A stretch of 63,750 nt of DNA, counting the filler, from Lenisia limosa (taxonomy: Eukaryota > Protista > Breviatea), in the NCBI GenBank assembly GCA_001655205.1. It is 15 parts of 15 records of this genome, joined end to end, with 100 filler letters (N's around TTAATTAATTAA, not from the genome) between each part and the next. Parts side by side here need not be neighbours in the genome. Positions count along the whole stretch, not along the records: positions 32,462 to 35,102 come from LPNZ01003681.1; 14 more parts are not named here. One strand, given 5' to 3'. A program made the position numbers and the translations under genes. This document shows, in pieces, positions 1 through 63,750 of this stretch. The notes under the pieces were generated by a model. That model did not search any database. It saw only the letters and a list, made by a program, of their open reading frames with translations, and was not told the origin of the DNA. Each line of letters starts with the position of its first letter. Position 1 is the stretch's first letter.

Positions 1-48
1 ACCACGCCAACCTCTCCCAGGTCACAGCTAACCTGGTGGGTTTATATA

Positions 49-124
49 CAGTGACCGGGATAAGTCTACCTATTTGCAATGTGTTTTCCCAAGGACAATA
101 GGTCAAGATTTATCCTGGTCACTG
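49..124. mobile_element. Tc1/mariner-like micro-MITE (family B)
   Basis: CAGTGACCGGGATAAGTCT...AGATTTATCCTGGTCACTG inverted ends, TA on the left. Related copies at 1193-1264, ~19340-19357 (partial), 38475-38551, 54588-54661, 59707-59783. Confidence 0.7.
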
Positions 125-676
125 AATTTGTTAAATTTTCTTGGAATATTCTAGTCTCTGCCTACAAGTGGGAGAGTGTCTCATATTTGGTGCGAAGATA
201 TTATGCGTTGAATAATAGCTGAAAGCCTCTCAAGCTTGCCTGATGTTGAGCATAACCTGTTTTCAACCCCCTTTTTTCATATTGTAAAACTACCTTAATT
301 TGAGAGAACAAGCATTGGTTGTCCGTTTTTTTTGGGCTCCAGTAAAATGCGCTATGACTAGTTTTAACCCTCTTTTTAGAGTAAAACTGTCCGAGAAGAC
401 GTCAGAAGGGAATATGAAGGCCTCGTTCGGGACCTTACAGCTCAAGTTGGAGGGAGGGTTAATCGTGTTTTTTTGTTTGCTTTTTCGAACCAGAGGTTGA
501 TCCATTTGAAAACATAGTATGTAGGTTCGACGATTTCGCTTTTCCATAACTTACAATATCATATAATAGACATGTATGTAGTAATATCTGGCACTTTATG
601 TCCCCACAGCTCTCCTCTCTCTATTTTTTCATTTTGTATCATAAACCGTTGCTACCTTTCTGGCTTACGTATTTAG

Positions 677-3600
677 ATTGTTTCACTTCGTTCGCGATTT
701 GCGGAGTACAAGTCCAACGTCCTTCACGACACTCTTGAAGCCCTTGGAGAAGTGGGGGGAGGGGTAACAGAATGAGCAGAATGAGTTAAGGCTCTGTGCA
801 ATTAATTTTTCAATTAATTGCACAGAGTCGTGAAAATAACAAAGATATGAGGCTCTCGGCCAGATGGGGGTTTGGACAGGATTGGGATTCAACAATGTAT
901 GGGTTTGAACAGTATACTTGCGAGGTGCCTTGCAAATAATTGAGGAAGGAAATTAATTGACAAAATTTAACATTTCAATTCCTGATGCTAAATTCCCTTT
1001 ACAGTATATCCTACTCCAAAGCTTGATATTATTATTTGTTTCAATCAATTACACTGATTTCTAGTTTTATGTTTTAGATCCGAAAGGAAGCCTTGGAGCA
1101 AATGGCAGGTTCAGAAGCTGCTCCGATCGACCTCAAGAGACAAACGCACAAGGCTCTTGAGTAGGCATGGCTATATATAAGTATCATATGTACAGTGACC
1201 GGGATAAGTCTGTACCGAATGTGGTTTCCCAAGGATAATTGGTCAAGACTGATCCCGGTCTCTAGGAGATGAGAAATAAAACAAAGGTCTGTGGCCAATA
1301 GTTAAGCCCCCTCCACCTGATTTTTCACTATTTAGACTGGAAAAGGTGGTAAAAGAAACGCTTGATGACAACCATGATTTCAAAAACGCTATTAGAAAGG
1401 TGGGGGGTAGAAAATATTGGCTTCTTTATTTTATATTTCTTATCTCATTTTTTTTTTTTTCATTACACACATTTCTACTTCAAGAGAAATTATTTCGATA
1501 TAAATCAAGGGAATCAATTAAATAACCGGGAATTTCACCGTGATTATTTGGACTCCTTGCAAATAATTTTAAGAAATTCATGAGTTCTTATTACACGCTT
1601 TAAATTTTGTAACTTTTTTTTTTTTTTTTTTTNNNNNNNNNNNNNNNNNNNNNNNNNNNNNNNNNNNNNNNNNNNNNNNNNNNNNNNNNNNNNNNNNTGC
1701 TCATGCTTTCTAATTTCACTGTTTAGCTGCGCACGCTTGCTGTTATGAAAGACATGGCTCTGCGAAGCGCTTGCTCTGGCAAACTTAGAAAGGTTGGCTT
1801 TGTCAAAATCGACTCAAGAGTTACTATCAATGCGAAATGGATTGCTCCAAGGATGGCCTCTTATTGGATAATTACCCTGTTATCCGAGACAACGTTCCCA
1901 TTTGACACCTTGAGTATTCTAATATGTTATATTGATAATGACTCTGAAGGCGATTTTGAGAACGGGTTAAAAAAGGCAAAAGTAGAGTCAATACGGCGCG
2001 CGCAATACAGAACAGCGTGCTTCGGATATCCGAGACAACTTTCTCAATTGAAACCCTGGCTTTTTCCCAATTGCCCTAACAACCTAGTCTGAAGATGACC
2101 GTCAAGCTGGTGCCAAAGCCCTATGGCGAACAAGGGTGGAAGCGGATCATCGTGAAGCCGTTCTCAAAGACGAGCTCTCTGCTGCCCAACAAGCCGTGAC
2201 CGTTGCTCGAGATGAAGTACGAGGGGGGTAAAACGAAGGAAACTTCGATAGTGGCCATTTGAAATTTTGAAATAATTGTTCAATTGTTGCATGGAGTCCT
2301 AGTGATTTTTTTTTTTTTTTTGTTTGTTTGATTACTAAATTATTATCGTACGTTGGAGTGATGGGNNNNNNNNNNNNNNNNNNNNNNNNNNNNNNNNNNN
2401 NNNNNNNNNNNNNNNNNNNNNNNNNNNNNNNNNNNNNNNNNNNNNNNNNNNNNNNNNGAAAACCCTAGTTGACTGGAAACTTGCCCAATCCAAGGTGGGT
2501 GGGCGACTAGTGATTGATTAAGGCAAATGATTGGGTGAATTAATAATACTGTAATTCAATATCACTTACAATCTTGATGGTGTGGACGGTTTCGGCCAAA
2601 TACAACCTTGTTTTTGTTTATTTCCTACTGCTACATATATATTTAGGGAATAATCAAAACCATGTTACATAATTTTGTACCTCCTCCCTCCCCCCCCAGG
2701 TCTTGGAGGATCTGCGGTCGCGAGTTGACCAGTACGAGAGGTGGTCATCGGTTAATGTTGACCGTCTGCTTACCGAACTGGATAAAAAGGTGGGAAATCG
2801 GTCAGCCAAAAAACTTATATCTACAATATCTAGTATATATTTTTATAATATAGTTAAAGCCGCGAACATGATTAAAACCGCGAACGAAAAGGAGGCTTTT
2901 CTTTAAATTTTTGAGCCAATACGCTCCTTCTTTTCGCCTCTTTCGCATTTTTTTTACAAATTATCGCCCGAAACACTCCTTTATACAGGGTTTTATTCAT
3001 AAGAATAGGCAGTTGTAGCAAAATACCACCTTCATGGTACTACAATTTTTCATGCGAAATACATTAAAATCACTTATTATGGGCCTAGAATGTCCCTGCG
3101 ATAAAGTGAAGATGTTCTTGCACCATCAGATTTGATTTTTTTTTCCACTCTTGAGTAACCTAGAGGCATTTAAGTAGAGAATACGAGACAAATTGGGCAA
3201 AAAATGAGCGTAAATTACCCATAAATGGGCGAAAACATGATAGAAGATGTTAATAAATCAAGTGAATTTGACTCTTACCTTTTGTGCCGTTCCAGAACGG
3301 TAAATGGGTTGTTGACACAGCATATACTTTAATCAGACGTCTATTTCGTCCACAGGCTCCATTATAGAGACTGAACAAGAAAAACTTGAAAAAACCGTGA
3401 CAAAAGTTGACTTAAATACCTCAAAATCACTACATTTTCTCCAAAAATGGACTTCAGATTCGAATTCTCCTTAAAAAATTGCGTTTCTATAGTGGGGACT
3501 TTAATAGGCTCAAAATGCTATTATTCTGAAAGAGGGGGGTTTCAAAAAATATTTTCGCGTAAAGGAAACTGGGTGACCCGGCCGGGTTAGATTCTGATCA

Positions 3601-5970
3601 AAAGATCTTTATTTTCGATTTTTTTTTTTATCTCAAAATTTCTTTGTTTTGATGTTATTGATAGTCTAGTACTCAAAACTGCCGAATTTCANNNNNNNNN
3701 NTCGCGGTTTTAATCATATTCGCGGTTTCAAACATCAACCTATATATTGGATGACCACCCTTATTTCATTGTTTGAACTGGATAAAAAGGTTCAATTAAT
3801 TTTCATTGTTTGAACTTGATAAAAATGTGGGAAATCTACATTTGTGGAATGTGAATGGATGGAGAATCTACACTTTCTTTTGTATTGTTTTTATTATTGC
3901 TTTTGTGGTGTTGGATTGCTATCAAAATAACCCTATAGGATGCCGATTTGGCGGACCTGCGGCAAAAAGACGGAACAAGCCGAAGAACAATGGCCGTGGA
4001 AGATACTCATAGGAGACAGGCGGTAACCANNNNNNNNNNNNNNNNNNNNNNNNNNNNNNNNNNNNNNNNNNNNNNNNNNNNNNNNNNNNNNNNNNNNNNN
4101 NNNNNNNNNNNNNNNNNNNCTGATTATTTTGTAGCACTAATAAGATAAACTTGGCTTTATCTTCTTGAAAGATAACTTCAGCTGGATAACAATAGGCGGT
4201 CCCAAAAAAGACCAAATTTTTCGATAAATCCTCGATAAATATCGATATTTCAACGGTATTTTTCGGACCGTTGGGAAGCCCTAATTAATCTCAGATGGAT
4301 AAAAGTTGTCTCAGGAAGGCCGTTTAACTCATCATATCAATACCCCCAACATGTCATCCCCCATTTAACGTGATTGGATGCGGTGCTACAAAGCGACTGG
4401 CCTGGGTGTTGTCCGCCAACAGAGTTGATTTAGGCTTTTTAAAAAGTTTTCCAATTTTACTACTTTTACGCCAATATTCTTCATTGAAATTTCCTTCCTG
4501 TTACCCCCCCTCTAACATCACCCCCCTGAATATCATCACCCCTTCTACAGGCAAGTGAAAGAGGCTGCCCTGGATAGTGTTGCACAGCTGAAAAAGAGCA
4601 AGTCTCGCATTGAAGGATCGTATAAAACCGCCAATGCTGCTCTGATGAAGGTCTGTGGTGACATTATGTGGATGATGATGAATGTGATACATGTTGTCAA
4701 TATTAGACAATAATCTCTCTCCATTCACTGACCTTCAGGCAACATCTGAGTCGGAGGAGCTACGTGCGGCTCTCAAGGAAAGCAAAGNNNNNNNNNNNNN
4801 NNNNNNNNNNNNNNNNNNNNNNNNNNNNNNNNNNNNNNNNNNNNNNNNNNNNNNNNNNNNNNNNNNNNNNNNNNNNNNNNNNNNNNNNNNNNNNNNNNNN
4901 NNNNNNNNNNNNNNNNNNNNNNNNNNNNNNNNNNNNNNNNNNNNNNNNTGTACATTAGAAATCTAGGGAACCAAATAAATACTTAGGGATACCATATACA
5001 ATTACCATATCGGAATATATTATATTTTAATCTACAGGAACAAAAAATGTCAACTCATGCTTTAGACGATTTACCATTCCTGTCGTCAAACGCAGGTATG
5101 TACCCTCTTGAGTTTATAATCTCTGTTTCAATAGGATAATCGATAATATCATCTACTGATGTCTTCTATGTTGGTCTTTACTTCGGTTCAAAAACAAGAC
5201 TGAATTTTTGGATCAATCTTCGATAAATATCGATATTTTATCGGTCTTTTTCGAACCGAAGTGAAGCCCTAATTGTACTCAAACCGCTCTGGAAGGGAGA
5301 CAAAAGACCAGGAACAATATCCATATCTGAAGATTTGTCGAGAAATTCCTTTTTTTATGACTTTTCTTTTTAAAAAAAAAAAGAGAGGCCCTAAATGCCA
5401 TATAGGACCGCGTACACCCCGCAGCACTGACACTCCTCGCACTTCTACGCCTCGAATGTCGGTCATGTCACCAGGTTTGCATTTTGATATTTTATGGGGA
5501 ATACCACGGCGCATCAACTTGGGATTCTTGTGAAAAGTTGGAATTCCCATATTTTTCATGGGAATCCCATTAGTTTTATGGAAATTTGAAGAAATTTTGG
5601 GACCCAATTCGATGTGCCGCAGGGAAATATAGCATTGATTCTCCATTGGAGCTGATTGTCCTTTCCTAAATTTGGATGTATGTTCAGTTTGATTTCGGGT
5701 AAATATTGCACAAGTCGTGAATATTACCAAGTTTTCACACCCTCCCCCGAAACCTATATCAATACCACTTTAAGAATCTTGACTCGTTAACCTTGTCACC
5801 ATATTAGGAAGGAGGTCTGTTTCTTCACGCCCTACTTCTGCCAGCTCGTCAAGACCAGCTTCAGCAGTGGGGTACTAATTGACTATTTTTTTTATTATTT
5901 TTTTTTCGTGATGAAATTATTTTGCTGTTAATACCCTTAATACTCTTAGACCAGAAGAACTGTAAAATAA
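677..5970 (+). CDS. Multi-exon coiled-coil protein of unknown identity (5' part outside window)
   Basis: GT-AG bounded exons: IVSLRSRFAEYKSNVLHDTLEALGE (~677-751), IRKEALEQMAGSEAAPIDLKRQTHKAL (~1078), SEDDRQAGAKALWRTRVEADHREAVLKDELSAAQQ (~2088), VLEDLRSRVDQYERW (~2700), DADLADLRQKDG (~3939), QVKEAALDSVAQLKKSK (~4550), RRSVSSRPTSASSSRPASA (~5810). Heptad-like charged helices. Confidence 0.55.
792..827. repeat. Perfect 16-bp-arm hairpin, collapsed remnant of hAT-like MITE family G
   Basis: CTCTGTGCAATTAATT-TTTC-AATTAATTGCACAGAG; arms resemble the TIR of the element at 62052-62191. Confidence 0.65.
2859..3726. mobile_element. Probable ~0.9-kb non-autonomous DNA transposon in an intron
   Basis: CCGCGAACATGATTAAAACCGCGA (2860-2883) is the near-perfect reverse complement of TCGCGGTTTTAATCATATTCGCGG (3702-3725); no coding capacity seen between. 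Confidence 0.5.
4193..4283. mobile_element. hAT-like MITE family A (subtype A2), degenerate
   Basis: CGGTCCCAAAAAAGAC...GATAAATCCTCGATAAATATCGATATT...GGACCGTTGGGAAGCCCTA. Confidence 0.65.
5171..5271. mobile_element. hAT-like MITE family A (subtype A1)
   Basis: CTTCGGTTCAAAAACAAGAC...GTCTTTTTCGAACCGAAGTGAAGCCCTA. Confidence 0.7.
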
Positions 5971-7759
5971 GGTCAAGTTGTATTGTGTCGTAGTTTTATT
6001 TATTATGAAATTGTTATTTTGGAGAGATGGATTGCAATTTATATATTCATAGGAAACTCTATGAATCAAAAACAGGTTTTAAATCATATCTTATAGTCTC
6101 CTATTGTCAATACCATAAACAAAAAACCAAAACAGACAGATCACAAGCAATTAACACCACAATAATATAAAAACTAATCAATAGGGCTAAAAAGCAGAGG
6201 CTAGTACCCCCTGGATTTATTATGGTCATCAATGACCTTGAGTACCTGGTCAAACTGTGTTAGCCGGTCCTAGGATATTAGGGACTCCATGCAATCAATT
6301 GAAAAATGTCGCAAAACATGAAGCTGGACAAAAGCACAGCTATTAGGATTTTTAACAATTGAAAGTAACTATAAAAATAATATGGGGATAAAATCATTTC
6401 AGACCTGTAGTCTCTTTTTTTGGCGATTGAGGGCCTTTTCATGCTCAATTGGCCCATTTACCTAAAGGGTTTAATTTTTTTTTGAAAAACCTCCTCAGCC
6501 TTACCGATGCGAAAAAGACTGGTAAATTATCATGTTTTCGAAGATCTATCGAGAAATTCTTTTTTGAACCGAAGTGAAAACTCCAGCTGAATTCCAGCCT
6601 ACTTTTCCGGCCAGTTCACAGGTTTCTACTGCCATAACCTTCCACTCGTTGGTGTGTTTGCGATATCTAAGTTTGTAAGTTATCGTGAGAGCGAACACTG
6701 CGACACGTCTTGGAAATCTTATGAAACAGGTTGGAAATCCCATATGGAAATCCCATTGAATCTTTTGAGCATTTAAGGAAATTTACATATGTGATTCCCA
6801 AATAGTATCAAGTAGATGCGCCGCAGTTGACAGGCATCCCAACCTTGACATGAACGAGTCGTCTTCTTCAGTATTATCAACCTAAAAAAAATCATTTTTA
6901 TGCGAGCACTAAACAAAAAAGGAATTAAAACCCTTGTTTTTCACAAAACGCCTTTGAAAAACCTGAATGCTTGCTGGCCGTTTTGACTTGAAGCCTGTGG
7001 CAGATTTCAGTTTTGAGGGTGCGATTTGGTCGCGGTTTGGCATTTGGCCCTTTGTAGGTAAATGCTGAGAACACTGTCGAAATCGAAAACATTTGTTGAT
7101 GAACACTACGGAGCATCGACTTGGGGTTTTATATCATATATAGCTATATGGGAATTACAAAAATTCTTCAGATTTCCATAAAACCACATGTAATTCCCAT
7201 GGCAATTCCCAAGTTTTTCACAAGAACCCCAAGTCGATGCGCCAGCAACTTTTCCGGTCAAAGAAAGCTAGACTTTCAATTTGTACTTTAGAAAATGAAA
7301 CTGTGAGCTGCAAAATGTATAATTGGTTAATGAAAGTATATGTAAGCTGCTAAAAGTCAAGTTGGAATATGAGAAAATATTATGCTATAAAATTCAATCA
7401 CTAAATCATTTCTTTGTGAGTTTCAAGGGGGGGGGGTAAAATTGCTAAATTGTTGAAACAAAATAAGCCAAATCAACTCAGTTGGCTGACAACACACAAG
7501 GGTTGATAACAAAAAAACAAACCAAGCCCATGCCAGGCCAGTCGCTTCTCATCACTCAAAGGGGGGGGGGTCATTTGGGTGGTCCGGGCTTGGAGAAGTG
7601 GAGGCTGGTATTAATTTAAGAATTCGCACTGGGACTAGATGGCATTGGCTTCGAATTCTTGTGAAAAAAACTTGGGAATTCCTATTATTTTCACGTGAAT
7701 TCCATTTTTATGGTAATCTGAAGAAACTTATTGGAGAATCCCAAGTCGACGCGCCGGTG
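5504..7759. mobile_element. Cluster of four ~120-140 bp MITEs, family C (CACTG/CACTA-like ends)
   Basis: Copies at 5504-5623, 6696-6828, 7104-7246, ~7641-7759 with ends like CACT(G/A)CGGCGCATCGACTTGGG...CCCAAGTCGATGCGCCG and a shared core (TTCTTGTGAAAA..TTGGGAATTCCCAT). Confidence 0.65.
6224..7100 (-). CDS. Possible small multi-exon gene, unknown
   Basis: Minus-strand exon-like segments with AG/GT boundaries: VDNTEEDDSFMSR (~6840-6880), RYRKHTNEWKVMAVETCELAGK (~6600-6665), DRLTQFDQVLKVIDDH (~6224-6270). Confidence 0.3.
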
Positions 7760-7865
7760 TCGTTATAGTGTAACGTATAATATGATACACTACTATAGTA
7801 TGCTATAAAAATTACTCATACCGAAAAATTATGTCCGAAAGTGATTTTATAAACCATATATCATA

Positions 7866-8524
7866 TTATATGCGTCCATTCAAAATTCCGGTTTTTTTGC
7901 CAATTCCGGTTTTTAGACAATCTTGAAGTTGAATTCTCTCAAAAAGTGGTGGAAACTACAGAAGGATCTTGCAAGACAAATTTTTATTTTATTTTTTGAA
8001 AAAATTTGACCTTGACTATCTTTAAAAACATGATTTTTTTGTGTTTATGCCCGTTCCACTCAGTTTAGTTTCGAATAACGCCCTTTTCTGAAACNNNNNN
8101 NNNNNNNNNNNNNNNNNNNNNNNNNNNNNNNNNNNNNNNNNNNNNNNNNNNNNNNNNNNNNNNNNNNNNNNNNNNNNNNNNNNNNNNNNNNNNNNNNNNN
8201 NNNNNNNNNNNNNNNNNNNNNNNNNNNNNNNNNNNNNNNNNNNNNNNNNNNNNNNNNNNNNNNNNNNNNNNNNNNNNNNNNNNNNNNNNNNNNNNNNNNN
8301 NNNNNNNNNNNNNNNNNNNNNNNNNNNNNNNNNNNNNNNNNNNNNNNNNNNNNNNNNNNNNNNNNTCATATTTTTAAAGATAGTCAAGGTCAAATTTTTT
8401 CAAAAAAAAAAAATTGTCTTGCAAGATCCTTCTGTGGTTTCCACCACTTTTTGAGAGAATTCAACTTCAAGATGTCTAAAAACCGGAATTGGCAAAAAAA
8501 CCGGAATTTTGAACGGACACATAT
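7866..8524. mobile_element. Foldback element with ~165-bp inverted arms
   Basis: 7866-8033 is the near-exact reverse complement of 8366-8524; the centre is mostly a gap. Confidence 0.75.
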
Positions 8525-8559
8525 GATTTACTAATATATACCTATATATAATATTACCA

Positions 8560-8870
8560 ATATGTGGCCGTTCAAAATTCTGTTTTTTTCCGCTACTTCT
8601 AGTTTTATTCTTGTTTATGTTTTAATAAAAATATATTTATTTTGTTATCCAGTATCCGTCCTTAGTNNNNNNNNNNNNNNNNNNNNNNNNNNNNNNNNNN
8701 NNNNNNNNNNNNNNNNNNNNNNNNNNNNNNNNNNNNNNNNATATATACATTTTAGACTTGTTTTTCTCAAAAAGAGGGAATCTCGTAAAAAACAAAACAG
8801 AAAAAAAAACCAGAAGTACTCTAGAAAACCAGAAATAGCAAAAAACCAGAAGTTTGAACGGCCGCATATG
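8560..8870. mobile_element. Related inverted-repeat element
   Basis: ATATGTGGCCGTTCAAAATTCTG...CCAGAAGTTTGAACGGCCGCATATG ends, similar to the start of the 7866 arm (ATATGCGTCCATTCAAAATTCCGG). Confidence 0.55.
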
Positions 8871-8919
8871 ATATTATATTGTTTATAAGATGGTATTACC
8901 TTGAGTATNNNNNNNNNNG

Positions 8920-9086
8920 GATTCATGCAGTTATCGTCAAAAAAATATTTTGATAGGCTTGAGATATATCCACAGTCTTATCAAAAATTGATATATCTCA
9001 AGCCTATTGAAAATATGCCTTGAACTGGACCTGCCAGTGTTATATCTCAAGCCATTACAATTTTTTGACGAAAACTGCATGAATCA
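8920..9086. mobile_element. MITE with GATTCATGCAGTT..CGTCAAAAAA inverted ends
   Basis: GATTCATGCAGTTATCGTCAAAAAA...TTTTTTGACGAAAACTGCATGAATC, with internal GATATATCTCAAGCC repeats in both orientations. Confidence 0.65.
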
Positions 9087-9166
9087 ATAGGTTTTAGAGG
9101 TCTGCGGTTTCAGAAAAGGGCGTTATTCGAAACTAAACTGAGTGGAACGGGCATAAACACAAAAAA

Positions 9167-9266
9167 NNNNNNNNNNNNNNNNNNNNNNNNNNNNNNNNNN
9201 NNNNNNNNNNTTAATTAATTAANNNNNNNNNNNNNNNNNNNNNNNNNNNNNNNNNNNNNNNNNNNN
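9167..9266. other. Artificial contig-joining linker (N44-TTAATTAATTAA-N44)
   Basis: Same 100-nt cassette with core at 9211, 12034, 14792, 18078, 23612, 25086, 29614, 32406, 35147, 38286, 39894, 53937, 56188, 58645; the core puts stops in all six frames; genes are cut at these points. Confidence 0.95.
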
Positions 9267-9699
9267 TAAGAAAATAAAATTCGGAGTTATATTATAAAAT
9301 TCGGAGTTTTGGCGCTCCAGCATATAGTATAGGTGGGGGTGGAAAACCCCGACAGGGGGGGAAACCTCGACAGCCCGCAAAGAAAAAGAATGATGATATT
9401 TTCTGTTGAAAAAGAAATTTCTATGTACTAAAATAAAGTTTGACAAGTTTTTATTTCTTGTCATGAGTGAAGCGACACGACAATAATTAAATTTAACTGA
9501 CTCCTAATTTTTGCAACTTTTTTCAAAATCTTGATTATTTGGTGTTGACATGTTTCTAAATATCAAACCATTGTGTTTAAAGAAGAAAAATAATAGGCAA
9601 ACATGTGGGAAAGGGCAAAACAGCTTTCCATTTTTGTTTTTTGTTTTTTCTCATTTTGTCAAGCAGGAAACACCTCACAGTTAATTGAAGTATAGTAAT

Positions 9700-10240
9700 T
9701 AGTTTCATTGATGTCAATTCTTCTGCGCTTTGAAGATTTAAAGGACCAGGTGAGGGTTTTGTCTTTGGCCCTTGTTGGAACTCCTCATAGAGTGCGCCTC
9801 CTTCTATCTTTATCCAGTTTTTTAGAATGACTTTACTGTGATATGAGTTTCACTTCGGTATAGAGCCCTTAAGGCTTGCGGTCAGAAGCTGCCCTGACTT
9901 TGGTGCACTCGCCATTGAAGAGAAAATCTCGTCTATTCTCTCGCTGATTATACAGGCGTTCTACGTTATCTCTCTGAGTCACTGCAGCTTATCTTCTTAA
10001 CGTAAGAAGGCTAATAGTTGTATCAATTGTTGCTGAGTGCCCTTATATTTTGTCTTTTCTTATTCACTATTTGATTAGATAAAATGTACCAAGTTTCAAA
10101 GTACAAGAATGGGGCTGTGAAGCGTAGACCTGGGCGTACAACATACCTCCATCCGGATCTTGCAGATCATTTTCTGAGACTTGTCTTAGAGCGTGTTGTC
10201 CGTGGTGAGAACCCAAACACCTCCCAGTTGAGAGAGATGG
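9700..10240 (-). CDS. Unknown multi-exon gene fragment
   Basis: Exons GSHHGQHALRQVSENDLQDPDGG (donor GTATG), VTQRDNVERLYNQRENRRDFLFNGECTK, KVILKNWIKIEGGALYEEFQQGPKTK. Confidence 0.35.
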
Positions 10241-10573
10241 GGGGGGGGGGTTAAAGTTACATCTCCATTCTGTTTGTCTCTTTGAAATGCGGACATTTCT
10301 TTTCAATATAATCCATCAAGTAACTATAGTGGGCCTTTACTACAGCCAAAGAATTCGGCACTACTACTCCTGAACACCCTCCATGCAAGGACTGGGCCAA
10401 GGATTTGCTTATCGTTACCCATTTCCGGATTAACATAGGCGTTTGTGGAGTCTGTGGAGTCAGATGATGAGGTTTGTTTCAAAATGAACTCTAACCCACA
10501 ATGTGATAAATAGTTTGTATTTTAAATAATATATGTTATCATATATCATATAGTATTGAAAGTGGCCTCTCAG

Positions 10574-11104
10574 TTGATCCTTCCCGTCTTGCCGTCCACC
10601 TTCCTGAGACAGTTCACTTCACCGAAGCCACTTTGCCACCTACTAGAACTGCCCTTTATTCCTGCATTCTGAACACCCCCGAGCTCATTTCCTTGATTGA
10701 GATTGCCAAGGAGAATGAGTACGCTGCCGTTGCCAAAGACGCTTGGGTAGAAGTTGCAAAGTACCGTGACCAGCTCACTGCTGCTGAAGTCGACCTTGTC
10801 CTCGCCGACCGTGACACCCTCCCTTGGGCCAACTGCAGCTGTATCAAGTTTGCCCCCATGACCATCTACGACTACTTCTCCAAAAAAGAAGCGCGTTGAC
10901 ATCACCCCTCTACCATTGACCACTATAAGGCCAGGCTCCTTCAAGAAGTGGAGGCTGCTGAGAACGAGAGGCGCCGTTAACTGGAAGAGGCTATTATTGC
11001 AGGTATGTGGTTGTAGCTACTTTTTGGCTATTTAATTCCAGTCTCATGATATAGAAGCTGAAGATGAAACGCGTCAAAAGCGCCAAAAGCAACAGAAACT
11101 TCAG
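10574..11104 (+). pseudogene. Spliced pseudogene with two in-frame stops
   Basis: One frame reads VDPSRLAVHLPETVHF...YDYFSKKEAR*HHPSTIDHYKARLLQEVEAAENERRR*LEEAIIA (TGA 10897-10899, TAA 10978-10980), then a phase-consistent GT-AG intron to EAEDETRQKRQKQQKLQ. Confidence 0.55.
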
Positions 11105-12461
11105 GGTTAGTCGTACTTTTCTCTAATTGTCCCTTTTTTTGCATTTCCTCCATTACCAGTTTGGTCTATCCGTACACCACAAGCAAGAACTCGTAGGATT
11201 CCGAGAGTTTCCGTCGATAAGCCTCGCCGTGGTTTGTTGGTGTTTTTATTCTTGTTGAGATTAAACTGGCGTATTCCTTGTGCTCTCAAAAGACATTTGA
11301 AAAACCTCACTTCTCTAGGAAAAAAGAAGTCTCGCTAGCCTTGTTGATACGCTTGATTCTCAAATTGTTCTTATATAATATGTCTATTCTGGTGAATTGA
11401 GTTGGGTGACGGTAGTACATGTGAACGACTTAGTGCTTCATCTCAAACGTTCAACGAAACAGACTCATCTAAACCTTCCACGTCCAGAAACTCCAGTGAT
11501 CAGGGGTTTGTGTTGAACTAAATACAAAGATTTTCTTCGAGGTGTCACCAAGAGCTATCAAAAAAAAAATTGTTCTGCTCAAAACAGCGTCTAGTTTTAA
11601 GAAAAGCCTCTCTTGACAATTATCTTTCCAGTATTCTAGTTCAGTTCAGTGATTTTAAGTGTTTTTATTAATAAAAACACTTAATTTTGAGAGAAAAATG
11701 TTCAAAATAGTGCTTTCTACAAGGTCAAACTTTCCCGGATAGTTGCCATTTATTCCTTGAATGTGGCCGATTATATCCATTTTGGTTGTTTGTGGCAGCT
11801 TAAGGGCCGCAAACGTGTAGCCAAGTGACTTAATTTGGGTTTGAGCCAAGAATATGTAAAAAATCGCATTCTGTCCTGTGATTATGACTGAAATTACTTC
11901 CGAAAATAACAAGAAAATGAAGTTTATTGTACTTGTCTAGGGAAAATTCAAGCTGTCCGGGAGTCTTGATGTGTCCGGAGCTTTGACTCNNNNNNNNNNN
12001 NNNNNNNNNNNNNNNNNNNNNNNNNNNNNNNNNTTAATTAATTAANNNNNNNNNNNNNNNNNNNNNNNNNNNNNNNNNNNNNNNNNNNNTGGAGGTTCCG
12101 TTCATTTCTTAAAAAAAACCCTTTATGATGGAATCCTTCAGGGAAGTAATATAGATACTAAAATATCCAAATGAAGATAAATATGAAATGAAGATGTGAA
12201 GAATATAATTATGAGAATACAGAAAAACACTCCTTGTTTAGGGTTTGTAATTGCAAAGATGAAAGACTTAATAATAATAAATAATCTTTTTCCAAAAACT
12301 GTCTAAATAACATGGGATCCAGTAGATATTGCCACCCAGTGAAACGAAGCATTATCCTAAAGCAATCAAAATTGACAGCAACTAAAAAAAAAAGGTGTTG
12401 TAGAATTTCGGATTCACGACCTTCAAAAGAAAAAAAAGGGGGAGGGTCAAATTTACACTCA

Positions 12462-14550
12462 CCGAAAGTCCTTCTGCTGCGCAATGGTGAGCTTTGAACG
12501 TAAATCCAGTTTCTGACAGACTTGAAACCACTAAAGGGGGAACAGTATTAGTCAGTTTAAGAAATAATAGCAAAAAATAATCATTATTCTCTGAGTATGA
12601 AAAAAAAAAACAAAAACAAACTGCGTTATAGATTACCCTTCTATTTGACCAACCTGTTGCAGTTTTACCAGAGTTGTTGTCATCGTTAATAATAACAGTT
12701 ACTGCGGGAACAGTAAAAAATGGCGCGTCAAAGACAACTGTACCACTCTGATAACGTGAAAAGTATTAATCACGATGAAAACAATCACACCCGTCAATCA
12801 TCATCCATATAATAATGATTAAAAGCCTGCCCCTCCCATCTCACCACAGTAGAACCGAACTGAATGTCATCGTTGTTGAACTCGGCGGTAGGGTCTAGGG
12901 CTAAGAATGCCCCCTGTATACTTGAAGATTGGTGCAGCTGCTTTACAATAGGGTGAAATACCCCCCCCCTCCTACCCTAAACCAGCACACTTCGAGTTCC
13001 AACCCATGAGGCAGTTAACTTTTGAACTGGTCACAGACATGCCCGATCTCATTGACATGGCTTGGGAGACACTTTTAGATGCTGGGCGGTCAAAATGTGA
13101 ATGAATCAGGAGATATACAATATATATTACATGAATAAGTTTGGGAAAAGGTGAAACCAATATAAACTGATTTCAAGATATGACACAAAAGCATACTTGC
13201 ATAGGGTGTGGCAGCAATAATACCCATATCTCCGAAGGGACCAAAGTTCACACTTAAACAAGTGTAGCTACTTGATGACACTTCACCCAACTAAATTGTC
13301 AGAGAGCGGGTATGTTGAACCTGCATTAGAGCTTGTCAATAACCCAATATCAAAAAATCCTGGATAAATATCGATATTTCCCCAAAAAACATAAAGGTGT
13401 CCATATTTCACATGTCATTTTTGAATAAAAAGTCAAATCATTGTCTCATCAATCAACCAACATAAAGTTTCTCGTCAGGTGCAAGACCACTATCAAACAC
13501 AAAGACTGCCAATTTCTCCACTGATGCTTCAACCTGATAATGTCAGAATATCACCGACACAACGAAAAAATACTGCAGAGTGTCAGAATAGTGCACAGGA
13601 TCAATTAATAAAAAAAAAAGAGTGAAATGATTTGTATGAAATATTACTTCCTCTACCATGGATATTAGTAGTCGAAATAGAAATAGCCCCCCCCCTCCCC
13701 GCAAACATCACCATGGGACCGTGTCCACACTTGTAGTGTTGAACCCAGACGAAGAACAGATGCGGATGCCCTGAAGGTTAGAGAGTTTCCAAGAGGCAGA
13801 AGGAACTTTGCCACTATGGAATACGACTAGGTTTACTGACAAGAAAGCAGAGGTTGAGAGAGATACATGCAAGTAAGAGAAGAGGAAATATCCTTCTTTT
13901 ATATTGTGTTGACATCCCACATACAGTTTAGTAGAGTCAATGGCTTGTGCAAATACGTATCTGCCATCTTGATGGCTCTGGGGCAGAGTGTACGGGTTGG
14001 CCGGTGCGTCAACAAGGTAAACGGTCACGGTAGTGTAGATAGTTTTCAATATGTCGTTTTGGTGCTGAGAAGTAAGGCTAAGAGGCTAGAAGACACCACA
14101 AACCTATGGTAAAAACAAAAGAAGTTTCTATGTACATGTGCAACTATATAGCTATGCATGCACACTGTATATCATATAAATAAAACAACGTTGTATCTGG
14201 TCGAAGCCGTCCACAACATCACGCTTATAAGAGATATTGGATTATAGTATAGTAGTAATTCACCCAATCATTTGCCTTACAACTACTAAATGTATCTATT
14301 ATATGATATCATATGTTATGTATACATACATATTACATATTTGACCATGCGTCAAAAACAACGGGAAATAAGAATGTGTAGAATCTGGCAGAAGCCGTCC
14401 GTCACACTGAGAGAGATGTCAAGGACTTCTTTTTTTAAAATAAACAAATACGAAGAATTAGGAATAGCTCACACCCATCCCACTGCGATAATATCATTGA
14501 GCTCATCAACAGTGTTGGAGAGGGTGACATTGAGGGCATTCATTTCAGCC
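12462..14550 (-). CDS. Unknown multi-exon protein, beta-strand-rich; one segment resembles an H-type-lectin-like strand pattern
   Basis: About nine GT-AG exons including AEMNALNVTLSNTVDELNDII, VYLVDAPANPYTLPQSHQDGRYVFAQAIDSTKLY, VEASVEKLAVFVFDSGLAPDEKLY, DPTAEFNNDDIQFGSTV, SGTVVFDAPFFTVPAVTVIINDDNNSG; both ends cut by linkers. Confidence 0.45.
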
Positions 14551-14924
14551 TGAGGCAATAAGTAGTAGAGAGGAGCAAATGCTCATACAATCTAATGCCA
14601 TTTCAAATATATCATTTACTATATAGTATATATATATTATATATATGCTGCTCCGCATAAACCTTGTGATTAATTAAAAACTTTGTGATTAATATTTTCA
14701 AAATTTGCTTCTTTTTATTTACTTAAACCTCTTTGTTGTCCTTCTGGNNNNNNNNNNNNNNNNNNNNNNNNNNNNNNNNNNNNNNNNNNNNTTAATTAAT
14801 TAANNNNNNNNNNNNNNNNNNNNNNNNNNNNNNNNNNNNNNNNNNNNTATCGGACCGCTCTGCTCTGAAACGTTTAAAACAGGGTGCAGGATGTCCCCTG
14901 CTGTTTCCTAATTAATCAATACAG

Positions 14925-16272
14925 GGACAACACTCATTATATCTGGTGAGGCTGGAATGGGCAAGACGAACTTGACGTCGCACCTCATTTCAGCAGCACA
15001 GAAGAAAGGCTTGCTGATCTTACAGGTGGGGGGATAGATTGGCAATAATTTCTGATACGTGGACCGTTTGATAAAATGTAAAACAATATACCTATCTATA
15101 AGACTTTGACCAAGTGTGAATATCGTAAAATCCTGTTTTAATGACGAATTAGGGCTCAGCCAGTGCCTCCCGGAGAAACCAAGCCTTGTATCCCTGGCGT
15201 GAAGTAATGAAGGTTTGTGGGGGGATGAAAGATTATATCAGTATATTAGTTTTTTTCTATTTTGACAATGTATACTTTATCATTGTTGACTTTATCATTA
15301 GTATTGCCCTATTTTGACCATGTAGACTTTAATGAAAGAGAAAGGCTCTTTAGGCCCCTCGTCTGAAGCTACGCGAAGTAACACGCCTTTAGACAGTTGG
15401 CGGGATGGATGGTGATTGTATCAACTAATCACCGCACTATGTTTGGAGGATGGGGGAACATTCCTATTAATCAACCAAAATGAAATGTTTTACCGCAACA
15501 CAGTTACTCTTTGAGTGTTGAGTTAATGTTTTACTTTCACAATACGCTGGAGTAATACGTTTCCAATGATGTGACTAACCCAACTTTTTGTTGGTTTTAA
15601 GCCACGTGTTTTAAAGTGTTTAACCAACAGTGGGCTTGTTCTAACAGAGTTGATTTGAGCTTTTTTACTTCATAAATTTTCAAATTTTACCCCCCCCCCC
15701 TCCGCAGCTGATGCGATGACTACTGCTCACGATCTCCGTCTCATTAGAACGCTCAGTACCCACCCCAAAGTAGGAATATGGGGCTAACTGCATTGGGATT
15801 AAAACGAATCAAAAACACACCTTTAAGCCTTCTATTAAGCAACACTACTATCTACACCGTGTTCACCTTCCAGAAACCTTCAGAATCGCGCACGTGCATT
15901 ACGCCAGAACCGACGGGTATGCTATCATCTTTTGCTGTGTTTTTGCCATGTTCTACTTCATAACACAAAACTTATCCAGCGGGGAACCCTTAAAACATAA
16001 ACACCAGGCCTGTTTACTTACTTATTACTCGAATCCATTTGTGTTTCTATGTTTGTTTCACTCTCACCCCTTTAGCTACGACTCGAGTGACAGAAGCAAG
16101 AAGTTGGAGGGGAGAGGGGAGGACAACAACAAGACATATTATTATATACTCGATACCAGATACCATCATAAATTCAATCAGAAGGGCATTGTATGACTGT
16201 TTAGAGCCCAACTTCTCAACGGACGATCTCGACTCCCCGCTTTCCCAAGCCGACTTCACCCAAAAGTGGCTG
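14925..16272 (+). CDS. P-loop NTPase fragment of the soluble adenylyl/guanylyl cyclase (ADCY10-like) STAND type
   Basis: Walker A exon TTLIISGEAGMGKTNLTSHLISAAQKKGLLILQ followed by GSASASRRNQALYPWREVMK, the spacing typical of AAA_16 domains of sAC/sGC proteins; later exons less certain. Confidence 0.55.
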
Positions 16273-16942
16273 GGCTATTCAGTTTTATTGAATAAGATGG
16301 TGAAAACAAAATCAAAGAAAATTGCTAAGATAGAAACGTTTGAATATATAAAGTTATAGCTTAACTATGGAATGAAGATAGTGCTTGGAATGGCATCAAA
16401 CATTGCTTCTCACACTCGTCAGAAAGAAACCTACTCGTTTGAGCGATATTCGACCACCTCGATTGATTGTAAGAAGGGGAGTTGATTGTAAGGAGGGGAG
16501 TTGAAAGACTCATTTGTTTAAAGTGGCGTGTTTTTCTCATTTTTCATCTTTTTAACCCCAGAAGCGACTGGCCTGGGCTTTGNNNNNNNNNNNNNNNNNN
16601 NNNNNNNNNNNNNNNNNNNNNNNNNNNNNNNNNNNNNNNNNNNNNNNNNNNNNNNNNNNNNNNNNNNNNNNNNNCCCCCTTCTTCAGGCCACGCCGTCAA
16701 AAACCCCATTTGAATCATTTCTGTCCAGTATTTCCACAAGTTCCCCCACCCTTTCAAGGTTGGCACTGTTCCGCTTCGGATGAATTGCATCATTCATACA
16801 CATTATATTTTATTCAGGTTCATATACTGTACATTGACTGGGAATAGTTTACCAATTTCAATGGAGAATCGTTGAGCAAATAATCCCGGTCATTTTTATC
16901 TATTGACTTTCTAGAAGGACCCTCCCTCCCCTCAGCTCCACC

Positions 16943-17958
16943 ATGCCTCTTTTTTCGCCCTCGCATAGGTGAGTAATCGTTCACCCCATGCGTCGCCTTT
17001 CTTTTTTTTGCATTTTCATTGTTTTCGTTTTCTTTCTCGTGTGTTTTCGTTTTTTTTTTGGATACCTCTGCAACTTATGAATTGGAATTGCGTTTGGTAG
17101 AGGATAAAGGAAAACGGGCTTCCTGTGAGTGTATGTAACTTTTAACCCTCTAGTTCCACATCACCCGTCATATCACCCGCCTCTCTTCGATTCCGCCCCT
17201 CCGGCCGCGCNNNNNNNNNNNNNNNNNNNNNNNNNNNNNNNNNNNNNNNNNNNNNNNNNNNNNNNNNNNNNNNNNNNNNNNNNNNNNNNNNNNCTATCAT
17301 TATTTCACTGGTTGTTTTCGAGCCGAAGTGGGGTTTGAATTTGGCTGACTTCAAAACTGAGATGCATGGCTTTGTTTCCTGATCCTTGGACTCCATACCC
17401 CACCACCCTCCACCTTCATCAAGAGTTCTCTCTTCACGTTTCTACTCCTCAAGCCCCCTGCATATTCTCAAGTTGACCTCATATCCTCATTTTGCTCACA
17501 TTCCAGGCCTGACTTCTCACCGGATGAGCTGTGTCGACCCTCTCCTCCCGCAAAGCGAAGTCCCCCTGTCCAAGTGAAGGGGTGATTCAGTTATATCTAG
17601 GGCTTCACTTCGGTTCGAAAAAAAAGACTAAATTTCTCGATAAATCCTCGAAAACTATCGATATTTTACTGGTCTTTTTCGAACCTTAGTAAAGCCCTAG
17701 TTTTATCTTGAGAGAGGGGGTGATTCAGTGTTAAGGGGTGGGGGGATGGTGTTGAAAAGGAGTACGTTAAATAAAAGAACCAAAAATATGAATGCTCTGT
17801 TAAAAGTGGACCACACTTACGATATTAGGACCCTACTCCCACCCCGGGCATTCCCCTAGGCACACGATGGCCCACATGGCCCTCCAAACAGCCCTTGAGA
17901 CGTCAGCGAATACCTAAGGAAAGCACTGTTGCCGGCCTGAGTGACACCGTCATGCAGG
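16943..17958 (+). CDS. Unknown gene 5' region
   Basis: CCACCATG start, MPLFRPRI then GTGAGT donor; later exons RPDFSPDELCRPSPPAKRSPPVQVK and TRWPTWPSKQPLRRQRIPKESTVAGLSDTVMQ. Confidence 0.3.
17598..17699. mobile_element. hAT-like MITE family A1 with 8-bp TSD
   Basis: TAGGGCTTCACTTCGGTTCGAAAAAAAGAC...GTCTTTTTCGAACCTTAGTAAAGCCCTA; flanks GTTATATC / GTTTTATC. Confidence 0.85.
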
Positions 17959-18285
17959 TTTGCCCCTAAATGATTAGGGAATAGTTTGCCTTAAATGAAC
18001 AGTACTGTTGTAAATCGCTCCCCTCAACTAGTANNNNNNNNNNNNNNNNNNNNNNNNNNNNNNNNNNNNNNNNNNNNTTAATTAATTAANNNNNNNNNNN
18101 NNNNNNNNNNNNNNNNNNNNNNNNNNNNNNNNNTACCTAAAATATGCATAAAATCATGCACATATTCTCCCATTAAATAATTACGAACCTGGGGGTGCCA
18201 AGCATCTTATTCTGGGAGATACTGACCCCCCCTTGTAACTAAATAAAACACAAAATATTTAATGAAAATAACAAAAAATACGAAC

Positions 18286-20747
18286 CTGGGTTGTACCACT
18301 CTTCTTATCCAGAGCGATTCTAGACTGGACGCGGTCGGCAACGGAGCCGAAGGTCTGGTCCCACCCCTCAATGGGGTTACGCCGAGCCTGGGGGGGGGGG
18401 GGTAAAATNNNNNNNNNNNNNNNNNNNNNNNNNNNNNNNNNNNNNNNNNNNNNNNNNNNNNNNNNNNNNNNNNNNNNNNNNNNNNNNNNNNNNNNNNNNN
18501 NNNNNNNNNNNNNNNNNNNNNNNNTAACAACACACGAGAGTTGATTATAAATAAAGGACCAAATTACATAACTAGGGCTTCACTTCGGTTCAAAAATACC
18601 GGCAAAATATCGATATTTCTCGAAGAGTTATCGACAAATTCGGTCTTTTTTTCGAACCGAAGTGAAGCCCTATGTAAACCCCCCTCCCATCCCACCATTT
18701 CAATTGGATTGAGCCCGATAATACAAGAAACAGTGTTCTTCCTCTGGAGACAAATATCTAGTTGGCCGGCAACGTACCTACAAAAATCAGTTCAAAATGC
18801 AAAAATCAATTCAAAATGCAAAAAGTAATTAAAAAATTATCCAAAAAATACCTTCCTCCATACACACCCCCTGACCAAGCAGAGAGCCCGCACGAGATTC
18901 CGACATATACTACATGGTCCACGTTCTCAATGACTTTCATTAAATCAGCTCCTCCTGGGGGGGGGGGATTACAATTGGAATTTTTTTAACAAAATGCCCA
19001 AAATCAACTCTGTTGGCTAAAAACAGACGACGGCAGATCATAATTCCGACTTCTACTCCGTACCGGCTTGAGGGTCATCTTCCTTGGCTTCAAGAGATGC
19101 CATAATGGCGGGGTCGCCTCCCGCAATAAGATACGCGAATGCCTTTGCGTAGCCCTGCGTTCATTGTTAAAAAGATCTGTATATTATATGACGACTCCNN
19201 NNNNNNNNNNNNNNNNNNNNNNNNNNNNNNNNNNNNNNNNNNNNNNNNNNNNNNNNNNNNNNNNNNNNNNNNNNNNNNNNNNNNNNNNNNNNNNNNNNNN
19301 NNNNNNNNNNNGTTGGTAAATCACATAGCAAATCGGTCAAGACTTACCCGGTCACTGTACATATACCACACCAAACCATAGTCCCCCCCCTACGTTATTG
19401 ACCAGAATTGTGTTCATCATCCGAGCCAGCATGAACGCCAAACGGCCACTGGTACCGCTGCCGCTTACTACCGCGCGTACGTCCGGGCTGGGGGGGGGGG
19501 GGNNNNNNNNNNNNNNNNNNNNNNNNNNNNNNNNNNNNNNNNNNNNNNNNNNNNNNNNNNNNNNNNNNNNNNNNNNNNNNNNNNNNNNNNNNNNNNNNNN
19601 NNNNNNNNNNNNNNNNNNNNNNNNNNNNNNNNNNNNNNNNNNNNNNNNNNNNNNNNNNNNNNNNNNNNNNNNNNNNNNNNNNNNNNNNNNNNNNNNNCCA
19701 GTCGCTTCTGCAGCACCGCATCCCATCACTCCAGGGGGGGGGTAAATATATGATGTCTAATCCATGCATAATATATAGCCATGAGAAATAAACAAAAAGG
19801 TTATATCAGGCCGAAGCCGCCCACTCCATCTTGTGTTTGTTAAGCCCACAGACCTCCATCCCGATCCCTTCTGGACTTTGGCCATGATATCGCCGCAGAC
19901 AGCCCAAAAGTCTGTGATAGTGGCCTGCATTGAGAGGCTGAAGAGGGATTCAAACTGCGCCGGTCAAATATCGATATTTATTGAGGATTTATCGAGATAT
20001 TCGGTCTTTTTGGGACCGTAGGGAAGCCCTGAATCACCATCCTACCCTCCCGCACATAGAGCGTGGTAATGTGTTTATGGTAACCCTATGTTTTCCTTTT
20101 TCTAATGTATACTATTTCTCTTGTTTCAAAAAATAACCCCTGTTCAGAAATACTGAACCTCCACCAGCCTCTTTAAACCGCCTGAACCTCCGCCAACCTC
20201 TTCAAACTGGTTGAACATCTGGTAGTCGGCCTGGGACAGAAGAGTCACTATTTGGTCGGCTGAAGAAATGTCCAGCTCTATGCAGTAAGAAAAACGACCA
20301 GAATAATGGAGCAATTTTTGAATATCACGAGAATATTCAATTACATATATCTGTGACTATATAGTGAGAACATTCAATTGCACCATTTGAATGAATAGTG
20401 AGTGAGGGTGTTGAATTACATATATCTGTGAACACTTTAATTTCAGTAAAGTCTCTATTGAAACTAGGATCATAGAGATCCAGCGGTTGACTACAAAAAG
20501 AAACCTCCACAGAAAACGACAGAAACAGGAGGACTTCATGAACACACTTAGATAAATCGTGAATGCTAAAAAGGAATTGCATATATCTGTAACTATATAC
20601 CAAGGTTGTTCAATTACATCTTTCTGAAAATATATCATGAAGATGCTCAATTGCATCTATCTGAGGTAATAAAAAACGATTTCACCCCAGCCAGATCAGA
20701 CCTTTGGTGAGAGGGTTAGGTCTCTCGGTCACACGGAGAGTCGCCAT
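18286..20747 (-). CDS. GCKR: Glucokinase regulatory protein-like (SIS fold, MurQ-related), 3' truncated
   Basis: Exons in GKRP order: MATLRVTERPNPLTK; ELDISSADQIVTLLSQADYQMF; VRAVVSGSGTSGRLAFMLARMMN; AFAYLIAGGDPAIMASLEAKEDD; HVVYVGISCGLSA; YVAGQLDICL...VSCIIGLNPIEM; ARRNPIEGWDQTFGSVADR. Confidence 0.8.
18573..18672. mobile_element. hAT-like MITE family A1
   Basis: TAGGGCTTCACTTCGGTTC...CGAACCGAAGTGAAGCCCTA inside a GCKR-like intron. Confidence 0.8.
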
Positions 20748-21917
20748 ATCGGTTCAATATCCTCTCTAAAATATCAATCAATTTCAGGTAGGGGACTGGA
20801 AGGGGTGGAAGGGGGAAAACTTGCGGGCTTATTCGATTGCGTGCGACGTCAGCGCTCAGATTTCTTTATGGCTTTTCATTCCCGTCCCGGGTGATATTAT
20901 GGTACGTACTGATTTTCAAAATTGCTAGTGATATGTCACAAAAAAAACTATATAAACCCGGCTCCGGCTAGGGAAACCGTAAACGAAGTCACGAAAGTCG
21001 AATTTCGCCTTCGTAAAAAAAATGTGAAACCAGGAAGCAAAACCTCATCTAATGTAAAACTTTTTTGTGCAAAATGCCATTTTTTCACTATGAATAACTG
21101 CGAAAAGTTATATAAAAAAAAAAATTAGTGCCATTACTTATCTCACGCACTGTAGNNNNNNNNNNNNNNNNNNNNNNNNNNNNNNNNNNNNNNNNNNNNN
21201 NNNNNNNNNNNNNNNNNNNNNNNNNACAAAACTGCCGGGGGGAGGGGGAGTGACTAAAAATGCCGCACCAGCGATTTCATTTCGAAAACAATTCTACTTT
21301 CTCCTTCATAATCAAAGATCGCTGGTTACAAGGTCACCACGAGGTGGACAAGAGTGTTCGAGAACATCAGACTGGTGAATAAAAAAACTCCCTTGGGATG
21401 AAAAAAAAAAAAGCCTATTCCATGACTCGAACTGACCTTTCCCAAAAGCCATGAAATATTTTAGTTAAATTCTAGTTAAATAACCAAAATGAGTGTTTGC
21501 GCGACGTGGCGTACCGAGAAGTCACTGCCCCCCCGCTTTTCTAGCTTTCTCTTCTCCTGACGACCACCACCAAGGGGCGACACAGATACCAGATGAAGTA
21601 CCGCGCAGACTTGCGAAGAATTATTTAACGCAACGATTGCGACGGAGACGATTTACGGAGCCGAGTAGTTCGGAATCGGGGCTGGGAAGACCTGGCGCAA
21701 TATGCGCGCGCGACGCAAATCCTGCAACAAAGCTGAAATTGGAACTTGGAGCCGGCACCAGCCAAACGTTTTTTTGCAGTGCGTGAACTTTAGTCCAACC
21801 TGTGCGACCCCCTGAGTGCCCCCTGACCACCACACGTGCACCACACACACCACACCAATCAGTCGTCTGTTGCAGATCTGTCGGATAAAATAAGAAAACT
21901 CGATTGTCACGGTCACC

Positions 21918-23567
21918 ATGGCAGCTTTGGATGATCTCGACCTTCCGGGGCAGCTACAGAAGGGAATTGATGAGATCATTGTCCACTTGTATACGACAAT
22001 TGGCCTGATTCAGCGTGATGCGCCACCGATTAATGCTAATGGTTGGTGGTATCTTGATTTGTGCCATGGTGGAAATTCTACATCATATGAAAATGATCTT
22101 GACTGTGGGAACTAATATCATCAAATCATATTGTGAATATTGAATCATAAGGTAAATCTTTTAGAAATGAAACAAGGTAATAACTACGACTTCGTAATCA
22201 CAGTGTCTGAGGAGCCCTAGTAATAACGTATTCAGGTCAAAGAACTGCAACCGTTCCGGCGCATCTTACTGATGGTGGGTCTCATAATTAGACTTCACTT
22301 CGGTTCGAAAAATGATCAAATTTTTCAATAAATCCTCAAAACTATCGATATTAGATATTATGCCGTTCTTTTTAGAACCGAAGTGAAGCCCTACATAATC
22401 CTAACTCATCCCCATTTCCAAAACTCTGGGGGAAAAGAGCCAAAACACTACTATCAAATTCAAGAAATGCCCTCAAACTCTGGGCTTTCATTTTTATTTT
22501 CTAACCCATGCAGAGAAGATCAAAGCATCTGCTGAAGAGCTGATGAAGATCTTCAGAGGGCTCAATTCGAGGATAACGAAGGAGCTCGCGTTTGAGCCGC
22601 AAAAGTTTGTTTCTAGATCATAAGAGATTAGGTTCGACTTTAGATTTTAAAATAGACTGAAATCTCGATAAATCCTCAATAAATATCGATATTTATCACA
22701 TATCTCTTGGAAGCGAAAGTGAAACTCTGCCATATTTAGGGCTTCCCTACGGTCCGAAAAAGACTGGTAAAATATCGATATTTATCGAGGATTTATCGAG
22801 AAATTTGGTCTTTTTGGGACCGTAGGGAAGCTCTGCTATATTAAAGGATACTAAAGAGTTCTGATACAGAACAAAGGAGCAACGTATAATCTGGGCTTCA
22901 CTTCGGTCCGAAAAAGACTGGTAAATATTGATATTTATCGAAGATTTATCGACAAATTCGGTCATTTTTGGGACCGAGTGAAGCCCCATCTCCGGATATT
23001 TCTAAAGCCTGTTAGACAGAACTAATCAACCGAATAGCAAAAAATTCATTTCTACATATTACTTATATGTTTGTAAATCAGGTCAGGCAAAACTACATCC
23101 ACTGAATAGCCACATATCATACTTCATATTTTGAGGCAGCACTTATCTCTCCCATTTTTATTACAAATATACAATTTCTCTACACATAGATATGCATATG
23201 TTTCAAAATTTGAGGCAGCACTTTTTCATTGGATAGCAAAAGTTCCTACATGTTTACACATTATTTACATATTTATAAATCCATTGTTAGACTAGCCTAC
23301 TTTCTGGGGGGGGGGGGAGTACAATTGGAAAATTATATGAAACAAAAAAAAATACACTACATGTTTTTAAATATTTCTTAATCATGGCAGAAAGTACCTC
23401 ATCATCCAAATAGCCCAACATTTCATAGACTTCCTCGTTTCTCATATTTAACACTACATGTTTCTTAATAATATCAGGCAACACTACATCAACCGAATAG
23501 CGGCCGTGGAAGCCGAAAGCGAAAAAATCATTCAGCGGGCTCGTGAAGTGGTCGATACTGCTGGTTT
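21918..23567 (+). CDS. MED21: Mediator subunit 21 (Srb7)-like, tentative
   Basis: MAALDDLDLPGQLQKGIDEIIVHLYTTIGLIQRDAPP resembles the MED21 N-terminus (LTQLQ..V......F...IG.LQ..APP); followed by helical exons EKIKASAEELMKIFRGLNSRITKEL and RIAAVEAESEKIIQRAREVVD. Confidence 0.45.
22630..22988. mobile_element. Three tandem family A MITEs (degenerate, A2, A1/A2 hybrid)
   Basis: ~22630-22728, 22737-22835 (flanks GCCATATT / GCTATATT), 22891-22988; a further copy at 22289-22393. Confidence 0.75.
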
Positions 23568-24327
23568 NNNNNNNNNNNNNNNNNNNNNNNNNNNNNNNNN
23601 NNNNNNNNNNNTTAATTAATTAANNNNNNNNNNNNNNNNNNNNNNNNNNNNNNNNNNNNNNNNNNNNAAGGCAATTTCGATGAAGAATATTGGCGTAACG
23701 GTAATAATGGGAACGGGGTTTTCAACACAACTTATACATATATTTGATCAGAGTGTCTCTGCTATAGGCAGAGATCAGAAATAAAACAAGATGATATGAT
23801 GAGTCTTGCCGTAAGATTTGTTGAAGTCCTATTGGGAAAAAAAAACTTGTATATTTATTACCCTAATATTGTCACTATATGTAATACTTATATGAAAAGT
23901 CAATACCCCCGGTTGATCAAATAAATTTATCGTCTATTCATCAAAATCAATAAATATCTCTCCGTATGCATTTTTACCTACAGTTGGGCTGCAGAGAACC
24001 AGTGAAGAAGAAGAAGGGAAAGAACTAGAAGAACTTTCATTTTGCTATCTTGCTACCTTTTGCGTTATAGCTCTTAAATCTTTGTTTAACAATTTTTCAA
24101 TTTTTTAAAATTGCATAATTGTGCAAACACACACAACAAAAAGAATTAGTTCAACAAGGTCACAACTCCCCCCAGGTTCTAAAGCTGACCCTATTGAGAC
24201 TGTCACTCGTTTGTTCCTTTTCAGTTGTGAATGTGAGAGAGGGGAGTAGGGTTTATAATAGTGCTATTTGATTTTTTTGTAGAGATCTATATTTGACAGT
24301 GTATCTTCTATTTGCCTTAAGCCTAAT

Positions 24328-24947
24328 ATGGTCGTAAAAAAGGCGAAACCAGGCAAACAGCAGTCTATTGCAGCATTTTTTAAGCCGGCTAAAGCAAAGG
24401 TTGATTCTGTTGTTACGCAGCCAGTCAAAGCCAGTCCCCTTCCTGCTCCTACTAAGGACAAAGATGCACCAGTAACCCCTTCTAAGCCAGTGGCGGTTTC
24501 ACCAAAACCTTCCCCTCACCAAACTCCTTCTGATCCTTCCTCGACCTTAGCAGCCCCCACAGTCACCCCAGTCAAGCGCGTCTTGAAAGATGCCAATGGC
24601 ACCCCCAAGAAGCGTCGTGTTATTATAGACAGTGATTCAGATGAAGGTTTGAGGCTGTATTACAAATTAGCTAATGATGTAAAGTAAGTATAATTACTTT
24701 CACCTTTGATGTAAAGAATGGGAGTGTAAAGCTTCGGTCTGACAACCTTGTTTTATTTTTCATCTCTGCGTACTAAATTATGATCTACTCGGTGTAATCC
24801 CCTCCACAGAACCCAGCATGATCCAGGAAGATGACGCCTATGTTGATGATGAAGGCAGCCACGATGATGAAGACGAAGATGATGATCTTGATGATCTTGG
24901 AGAAGAGGAAAGTGGAGAAGAGAATGACGATAATGCCATTTCGGGGC
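24328..24947 (+). CDS. N-terminus of a PCNA-interacting nuclear replication/repair protein (MSH6-, RFC1- or LIG1-like)
   Basis: PIP box QQSIAAFF near the start, Pro/Ser/Thr linker, basic motif KKRRVIIDSDSDE, then an acidic exon; the catalytic part is lost at the linker. Confidence 0.5.
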
Positions 24948-25204
24948 GTAAACAATTAGTTCAAACCGGCAATGGTTGGTTTTAGCAGGTTTTGTTCAGA
25001 TACTACCGGGTTTTAGTTCTCATTGTAATCCCCCCGACCTCNNNNNNNNNNNNNNNNNNNNNNNNNNNNNNNNNNNNNNNNNNNNTTAATTAATTAANNN
25101 NNNNNNNNNNNNNNNNNNNNNNNNNNNNNNNNNNNNNNNNNCATGATCTGCCAGAGATGCGAGTTTTGCTGGTTTCAAAGGAGTGACGCCTTTCCATCTC
25201 CCCA

Positions 25205-27612
25205 CAGTTGTGACGGTTGGGTCGGACCCATCTGAGAGCTTGATTTCAGCCGTCCCAAAGGGGCAGACTTTGAAGGAGAATGGTGAGCCCTCCTAATGGA
25301 ATAATAGATACGAGGTGGATTTTCAAATACTACCCAAACATCAATCATAGACTTCAGGAAAATTAAGTGCTACATGCGTACATGGGTCCAGCAAGTATCA
25401 GCAAACAAGCGGAATGACGGGTCTGAGGGTGGCAAATCTAGGGAGTCAGAATATGCCGAGGTCAAAAGTAGGCGGTTGCCAGATGGGTATGGTGGAGAGA
25501 ATTGTAAGCTATAATGTCATTTTTCGAGATGTGCTCTACAACATGATGATATTTAATCATAATAACTTTTTATGAAGAAAGCGTAGCATTACTTTTAACT
25601 ACCAGATCCCAACTTTGAAGTCTGTGTAGGTTATAGAGCTCTGCTTTCAGCCCGGTCAACCGAGCCTCTATCTCTATCCTTGACCTTTTAAGACCTATGA
25701 TGCGTGAAATCAATATGTTTCAACGGAAAGATTCAATGTGACAAGAGAATCTGCAAAATATTGTTTAATAATAATTACAACTTTAATCAGCAAGGAATCA
25801 GCAGACTACATACCCTTGGTTTTCTTTTGTGTTGGTGTGAGGTCAAAGTAGTTGCCTGTGACAATATCAACAGCAGAAAGGAGCCATGATGGTGCTTTCC
25901 AAGGTACTGCCATATCTGGGTCAGGAATGAATCATATACTAAGGAAGGTTAATTTAATTTTATTATATCCATGTAATATGTAAAGCAGATTGATGTTGAC
26001 AGGGTGAGAACCATCGCAACAGAACTTTCATTATTTGTTTGCGACTAGTATTTACTCATAATAGCAGTTAATTGCACCTTCCCGTATACCAGGGTCTTTA
26101 GCAGCTTGTAAGTACTCATCTAAAGGTTCGAATCCATCTAAAATGTCAAAGCAAGAGAGTAAGACCAGTTTCCTGTAAGGGGGGAAGATGATATTAAAGG
26201 GTGGCAAACGCTACTGTATATAATTTTTTTTTGAATAAAACTAGTTTGTAGTTATCCAAATCGGCCCACTAAGCCGAGCTGTGACAACTTCTTTTTCGGC
26301 CTCAATCATTCGCTCAACTTTGACCTGACGTTCTCCCCATCTACAAATATGAGCATCGCTAAACAACTAAAGGGAAATCGAAATACACCGCTCTCACTTT
26401 GATGCATTCATTTTGAAATGAAACTTCAAATCATCAAGGTTTTTGTATGCCTATTTGAATTAGAGATATGAGGCAACAGAGGTGATAAATAAACATTTCA
26501 TCACTATATTCCAGGTTTAAAATACTTTCACGAAATTACCACCAAATGCAAAATCTTGAAATACTATGCACCTCTTAAAAAGTCAAATAATGAAATGACG
26601 TGTCACCTCGGGTTACATCCCACAAACCTCATTTAGTAGCATCATCCTTGAGATAAGTACTTGCCTCTCCCCAGACCCAGCAGCCATACAAGTGTCCTCA
26701 CAAACTGCGTGGAAATTACAACTAAAGCTGATACACTCTTCTCATTTCCAAGCATTTGATACCATGTACAGATATATTATATGATATACATGTACTTTGG
26801 AGAAAAAACATACCAAGTGATTTAAAACGTCCAAAATAGAGATATAATTATATCTCTTACCTTGAGACCCATCAAATTCATCGGAACCATCACAGCAATC
26901 TGAGGGAGGGGAAGTAATAAGCATATTTTTTTAAAAAAATGAGATAATTAACAACAATAATATAATTTCATATGATGTAAAGTGCCCTTTGTCCTGTATT
27001 ATAGCAAATGCTTACCACATACGCCATCATTGACGAAAGAAGAGGGAATTTTGACCCCCCTAAAGTTGGTGTTTCTACAGTGAAATTGTCCTCGGGAACA
27101 TGCTGATGTGCCTGTGGAGTGAATCTGGGATTCCTGATACTCGACTAGTAATTACAAAATACATTGTTATTCACTGAATATAAATATCACATTGTGCATA
27201 CATATATAGAATACGTATTATGTCCAAATCTCTTAAAGACACAGACTACACATCCGTAGTATTTTATAGAATAACTCAATCTTGGATTCCTTGAGTAATT
27301 ACTCAGATGTACAAAACCCGTTGCTCACCAGGCTCATCTGCGCCTGACTCCGGGCAATCACAATAGTCATCATTGACTTGATCAAGTGGAATGGCTTCTC
27401 CTCCACAATGTGCTGCTGGCACTCCGTTTTTGAATTTTGCTTGATCTAGTGGGTAAAAACGAAAACTTGCAAAACAATAAAATTGTCATTCTATCTATTC
27501 CTACCCGTGAAGTCCTCATTGCAAACTAACCTTTTTTGGATAATCCTCTGATCTCTCCAAATGCCCCTGTGCAGAAGAGGAAGAGAGTACAGAGGAGTAG
27601 CAAAGTCTTCAT
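25205..27612 (-). CDS. PRKCSH: Glucosidase II beta subunit
   Basis: Signal peptide MKTLLLLCTLFLFCTGAFG; IPLDQVNDDYCDCPESGADEP; GTSACSRGQFHCRN; SFVNDGVC; DCCDGSDEF; C-terminal FSFKVCPF (MRH-like). Confidence 0.9.
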
Positions 27613-27912
27613 CCTGATATATGATGGATCTGTGTAGGTAAATGGATTTCGAAGTACTGGACCGTTTGAATCACTATTAAAGTAATGAAGGAACGCAATA
27701 ACTGAACGGCGAGGAATGGAGGATTAATGGAGGAGGGAGTGGGAGAGAACATTATTTATTCGATAAATTTCTCGAAACTATTTTCGATAAAAATATCTGA
27801 AAAATAAAAAAAATAGCCTTCCCTGGCCTTCCCCTTTCCAGCTTTAGTTTCTTCGCTTCAGTGATATAGATTATCTCATAATAAATAAATTTTAACTTAA
27901 GGCAGCCTCACA

Positions 27913-29547
27913 ATGTATGGAGGAATTGGACTGCTTACAGCCCGTGGCTCAGGCACTAATGGTGAGTCTTATCACGTCGAAATTCCTTGTTTACTCGTTC
28001 AGGTTACGTTCAGCGAAACCTGTCGGCCCTCAGACCTAAGCAGACCATCATTGATGTTGAAGCTGAAGCTAAGAAGGCTGAAAGGGAAGCCACACGTACT
28101 AAAGACCCCAAAATCCTTGAATTCAACCGCAGAAGGGAAATGGCTGTCCAAATGGAGATAATCCGTGAAGAACTGGAAGAAGAAGGGTTGGTGCGGGTTA
28201 CTGCCTTCCTCTGGGGCACCTCACAAGACTATTTGTTCAGTCATGTGTTTATTGCAAGGAGAAACTTTCTCTACATTCCCCCTGGCAGCTCATTTCTTGC
28301 AAGTTCTTCACATCACCTCCTTAATAAGGAGGAAGTTGATAATTTTTGAATTGCGTTCGTTCCTGATGTTTATAAAGAACAAAACAGATAAATATTTTGA
28401 CATATCGTATCCCCATATTCTTATGAAAGGTAACCCGCTTGTTTTTATTTCAAGCAAATGTGTCATTGCTGAAGTAAATCATGGAATTGATTCAGCGTCA
28501 AAGCTGGCACTATATTTACTGCCGTCGAACGCATCTGTTAATACCAAGCTAACCCCCCCCCCTCCCTCAGAGTGGAAGATATTGAGACTGAGCTGGACGC
28601 CCGTCTTAAGGCGTATATGGATTCTCACAGAGAATTGAGCGAGGGTGAAGTGTAAGGGGGGTGTCACAGGTTATAATTGAATGATATTAGATAAATGTTG
28701 TGTTTTCTTCATGTTCATCTTCTCCTCAAGTTTTCCTTTTTAGGCTTTCACAATTTTTTTTGTGGTTTTACTCTATAGGGAAGATGAAGTTAATGCTTTC
28801 CAAAGCAGAATATCAAGCGCATTCAACCAGTCAAAGAGAGATAATAGGGTAGGTGTTGCTTACTTGCTGATTTCGTATGTCATATTATTATACTAGCTGA
28901 CATTTTTGATATACACCCCATTTCCTCTTTGCGTTGTTTGCATTTTTTTTCATGCACCCCCATTTCCTCTTTGCGTTGTTTGCATTTTTTTCATGCACCC
29001 CCATTTCCTCTTTGCGTTGTCTGCATTTTTTTTCAAGAAATAATTGTTTTTGCTTGCTGATTATCAACCTATATCCCTTACTGCTTTTTTTTTGCTTGAT
29101 GGATTTTCGGTTTTACTCTTCAGGGTGGCCATGACTCCCCGGACCGTTATAGCCGTCGTTCCCGCCGCTCTCGGTCTCCCCGCCGCAAGTCACCGCTCCG
29201 CAGATCTAGATCTCCCCGCAGGTACTAAAGTCCCGGGTATTGGTATCTCCCCAACTTTATATTGTGGGTTTTCCTGGGGGGTTTCTGTTGAACCAAGTGA
29301 TAACAGTTTTTTTTGAAGATCCCCCCTCCCCCTTAAATATCTATCAATAGCTAGATTATTGATTTTTATTTTTTTGAATTGGTGATCTTGGAAGAGTGAC
29401 AAAGGTGAAGAGGACATACCGAATGATATTATCTCCACATTGACAATATTTACCGTTTTAGACGTTCACCCCGTCGCCGATCCCCTGTGAAATCCCGCAG
29501 ATCAAGATCTCCCCGTCGCCGTACTCCCCAGAGATCACGCTCCCCAC
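27913..29547 (+). CDS. CWC21: Splicing factor CWC21/SRRM2 with RS-rich tail (3' truncated)
   Basis: [26 protein letters not shown]...KDPKILEFNRRREMAVQMEIIREELEEEG; RSRSPRR repeats at 29150-29550. Confidence 0.9.
28916..29031. repeat. ~40-bp tandem repeat x3 (intronic)
   Basis: CCCCATTTCCTCTTTGCGTTGTTTGCATTTTTTT(C)ATGCA units. Confidence 0.85.
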
Positions 29548-29671
29548 GGTACGCTTGTCGGTCGTCTCTNNNNNNNNNNNNNNNNNNNNNNNNNNNNNNN
29601 NNNNNNNNNNNNNTTAATTAATTAANNNNNNNNNNNNNNNNNNNNNNNNNNNNNNNNNNNNNNNNNNNNCA

Positions 29672-29850
29672 CCATTATTATTTAATTATTATCATTATTA
29701 TTATTATTATTATTATTACTACTACTACTATTATTATTATTACTACTACTACTATTATTATTAATTATTATTATTATTACTACTACTATTATTATTATTG
29801 TTATTGTTCTTGTTATTGTTATTAGTTTATTATTATTATCGTTATCATCA
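29672..29850. repeat. (TTA/CTA)n microsatellite
   Basis: Direct trinucleotide run. Confidence 0.9.
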
Positions 29851-29920
29851 CCACCACAATAACATCACTCTACTGGTGATAAGTAGATAATAGTAATGTT
29901 AAAATGTACCCCCCCCCCAG

Positions 29921-32130
29921 GATGTTGCAATGGAGTACCTCATCTCGAAAAACGGTGTGGCCGAGTCCANNNNNNNNNNNNNNNNNNNNNNNNNNNNNNN
30001 NNNNNNNNNNNNNNNNNNNNNNNNNNNNNNNNNNNNNNNNNNNNNNNNNNNNNNNNNNNNNNNNNNNGTGTGTGTATTGTTAGTTATTTGTAAAGAAACA
30101 TAGAAACTTGTGAAATACATTTTTTTATTATTTTATGTCTTAAACCGAGCTCTTAAACCAAACTGACGCCCGAAATGAACCACATGGGCTCCGATAGCGG
30201 AGTCTGCTGAAGGGCCGGAGTGCAAAATGCCCAATTATCAACTTCTTGTAATTGTATGAAATGTGTATTCTGATATTGAAATTTGAATTGTTGTTATTGA
30301 TAATTAATTTTGATATTTGAATATGAATGGAAAAAATTTTGATGAAAGAAATGCTAGATTGCTAGATTGATGCATTGATGCTAACTGGCGAAGGCTAGAA
30401 ATGAATGAACTTAATCTCATCTTGATCAGCTTGTATGATGCAGGCCTGATGCGGCGATGAGCAGCCATAAAAATGATGGATAATTACTCCCCCAGGTTGT
30501 ATTAGATTTAACACCCTTTCTTCTCCTTTCTTGAAGTCCGTATCCTGTTTGTATCTGTTATTAATTACTCTGCTGTACCACTTGAGAAAGACTAAGGCAG
30601 AAACGCACTATCCTCACTACAGTTCTCCTCGATCTGGCCACCTCCGTCCCCTCCGCTCCCCTACTCCTGCCATCATGGCCACCAACAACGAGACGAAGCA
30701 GCTGAGAGGCAACGACATTTCACACAATGCCGTTGACGATCTTGTGCCTTGTTCAACCCTGCACCATGTTCTTGAGTTCGAATGCATTCGTTCCCCTGGT
30801 TAGCGCGGGGGAGTTGCTTTTGATGTGAAAGAAAAGATCTTTAAAATGACAAACAAAAATGAAGTTGTATGGGTCCTTTGAATGATAATTTGTGTGAATT
30901 CCCGGAATTCAATCTCAAGTAACGGAAGGCCTTGTCTTAGGAGGGGCAGGCTAACATGCGTCGTTTTCAGGATAAGTGCGTCGTTTTTATCGAAACACAC
31001 AAATATATCAGATGTATAAGAATATCATATATTAATTTCCCAGAACCTTGTGTGTTTCCTAAATGGGAGCCAACAGAGTTGATTCTGGGTTTGTTTCATT
31101 TTTCATTTTCACGTACGCTGGAGTGATGGGATACGGTGCTGCAGAAGCGACTGGCCTGGCCTTTGTTTGTTTNNNNNNNNNNNNNNNNNNNNNNNNNNNN
31201 NNNNNNNNNNNNAGTTGATTCTGATTTGGTTTGTTTCAAAAAAATTTCATTTCATCTCCCCCATTGTTTCTCAAATTCACCCATATAGTGGAGGCGCTTC
31301 TATGCCTCAAGGAAAAGCTCATGTTCCAAGGTGCCCCGGGGTGGGGTGATCCTCCCTTTGCTATTATAAATCCGATATCTCTTATAAGCATGATGGTGTG
31401 GACGGCTTTGGCCAGATACAACCTGCTTTGGCCAGATACAACCTTATTTTTTTATTTCTCATTGCTTTATTACCCGCACCCAATTAATTTTTTATTCTTA
31501 TAATCAACCATCCGGTTTACCCCCCCTCCCTCCGAGTTTCAGATTTTTCGGTTCGTGATTAGTACCTTTACACCAGTATTCTTCATCGAAATTTCCTTCG
31601 TTTTACTCCCGTCTCCCCCACAGGTTTCCTCCAACAGTCTCTTCCGCGAACACACTTCTTCATGAAGGGCAATGTGGAGATCGTTTTCAGATACCGTGGC
31701 GATGATGTGGGGTAGTGGGTGGTGTATAATATATAATATACTATTAGATATGATATATTGTACATATTGTATACATATGTAGTGTTAATNNNNNNNNNNN
31801 NNNNNNNNNNNNNNNNNNNNNNNNNNNNNNNNNNNNNNNNNNNNNNNNNNNNNNNNNNNNNNNNNNNNNNNNNNNNNNNNNNNNNNNNNNNTCATCGCAT
31901 TGGTAATATGAATGTACATATCTATATGATATGATATAATAAATTTATATCATATTTATTATATCATATATATTATATGGAGTATTTTGTCTTTGTGCCT
32001 TCCGTTCCCTGTATTCTCACAACCCAGGCCAAGAAAGTCATGATTGACGTTTTGGAAACAGGCGGACGTACGGGAACGGTTTTGTTCCTGAAAGAGTCCC
32101 TAAAAAACTGCCTTCGTGATTGTGATAACT
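29921..32130 (+). CDS. Unknown multi-exon gene
   Basis: Exons DVAMEYLISKNGVAES, EALLCLKEKLMFQ, FLQQSLPRTHFFMKGNVEIVFRYRGDD, AKKVMIDVLETGGRTGTVLFLKESLKNC. Confidence 0.3.
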
Positions 32131-32506
32131 CAATGTTGGGGGAGGGTAATCTGTAGTTAAGTGATAAAAGTGGTATCTTTTATGACCAAAATTAAAAAAA
32201 ATAAAGGTAAATTTGCTTGCTTCAGAATACCTGGATAATGAAGACAATGCTTGGGGTAATCCACTGTACAGTATAATTCGGGGTAATTCAATGTAATAGT
32301 AGTATTCATTGCTCTCAAAACATCACATAATCACCATTACCCTTCTCCAATCTGGTTTTTGNNNNNNNNNNNNNNNNNNNNNNNNNNNNNNNNNNNNNNN
32401 NNNNNTTAATTAATTAANNNNNNNNNNNNNNNNNNNNNNNNNNNNNNNNNNNNNNNNNNNNGGGGGTATAAGTAACAAATGAGACAAGTATTGTATGCTA
32501 GGTCAC

Positions 32507-34459
32507 CTTGTCGAGAGAAGTGATGATGGCGGTCTTGCCGGACTTCTCAGCGAAGCGGGCGGCAGCCTCAACCTTGGGTCCCATGGAGCCCTTGCCTGTA
32601 GCTGTAAGCAACGCAATCCAAAAAAAAAACAGGCAATCAATCAGTTGTGGGTGTGAAACGTAAAATGCCAACATAACAATACATAAACGGTCGGCTCTAG
32701 TCATACTATACCTCCCCAGAAGCGACTGGCCTGCCGCCCCCTCCCACCGAACTGGCCCTCAGCCATGAAGGCGCGGGCCTCGTTGACGGTCATGTGGCCG
32801 ATGGCGCGCTGGGTGGGCTTGTTGTAGTCAACAAAGACGGCCTCGACATCGGTGAGGATCATGTAGTGGTCGGCTGAGATGGTGTTGGCCTATAGAAAAG
32901 TAAGGACTTGCTCAGCTTCTTCACGAAAATAAAACAATATTCCCCTCTCACAAGAAGTTCACCGCAGAGATCCTTGTCGATGACGGCGTTGACACCCTTG
33001 AGCTCGCCGTTCTCACGGACAACAGGGATTCCACCGCCACCGCAGGAAACGACAGTCATGCCGTTGTCAATCATCTTGGTGATGGACTTGCCCTCAACAA
33101 TCTCGCGAGGCATGGGGGAGGGGACGACAATGCGGTATCCGCGGCCGGCGTCCTCGATCATGTCGAAGCCCTGGCGCGTTAAAATGTGTAGAAATGAGAA
33201 TGGAAGGTTTGGTCCAGTTAACATCAAGAGGACGAGAAGAGCCCCATGCCGACCTTGGCCTTGATCTCCTTGGACTCCTCCTCGGTGTAGAAGCGACCAA
33301 TAGGCTTGGAGGGGTTCTTGAAGGCGGCGTCTGTGGTGTGAGAGACAACGCAAAATATGCTGAGGGGAAAGGAAACAAAACACAACAAATGATTCGTATA
33401 ACAGTATATCATATTAAATAGGGAAAGCCTCAATAACTAATAAGAAAGCACCCCTCACCAGCACGGGTGACAACAGTCTGGGTGACGACACAGGCAACCT
33501 CGGGGTCGGCAATGTGAGCCTTCTCCATGGCGGTACGGAGTTCCTGGGGGGGGGGGGNNNNNNNNNNNNNNNNNNNNNNNNNNNNNNNNNNNNNNNNNNN
33601 NNNNNNNNNNNNNNNNNNNNNNNNNNNNNNNNNNNNNNNNNNNNNNNNNNNNNNNNNNNNNNNNNNNNNNNNNNNNNNNNNNNNNNNNNNNNNNNNNNNN
33701 NNNNNNNNNNNNNNNNNNNNNNNNNNNNNNNNNNTGCGAGGGAAATTAAGACCAACGACAGTTATTTTAAATGAAAAGGTGAAAAGCATAAATATTTCCC
33801 AAAAGTCATCATCAGCACCACACTTCTTCAAAGATTTCTCATTTACTATGTGAAACTCACCTGCTGGATCATGAAACCGATGAAACCTTGAGTCATGGCA
33901 CCGTTGACGAAGAGGGGCTGTTGGGGGACCTTCTCCTTAGCAACGTCTCCCTGGAGGAAGAGGGCGCCGACCTAATGTGGTGAGTCAAGCCCTTACTTAC
34001 AATTAGGGCTTCACTTCGGTTCAAAAAAAGACTGTAAATCCTTGAAGACTAACGATATTTTACCAGTCTTTTCGAACCGAAGTGAAGCCTAACTCACAAT
34101 CGGACATTCAGGTGTTAGACATTAAACTCGGAACCACTTTGATGTCTATCTTGCTAAAAAGATTGACCCCCCCCCGCCGCCAACCTGGGGGCCGTTGCCA
34201 TGGGTGACGACGAGCTTGTTGCCGGCCTTGATGATCTTGGTCAGCTGCTCAGCGGCCTCGCGGGAGGCAGCGGTTTGCTCCTCGTAGGTACCCTGCATGG
34301 TCAGCAATGGTCTTTGATGAATCAATTTAAACACAGGCATTGGTTGGTCATTCTGCTACATAGCTTACCTTCTGTCCGGGCTTGAGGAGGGCGTTGCCAC
34401 CAAGAGCGCAGAGGATGGTCTTGGAGGTGGTTGGCTTGGGGATGGCGTCCATGAAGAAG
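32507..34459 (-). CDS. arcC: Carbamate kinase; probably the C-terminal half of an OTC-CK fusion; last exon lost at linker
   Basis: Exons 34369-34459, 34185-34292, 33861-33971, 33459-33543, 33254-33330, 32952-33170, 32748-32889, 32507-~32595 splice in phase. Motifs [92 protein letters not shown]. Confidence 0.97.
34004..34092. mobile_element. hAT-like MITE family A1 in a CK intron
   Basis: TIRs present; flanks CTTACAAT / CTCACAAT. Confidence 0.8.
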
Positions 34460-34484
34460 CTGCCAGTGTGAGTAAGGGCACAAC

Positions 34485-34583
34485 TAGGGATTCCCTACGA
34501 TCCCAAAAAGACTGAATTTCGCGATAAATCCTCAATAAATATCGATATTTGACTGATCTTTTTTGGACCGTAGGGAAGCCCAA
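34485..34583. mobile_element. hAT-like MITE family A2 inside the OTC-CK junction intron
   Basis: TAGGGATTCCCTACGATCCCAAAAAGAC...TTTTTTGGACCGTAGGGAAGCCCAA; flanks GGCACAAC / GGCACATA. Confidence 0.8.
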
Positions 34584-34661
34584 GGCACATAAGAACATAA
34601 TGAGTTTAGAGACAACAAATGAGAAATACGAGAGTACAACGATCACAGTGCCTGGACCCAC

Positions 34662-35069
34662 AGAGTGATGGCCTTCTGCATATGGAGGCGGTTGCCGGCC
34701 TGACGGAAGACGATGGAGGCGGGGCCGTCAATGACCTCAGCGGTTTGCTCCTGGAATGTGTCAAATACATACAAAGGACAAAATATTTGCAGTAAAGTCT
34801 CTCTTGAAACTAGGATCATAAGGAAGCACAAACCTGTCCGCGGGCGGCGGGGAGGCAGTTCATGAAGGTGCAGCTAGGCTTGGCAATGTCCATGAGTTCT
34901 TGGCGGACCTATGCGATGAAAATTGCCTTTTGAAAAACAACATAAAACTTGAAATAGCCTTATTGGCAAAACCATTAAATTATATCTTGATAGCATCGCA
35001 ACCATGCACCTGGAAAGGAAGGAAGACCTCGAGACGCTGCTTCTTCTCTTCCTCGGGGATGTGGTAGGA
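34662..35069 (-). CDS. arcB: Catabolic ornithine carbamoyltransferase, C-terminal part (Giardia/metamonad type); 5' part lost at linker
   Basis: Exons 35010-35069 [20 protein letters not shown], 34834-34908 [25 protein letters not shown], 34662-34750 [29 protein letters not shown]; all GT-AG and in phase. Confidence 0.93.
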
Positions 35070-35374
35070 CTATACTGCGTAAGAATGGTTGGCAATGCTT
35101 TCNNNNNNNNNNNNNNNNNNNNNNNNNNNNNNNNNNNNNNNNNNNNTTAATTAATTAANNNNNNNNNNNNNNNNNNNNNNNNNNNNNNNNNNNNNNNNNN
35201 NNTTGTGAGGGTCCTGCGTTCTACCCCCGAAAGTCTTGTAGACGGCCTCAGGCAAAAGGAGCTTGTCACCAAGTATATCATCACTAGGGCAAAGGTTGGA
35301 ACAAAATAGAGACACTTTTTTCAGGATCAGAATATCTATTACATATGATCTTATCTGGGGATGAAGTAAGTATA

Positions 35375-35490
35375 CTGGAGTAATGGGATGAGGTGCTGCA
35401 GAAGCGACTGGCCTAGGCTTTGTTTGTTTTGTTGTTGTCAACCCTCTTGCGTTGTCAGCCAACAGAGTTGATTTTGGGCTTTTTTTTTTG
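35375..35490 (+). repeat. Dispersed TIR-less repeat family D (representative copy)
   Basis: CTGGAGT(G/A)ATGGGATG.GGTGCTGCAGAAGCGACTGGCCTAGGCTTTG...GTCAGCCAACAGAGTTGATTTTGGGCTTTTTTT; more than 12 full or partial copies on both strands. Confidence 0.8.
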
Positions 35491-35751
35491 TTTCGTAAAT
35501 TTTCTAATTTTCCTCCACCCCTCTCCATCGCCTTATCCTTCATCCCTCGCCCACCAAGCTTTGTCCCATCTTTCATCCCTCCAATTCAGCCTTATAAATT
35601 ATTATATTATTGCCTTTGACACGAAAGGGTGGGTGGGTGCTGTTAGCAGCAGCCGACTGTCCTCTTCTGTTCTTTGCAATCAGTGTCACGAAATACTCCT
35701 CCATGCCAGCTCGTCTGTTTGAAGATCCGATCCTCTCCTCCTCCCCCATTC

Positions 35752-35880
35752 TTAATTTATAACCAATAATAAAACCAATAATAAAACCATATATAATACA
35801 GTTTAATTTATAACCAATAATAAAACCATACATAATACAGTTTAATTTATAACCAATAATAAAACCATACATAATACAGT
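35752..35880. repeat. ~35-bp AT-rich tandem repeat
   Basis: TAATTTATAACCAATAATAAAACCATACATAATACAGT units. Confidence 0.8.
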
Positions 35881-36214
35881 GGTGTGATATAAAGGTCTTG
35901 GTAGTGTCCTCTTAGATTTTAACGGTTCCCTCTTCCATTGCGATCCAACTGTAGCCTTACGTGTTCGTCTGAGAGCGTGTTATTCATTAATAGACTAAGA
36001 CTTGAAAAATATCAGAAAACAGAATTCTATATCATATCACTCGCTCATCCACAGTAATCTCATTTCCAATTTCCTTCTCTTCACCCCCCCCCCCCNNNNN
36101 NNNNNNNNNNNNNNNNNNNNNNNNNNNNNNNNNNNNNNNNNNNNNNNNNNNNNNNNNNNNNNNNNNNNNNNNNNNNNNNNNNNNNNNNNNNNNNNNNNNN
36201 NNNNNNNNNNNNNN

Positions 36215-38221
36215 NTCTTTGGTCATTGGCCGGCTTGTGGACGTGGTATGCTGCGTGGATTGATGTGATGTGTTGATGATATGGTATGCTGATTTATAAC
36301 CATGTTTTTATGTGTCTCACATTCCAGGACCATGTTTTGGTGTCCTTTGGCGGTGAAACTGACGAAAGTAACGACGACAGAGTTTTGGTCGTCCATCCCA
36401 ACTTCGTCATTGAGTAAATAGGTTGTATAGGTCTTCAGGTTGTATATTAAATGTCTCTTTCCTTCTACAAACGGCAAAAGAGATCATCTTTATTTTCTGA
36501 AAAGTTTTTTTCAAAATAGCTCAATAGGAATCAGGTGGACTCACTTATTTGAGATTTCTAGCTTCTTACGAGGAACGAGGGGAGAGAGAAAATGCAATTA
36601 ACCCTGAACTCTATTGGCACGGGAAACACAAGAGGTTTCAAAACAACAACACCGGCCAGTCGCTTCTGCATCACCAGCGGGGAAAATTAGAAATAATAAA
36701 TTAATTACTACCATTGTTACTGTACAAGTATTACAAAAGAGAGCGAAATATGCGTTCAGAGTTCGTCCGAGTCTAGCTCACTCCCTGGATAGTAAGCAAA
36801 TTTCAGAGTTGTCCAAGAAATATTCTTCAATGGGGAACAAAAAAGGTATATATATTATTTATGATCATGTAAACACAAGAGTAACGGCAATTACAGTTTG
36901 AATCACTTAAATCAAATGAACGGTGTATTGCTGACATTTCCTTGTCATCATCATTTTTATGAAGAGAAAAAACATAAACATCATCCACAAACGTGAATGG
37001 AACGCCGTCATTTCGGAGTATTGTGAGGCCTTCTGGAGATCATCCAAACTATCCTAGAGGAGTAAAATTGGACAATTTAAGAATAAAATAATAATAAATA
37101 ATAATAATAAAAAAGACCCAAAATTAACTATACTGGCTAGAAACACACGAGGATTAAAAAACATAATTAGCAAAATAACAAAAACAAAGCCTAGGCCAGT
37201 CGCTTCTGCAGCGCCGCCCTATGACTCCAGCGGAATAAAGGAGGGGAGGGCAGAGTAGAGATGAGAAATACCAAGATAGTAATCAGGCAGAAGCAATGGG
37301 GGAATAGACATTTAAAACTATCAATTTCTGGAGGGGGCTATTAGTCATAAAATAGAATCCTCATAGTAACTGGTTTGTGAATGTCCTCCCCTCCCTCCCT
37401 CAAGGGAGAATTTCAATTTCCCCTCTTAGGTTACTAAATTTCAATTTCATCCCATCAACTCTCCTGTCCAGCAAACATTGGGTCGGACAAGTTCCAAGGC
37501 AATAGCCACGACAGCCACGACGACATTGGCGGCGAGGGCTGCTATCACCACCGCCGTCAGAATGGGCGTTTGGACTGGAGGGTGAGTAAAGTGAACTGAA
37601 CTGAACTGAATGAGATTGGAGGGTTAATAAAGTGAAGGGAGGCAAAATAACATGATACTTGAAGGAAATGAACAAATATTTTGAAGGAAATAAATTATTG
37701 TCAAGGGAAGTGAATAAATACTCTGGGGGGAAAGCGAAATGAGCTAAACTGAGATTGGGATTGAAGGAATAGGACAATTATTATGATGAGAGGGCAAAGG
37801 GAAATAAACCGATAAGATGAATGAACTGAACTGAAATGAATTTATAGAGATTCACTTTCGGTTCCGAAAAAAGACTGAATTTAATAAATCCTTTATAAAT
37901 ATCAATATTGTCAGTCTTATAGAATTGAAAGAGCTCAAGAAATATTAACCGATTTTGTGAAGGAAAATAAACAGAAAATATGTCGGGAAATGATAATAAA
38001 TTGATATTTTTTTAAAAAATAAACTGTAAACATGAACGAACTGAACTGAATGGAAATAAAAAATTGATAATTTGAAGCGAAACAATACGAACCTGGGGAG
38101 TCTTCAGCGCTGAAAAAGAGCATGCCACAAATGAGGGTAATCACTGAGGTAACCAGGCCGAATGCTTCCAGGAAATTCAGGTGGTAGGCTGAATAGGGCT
38201 GGTACCAGGCTTGTAAGATGA
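36215..38221 (-). CDS. C-terminal region of a multi-pass membrane protein
   Basis: VVLEVVLILQAWYQPYSAYHLNFLEAFGLVTSVITLICGMLFFS and AVVIAALAANVVVAVVAIALELVRPN hydrophobic exons, then soluble exons. Confidence 0.45.
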
Positions 38222-38687
38222 GCACCACTTCTAACACCACCNNNNNNNNNNNNNNNNNNNNNNNNNNNNNNNNNNNNNNNNNNNNTTAATTAATTAANNN
38301 NNNNNNNNNNNNNNNNNNNNNNNNNNNNNNNNNNNNNNNNNGGTGCGCCTATTGATAAACCGTTCACCGCTTCTCCCGTTGATATTACGGCCCAATTCCG
38401 GTTGGAGGGATGAGTATTTGGTGGAGGTTTATTACGGGAAATGGTGGGACTGCTTGTTTGTGTATATACATGTGCACTGACCTCGATAAGTCCTGACCCA
38501 GATATTGATCTTTATCTTTGTCAATCGTGTCAGGACTCATCGCGGTCACTGTATACTCCTCTTAGTTTTTGATCCCTTGTGGGGATAATATATGAAATAC
38601 TTAGAAATGAAATGCATACGAATATGACAACATGCAATGAAACACTATTTGATATGACATGAATATGCTCTCTTTGTCACAATTCAG

Positions 38688-39780
38688 ATTTTGCGTGGGC
38701 GAAGACGAGGCCATCACAAACATTACTACAGTCGAAAATAACGCCTTTCTTTTCTATGGAGGTTTGCTTTGTGGTTTTATTTTTTGTTTGGGGAAGGGTT
38801 GGCGAGTGTACCTTTTTATTCTCTGGACGTTTGCTTTTTATTTGTCTTATTATTGACAAGGGGCAACGTGTCACGGAAAAGTGACAATATTATTGTGCAA
38901 TATATTACAATCTATAATTAGATCGATACTAAGATCATTCCAAGATCGTACCCAGATCGGATCGGACCCGGCAAGATCGTTATCGATAAAAAACATCGGT
39001 TCAATATCGGTTTTGTCATATTGATAAGATTACTCAATGTTTTTTAAGATCGGGGTCAAGATCTCTGCTAAGATCCGAGTGATATTTATGGAGATCGGAG
39101 ATCGTCACTTAATCGTGGATATTTCTAAGGATATTTCCAACATTAACTGTCTCAGATTGCTTGTGAATTAATAGTAGACTATAATCCAATATCTCCGTGG
39201 TAGTGTGGACAGCTTCGGCCAGTTACAACCTTGATTGCTAACAATCACAGATTGCCTGGCCAATAGTCTGTACATTCTGGCTGCTGAGTCAGGACTTCTG
39301 GGAGACTGCAGGTGGGGAGAGGGAGGGGGGGGGGGGGNNNNNNNNNNNNNNNNNNNNNNNNNNNNNNNNNNNNNNNNNNNNNNNNNNNNNNNNNNNNNNN
39401 NNNNNNNNNNNNNNNNNNNNNNNNNNNNNNNNNNNNNNNNNNNNNNNNNNNNNNNNNNNNNNNNNNNNNNNNNNNNNNNNNNNNNNNNNNGTGATGTGAA
39501 GGAAAACACTGTCGACTCAGTATACGACGCTCCCAAGGCAAAAAAACTCGTGTAGGGGAGGGAGGTGTGGTTTGCTTGTGCAGAATTTCACTAAGGTAAA
39601 ACACCTCAGTTTGGGGGTCGCTGAGCCAATATACTCTCCTCCAAATTTCAGAAAAACAAAAGCACTGGCAAGGAATATTTTCAGGTGGCTTTGAACCTTG
39701 TTAGTAAAAAGTGAAATTCTGATGGTTTGGTCAACTTTTGCCCATTTTTGACGTAAATCTCTTCTTTTTTTTTGCCTAAG
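38688..39780 (+). CDS. Unknown gene fragment
   Basis: Exons FCVGEDEAITNITTVENNAFLFYG, DCLANSLYILAAESGLLGDC, DVKENTVDSVYDAPKAKKL, VWGSLSQYTLLQISEKQKHWQGIFS. Confidence 0.3.
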
Positions 39781-39949
39781 TCAGAAGATCGCCCAGTCGC
39801 TAAGTCAAATTACCCACCGCCACCATCCCCCAATAGTTTTAGCGTTACTNNNNNNNNNNNNNNNNNNNNNNNNNNNNNNNNNNNNNNNNNNNNTTAATTA
39901 ATTAANNNNNNNNNNNNNNNNNNNNNNNNNNNNNNNNNNNNNNNNNNNN

Positions 39950-42900
39950 CAGCCATCCTCCATCACAATAGCAGCGATGGCCTCGACCGGGCCGGGTGTG
40001 ACTGCGCTGTGTACGAGGTCGACAAGTGTGGCGCCGGCGTGCTGTGTTGTAAATAGAGGTCTTTTGCTGATCAAACTCAAATATTCCTGTTTCGGAACAT
40101 CATAAACCTTAGATTGTGTCTTTTGTCAATAGAGGGGAATGCGGACACAGCTTCACTTAGTTGAAATAAGTCTAGTGCAATTCGATATCATACAATTTGG
40201 GATCAATCGACATTCGGTTATACCTTTGTGACACCTTACACAAGCCAATGTAACTGTCATTAACCACATATACCTCGTTGCTGCCTTCGCTCCATCGTGA
40301 TATCAAGGATTTGGCCCTTCGCACGGCTGAGAAATGTGTGAAATAGTGAGAGGGCAACTGGTAATAACCATATACAGCGTCGTTGATACCAAAAGGACCA
40401 CAGTTATCATTATGAGAGGAAGACAATCGATAACCCACCACCTTATCGATTTTGGCATCCTATTATATTACACCCCCCCCCCCATACCAGTNNNNNNNNN
40501 NNNNNNNNNNNNNNNNNNNNNNNNNNNNNNNNNNNNNNNNNNNNNNNNNNNNNNNNNNNNNNNNNNNNNNNNNNNNNNNNNNNNNNNNNNNNNNNNNNNN
40601 NNNNNNCAGCCACGTGCACGCCGACAACGCTGCCATCAGGACGCTGGACCAGCACCCGGCACGTGGATGTGGTCTAGGGGTGAGGAGAGAAATAGATGGA
40701 TTATACCTGGTCAGCCGGCGCAGTTCGGATGATCTTGCTTCCGACACCAACGTTGATTCCGAAGAGACGCGTACCGGAGGGCAGCTTCCATCCGAAGAGG
40801 GCCCCGCGTCTTGCTGGGGGGGGGGAGTCGAATTGGAAAATTTATGACACAAAAAAAAAACCCCGAGTCAACTCTGTTGGCTGACAATACACAAGAGTTG
40901 ATAANNNNNNNNNNNNNNNNNNNNNNNNNNNNNNNNNNNNNNNNNNNNNNNNNNNNNNNNNNNNNNNNNNNNNNNNNNNNNNNNNNNNNNNNNNNNNNNN
41001 NNNNNNNNNNNNNNNNNNNNNNNNNNNNNNNNNNCAGAACACAATACGTATATAAAACTATCAATTGTCATCGTTGAAGGGCACAGAGGAATAAACAATC
41101 AAAAAGCAATATGGAGAGCGGCTGGGAGTAGTATGGATATAGTATCATCTTGATATTGTAAAAAAACCCCCCACCTTAACTTAAAAAAAGAAAACAACAC
41201 ATGTTGAGAAATAGTATATGATATATAACAAGTATTCTCACGTGCAAGTGCTACAGCAATGGAAACAGGGCTGTCTTTAGGGGTTCGTTGGACCTAAAAC
41301 GTCAGTATACCCTAAATACCCAAAAGTAAGAAGAATTACTCTGATTGACTTCAATCAATCATCCATCAAACCCAGGCCAGCACACCTGTACCATGGCAAT
41401 TGAGGCGTCTCTAAGGCCCTTCCAAAGATGGATAATAGTCCAGGTTGCCACATCAACACACGCCACTCGACCTAAGCTGTCCGCCCATAAGAGATACCGA
41501 GAATGCGGGTCCCTCTCCAAGTCTGTAATAGATCTGAGGGGGTAAGAGACGACTGATCTCAAAGTCAAAGCTGATTGTTTTGATTTGGATATAAAAAAAG
41601 CCCCAAAAATAACAACGGAATACCGGGATTATCTCCAATTTCGTAATAACTCTTTACACTCGTGCCTACCTGCCAGAATCAAGCCACTTGAGTCGGGCAG
41701 ACACGGCCTGGCCCGCCGGCACCTTTTCTTCCTCTAAAGGCAAGTCATTATTAGTCAAAAGAACATCGTATTTGCCTTCCCGTCTGCTGCAATAGCTAGC
41801 CATCGTAGGCCTTTCACCATCTTCTTTTCTCACCTTGTTTGTCAGGGTTGCTTCCGCGGAGCCATGAAGAAGAAAAGACCGAAGCAACCTGAGGAAGTCA
41901 GACATTGGTCAACCATAGGATTGGCCCAGTCTCCCAGGCAGCCTCCTACCGCGGTTGTGAGTTTTCGCGCCACCGTAGACGCCAACCTCGCTAATATTGG
42001 AGGGTCTTCCTGGAGATAGTAAACATAAAGAAAAGATAAGCTTGTTTTCTTGTCCAAATCGGGACCCCCCCCCCCNNNNNNNNNNNNNNNNNNNNNNNNN
42101 NNNNNNNNNNNNNNNNNNNNNNNNNNNNNNNNNNNNNNNNNNNNNNNNNNNNNNNNNNNNCAGCCACCAGTTGTGTTGAGTGCCGGCCCGTGCTGAGGTG
42201 AAACGACGACCACGGCCGGCCTGGGGCATTATGAGAATGGGCACAAAGGGAACAACAGCAACAAACAATCAACTATGTTGGATCAACATTTAAGTGGGTA
42301 ATGGGAGGGAATATATATTATGTATCAATTACGTATAGAGTTAACCGATTCCCAAAAAAATTTGAAAATAGAAAAATTCCTAATACCAATTCCTAAATTC
42401 CAACTCTGTAATTTTCAATTATACTTTCGATTCCAGAAAGCAGTTGTCAGTCCCCCCCACCCCCAACCAAAAACAGCAACAGCATGAACATTTTTCTGAC
42501 CTGTCATTTCCCACTAAACAATTACAGAAAACCCAGAAGCTAGAAAAGATCTGGTCTAAGGATGGTTAGTGATCAAAAGTAGAATTCAGTTCGCATTGCA
42601 AAGAAAGTGAGACTATTCCAGAAGAGGCAAGTCCGTTACCCACTTTATGGAAGAGGAAGTCTTGATTCGACGCCCCGTCAAGGAAGGAAAGCACTGCCGT
42701 CTTTGAGGTTGAGGAAAACAATAATTAGTTTGTAGTTTCATACAATGAAATTGAGATACGCTAGACTAATTATCAACGGTACAGCTTTTCAGCGATGAAG
42801 CCGTTTGTAAATTCCATAGAATCAAAAACTCACACGTCACCATGCCTAAGGACTTTACTGAACAATCCTCGAGAAATATATCATATATAATAGTAGATAT

Positions 42901-43829
42901 AATATACCCTGAGACCCAAGGTCACCGTCACCCACTTGAAGTGCCTTTTTGTCAAGCATAGCTACAATGCTGTTTTCAAAGAGAACAAGAACATCGTCCA
43001 ATACGAGCAGCCCCCTGGGACATCAATACATCAGAAAGCAACTTTAATTGGACGAAAAAACGGCGGAAGAAAAGATGAAAGTGGCCATAATCCCAACATT
43101 GAATAGGAGTAACGAGCGGAGAACGAAATAGCGGCTTTGTCATGGAGCCTCTGTCTGGTAATCTCCATGCCATCCTGCGTTGTCAGAATACAGGGTTGTC
43201 AGAATACAGGGAGCTGATGGGTTACATAGTTGTCAGAATACAGGGAGCTGATGGGTTACATAGTAGAGTTTCTATCAAAAAAAAAAAAAAAAAAAANNNN
43301 NNNNNNNNNNNNNNNNNNNNNNNNNNNNNNNNNNNNNNNNNNNNNNNNNNNNNNNNNNNNNNNNNNNNNNNNNNNNNNNNNNNNNNNNNNNNNNNNNNAA
43401 CCTGTGTAAGGAGAATAAGGTAGCCCTTGGATGTTGCCAATGCAATGACAAGTCCATTGGTATGTACTGTTGACAGGCCTCCAAGGAGAACCGCTGCTGT
43501 CAACTTCTCACTAAAGTGTCAAGCCACAAGACATGTAACAAGCATTAATGAGTAAAAGAATCATAAAAAGTTGAACGACCCAAATGCTTAATATTTGCTC
43601 ATGTTTTCATAATAAAACGCCTGTAATCATACTCTGGCCTCAGTGTTGGGGAAAATCGATGGGCACTTCCAGCTGTCAAAAGGGGATCACCTCTTCGAAT
43701 GTAACTAAGGAGAACATCTTGTTCGGTGACTGTGAGTACAAGATTGGCATTTTTGGATAAAACTGAGCTCAAGCGAGAGTCAGCAACGACAGGAAGCCCT
43801 ACTGCGAAGTCTTCCACAAAAGAAATCAT
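39950..43829 (-). CDS. RAB3GAP2: Rab3 GTPase-activating protein non-catalytic subunit-like (3' truncated)
   Basis: YLLWADSLGRVACVDVATWTIIHLWKGLRDASIAMV matches the RAB3GAP2 hallmark (D.FGRV.LLD....IAIRMWKGYRDAQIGW); also LVIALATSKGYLILLTQ, QRLHDKAAISFSARY, VLVLFENSIVAMLD, CRVLVQRPDGSVVGVHV in the expected order. Confidence 0.8.
43170..43262. repeat. Short intronic tandem repeat
   Basis: GTTGTCAGAATACAGGGAGCTGATGGGTTACATA repeated 2-3 times. Confidence 0.75.
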
Positions 43830-44204
43830 AACTTGACAAGCTCAGAGGATGTCTTTTACTCAGCTTTTATTTACTCTTCTTCTCATTCATACTTGCAATG
43901 TTGCGTCAAAATCAAAACTTCCTCTTCAACATACGATCTTCAGTTTCTCAGTATATTACCATTTATATCCCACTATATAATACACTAAAATATTAATTAT
44001 TTAGTATTAAGGTGATATTGACATATTTCGTTTAAATAGCACCGTTTCACCGAAGAATAACGGTTTTGTCGACATTGTTTGGTTTTGGCGCTTTTTTGGC
44101 TTTGCAAGTCTCATTATTTACAGAGGTACTATTTAACAACGAATTATCTTATTATATAATTATATATTCACGAATCACATTTTATTACAGTAATTGAAGC
44201 CAAA

Positions 44205-47200
44205 ATGTCGCAAATAGACGAGACTCCGGGGTTTGCCGCCTGGACAGAGAAAACCTCTAGTCCCCATCTCCTTCATTTGAAGTCAACTAACGAAAAGAAG
44301 TGGGAAAAGCAAGTTAAGGTGAGAGGAATATTGTTGACTCCCAATTTCCCCCATAATAAGGCTCTTCTTTGGCTTTCTAATCTAGAATTAGTGAGACCTT
44401 CTCATATAGAACCATAATATTGCACAAAACATCTTACCCCAGCGCCCTCCTTCTGACCTCATGCACTGTAGTGGATGACCAAGCGATGGAACAGACTGCT
44501 GAAGTACCAAAAGCGCCCCTCCATATTCGTAAGCGTGGCACTAAATAGAATGCGATGCTCAAGGGTAATCATGGGAGCACTTGGGTACGCTCCTCACTTC
44601 AGATCATTTATATCGCCGCCCCCTCGGATGCAACCGACATTCTCGGATCCACATTTTTGGGAGCTATAAAACCCCTCAAAAATGGACAGGTGTTTACTGA
44701 AATCTTATATTTTTTAGATTGAGAGATTGAACTCTTTATTATGGCTCAGCACAACAGTCCTGTATTATCCTTTATCCGATATGTTTCAGCCAAGTTCACC
44801 TTTTAGGGCCACAAGCTGACATGGGGCGAGATCATTCTGTTCTTCCCCATTTTCCTCATCAACATCCACGCCATTTACACCGCTGTCACGTCGTGGATGG
44901 ATTACAATACCGACAGACTCACAGAGGACATTCCAGTGGGAGGGGAGAATCTTTCTTCAGTTGTATTGTCAGCGGCTGGGGGGGGGGNNNNNNNNNNNNN
45001 NNNNNNNNNNNNNNNNNNNNNNNNNNNNNNNNNNNNNNNNNNNNNNNNCCCCAGACCAAGTTTATCGGAGCTTACGTCAATTTGCACTTTGCACTTCTTC
45101 TTTTTCCCGTGGCACGCGACTCTATTTGGCTGGTACACGGGGCGCCAAGGTTGTGATATGATCTGAATATGGTGGTAGCTTGTATTGTTCAACCAAAGTT
45201 GATGTAGAAAGGAGTGAAAAGAAATATTTGCCCTTCCACTTACTAACCCCCCAGAGCTACCTCAATGTCCCTTACGAAAGAGCCATTCGCTACCATAGAG
45301 GCTTTGGTGTTTTGGTTTGTGGATCAATTAGAATTCTGAGTGTTTCGTTATTCGAGTCTCTTTTGCAATATGTTTACGTTTAGACTGTCTGGCTTGTGCT
45401 TCTTCATGGTTCTGGATTCTTCCAAGTGTGGTACGAGACAGATGATTATGATGACGCCACTTCATGGGTTAACTTGTAGGGGGGCATACTTAATACATAT
45501 TAAAAAGACTTCTGGTCGAAATACATTTAGGAATTGTGAATAGTAACTTGTTATACTGAATGATTTTCAAGTTATGATTTCCTGTAGAACCGGCCTGATT
45601 TCCGCGGCAGCAGGAGTTCTTATTGTGTTCTTCTCCCTGGTCGGTAAGGGTTGAGTTATTATAAATTGTTTCCTCTATTTTACTTGATATTTTGTCATAA
45701 TATTGATGAAGATGACCACTATAGCCCTTTGTTCGTCGTCGCTTCTATGAGTTCTTCTACAAGATGCACATTCCACTGTTCGTCATTTTCTACGTCGTGG
45801 GAGTACTTCACATGTGGGCCTGGATGACAGGAATTGGTTACGGAATTGGGTGCCAACGGTGTTACTACTTTCATACCTTCATAGAACGCTCACGTGGATG
45901 TTTACATTCCTGCTCTCTTTCACCATTCAAGGCCTTCTGTCTTTGTGTTCACGTCTATTCCGATGATACTCTATGTCATTGACATCTTCGTAAGTGGAAG
46001 GGAGAGCATAACCGTTTTTATGGAATTTGATTGATTGTATTTGTGAATGTGAATGTGGGTACGGCTTTGGCCTCCTGATTCCATTACTAAAGCTCTCTCC
46101 ATCTTCAGAAATGATCCCGTTTACAGCTGCCATACTTTGGATTACTTTTAATTGACATCACAGGCGCGCCGTCGTGCAATAAAAAAGCAGTCCAAAATTG
46201 TGTCAATGCGTCAAGTCAAGGATCTTGTCAGGTACGAGGGGGCTTCTCCCGGACCGGAATGGCTTAATCCTGTACTGAAAGGATTTTTCCACATAATTCC
46301 AGTACTAACACAAAATCCGTAGTTTATAGATAATCATGAACGTGGGACACCAGTGTGGGGAAAAGAAAGTTCACATTTTAGGATTGAGTTTACCAAAGAA
46401 GACTTCATGTATGAATCCGGCCAATGGGTCAGGATCAAAATCGCTGAAGTTGCCAAAATGCAGTACCATCCTTTCAGGTTTGCTGTCCCCAAAATATAAT
46501 CAGCCTGGGCAAGTTTTAACTTATCACACAATCATCTTGTTACTTGATCTTAGATAAACTTTGCTAGGAATGAATTATACAACAGATATGATTCTTTGTA
46601 ATTTTACTTGGTGTAGTGTGTACACGTCCCCTGACGAAGAGAACGTGGTACTTTATATCAAGGCACTGGGTATGTTTTACATCTAGTGGGGTTTTATGAA
46701 TATAGAGAAAAATGATAGTTTAAACTGATAAAACGACCCATAAGTGATACGAATATGAAAGTAATCTCCTTTCTCTCAAACTATCAGGTAATTGGACCAA
46801 AAAGCTCTCAAATAAAATGTCGAAGTGGGAGTCAGGCCCAGCTAAAAATGGTAAGAGTGATCTAAACTTCACCAAAACTCTAATATCATCAATCCTCGTT
46901 TACCCCCCCTCCCCCAGACACAGGTTCTGCCGCTACCGAGATGGAAGTTGTGGATGGCAACAAGCCAGCAACTCTCAAGGCCATAACCCCGCCTGATGAA
47001 ACGGAATCGTGGGGGGTGCTTTAGGGGATATGATTAACACCTATTTATTGCATCCTCTCTCACATGCTGTTCTTTGTTATGTCTTGGGTCAGTTTTTGGT
47101 AATTCTGAGAAAGTTCCAATACATTGAACTATATACCACTATGCTGAGCCATTTACCAAATCATATGATATGTTATGTGTACCGGTTTCACTCAGCAGCC

Positions 47201-48503
47201 CGTCCGTTCCCTCTGCAGATCCAGAATCGTCTTCGCCATGGCCAGCGGTATGGCAATTGGGAACAAATAAAGACACCATCCTTTTTCTTTGACAACTGTT
47301 GATAAGATTTCTACCCGATTAGGAATGCCTATTGCTGTCTATTCATTCATTGATAATATGACTGCTTTAGATCAAAATTGAAGGTCCTTATGGTTCTCTC
47401 AGTGTTCCACTTTACCGATACAAACGCATCATTCTCTTTGCTGGTGGAATTGGTGGGTACTCTGGAAAAACTAATCCTTTTCTGTAATGTGAAGAATTGA
47501 CAATTAGAGTTGAGGGAATGTGTTTTAGATATCATATCCTTTTTAAAGAAATTGGGACAGTGTATTTCCTCTTGGTCACGCAATAACGTCACCCTCAGGT
47601 GTTGTCCCCATGAGGTCCATTTTCAACGGCCTTATTGATGACTCTCGCAGAGGTCGCGAACTGACCAATGTAACCATTGTGTGGACGGTGAGAGGGTGTC
47701 GATGTTCTCTGAGGTCAATTCATCTGAAATTGAATGCTATCGGTTCCTGTGTTGTGACTTGTGTCACTATTTATCATATGGCATTTTCTGCCATTCTCTG
47801 ACATAGTAGGTGCGTGATGTTGACTATATCACTGAACTATTCCCTTCGGAGCAGCTTCCCCCGGTATGTGAGGAATAAGATTGTCGTCATGTGGTTTGGG
47901 TCACCTGTGGTAATCGATTTAGTCCGAGGCATTCCACCCCCGTTTCCACCTGACCAAGGGGGACTTGCCCTCTTTGGAGTACCCCGAAGGAGTCGTAAAG
48001 TCTGGCCGCCCGGACACTAAACGTTTGTGGCATTTCGGAATATGTTTTCGTGTTACTCATTTGATATCAGCCTAAAACTCAAAATGTTTACAATGCAGAG
48101 GCGCTGCTTGATATGGCTGAAGGTGCTGAGACTGGTGAACGAATTGCCGTTCTTGTCTGCGGTCCTAAGAAACTGGTGGGAGTTGGAGTTGAACGACTAT
48201 AAAGGGGCAGTTGTTGTTTTTTCAATGAAAATGAGTGAGTTCAGCTTAACTCAGGCGAACAGTGCTATAAGGTCAAGGATTAATGAATATTCCGCGATAT
48301 TAGACGGCTTCGGCCATACACCACCTTGTTTTATTTCACAGCTTAAGTCTAACTATTGTGCCATCTTCTCAATCTTGAATGCTATTGATCCACCCCCATT
48401 CACTTCAACCCTCACCACTCAGGTAACGTCAACAATGAGATTGTCGGCAAAATTGGCAGGTAGAATTAAGTACGACTACCACAGAGAGGTTTTTGATTTT
48501 TAA
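44205..48503 (+). CDS. Ferric-chelate reductase / NADPH oxidase family flavocytochrome (FRE/FRO-like)
   Basis: LLLFPVARDSIW, VPYERAIRYHR, VRRRFYEFFYKMHIPLF..GVLH (heme His), ESGQWVRIKI...QYHPFS (FAD), IEGPYG...LFAGGIGVVP (NADPH), VLVCGPKKL, C-terminal YHREVFDF* (TAA 48501-48503). Confidence 0.9.
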
Positions 48504-48929
48504 ATTGGGTTTTTTTGTTGTCTTTTTTGATGGTGTTTTTAAGGTCTTTATATGATATAGCTATGTGATGTTTTGAGAAACTGATTTGGACGTACCTGAA
48601 AACAAGAATATGAAATGAATTATACAACAGAAGCCCCAGCCATGAGTGACTTGGAGCTTCATACCATAGAACCCCCACGAATAAATAAAAACACACTCCG
48701 ATCTACTCTCTTTTTCTCTTTCTCTCGTCATGGTGGCGTAGAGACGGCAGGGCTGAGGAAGAAAAAATAAGGTCAATATACAAATAGTTCTCTTTTTATG
48801 CACTCTCCCAACACATATTACCCCCCCCCCCCTCNNNNNNNNNNNNNNNNNNNNNNNNNNNNNNNNNNNNNNNNNNNNNNNNNNNNNNNNNNNNNNNNNN
48901 NNNNNNNNNNNNNNNNNNNNNNNNNGGCC

Positions 48930-51900
48930 TTTTCATAAGCACGTAGCCCCTGGATGATGAAAAACTCGTTATTTTTTGAAATCCATGGAATACAGTAAAA
49001 AGTCATGAGAGCAGCTGTCATCTCAACCAAGAGAAAAAACTATCATATAGATTGGGAGAACTATGGACTATCAAGGTTCAAGAATGCAGTATTTACCATC
49101 AAAACCCTGGGTACCTCCTGGTCGTCGTCAGAGAGTCGAAGCCCCACAACAATCGGCCGCTTGAATCCACAATCATCAAAATTGAAAATCGTGAAATATG
49201 CTGAGGGGGTGAGAATTTCTGAAACTAACATGCATTTGTTTCAGTTACACACCCGAGATAGCACCGAACTCAAGACATCCTTTATTCCTTTCATTTTTTC
49301 AAGAAGAAAAACAACATTCAGGATCACCGTGACCATAATTATGTCATTGAAACACCCACCATTATTGGTGACGCTTCGGACGGTTTTGGTCGGGAATGTA
49401 TAGCGGTTTTCAGGGTCAAGAGGATCTTGGGTATCTGCGAGCGGTTAGATAGAGATATTATTTATCAACCTCTCAATATTGTAGCCCCCCCCCCCCTCCA
49501 GAGGCTCACCAGGTCCGTTGGCNNNNNNNNNNNNNNNNNNNNNNNNNNNNNNNNNNNNNNNNNNNNNNNNNNGTTCACAGTAGACCGTAACCTCCACTTC
49601 CAGCTCAAATGCTCTAAAATGTTCACTTATATGCTTTGTGATCCTCAAAGGGCCCAGGACTAGCAATGATCAAGAACATGTCGATTATCAAGAACAAGTA
49701 AAGGGATCTCTTATTTGGAACATAAAAAATATAGATCCACAAGCCAGATCTCCGACAGATCTAAAAATATATATAATTAGATCTCCGAAAAAAATATCAT
49801 CAAAATTCTCAACGGCCCCTTGGTGAGGGGTCTTTTCTGATAAGAGTGAATTGAAAGAAACATATGAACACGAAAAGACTAATAACACAAGTATTATGTA
49901 AGGAGAAGGTAGGGTGAAACAATAAAGTCGTTATTACTCCCTTCAAACCTCACAAACACAACACGGGCCACAAGCTCCACTACATGGTACTTTGTGATGG
50001 GCTTCTTGAACGCAATTCGGTTCATACTCACAGTGATGAGGGAGTTGTTCCCAGTAAACCGCTTGGCTAAATCGTCATCCAGCAAAGGGAAAATATGAGC
50101 TCGTCATAAACAGTATTAGACCAAAAGTCACACCCCCCACCAGTAAAAGTAGCCACTTGATCCATCCACATCAATACGTCTCCAGAATACAGAAATCCGT
50201 TGGGAAGATACCTGGAGGCTGTGAGTATCTAAAAGTAGTCGAATCAAATGATATCCTTAGATACTTCGAAATAACCGTGTTAGCGTTTTCTCTCATGAGG
50301 GAAAGTTGTATATGGTCCACTTGAATGATAGCCTTTGGAAAATCCCGATTCTAAAACTGACCTGTAAAAGTACTGTTTGCGAATGACAACTTCACTCTCT
50401 TTGATCCTAAAATCGTGAAGGGGGGGGGGGGTGGTANNNNNNNNNNNNNNNNNNNNNNNNNNNNNNNNNNNNNNNNNNNNNNNNNNNNNNNNNNNNNNNN
50501 NNNNNNNAGCATGTCATAGTTGAAACCACAGAGCACGGATTGTCGAATCATCAAGCTATTGATAGTCCTCTTACGATAAGAACTCCCTTCTACTGATTCG
50601 ATTACACGGGTCCTCCACAAGGGCAGCCTGCGTGGGTTAAGTGATACTGCTGGATCGGTATCATTTGAGCATTATCTCATCTTTTGAAAACTCTTAACGC
50701 ACACAACATAATATAATAATATATCAGATTAAATTAATAGTTTAGGAACGCAGTTGTATTGAAACAAAAGAGACAGTATCACCATCACCTGGAAATGGCT
50801 GATTTCGTCAACCTTAGCCTGCATCTTACGCCACTCTGAATGGATCAGACAGATCGTCACCCCCTTATTGGATTCATCTCTTCATCCTGTTTAAATTGAA
50901 AGCAGGAGTCATGCAGTAGTGAAAAATATGACCCTCCCTTCGCACCTTCCGATAATTTGAGTCTCTGTACCGCTTCGGCCTGGGCCAGCCGGTCAGCTTC
51001 TGTGCGGCAACTGGGGGGTAAACAGGACAACCCTAACTATTCATTTCAAAATAACAAACAAACAGTATATAATACTGTAATCATTTGACTACGGGTTTTT
51101 GAAAACACAACACCGTTGTTAAACGTTAAACATGCACATATTAGTTCATGATTTTCAAAACTACACCACGAAAATACGTACTTCAAGATATCATATACTA
51201 ATACTACGTAACTAGGGCTTCCCTACGGTCCCAAAAAGACCAGTAAAATATCGATATGTAAACATTCAGTTTATTTTGTACCGTAAGGAAGCACTAGGTA
51301 ACATGAAAAAAAAGAATAGCCTTGTCATACTCGAGCTTAGGGATGTCCGTGACAGGCCGTCCAGTTGACATGTCAATGGAAACCATTGTAACGTAACACG
51401 AAAGGCAGCGTACAAAGGCCCTGGTTTGCATATCATGACGGTACGCCACCACCTGCAGGAGGCGTGAATGAAAGGGGCTGATAACAATAACAGAAACTCT
51501 GATGTATGGCTCTACCTACGATTGTATTGTTATTTTCTATGTGTTTCATATCACGATCAATCCAATCGCATCTTCTCATATCACGACCATCCAATCGCAT
51601 CTTCTCATATCACGATCATCTAATCACACCTTCTCATATCACGATCATCTTCTAGCTTCAACATTCATCTTTATTACATGTATATTTCGTTTAAAATGAC
51701 TTATCTTACCCCCCCCCCACCCGAACAACCNNNNNNNNNNNNNNNNNNNNNNNNNNNNNNNNNNNNNNNNNNNNNNNNNNNNNNNNNNNNNNNNNNNNNN
51801 NNNNNNNNNNNNNNNNNNNNNNNNNNNNNNNNNNNNNNNNNNNNNNNNNNNGAGAGTGCGGCTGGGATACATTCTGGGAAACACTTTCTTTTGAGTGGTG

Positions 51901-52996
51901 AGTGAAGGGTTCATCTCTTAAAGAACGGTATCTATCCACGTGATGCCGAAAATAGGATAGTACATCACCACGCACAAGATGGGTTTCTCGAGGTCGACTC
52001 TGTCGAAGGAAACAGTAGCAACAGGGCCCTGCACATGGCCCACTCCGACTCTCCCCTGCGATTGATAGTGAATAGCGAAGGCGAATTAATAAACGGTTGT
52101 TCCTGCCTGCTATAATAGAATAAGTCCAGCCCACCGCAAGCAGGTTAATAAAGTCCAATATTTGACCCGTGCAGAGCCTCCTTCCAACTGAATGTTCATC
52201 ACCAACCTGCGGGGGGGGGGGGGNNNNNNNNNNNNNNNNNNNNNNNNNNNNNNNNNNNNNNNNNNNNNNNNNNNNNNNNNNNNNNNNNNNNNNNNNNNNN
52301 NNNNNNNNNNNNNNNNNNNNNNNNNNNNNNGAATAAAAAAAAAGATCAATACCAAAAGAGTCTCAAATGCAATCCTAATATTGATTGGAATACAAGTTGG
52401 ACCAAAGAGAAGAGGTCAAGCCCACCCACCACTTCCGACACGTACGAGGCGCTGTCATCAGGTGACTTCACCCATATTTTTTCTACCTTCTCGTTGCCCT
52501 CTTCTTCTTCGGCCTCATTTGACTTGATGTCCTTTGCTGCCTCCTGAAGCGTTAAAAGCAAGAGGGGATACGTGAGAATAAAACTGATCATCCTAACCAG
52601 AACAAACCAAAAAAATAAAAACCTTTAAGATTGATTCAAAATAGAGCGCTCTGTCGTGATAGATATGTTGGAATACTAATATTAACCAGAAAAGGGCCAC
52701 GATACCACAATTTCTGTTTGGATGGAAATAAATCTGTTTGGAAGATGCACAACTTGCACAACAACAACAACAACAAACGTTAAAAGACAGCTCCCTAAAG
52801 CGAGAAAGGCTCAGCTTACCGAAAGGGCGGATAGCCTCGGTACTTGTGGTGATGTGTTCGGTGAAACGTGGATATTCGGCATCAAGTTGGGGTAGACCAT
52901 GTTGGCCATGTTAGGAATGATGGGCATTGATGGCATAGTTGGGACTCCGTTGTTGAAATACTGCATTTGCCCAGCCATTGGCAGACTCGGGTTCAT
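48930..52996 (-). CDS. Double-hotdog acyl-CoA thioesterase (ACOT7/11/12-like)
   Basis: Two sets of hotdog motifs: GQILDFINLL / VATVSFDRVDLEKPI / CYVTMVSIDMSTGRP and GDVLMWMDQVA / LITVSMNRIAFKKPITKYHVVELVARVVFV. The 3' end, possibly ~48.6 kb, is uncertain. Confidence 0.8.
51213..51297. mobile_element. hAT-like MITE family A2
   Basis: TAGGGCTTCCCTACGGTCCCAAAAAGAC...TACCGTAAGGAAGCACTA. Confidence 0.7.
51545..51648. repeat. ~28-bp tandem repeat x4
   Basis: TCATATCACGA(T/C)CA.(C/T)CAATCGCATCTTC units. Confidence 0.8.
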
Positions 52997-53350
52997 TATA
53001 AATACAGACAGCAGCTAAATATCGTGGAGGTGTTCAAGAGGAGAAAGAAACTTATTCAAAAATTCAATTTTCAGAGAAGTACATCATTTCCACTATATTT
53101 CAGAGCTATATATCCTTTTATACGATTTTATTTGCCAATTTAGAGATAAAACAGGGTTTTTAGGCACGTTTTTTCATATAAGGGACCTACACTGTAAATA
53201 ATGTAAATGCTTTTTGGCGGATTTTTCACATCCAATGCCTCTTTAGCCTTTAATTGTGACTATATAGCAAGGATAGGTTGTGAGGGGCACTAAGAAGACG
53301 CATTAGTGTGGTCTCTTCTGACCGCTCAGCCTCAGCTTGGAGTATCGGTC

Positions 53351-53531
53351 ATGGTTGTCTCTTGCCCTGAATGCAACTCCACTGATATCGAAACGAACCA
53401 TGCGAGTGGAACATCAGCCTGTGTCGAATGTGGAGCTGTGCTTGAGGAAAACCTGATCGTTTCTGAGATCACGTTCTCAGAAGGGAGTGGAGGCCAGTCA
53501 TCTGTTGTTGGGCAGTTCGTTTCTGGATCAA
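53351..53531 (+). CDS. BRF1: TFIIIB subunit BRF1, exon 1
   Basis: MVVSCPECNSTDIETNHASGTSACVECGAVLEENLIVSEITFSEGSGGQSSVVGQFVS: TFIIB zinc ribbon plus the BRF1-specific IVSE..F.E...G.S...GQFV. Confidence 0.85.
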
Positions 53532-55355
53532 GTGAGGGTGGCTTCTGGTAAATTCGTGGTGTTGCTCAAATATTACACACCACAAACAGTTTGTGGTTAG
53601 GTGCTCTTTGGCAGAACTGATGATTTTCACTTGGCTCCGGTCAGATACAACCTTGATATCATATTGCTCATTTCCACATATACTTCAAAGGGATGCTTCA
53701 CAAATTGGAAAGCCTTTTTATGATTCAACGTGCAACTAAGAATTGAAACAGTTCAACATCCGCTTCTGTATTTTATCATCTTCTGTCTTCGTATCGCTCC
53801 TCAGCTTTCATTGAATCTGTTTCAATGGTACAGTGCAGTACTAATCTAACCAAGTGGCTGTCAATATTGGCTTTTTGACAACCGCCACCCCTNNNNNNNN
53901 NNNNNNNNNNNNNNNNNNNNNNNNNNNNNNNNNNNNTTAATTAATTAANNNNNNNNNNNNNNNNNNNNNNNNNNNNNNNNNNNNNNNNNNNNAATATGTT
54001 AAATTGGGGTTTCATTATTTGATTAAGATTGAGATTACTTTCCAAAACTGAAATAGGGTGAACTCAAGCTGTCCGGGAGTTTTGATGTGTCCGGTAATTT
54101 TGAATGATGTCCGGAGCTTTGACTATACATATAATTATTTATATATATATATATATATATGCTCAAGGTCCAAAATGCTCAAGGTCCAAAATTATGTCGT
54201 TATTTCGAATTAATGTCGTTAATTATTTACAGTCGCCAAATCAGCTATTCCCCTTCAAAACAGTAATATATTTCGAGATATACACACTTAGTTTGTTTAT
54301 GAAGGAAAACAAAGAAAAAAAATACCTTTCAAAATTTTTCTCAGCACTTTATCGTGGAAATTTAATTTTTAGCGCCACGCTCGCGCAATTTTTTTCAGTT
54401 TATGCTCGCATTTTTCTCATATGNNNNNNNNNNNNNNNNNNNNNNNNNNNNNNNNNNNNNNNNNNNNNNNNNNNNNNNNNNNNNNNNNNNNNNNNNNNNN
54501 NNNNNNNNNNNNNNNNNNNNNNNNNNNNNNNNNNNNNNNNNNNNNNNNNNNNNNNNNNNNNNNNNNNNNNNNNNNNNNNNNTATGTATAGTTACCGGGAT
54601 AAGTTCCGATTTCCTATGTGATTTAAAGAGTAAAATCGATCAAGACTTATCCAAGTCACTGTATTATATATTATATCATATATATAGATATATGATATAT
54701 TATATGAAATCATTTACAATAATCTGATAAGTGTGTAAAATGAAATTTATTTTCTCGTCTTTTATAATCTGAAGAGTGTGTGAAATGAAATTTATTTTTC
54801 TCGTCTTTTATGTCTCCCTATTGTTTCGTTTATTTCTGCCCACTTTACCTTTTTTCTTGAGTGTTAACGCATTAGGAAAATCAAGCGGGACTTACTTCAT
54901 CAGAGGCGGGCCTGTGGGTGCTGTACTTTCGGAAATATAAAATATCGTTTTTTACTGAGGCTTTTTCGAAGATTCTTATTTTTATTGCAACCGAAAGTAA
55001 AGCTCTAAAATGACACATGCTTCTCGAGATACTACACTAGATACATTATATATTATGTAGTATATAATAAATCAATTTTGTCTCATTGATGTTGTTGGTT
55101 TCTTTCTGTGTCCTTTTTCAAGAACCCTACCCCATTCATACATTCACAATCCCTATTATTTAAAATTCGGAGCAATGGGGGGAAATGTTTAAGGAAAGGG
55201 GCCTTTCTCCCCATCAGCCACCTCAGCTGATAAGATCAAAAGGGAAGAAAAAGAACGCCAAGGAAAACATCATTTTATCTCTTTTTTATACCCGAAAAGT
55301 TCAAGATTATTCAAACTGCTCCAACGATTGATCATATCGCATTTCACAGATTTAG

Positions 55356-55421
55356 ACTGGATCGGTTCGCATGCATTGCGACATGGACTACGACGGCGGA
55401 GGATGGGGGCTTATTACCCAG
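55356..55421 (+). CDS. Exon with a fibrinogen-related (FReD/NEC) motif
   Basis: AG-bounded 66-nt exon TGSVRMHCDMDYDGGGWGLITQ (CDM...DGGGW motif). Confidence 0.5.
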
Positions 55422-55441
55422 GTTCGGGGATGTGTAGTAAT

Positions 55442-55711
55442 TAGGCTTCACTTCAGTTCGCAAAATGCCAGTAAAATATCGATAGTTTTCGAGGAGTTAT
55501 CGAAAAATTCATTCTTTTTTCGAACCGAAGTGAAGCTCTAGTTGTAATTATGTATATGTGTCTGTTTACCCGAGGGGGGTGCGATGGGTGTAATTGTATG
55601 TGATTTATTCCTCGGACTTCCCTACGGTCCGAAAAAGACTGTTAAAAAATATCTAGATTTATCGAGAATTTATCGAGAAATTCAATCTTTGTTGTAACCG
55701 TAGGGAGCCCT
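55442..55711. mobile_element. Two family A MITEs (A1 55442-55540, A2 55612-55711)
   Basis: TIRs visible; A1 copy flanked by GTAGTAAT / GTTGTAAT. Confidence 0.8.
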
Positions 55712-56376
55712 ACGGCAGATTCGGGCACAATGTTCCTCCGAGATACTATCTCAGATCTTCTCAGATCTTCTTGAGAATATTCTTGAAACCTTTGTACTTT
55801 GACCAGATCTTGAGATTTTGACCAGGTCTTGAATATCTTCAATTTATATTCACTTTTCAAACAAATGACAAAACAATGACAAATTTCTTAAACAACCCCC
55901 AAAAACTGTCAATATTATGATAGACCTTCACTTTCGGTTCCAAAAAAGACTGAATTTTCGATAAACTCGTGTGTGTTGCAAGCTTGGGACTATTTTTCAT
56001 AATTTTCCTAATTTTACTTCCCTCAGGTTGCATACGTTTCTCGCTCTGAGCTGAGACTTGTTCCAAGGTAAATGGGCCATGTGCTTTTACAAACACACAA
56101 AGGGCTACACCCATTGGTTGAAGTAATATAGCAGATATATATANNNNNNNNNNNNNNNNNNNNNNNNNNNNNNNNNNNNNNNNNNNNTTAATTAATTAAN
56201 NNNNNNNNNNNNNNNNNNNNNNNNNNNNNNNNNNNNNNNNNNNATGATATGTATGTACTATATGATGGTAGAGCTACATATGATATAGCAATCAGAAATA
56301 AAAGAAAAGGGTATGGTGTGCATTATATAAGTATGCTGGGGAGGCACACAGAAAGCTGTGTGCACAGAGTTGTTGG

Positions 56377-56495
56377 AAAATGATTGGGTGAATTAATATT
56401 ATACTATAATCCAATATCTCTTATAAGCGTGATGTGGACGGCTTCGGCCAGATATACAGTATCTTTATTTTTTTATTTCTCATTGCAATATATAT
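56377..56495 (+). repeat. Dispersed TIR-less repeat family E with GGC-TTCG-GCC hairpin (representative copy)
   Basis: AAATGATTGGGTGAATTAAT...CCAATATCTCTTATAAGCGTGATG(GT)GTGGACGGCTTCGGCCAGATA...; about 10 copies. Confidence 0.8.
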
Positions 56496-56696
56496 GCAGT
56501 ATAGATTACTATATTCATGTGTTTGGAGGGGAGGGGTGAGGGGATCAGTCAATATGTTGATGGGGGTATGATGGTGTGTATTGTGGGGATATATAATATT
56601 TTTTTTCGAAACATTAGAGAATTGCTTGATTAATATCGATATTTACCATCAAACCACAAATAACCTGTCCAGGAACCCCAGCCCTATACCCCAAAT

Positions 56697-56927
56697 ATGA
56701 ACGTCATTGATGAGTATGAGAAGGCTCTTAATAGCACTGGTGAGGCTCTTAATAGCACTGGTGAGGCTCTTAATAGCACTGGTGAGGCTCTTAGTAGCAC
56801 TGGCGAGGCTCTTATTACTATAGAAACGGCAGGAAACAACTTTGTTTTATTTCTCATCTCTATAGTAAATGCCATATCCCTTCGTTCCAGAACCAAAATC
56901 ACTCCCTCTCATGATAGCTTGCTGTAG
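56697..56927 (+). CDS. Exon or ORF with a coding 21-bp repeat (EALNSTG)n
   Basis: GAGGCTCTTAATAGCACTGGT x4-5 in frame. Confidence 0.35.
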   Translation: MNVIDEYEKALNSTGEALNSTGEALNSTGEALSSTGEALITIETAGNNFVLFLISIVNAISLRSRTKITPSHDSLL

Positions 56928-57277
56928 CTATTGAAAAAAAAAAAATTATAAATGAAATTCATTATACTATGTAGCAATGAGAAATAAGAAATAAGGAAGC
57001 CGTCTACACCATCACGCTTATAAGAGATATTGGATTATTGTATGGTATGTATCTACGAAATTCTGTTCTCACTCCAAAGGACGAACCTCGAAAATCTGGA
57101 GCAAAACAGGTAGGGAGGGTGCCATTCGGTAATGGGATGGGTGGAGGGGGTGATACTTGTATTTTACATGAAGAGTGGAAATTCCTAAATAGACTATATG
57201 AATAATCAGATCAAATGATCTAACTCAACACTCCCTCCCAGCAGGCACCCCTATGTCTCCCGGGCTTATTACTGCTG

Positions 57278-57930
57278 CTCAACGCCCCCTTCCGAAGATG
57301 CATACTCCGGTGCGGGCTGATGACAATGACAGAAGTGACAGAAATACCCGCGGTCAACCCGAAGGTTCCACTGAAAATGTTGGGGGATGGGATCATTTCT
57401 CTCCTTGTGTTTTGAAGTAATATAGCCCATATACATACAGCTATTCTCATTTCATCCCTCCTTTTCCATATTCTATGATTTTTCCGTTTTTTTTTCAAAT
57501 GGCACCATTATTTCAATACTAGAGGTTAGCTTCACATGTGGTTTCCACTATAGAAACGTTCCTGGCGTGTTTTGATGTCCGAAACTTTCTAATCGATACT
57601 TCCTCTGTTGAAACAGGAGGCTCAATCACAGGAATTGTTTATATATTAAGAGCAAAATAGAGTACATTACAGAGATCTAAGCCGTCAAGCAATTTACAAC
57701 ATAAGCCAGAATCAGGTTTGTGGCAAAAATAAACTCAAAGTAAAATGGACCTTTCTTCCATTTCTGGAGAAAGTTCACCGCAACAACATTTGGTAATCTA
57801 GAATGTCAGGTTTAGGAATGAAGCTCACATTCACAATAAAAATAGTGCTTAACAACAACCACACTTACAGTAATGCCGCCAACTGGCCTGATCACTTTCT
57901 TATTAGCGTTGAGGTGGACAAGGTTCTCCT
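57278..57930 (-). CDS. 3' end of an unknown gene
   Basis: Exons ENLVHLNANKKVIRPVGGIT, EEVSIRKFRTSKHARNVSIVET, WNLRVDRGYFCHFCHCHQPAPEYASSEGGVEQQ*. Confidence 0.35.
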
Positions 57931-58224
57931 GAACTGTTACCCCCCCCCCCCCNNNNNNNNNNNNNNNNNNNNNNNNNNNNNNNNNNNNNNNNNNNNNNNN
58001 NNNNNNNNNNNNNNNNNNNNNNNNNNNNNNNNNNNNNNNNNNNNNNNNNNNNNNNNGAGTCTATATATAGGTAAATAATGTACCTTATTTAAGGATAGAA
58101 AATCTGGCGACTTTAATTCCACCCCTTGTGTTTCTGGCCAATAAAGTTGATTTTGGACTTTTTTGTTTCATTATATTTTTTTTCCAAACCAAAAACAGTC
58201 TTTCACTCACCCTCCCCACCCCAG

Positions 58225-58329
58225 GAGGAATTGGCATCGTTATATCGCGCAATTGCAGAGGATGAAGCAAACGTCCACAACGCCCTCGAGTCCCTCAAAA
58301 GGAATGCGCACAGATTGCAGGCCGTCAAT
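58225..58329 (+). CDS. Isolated coiled-coil exon
   Basis: CAG|GAGGAATTG... EELASLYRAIAEDEANVHNALESLKRNAHRLQAVN |GTGGGG. Confidence 0.35.
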
Positions 58330-58600
58330 GTGGGGGTTAAGGAATGCTGTCAATGTGAGGGTTAAGGAATGTCAATGTGAGGGTTGAGGAATGCTGTCAA
58401 TGTGAGGGTTGAAATGCTGTCAATGTGAGGGTTGAGGAATGCTGTCAATGTAAGGGTTGAAATGCTGTCAATGTGAGGGTTGAAATGCTGTCAATGTGAG
58501 GGTTGAGGAATGCTATCAATGTGAGGGTTGAGGAATGCTGTCAATGTGAGGGTTGAGGAATGCTATCAATGTGAGGGTTGAGGAATGCTATCAATGTGAG
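58322..58600. repeat. 23-25-bp minisatellite, at least 12 units, running into a gap
   Basis: GCT(G/A)TCAATGTGAGGGTTGAGGAAT units. Confidence 0.9.
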
Positions 58601-59004
58601 NNNNNNNNNNNNNNNNNNNNNNNNNNNNNNNNNNNNNNNNNNNNTTAATTAATTAANNNNNNNNNNNNNNNNNNNNNNNNNNNNNNNNNNNNNNNNNNNN
58701 TCATACACTATTTCACCTATTACAGAATACAGCATTAGTGTTCATCTGCTTTGGCATCTTTCCAAGCTGTAATAGCGAAAAAACTGCTATATTATTGAGC
58801 AACGTTAATTTAACCCATTTTAGAGGGAATTCGTATTGCTAGATTAGGGTACCCTAGTAGAGTCAAATTTGACGATTTTGTGGAGAGGTTGGGGGGGGGG
58901 GTCATTCTTAGCTATTCTTTAATTAACGTATAAAAATNNNNNNNNNNNNNNNNNNNNNNNNNNNNNNNNNNNNNNNNNNNNNNNNNNNNNNNNNNCCACC
59001 CTAG

Positions 59005-62000
59005 GTTTACACTGGTGTGTGGAGGAAAAGACCTGCCATTTGGCGCGAAAGAAGCATGTACGTTTATTTTGGACACGAGTCAAATCCCCCGAGATCAGTG
59101 GCAGCTTGGCAAGACTAAAGTGGGGCTGGGGTCAGATTTTGAGAATTACCAGTGCATATCATACTATTTGGTGAATATTATTGCAATAAACAATAGAGTT
59201 GAGGTACTTCTTTGCGCTGCGTTTTGGAAGTGCATAACCTGGTGGTTTCCAATATGTTCCAAAAAAATACATACCAGCTCCCATTAGAGAAGAGAACTGT
59301 GATCGAAACAAACAAGTTTCATTCGGAATAGTATTCCAAAATATCACGCCATTTCACCACACACAGGTGTTCCTGAAGAGTGGTCGTCTAGGCGACTTGG
59401 ACCGGTTGCGATCTGCGGCTCTCACCACTGCTGCAGTCAAAATACAGGTTGCTGGCCTTACCAGGAAAAGACCGGGGAAAGAATGAACAGTTTTTTTTTT
59501 GATGGTTTCAACCTGGGGGGTCTGTTCCAAATTTAAACATATGGGTGTCTTCAAAAAATAACCAGAGTTAATTCTCGTGTTGCACTAATGATACACGCAG
59601 ACGCAAGCTCGTGGCCGAATGGCGCGTGAGCAGTTCAAGATCCTGAAGGCTCAAAATAGGGCTGCCAAAGTGATTCAGGTGGGTACTCAGGTGTTGGGAT
59701 TGTCTACATTGAGCGTGAAGGCTTGACTGATTTTTCCTTGGGAAACTACATCGCAAATCGGGCAAGACTTATCCTGGTCACTGTATGTATTTGTTGCATA
59801 TTAGTATCATGTTTTACAAACGCGGATGTTCTACTATAGAACCCCTTGTGAGAATTCTTCCATAGTGTTACNNNNNNNNNNNNNNNNNNNNNNNNNNNNN
59901 NNNNNNNNNNNNNNNNNNNNNNNNNNNNNNNNNNNNNNNNNNNNNNNNNNNNNNNNNNNNNNTCTGCTCAAACCGCAACGATCTGACAAGGTTAGAAGGC
60001 GACAGGTCTTAAAAGAGTGTCTTGTTGATTTTTCTATTTGTTTGCTCTTCTCAATCTAAAGAGCCCTTTGATGCTTTTTATGGAAACGTTTCCTAATGTA
60101 TTTCTTCTTTCAAAACTGTTGCCGGTATAATTTGAAATTGTAACCTTCATATGGTGTTGAAGGTAATACTTTTTTTTTCCAGCCCGTCCTTTCTTCTCAT
60201 CGTATTGCTGCTTACTATATTAGGAAATTGCCCGTTTGGGGGATGAGCTAACTGAAAGCCACGAAACCGCCAAATCCCTTGCAAAGTAAGACTGAAGTTC
60301 TCCTATAATATGCATATATTTTCTTGATTGATAATCACTTACCAAATTAGGCAACTGGAGGCGTCACGAGCCAGCTCTGAACAGGCCCTTTCCGACTTCA
60401 GCCTCAAGCTGCAACATGCAGTCGCGCGGGCCGTGGGCATCAGATGGCGTGGATTGTGCTGGGCGGCTAAACTTGGCAAACGTGCCGGCCAGGCTGAGGA
60501 AACTGTTAAGGTTNNNNNNNNNNNNNNNNNNNNNNNNNNNNNNNNNNNNNNNNNNNNNNNNNNNNNNNNNNNNNNNNNNNNNNNNNNNNNNNNNNNNNNN
60601 NNTGTTACCGTATTCCTTCCTTTATTGACAATATAGGAGCTTCAGGACCAATTAGTAGCGAGTCAAACACAGACATCTTCAAACCGAACTGAATTGAACA
60701 CAGCTCATGAGTCCATTGAGGTGGGACTTTTCGTCTGTGATCTGTTGTTAATCTGTAGAGCATAACGTCCATTTACTATCACACCTTTATAATTACTCCT
60801 TAGGATTTGAAAGCACGAGTCGCATCCCTGACTGAACAGCTCTCTCAGAACAGAGCAAAGTGGAAGTGAGCGGCGGGTTTTCATAATCTTTAATAGGCGT
60901 TTATCAGGTGATAGGAAGTTAGGAATTGAGAGGAATAGTAATTCTTATTTATATCACCCCTGCAGGACTGAAGTGACGGAGTTGACCACACATAACGAGG
61001 AGTTATCTAAGAGGGGTGACGAGAGTAGTTCGACACTTCGGTCGAATAAGAGGAAAATTGAAGAGGTAGGGTTAATACACGCGATATTTTGTCCACAATG
61101 GAACTAACCGGGTGCTTATTGTTTAGTTGGAGCAGGATCTTGAAGACCGAGACGCAAAAGTGTCTGAATTATCCGACAAAATTACCGAAGTAGGTTGAGA
61201 TTTCGGCTATGGGAGTGATTTTTAGCTGTTATATCCGCCTTTCACTTGCTTTTGAGCTTCTTCATATTTTTTGCACATTTGGAAAAGTGTCTCACCCAGT
61301 AGACTTCAACAAATCTGAAGACACAGACGAAGGTTGCTTCTGATTTAAAACGGAAACTACAGACCAGTCATGATGAACAAAACGATCTCAAAACACAGGT
61401 CAGGGATATTAGATGTGATGGGCGTTGATCAAAATGTTGCACTCAATTAATTTTTTTATTCTTTTTTAAGTTAGGTTTCCTATTTTCTAAGCTAACGGTC
61501 TTTCAAGAATATTTCGCTTAGTTTTTCCCCTCACAACATCACAATACTGTCAGTCATGATATAGCTATGGAACACAAATAGAAGCTTATTCTTTTCAGAT
61601 ATCAAGTTTGGAAGAAGATTTGGGAGCGCAGAATACGTCATATCAACGGTTGCAGGAGCACTCCAAGAAAGTTGAAGCTGAACTGGTTGCAATGGAGGTT
61701 TGTGCTAAAATCTTGAATCCAGAGCAAAGCCCTGTTTGCCCAATTGTAATCAGTACATTGTCAGGTTGAAATTTCAACCCCACATATACTGTAATACAGA
61801 TAGTTGTTTGCGTAGTATGCAGCACCTTTAGGCTGTTGAATCAGGGACAATCGTTTGTATCTTATTTCATTGAAAACTGTTTTTCTAAGACTAAATCCCC
61901 CCCCCCCAGGAGGAGAGAGATACCTATGCCTCATCCTCAGCTCAAGATAAGAAGAAATTTTCACGAAGGGAGGCAGAACTCCAGGAAAAGGTGCGGCCAA

Positions 62001-63607
62001 TAGAGGAGCTCCGGAGTTTGTAACTGGTGCTCATTATAATTCAATTATTTCTAGGGCTCCGTGCAATTAATTGAAATAGTAATTTCAAATTTTGACGAGG
62101 GACATAGTGTCACGAAAACCCTATTACAGACACTTTAATTTCTAATTTTTTTCAATTAATTTCCTTAAAAAAATAATTGCATGGAGCCCTAATTCTTTCA
62201 GATCAGGTCATTTGATCTCGTCATTAACAATCATTCATACTCGTTGTTTTTAATAACGCCATTGGTACCATGATTGTGCTCACCATCCAGCTTGCTGCTG
62301 CAGAGTCTCTCGCATCTGAGGCGGACCAATCATGGAGTGATGACCAAATGGTAAGACTTTGGCAGTGTTATTCGTAAACGGGATAGTTTCCACAGAGCTA
62401 TGACGACCACTATAGGCTGAGTTGCATAAGGTGAAGCTAAAAGTTGAGGAGCTTACCAACGCCACTCGGAAACAAAGTGCAAAGGTAGGTTTTTTGTTAT
62501 TCAGATTTATAAAATAGAATCACAAATGATTTACCCCCTCTCAGCTGAAGGAACTTACATCAGAGAGGGACAACTTATCGGACAAGCTTGATGGTCAGAA
62601 GTCTCTGGTAAGGTGCGGGCTTGGATATTAGATGTTTCATAACTACAAAACAAAATGGCTCATAATAAATGTTTCCTCATTATCTGTAAGTAACTCTTTT
62701 TTAGGAACCGAATTAGTGTAATAATTGTTACCTTTCTTCTGTTTCCATATTCATTTCGTTTCAGAGTAAGACAGAAGCGCATAAAGCCCAGTGTCAGCTG
62801 AACGAAGCTTTGGAGAAGGTTTGTTGTGGTTTAGATACTTGCATGACACAATTTTTTTTCTTCTTCTGAGGGGCTTCAGCCAATCTTTTTACCAATAACA
62901 ACCCTTTATACTCAAGTGGCTAATACTGTGTAGAACAATTATTAGCACCAGGATAAGGCCTCAGAACATACGGGACAATACATATAAAGAACATGCTTGA
63001 CGTTTTAGATTGCAGCAGCTGAACAGACGATCAAAACTATGCAGCAAAACGAGCGGCAAGTTGCAACCACCTCCCAGCGAGACACGACTTCCCTGAAGGC
63101 TGAAATTGAGCGTCTTACCGCAGCCAAGAGCGGACTCGAATCGGTTGGGGGGGGGGGCATCGGTGGTCTCACTGTTTTCGAGACATTATACCAAGTATAT
63201 TGTGTACATACATACATGTTCACCTTTTTTTTGTGTGCGTCATAGAGTGCTGTGGGTGTTAATAGGGTGATTTTAGAAATTAATTGTCAAAATTAAAGTG
63301 GCTGAAATGGACTTCCCATGACAATAGGTTTCACTTCTTATTTTGCAATTAATTTTCCAATTAATTGCAAGGAGCACTAGTTTTTAACGACCAATCTCAG
63401 AATGACCAAGATCCTTGCTTACCCCCTTCAGGAGCGAACTGATCTCCTCAAACGTGTGGATGACCTCAGCAAGGCCAGAGTATCGGCCGAACACGCGCAA
63501 CGCGAAAGTGAGCGAAAGATGCGCGCTGCCATCGACAGTCAGACCAAATTCTCTGAAGCCCTTAAATCCGAGCAATCTCGTGCAGATGACTCATTATCTG
63601 GACTAAG
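59005..63607 (+). CDS. Myosin heavy chain: end of motor domain, IQ motifs and long coiled-coil tail (partial)
   Basis: GAKEACTFILD...QWQLGKTK|VFLKSG.LGDL..LR; AAVKIQ...ARGRMAR and AAKVIQ IQ motifs; more than 12 heptad-rich exons through 63607. Class not determinable here. Confidence 0.85.
62052..62191. mobile_element. hAT-like MITE family G with 8-bp TSD
   Basis: TAGGGCTCCGTGCAATTAATT...AATAATTGCATGGAGCCCTA; flanks ATTATTTC / ATTCTTTC; fragments near 1550, 2280-2302, 6279, 63345-63380. Confidence 0.85.
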
Positions 63608-63695
63608 GTGTGTGTCAAATTGTCTGGAATTCTCTCTATTTGTATTTAATAGGGGGGGAGGTGGGTTCTTCAATGTGTTTCACAATAGAACCTTA

Positions 63696-63750
63696 AACTC
63701 ACCCCTCCTCTTCACTTTGACCTCACCCCTCCTCTTCACTTTGACCTCAC
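63696..63750. repeat. 24-bp tandem repeat at the window end
   Basis: CTCACCCCTCCTCTTCACTTTGAC units. Confidence 0.75.

What the first reader, a model, noticed from the sequence alone, without database searches (positions are those of the whole stretch)
32507..35069. Probable in-frame fusion of catabolic ornithine carbamoyltransferase and carbamate kinase (one bifunctional ADI-pathway enzyme)
Seen: the OTC exon 34662-34750 ends ...ATC ACT CT|GTGGGT, and a CTTACTCACACTGGCAG| acceptor at 34460 opens C TTC TTC ATG GAC. This 202-nt GT-AG intron (phase 2 on both sides) gives one ORF: ...[38 protein letters not shown]..., and every other intron in both halves is phase-consistent. About 99 nt of the interval is a MITE, leaving roughly 100 nt, which is little room for a 3' UTR, polyA site and promoter. 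From memory, Giardia OTC ends ...AGNRLHSAMAVLDFFLHD, so the FF-M-D gained only by splicing lines up with the natural OTC C-terminus. Established: OTC makes labile carbamoyl phosphate, which CK converts to ATP; the two are normally separate (arcB, arcC). Inference: a fused, possibly channelling, ATP-generating enzyme. I do not know of a described OTC-CK fusion but cannot check this.
Basis: partly seen in the sequence, partly recalled or inferred. Interest (0 to 1): 0.9.

Follow-up and report, generated by a model that had tools for sequence, protein, structure and literature searches.

The report
Spliced OTC–carbamate kinase fusion gene
In this protist, a 202-base intron joins the last two enzymes of the arginine-to-ATP pathway into one protein, but the same fused enzyme is already annotated in several other anaerobic protists, so it is a new member rather than a new kind.

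Summary
On the minus strand, a GT..AG interval of 202 nt (34661-34460) lies between the last OTC exon (34750-34662) and the exon that opens the CK (34459-34369). Removing it gives one open frame of 382 codons across all 11 exons in the piece.

RNA supports the splice. A polyA-RNA contig stops exactly at 34662. Depth arithmetic places its remaining 54 nt at 34459-34406 (within 1 nt), and no RNA covers the read-through stop at 34643-34645.

The splice rebuilds the conserved end of the OTC's last helix: L-F-F-M, where relatives have [VL]-[FY]-L-[LM]. So the supposed CK start codon encodes a conserved OTC residue.

The spliced product aligns end to end with about 27 fused OTC-CK proteins at 50-56% identity. 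These come from Mastigamoeba, Mastigella, Pelomyxa, Carpediemonas, Barthelona, Cantina, Paulinella and Reticulomyxa. In Pelomyxa the junction lies in a single exon.

The assembly gap is inside an intron that the RNA contig bridges.

The fusion is therefore real (about 0.8) but not new: two public records already name it a fusion. Two points remain open: whether a CK-only transcript also exists, since CK contig depth is 30-70 times that of OTC, and whether carbamoyl phosphate is channelled.

The parts
35010..35069 (-). OTC exon (the OTC N-terminal part lies outside the piece)
   Evidence: GT-AG bounded and in frame. An RNA contig is laid on 35015-35069 with a loose end going upstream at 35069.
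34834..34908 (-). OTC exon carrying the FMNCLPA motif
   Evidence: Pfam OTCace positions 101-124, E 1.5e-4. The family's invariant C-L-P-A is kept.
34662..34750 (-). Last OTC-only exon, ending ...[10 protein letters not shown] + CT of a split Leu codon
   Evidence: Pfam OTCace 35.2 bits against a 29.4 cut-off. PDB OTCs match at E 2.5e-8. RNA record 2 covers 34753-34662 and stops at 34662.
34460..34661 (-). 202-nt phase-2 intron inside the OTC last helix / linker. It holds the read-through stop TGA 34643-34645.
   Evidence: GTGGGT...CTTACTCACACTGGCAG. GC is 0.43 against 0.60 in exons. No RNA depth on 34598-34661.
34484..34584 (.). MITE inside the linker intron
   Evidence: 28-nt inverted arms, 86% complementary. 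DNA contig depth 5,983-66,424 against about 27 in the flanks.
34369..34459 (-). Exon encoding the end of the OTC helix (F-F-M), the roughly 9-aa linker and the CK N-terminus (ALGGNALL)
   Evidence: Aligns with the junction of 27 fused proteins. Residue 9 after the Met aligns with residue 4 of Giardia CK 3kzf. By depth arithmetic, 54 nt of RNA record 2 lie on 34459-34406.
34185..34292 (-). CK exon 2 (THGNGPQ)
   Evidence: RNA record 1 junctions; frame.
33861..33971 (-). CK exon 3
   Evidence: RNA record 1 junctions; frame.
33544..33860 (-). Intron containing the assembly gap 33558-33734
   Evidence: RNA record 1 skips 33543 to 33861. L001 adds 118 nt of non-coding sequence into the gap.
33459..33543 (-). 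CK exon 4
33254..33330 (-). CK exon 5
32952..33170 (-). CK exon 6 (GGGGIPV, IDKD)
   Evidence: A phmmer search of 1.84 billion proteins gave 617 hits at E<=1e-10; those examined further are carbamate kinases.
32748..32889 (-). CK exon 7
   Evidence: Pfam AA_kinase E 1.7e-3 on this fragment.
32507..32595 (-). CK exon 8 (GSMGPK). The last CK exon lies beyond the piece.
   Evidence: The RNA loose end at 32506 reads on as ...K-AVAALEGKCG.
34007..34089 (.). Second MITE copy, in CK intron 33972-34184
   Evidence: 21-nt inverted arms, 95% complementary. DNA depth up to 51,051.

Best explanation
The locus is one gene for a bifunctional ornithine carbamoyltransferase-carbamate kinase. It belongs to the fused OTC-CK family already annotated in several mostly anaerobic or microaerophilic protists.

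A 202-nt GT-AG intron (34661-34460), which has picked up a MITE, interrupts the codons of the OTC's last helix. Splicing joins ...KAIT-L to [25 protein letters not shown]. The OTC helix is completed by the first three codons of the downstream exon, and about 9 residues then lead into the first strand of the CK.

Inferred function: the OTC domain phosphorolyses citrulline to ornithine and carbamoyl phosphate, and the tethered CK domain converts carbamoyl phosphate and ADP to ATP. The tether gives 1:1 stoichiometry and proximity for a labile intermediate.

Shown: the gene structure, the spliced RNA junction (indirectly), family membership, and conservation of invariant residues. Inferred: the catabolic direction, channelling, and the oligomeric state.
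For: 1. RNA. Contig record 2 (153 nt, depth 4.8) matches 34753-34662 with no mismatch and ends exactly at the predicted donor. No loose end is listed there.
- The bin 34331-34419 reads 105.3. That equals 26 nt x 357.8/89 (104.5, the value seen in a bin that holds 26 nt of record 1 alone) plus 14 nt x 4.8/89.
- This places the remaining 54 nt at 34459-34406, within 1 nt.
- The bin 34598-34686 reads 1.35, which equals 25 exon nt x 4.8/89. So no RNA lies on the stretch that holds the read-through stop.

2. Splice signals. The donor GTGGGT has G at +5, as do 9 of the 10 introns here. The acceptor is preceded by CTTAC/CTCAC, and 6 of 10 introns have CTNAC within 20 nt of the AG.

3. Helix motif. 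Over 84 standalone and 27 fused relatives, the four residues after KAxxL score +4.5 bits for the spliced F-F-M-D and -1.7 bits for the read-through W-V-Q-A. Giardia OTC 3grf has F-F-L at the same register. The AlphaFold model of the Carpediemonas fusion puts this motif inside the last OTC helix (288-308), followed by a 7-residue link to CK strand 316-321.

4. Collinear alignment. The spliced product aligns 1-382 in one piece with fused proteins at up to 56% identity (P0152, Mastigella), and the top 27 hits are all fused. Each full-length one carries OTCace_N, OTCace and AA_kinase.

5. In Pelomyxa schiedti, residues 300-426 across the junction lie in one exon.

6. The window product keeps 60 of 62 invariant and 56 of 63 near-invariant family columns on both sides of the junction.
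Against: - The junction itself was not printed by read laying (the table was truncated). It rests on depth arithmetic from a single low-depth contig in a single small RNA run.
- Both halves would also be plausible alone. The read-through ending [10 protein letters not shown]-stop resembles bacterial-type OTC ends such as 4oh7 and 2i6u. An ATG sits 9 residues before the CK core.
- CK contig depth (358) is 30-70 times that of the OTC contigs (4.8 and about 12). That could mean additional CK-only transcripts.
- The CK phylogeny does not resolve whether this lineage was ancestrally fused.
- The OTC N-terminal domain and the CK C-terminus lie outside the piece.
Confidence: 0.8

Rival explanations
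1. Dual output. The fused mRNA is real, but most CK is made from a separate, much more abundant CK-only transcript that starts within or just after the linker intron. The locus would then yield both OTC-CK and free CK.
For: CK contig depth is 358, against 4.8 for the junction contig and about 12 for the upstream OTC contig. An ATG at 34452 would give a normal CK N-terminus. The intron carries a MITE that could supply promoter activity.
Against: - No RNA contig covers 34460-34500.
- The junction contig runs 54 nt (more than k-1) into the CK exon at a mean depth of 4.8. So the 5' part of that exon, including the ATG, is not abundantly covered. An abundant transcript would therefore have to start downstream of the ATG.
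- Contig depth is a whole-contig mean, and polyA libraries can be 3'-biased.
- The ATG codes for a conserved Met/Leu of the OTC helix.
Confidence: 0.15
2. Two separate tandem genes. OTC ends at TGA 34643-34645 and CK starts at ATG 34452. On this view the 34662/34459 junction is a rare cis-splice of a read-through transcript with no protein-level role.
For: An intact stop lies 16 nt into the interval. The read-through tail is acceptable for bacterial-type OTCs. The CK has its own ATG. The enzymes are separate in Giardia and the trichomonads.
Against: - The only RNA continuation detected from the OTC exon is the splice, and there is zero depth over the stop.
- The read-through would end 16 residues after the N of NRLH, whereas most standalone OTCs of this group run 30-35 residues.
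- W occurs at that helix position in only 3 of 111 relatives.
- About 89 nt would remain, once the MITE is discounted, for a 3' UTR, a polyA site and a promoter.
- No AATAAA-type signal lies in the interval.
Confidence: 0.07
3. The acceptor at 34460 is a spliced-leader trans-splice site of a polycistronic unit, and the observed cis-junction is a by-product.
For: A strong acceptor with a branch-like motif lies just upstream of an ATG, and the gene spacing is tight.
Against: No leader-like loose end is reported at 34459 in the RNA run. The junction contig continues unbranched for 54 nt past the junction. Nothing in the piece indicates SL trans-splicing.
Confidence: 0.02

Closest known systems
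Annotated fused OTC-CK proteins of protists. Examples: Carpediemonas membranifera KAG9393713.1 / AMQ24245.1 (P0176, 624 aa, 'fused Aspartate/ornithine carbamoyltransferase and carbamate kinase'); Mastigamoeba balamuthi m51a1_g3115 (P0151, 637 aa); Pelomyxa schiedti (P0155, 643 aa). Also Mastigella, Barthelona, Cantina, Paulinella and Reticulomyxa.
   Same: - Same domain order, OTC then CK.
- Same junction register: ...NRLHxxKAxxL-F-x-[LM], then a short linker, then (R/K)xhhhALGGNAL.
- 46-56% identity in one collinear alignment for most members (42% for Reticulomyxa).
- 60 of 62 invariant residues kept.
   Different: - Here the junction is created only by splicing. A 202-nt, MITE-bearing intron sits inside the OTC's last helix, whereas Pelomyxa has the junction in one exon.
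- The linker is the shortest in the set.
- The intron keeps an in-frame stop 16 nt in, and the downstream exon keeps an ATG.
arcC-OTC (CK-then-OTC) fusion of anaerobic APM ciliates (PMC13198582, 2026). P0224 and P0229 have the same order.
   Same: Both put carbamate kinase and ornithine carbamoyltransferase in one polypeptide in anaerobic protists.
   Different: The domain order is opposite. P0224 and P0229 do not group with the OTC-CK proteins in either CK tree. Their OTC ends in the bacterial style, NRLHTIKAVMVATIG. The authors argue for a role in nitrogen assimilation, not the ADI pathway.
Separate catabolic OTC (arcB) and CK (arcC) of bacteria, Giardia (3grf, 3kzf) and Trichomonas (CBK_TRIVA, P0307)
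   Same: - Same two enzyme families.
- 51.5% identity to Trichomonas CK over about 295 aa.
- The OTC end matches Giardia's AGNRLH...FF[LM].
   Different: Those are two polypeptides from two genes. Here there is one spliced reading frame.
Pyrococcus furiosus carbamate-kinase-like CPS / OTC complex, reported to channel carbamoyl phosphate (recalled from memory, Massant et al. 2002; not checked here)
   Same: It is a precedent that CK-type and OTC enzymes associate physically so that carbamoyl phosphate is handed over directly.
   Different: That is a non-covalent complex working in the anabolic direction in an archaeon. Nothing of this kind was tested here.

Membership tests
Ornithine carbamoyltransferase (Pfam OTCace PF00185 / OTCace_N PF02729) | Asp/Orn-binding domain detected above the curated threshold | tested here: met
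   The last OTC exon alone scores 35.2 bits against a 29.4 cut-off and matches profile positions 126-156 of 157. PDB OTCs match at E 2.5e-8.
Ornithine carbamoyltransferase (Pfam OTCace PF00185 / OTCace_N PF02729) | (H/N)CLPA ornithine-site motif | tested here: met
   FMNCLPA is present in exon 34908-34834. C, L, P and A are invariant in the 25 fused relatives and are kept here.
Ornithine carbamoyltransferase (Pfam OTCace PF00185 / OTCace_N PF02729) | Carbamoyl-phosphate-binding N-terminal domain (STRTR motif) | not testable with these tools
   It lies upstream of 35102, outside the piece.
Carbamate kinase (AA_kinase PF00696) | Full-length similarity to characterised carbamate kinases | tested here: met
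   51.5% identity over about 295 aa to Trichomonas vaginalis CK (P0307, Swiss-Prot CBK_TRIVA) and 48-53% to many prokaryotic CKs.
Carbamate kinase (AA_kinase PF00696) | Pfam AA_kinase above the curated threshold | tested here: inconclusive
   Only single exons could be submitted. The best fragment scores 18.6 bits against a 24.9 cut-off. The spliced protein could not be passed to the tool.
Carbamate kinase (AA_kinase PF00696) | Conserved motifs ALGGNA, HGNGPQ, GGGGIP, IDKD and GSMGPK | tested here: met
   All are present in the spliced translation and coincide with invariant columns of the fused family.
Fused OTC-CK proteins of protists | One reading frame running from OTC into CK | tested here: met
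   An open frame of 382 codons after removal of GT-AG introns. The RNA contig ends at 34662 and resumes at 34459 by depth arithmetic. The junction was not displayed directly.
Fused OTC-CK proteins of protists | Collinear alignment across the junction with known fused members, in the same domain order | tested here: met
   A single BLASTP alignment 1-382 to 27 fused proteins at up to 56% identity. The junction motif is aligned.
Fused OTC-CK proteins of protists | Common descent with the other fused genes | tested here: inconclusive
   The first CK tree grouped the window with all 26 fused rows (80/87). Adding trichomonad, EukProt and chlamydial standalone CKs collapsed this to a polytomy.
Arginine deiminase pathway | Arginine deiminase present in the same genome, and catabolic direction of the OTC | not testable with these tools

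The most novel reading that the evidence does not exclude
The locus may be a switchable or transitional fusion. Intron removal gives OTC-CK. Intron retention would give a complete stand-alone OTC ending WVQAL-stop, and a start at ATG 34452 would give a stand-alone CK. The MITE-bearing linker intron would then let the cell set the ratio of fused to free enzymes, or it would mark a gene fission in progress. More broadly, the OTC-CK fusion family spans Amoebozoa, Metamonada, Stramenopila and Rhizaria. It appears only in database annotations, and none of the papers searched here describes it.
Probability: 0.12. Interest if true: 0.55.

Novelty: new member of a known kind. Interest (0 to 1): 0.33.

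Why it matters
For this genome, OTC and CK should be annotated as one gene whose junction depends on a 202-nt intron. A gene caller that stops at the first in-frame TGA would wrongly split it.

More broadly, OTC-CK fusion proteins turn out to be common in anaerobic protists of at least four major eukaryote groups, yet none of the papers searched here discusses them. A 2016 survey of the pathway does not mention the fusion, although its own Carpediemonas record is the fused protein. A 2026 paper calls the reverse-order fusion rare.

The fused enzyme is an untested natural candidate for direct hand-over of carbamoyl phosphate in substrate-level ATP synthesis. The fusion could also serve as a shared character for tracing how the pathway spread among eukaryotes.

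Tried and rejected
- I first leaned towards two separate genes, because the read-through tail matches bacterial OTC ends. I dropped this after the RNA evidence and the motif comparison with the proper eukaryotic OTC group.
- I guessed Monocercomonoides or Paratrimastix as the source. The published primers for their OTC and CK do not match this sequence. A Kipferlia literature search gave nothing useful. The organism remains unidentified.
- The first CK tree seemed to show that the window belongs to an all-fused clade. I withdrew that after adding standalone eukaryotic and chlamydial CKs.
- L001, an independent assembly, neither crosses the N gap nor reaches the last CK exon. Its sequence runs into long homopolymer tracts.
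- Pfam on single CK exons is too weak to be useful.
- Six literature searches found no paper describing the OTC-then-CK fusion.
Relatives were used instead.
Full report
**What is in the sequence**

The piece (32462-35102) is read on the minus strand. It holds three C-terminal exons of an ornithine carbamoyltransferase (35069-35010, 34908-34834, 34750-34662), followed by eight exons of a carbamate kinase (34459-34369 down to 32595-32507).
- All exons are bounded by GT..AG.
- Exons are 60% GC, with GC3 at 80%. Introns are 33-48% GC.
- The last OTC exon matches Pfam OTCace above threshold, and it matches solved OTCs.
- The spliced CK is 51.5% identical to Trichomonas vaginalis CK over about 295 residues.

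**The assembly gap**

The N run 33558-33734 lies inside the intron 33544-33860. A polyA-RNA contig (X1 record 1, 908 nt) joins 33861 to 33543 across it, and the frame stays open (...GFMIQQ|ELRTAMEK...). The coding sequence is therefore continuous. An independent ENA assembly contig (L001) is 100% identical over 33557-32462. It adds 118 nt of non-coding sequence into the gap but does not cross it.

**RNA evidence for the junction**

Only one read-laying run was allowed, and its joint table was truncated by thousands of MITE matches from the DNA run. The junction therefore has to be inferred.

X1 record 2 (153 nt, depth 4.8) lies on 34753-34662 without a mismatch and stops exactly at the predicted donor. 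Its first 7-10 nt belong to the previous exon, so it comes from spliced RNA. Another 54 nt remain, and no loose end is reported at 34662.

The depth table locates those 54 nt:
- The bin 34331-34419 reads 105.3. A bin holding 26 nt of record 1 alone reads 104.5 (33797-33885).
- The excess of 0.8 corresponds to 14 nt at depth 4.8. A 54-nt block with 14 nt at or below 34419 spans 34406-34459, within 1 nt.
- The bin 34598-34686 (1.35) is fully explained by 25 exon nt. No assembled RNA covers 34661-34598, where the read-through stop lies.

The boundaries are GT and AG, and there is no microhomology that would suggest template switching.

**Splice signals**

The donor GTGGGT has G at +5, like 9 of the 10 introns in the piece. 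The acceptor is preceded by CTTAC/CTCAC, and 6 of 10 introns have CTNAC within 20 nt of the AG.

**Which C-terminus is natural**

My first check favoured the read-through, because KAITLWV resembles the ends of two bacterial OTC structures. The proper comparison is with the eukaryotic OTC group to which this OTC belongs.

- In 84 standalone and 27 fused members, the helix reads NRLHxxKA-[LM]-[LM]-[VL]-[FY]-L-[LM]. W occurs at the aromatic position in 3 of 111.
- Most standalone members run 30-35 residues past the N of NRLH. The read-through would stop after 16.
- The spliced continuation F-F-M-D scores +4.5 bits against these columns. The read-through W-V-Q-A scores -1.7.
- An AlphaFold model of the Carpediemonas fusion (pLDDT 85.9, pTM 0.56) places this motif inside the last OTC helix (288-308). 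A 7-residue link follows, then the first CK strand (316-321).

The ATG at 34452 therefore encodes a conserved Met/Leu of the OTC helix. The intron splits that helix.

**Relatives**

A phmmer search of 1.84 billion proteins with the largest CK exon found the window's own product only as a 121-aa ORF fragment. It also found P0096, a 637-aa protein with OTCace_N, OTCace and AA_kinase.

Searching with the P0096 junction region returned about 30 such proteins of 620-670 aa. Named sources are listed below.

| Organism | Protein | Annotation |
|---|---|---|
| Mastigamoeba balamuthi | P0151 | 'putative carbamate kinase fused with ornithine carbamoyltransferase' |
| Mastigella eilhardi | P0152 | transcript ORF |
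| Pelomyxa schiedti | P0155 | 'carbamate kinase' |
| Carpediemonas membranifera | P0176 | 'fused Aspartate/ornithine carbamoyltransferase and carbamate kinase' |
| Barthelona sp. PCE and PAP020 | P0174, P0169 | hypothetical protein / transcript ORF |
| Cantina marsupialis | P0270 | transcript ORF |
| Paulinella micropora | P0175 | gene model |
| Reticulomyxa filosa | P0173 | 'Carbamate kinase' |

- The window's spliced product aligns 1-382 in one piece with 27 of them, at up to 56% identity.
- It keeps 60 of 62 invariant and 56 of 63 near-invariant columns.
- In the Pelomyxa genome, residues 300-426 (helix, linker and CK N-terminus) lie in one exon, so the fusion is fixed in DNA there.

**Phylogeny**

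A first CK tree put the window with all 26 fused rows (80/87). After I added trichomonad, EukProt and chlamydial standalone CKs, the backbone became a polytomy, with the window as a lone long branch. Common descent of the fusion is possible but not shown.

**Open point: transcript abundance**

The CK contig has a mean depth of 358. The junction contig has 4.8, and an upstream OTC contig about 12.

This could reflect 3' bias or an additional CK-only transcript. Against an abundant CK-only mRNA that includes the ATG:
- No contig covers 34460-34500.
- The junction contig runs 54 nt into the CK exon at a mean depth of only 4.8.

I cannot settle this with contigs.

**How it most likely works**

Shown here: one spliced reading frame that encodes both domains with their conserved residues intact.

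From established knowledge of the ADI pathway: catabolic OTC makes carbamoyl phosphate from citrulline and phosphate against an unfavourable equilibrium, and CK pulls the reaction by making ATP.

Inferred: the covalent tether fixes the stoichiometry at 1:1 and keeps the labile intermediate close to the second active site. True channelling and the oligomeric state are untested. OTCs are trimers and CKs are dimers, so a 9-residue linker constrains the assembly.

**Novelty**

The architecture is already in public annotation, so this is a new member of a known kind. Its particular feature is that the junction depends on a MITE-bearing intron inside the OTC helix.

I found no paper describing the OTC-then-CK fusion. 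The 2016 survey of the pathway does not mention it, although its Carpediemonas CK record is the 624-aa fused protein. A 2026 paper describes the reverse-order ciliate fusion as rare.

Noticed in passing
window 34484-34584, 34007-34089, and a partial copy near 34786-34823: This is a MITE family of about 80-100 nt with related terminal inverted repeats (GGGCTTCCCTACGGTCC... / GGCTTCACTTCGGTTC...). It sits in three different introns of this one locus. DNA contig depth over these stretches is 3,000-66,000 against about 27 in the flanks, which implies thousands of copies in the genome. Some copies are transcribed elsewhere (RNA loose ends at 34090, 34501, 34522).
   Followed up: partly
P0224 and P0229 (652 and 661 aa): These are reverse-order fusions, with CK at the N-terminus and OTC at the C-terminus. 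The order matches the arcC-OTC gene that PMC13198582 reports for APM ciliates and says has no similar sequences in NCBI nr. They come from JGI, NCBI and Logan sources.
   Followed up: partly
P0036 (796 aa), P0028 (766 aa): These are other CK fusions in public data. P0036 joins CK to a DcuC-type anaerobic C4-dicarboxylate carrier. From memory, that is the family of the ArcE arginine/ornithine exchanger, which PMC5300872 describes; this was not checked. P0028 joins CK to an LpxK-like region. They could be real fusions or gene-calling run-ons.
   Followed up: no
window 32506-34393 against 34406-35069, RNA run X1: Contig depth for CK exons 2-8 is 358. For the CK exon 1 / OTC junction contig it is 4.8, and for an upstream OTC contig about 12. 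A 12-nt hole (34394-34405) lies between the contigs. This is unexplained: it could be 3' bias, a CK-only transcript or an assembly effect.
   Followed up: partly
window 33546-33557; L001 1215-1300: Long homopolymer tracts flank the assembly breaks. There is a C12 run next to the N gap, and a run of tens of C and T just beyond the piece's lower edge. They probably explain why the assemblies break here.
   Followed up: no
PMC5052871 and GenBank AMQ24245.1 (P0176): The 2016 survey of eukaryotic ADI-pathway enzymes treats OTC and CK as separate markers and never uses the word 'fused'. Yet the Carpediemonas 'carbamate kinase' record listed with P0176 is the 624-aa OTC-CK fusion. Concatenated OTC+CK analyses may therefore have included single-gene fusions without noting it.
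   Followed up: partly
P0271 (329 aa, JGI contig of 1013 nt): This protein is annotated as a standalone carbamate kinase, but it begins MLYLLG..., which is the end of the OTC helix motif. It branches inside the fused clade. It is most likely an N-truncated fused gene on a short contig.
   Followed up: partly
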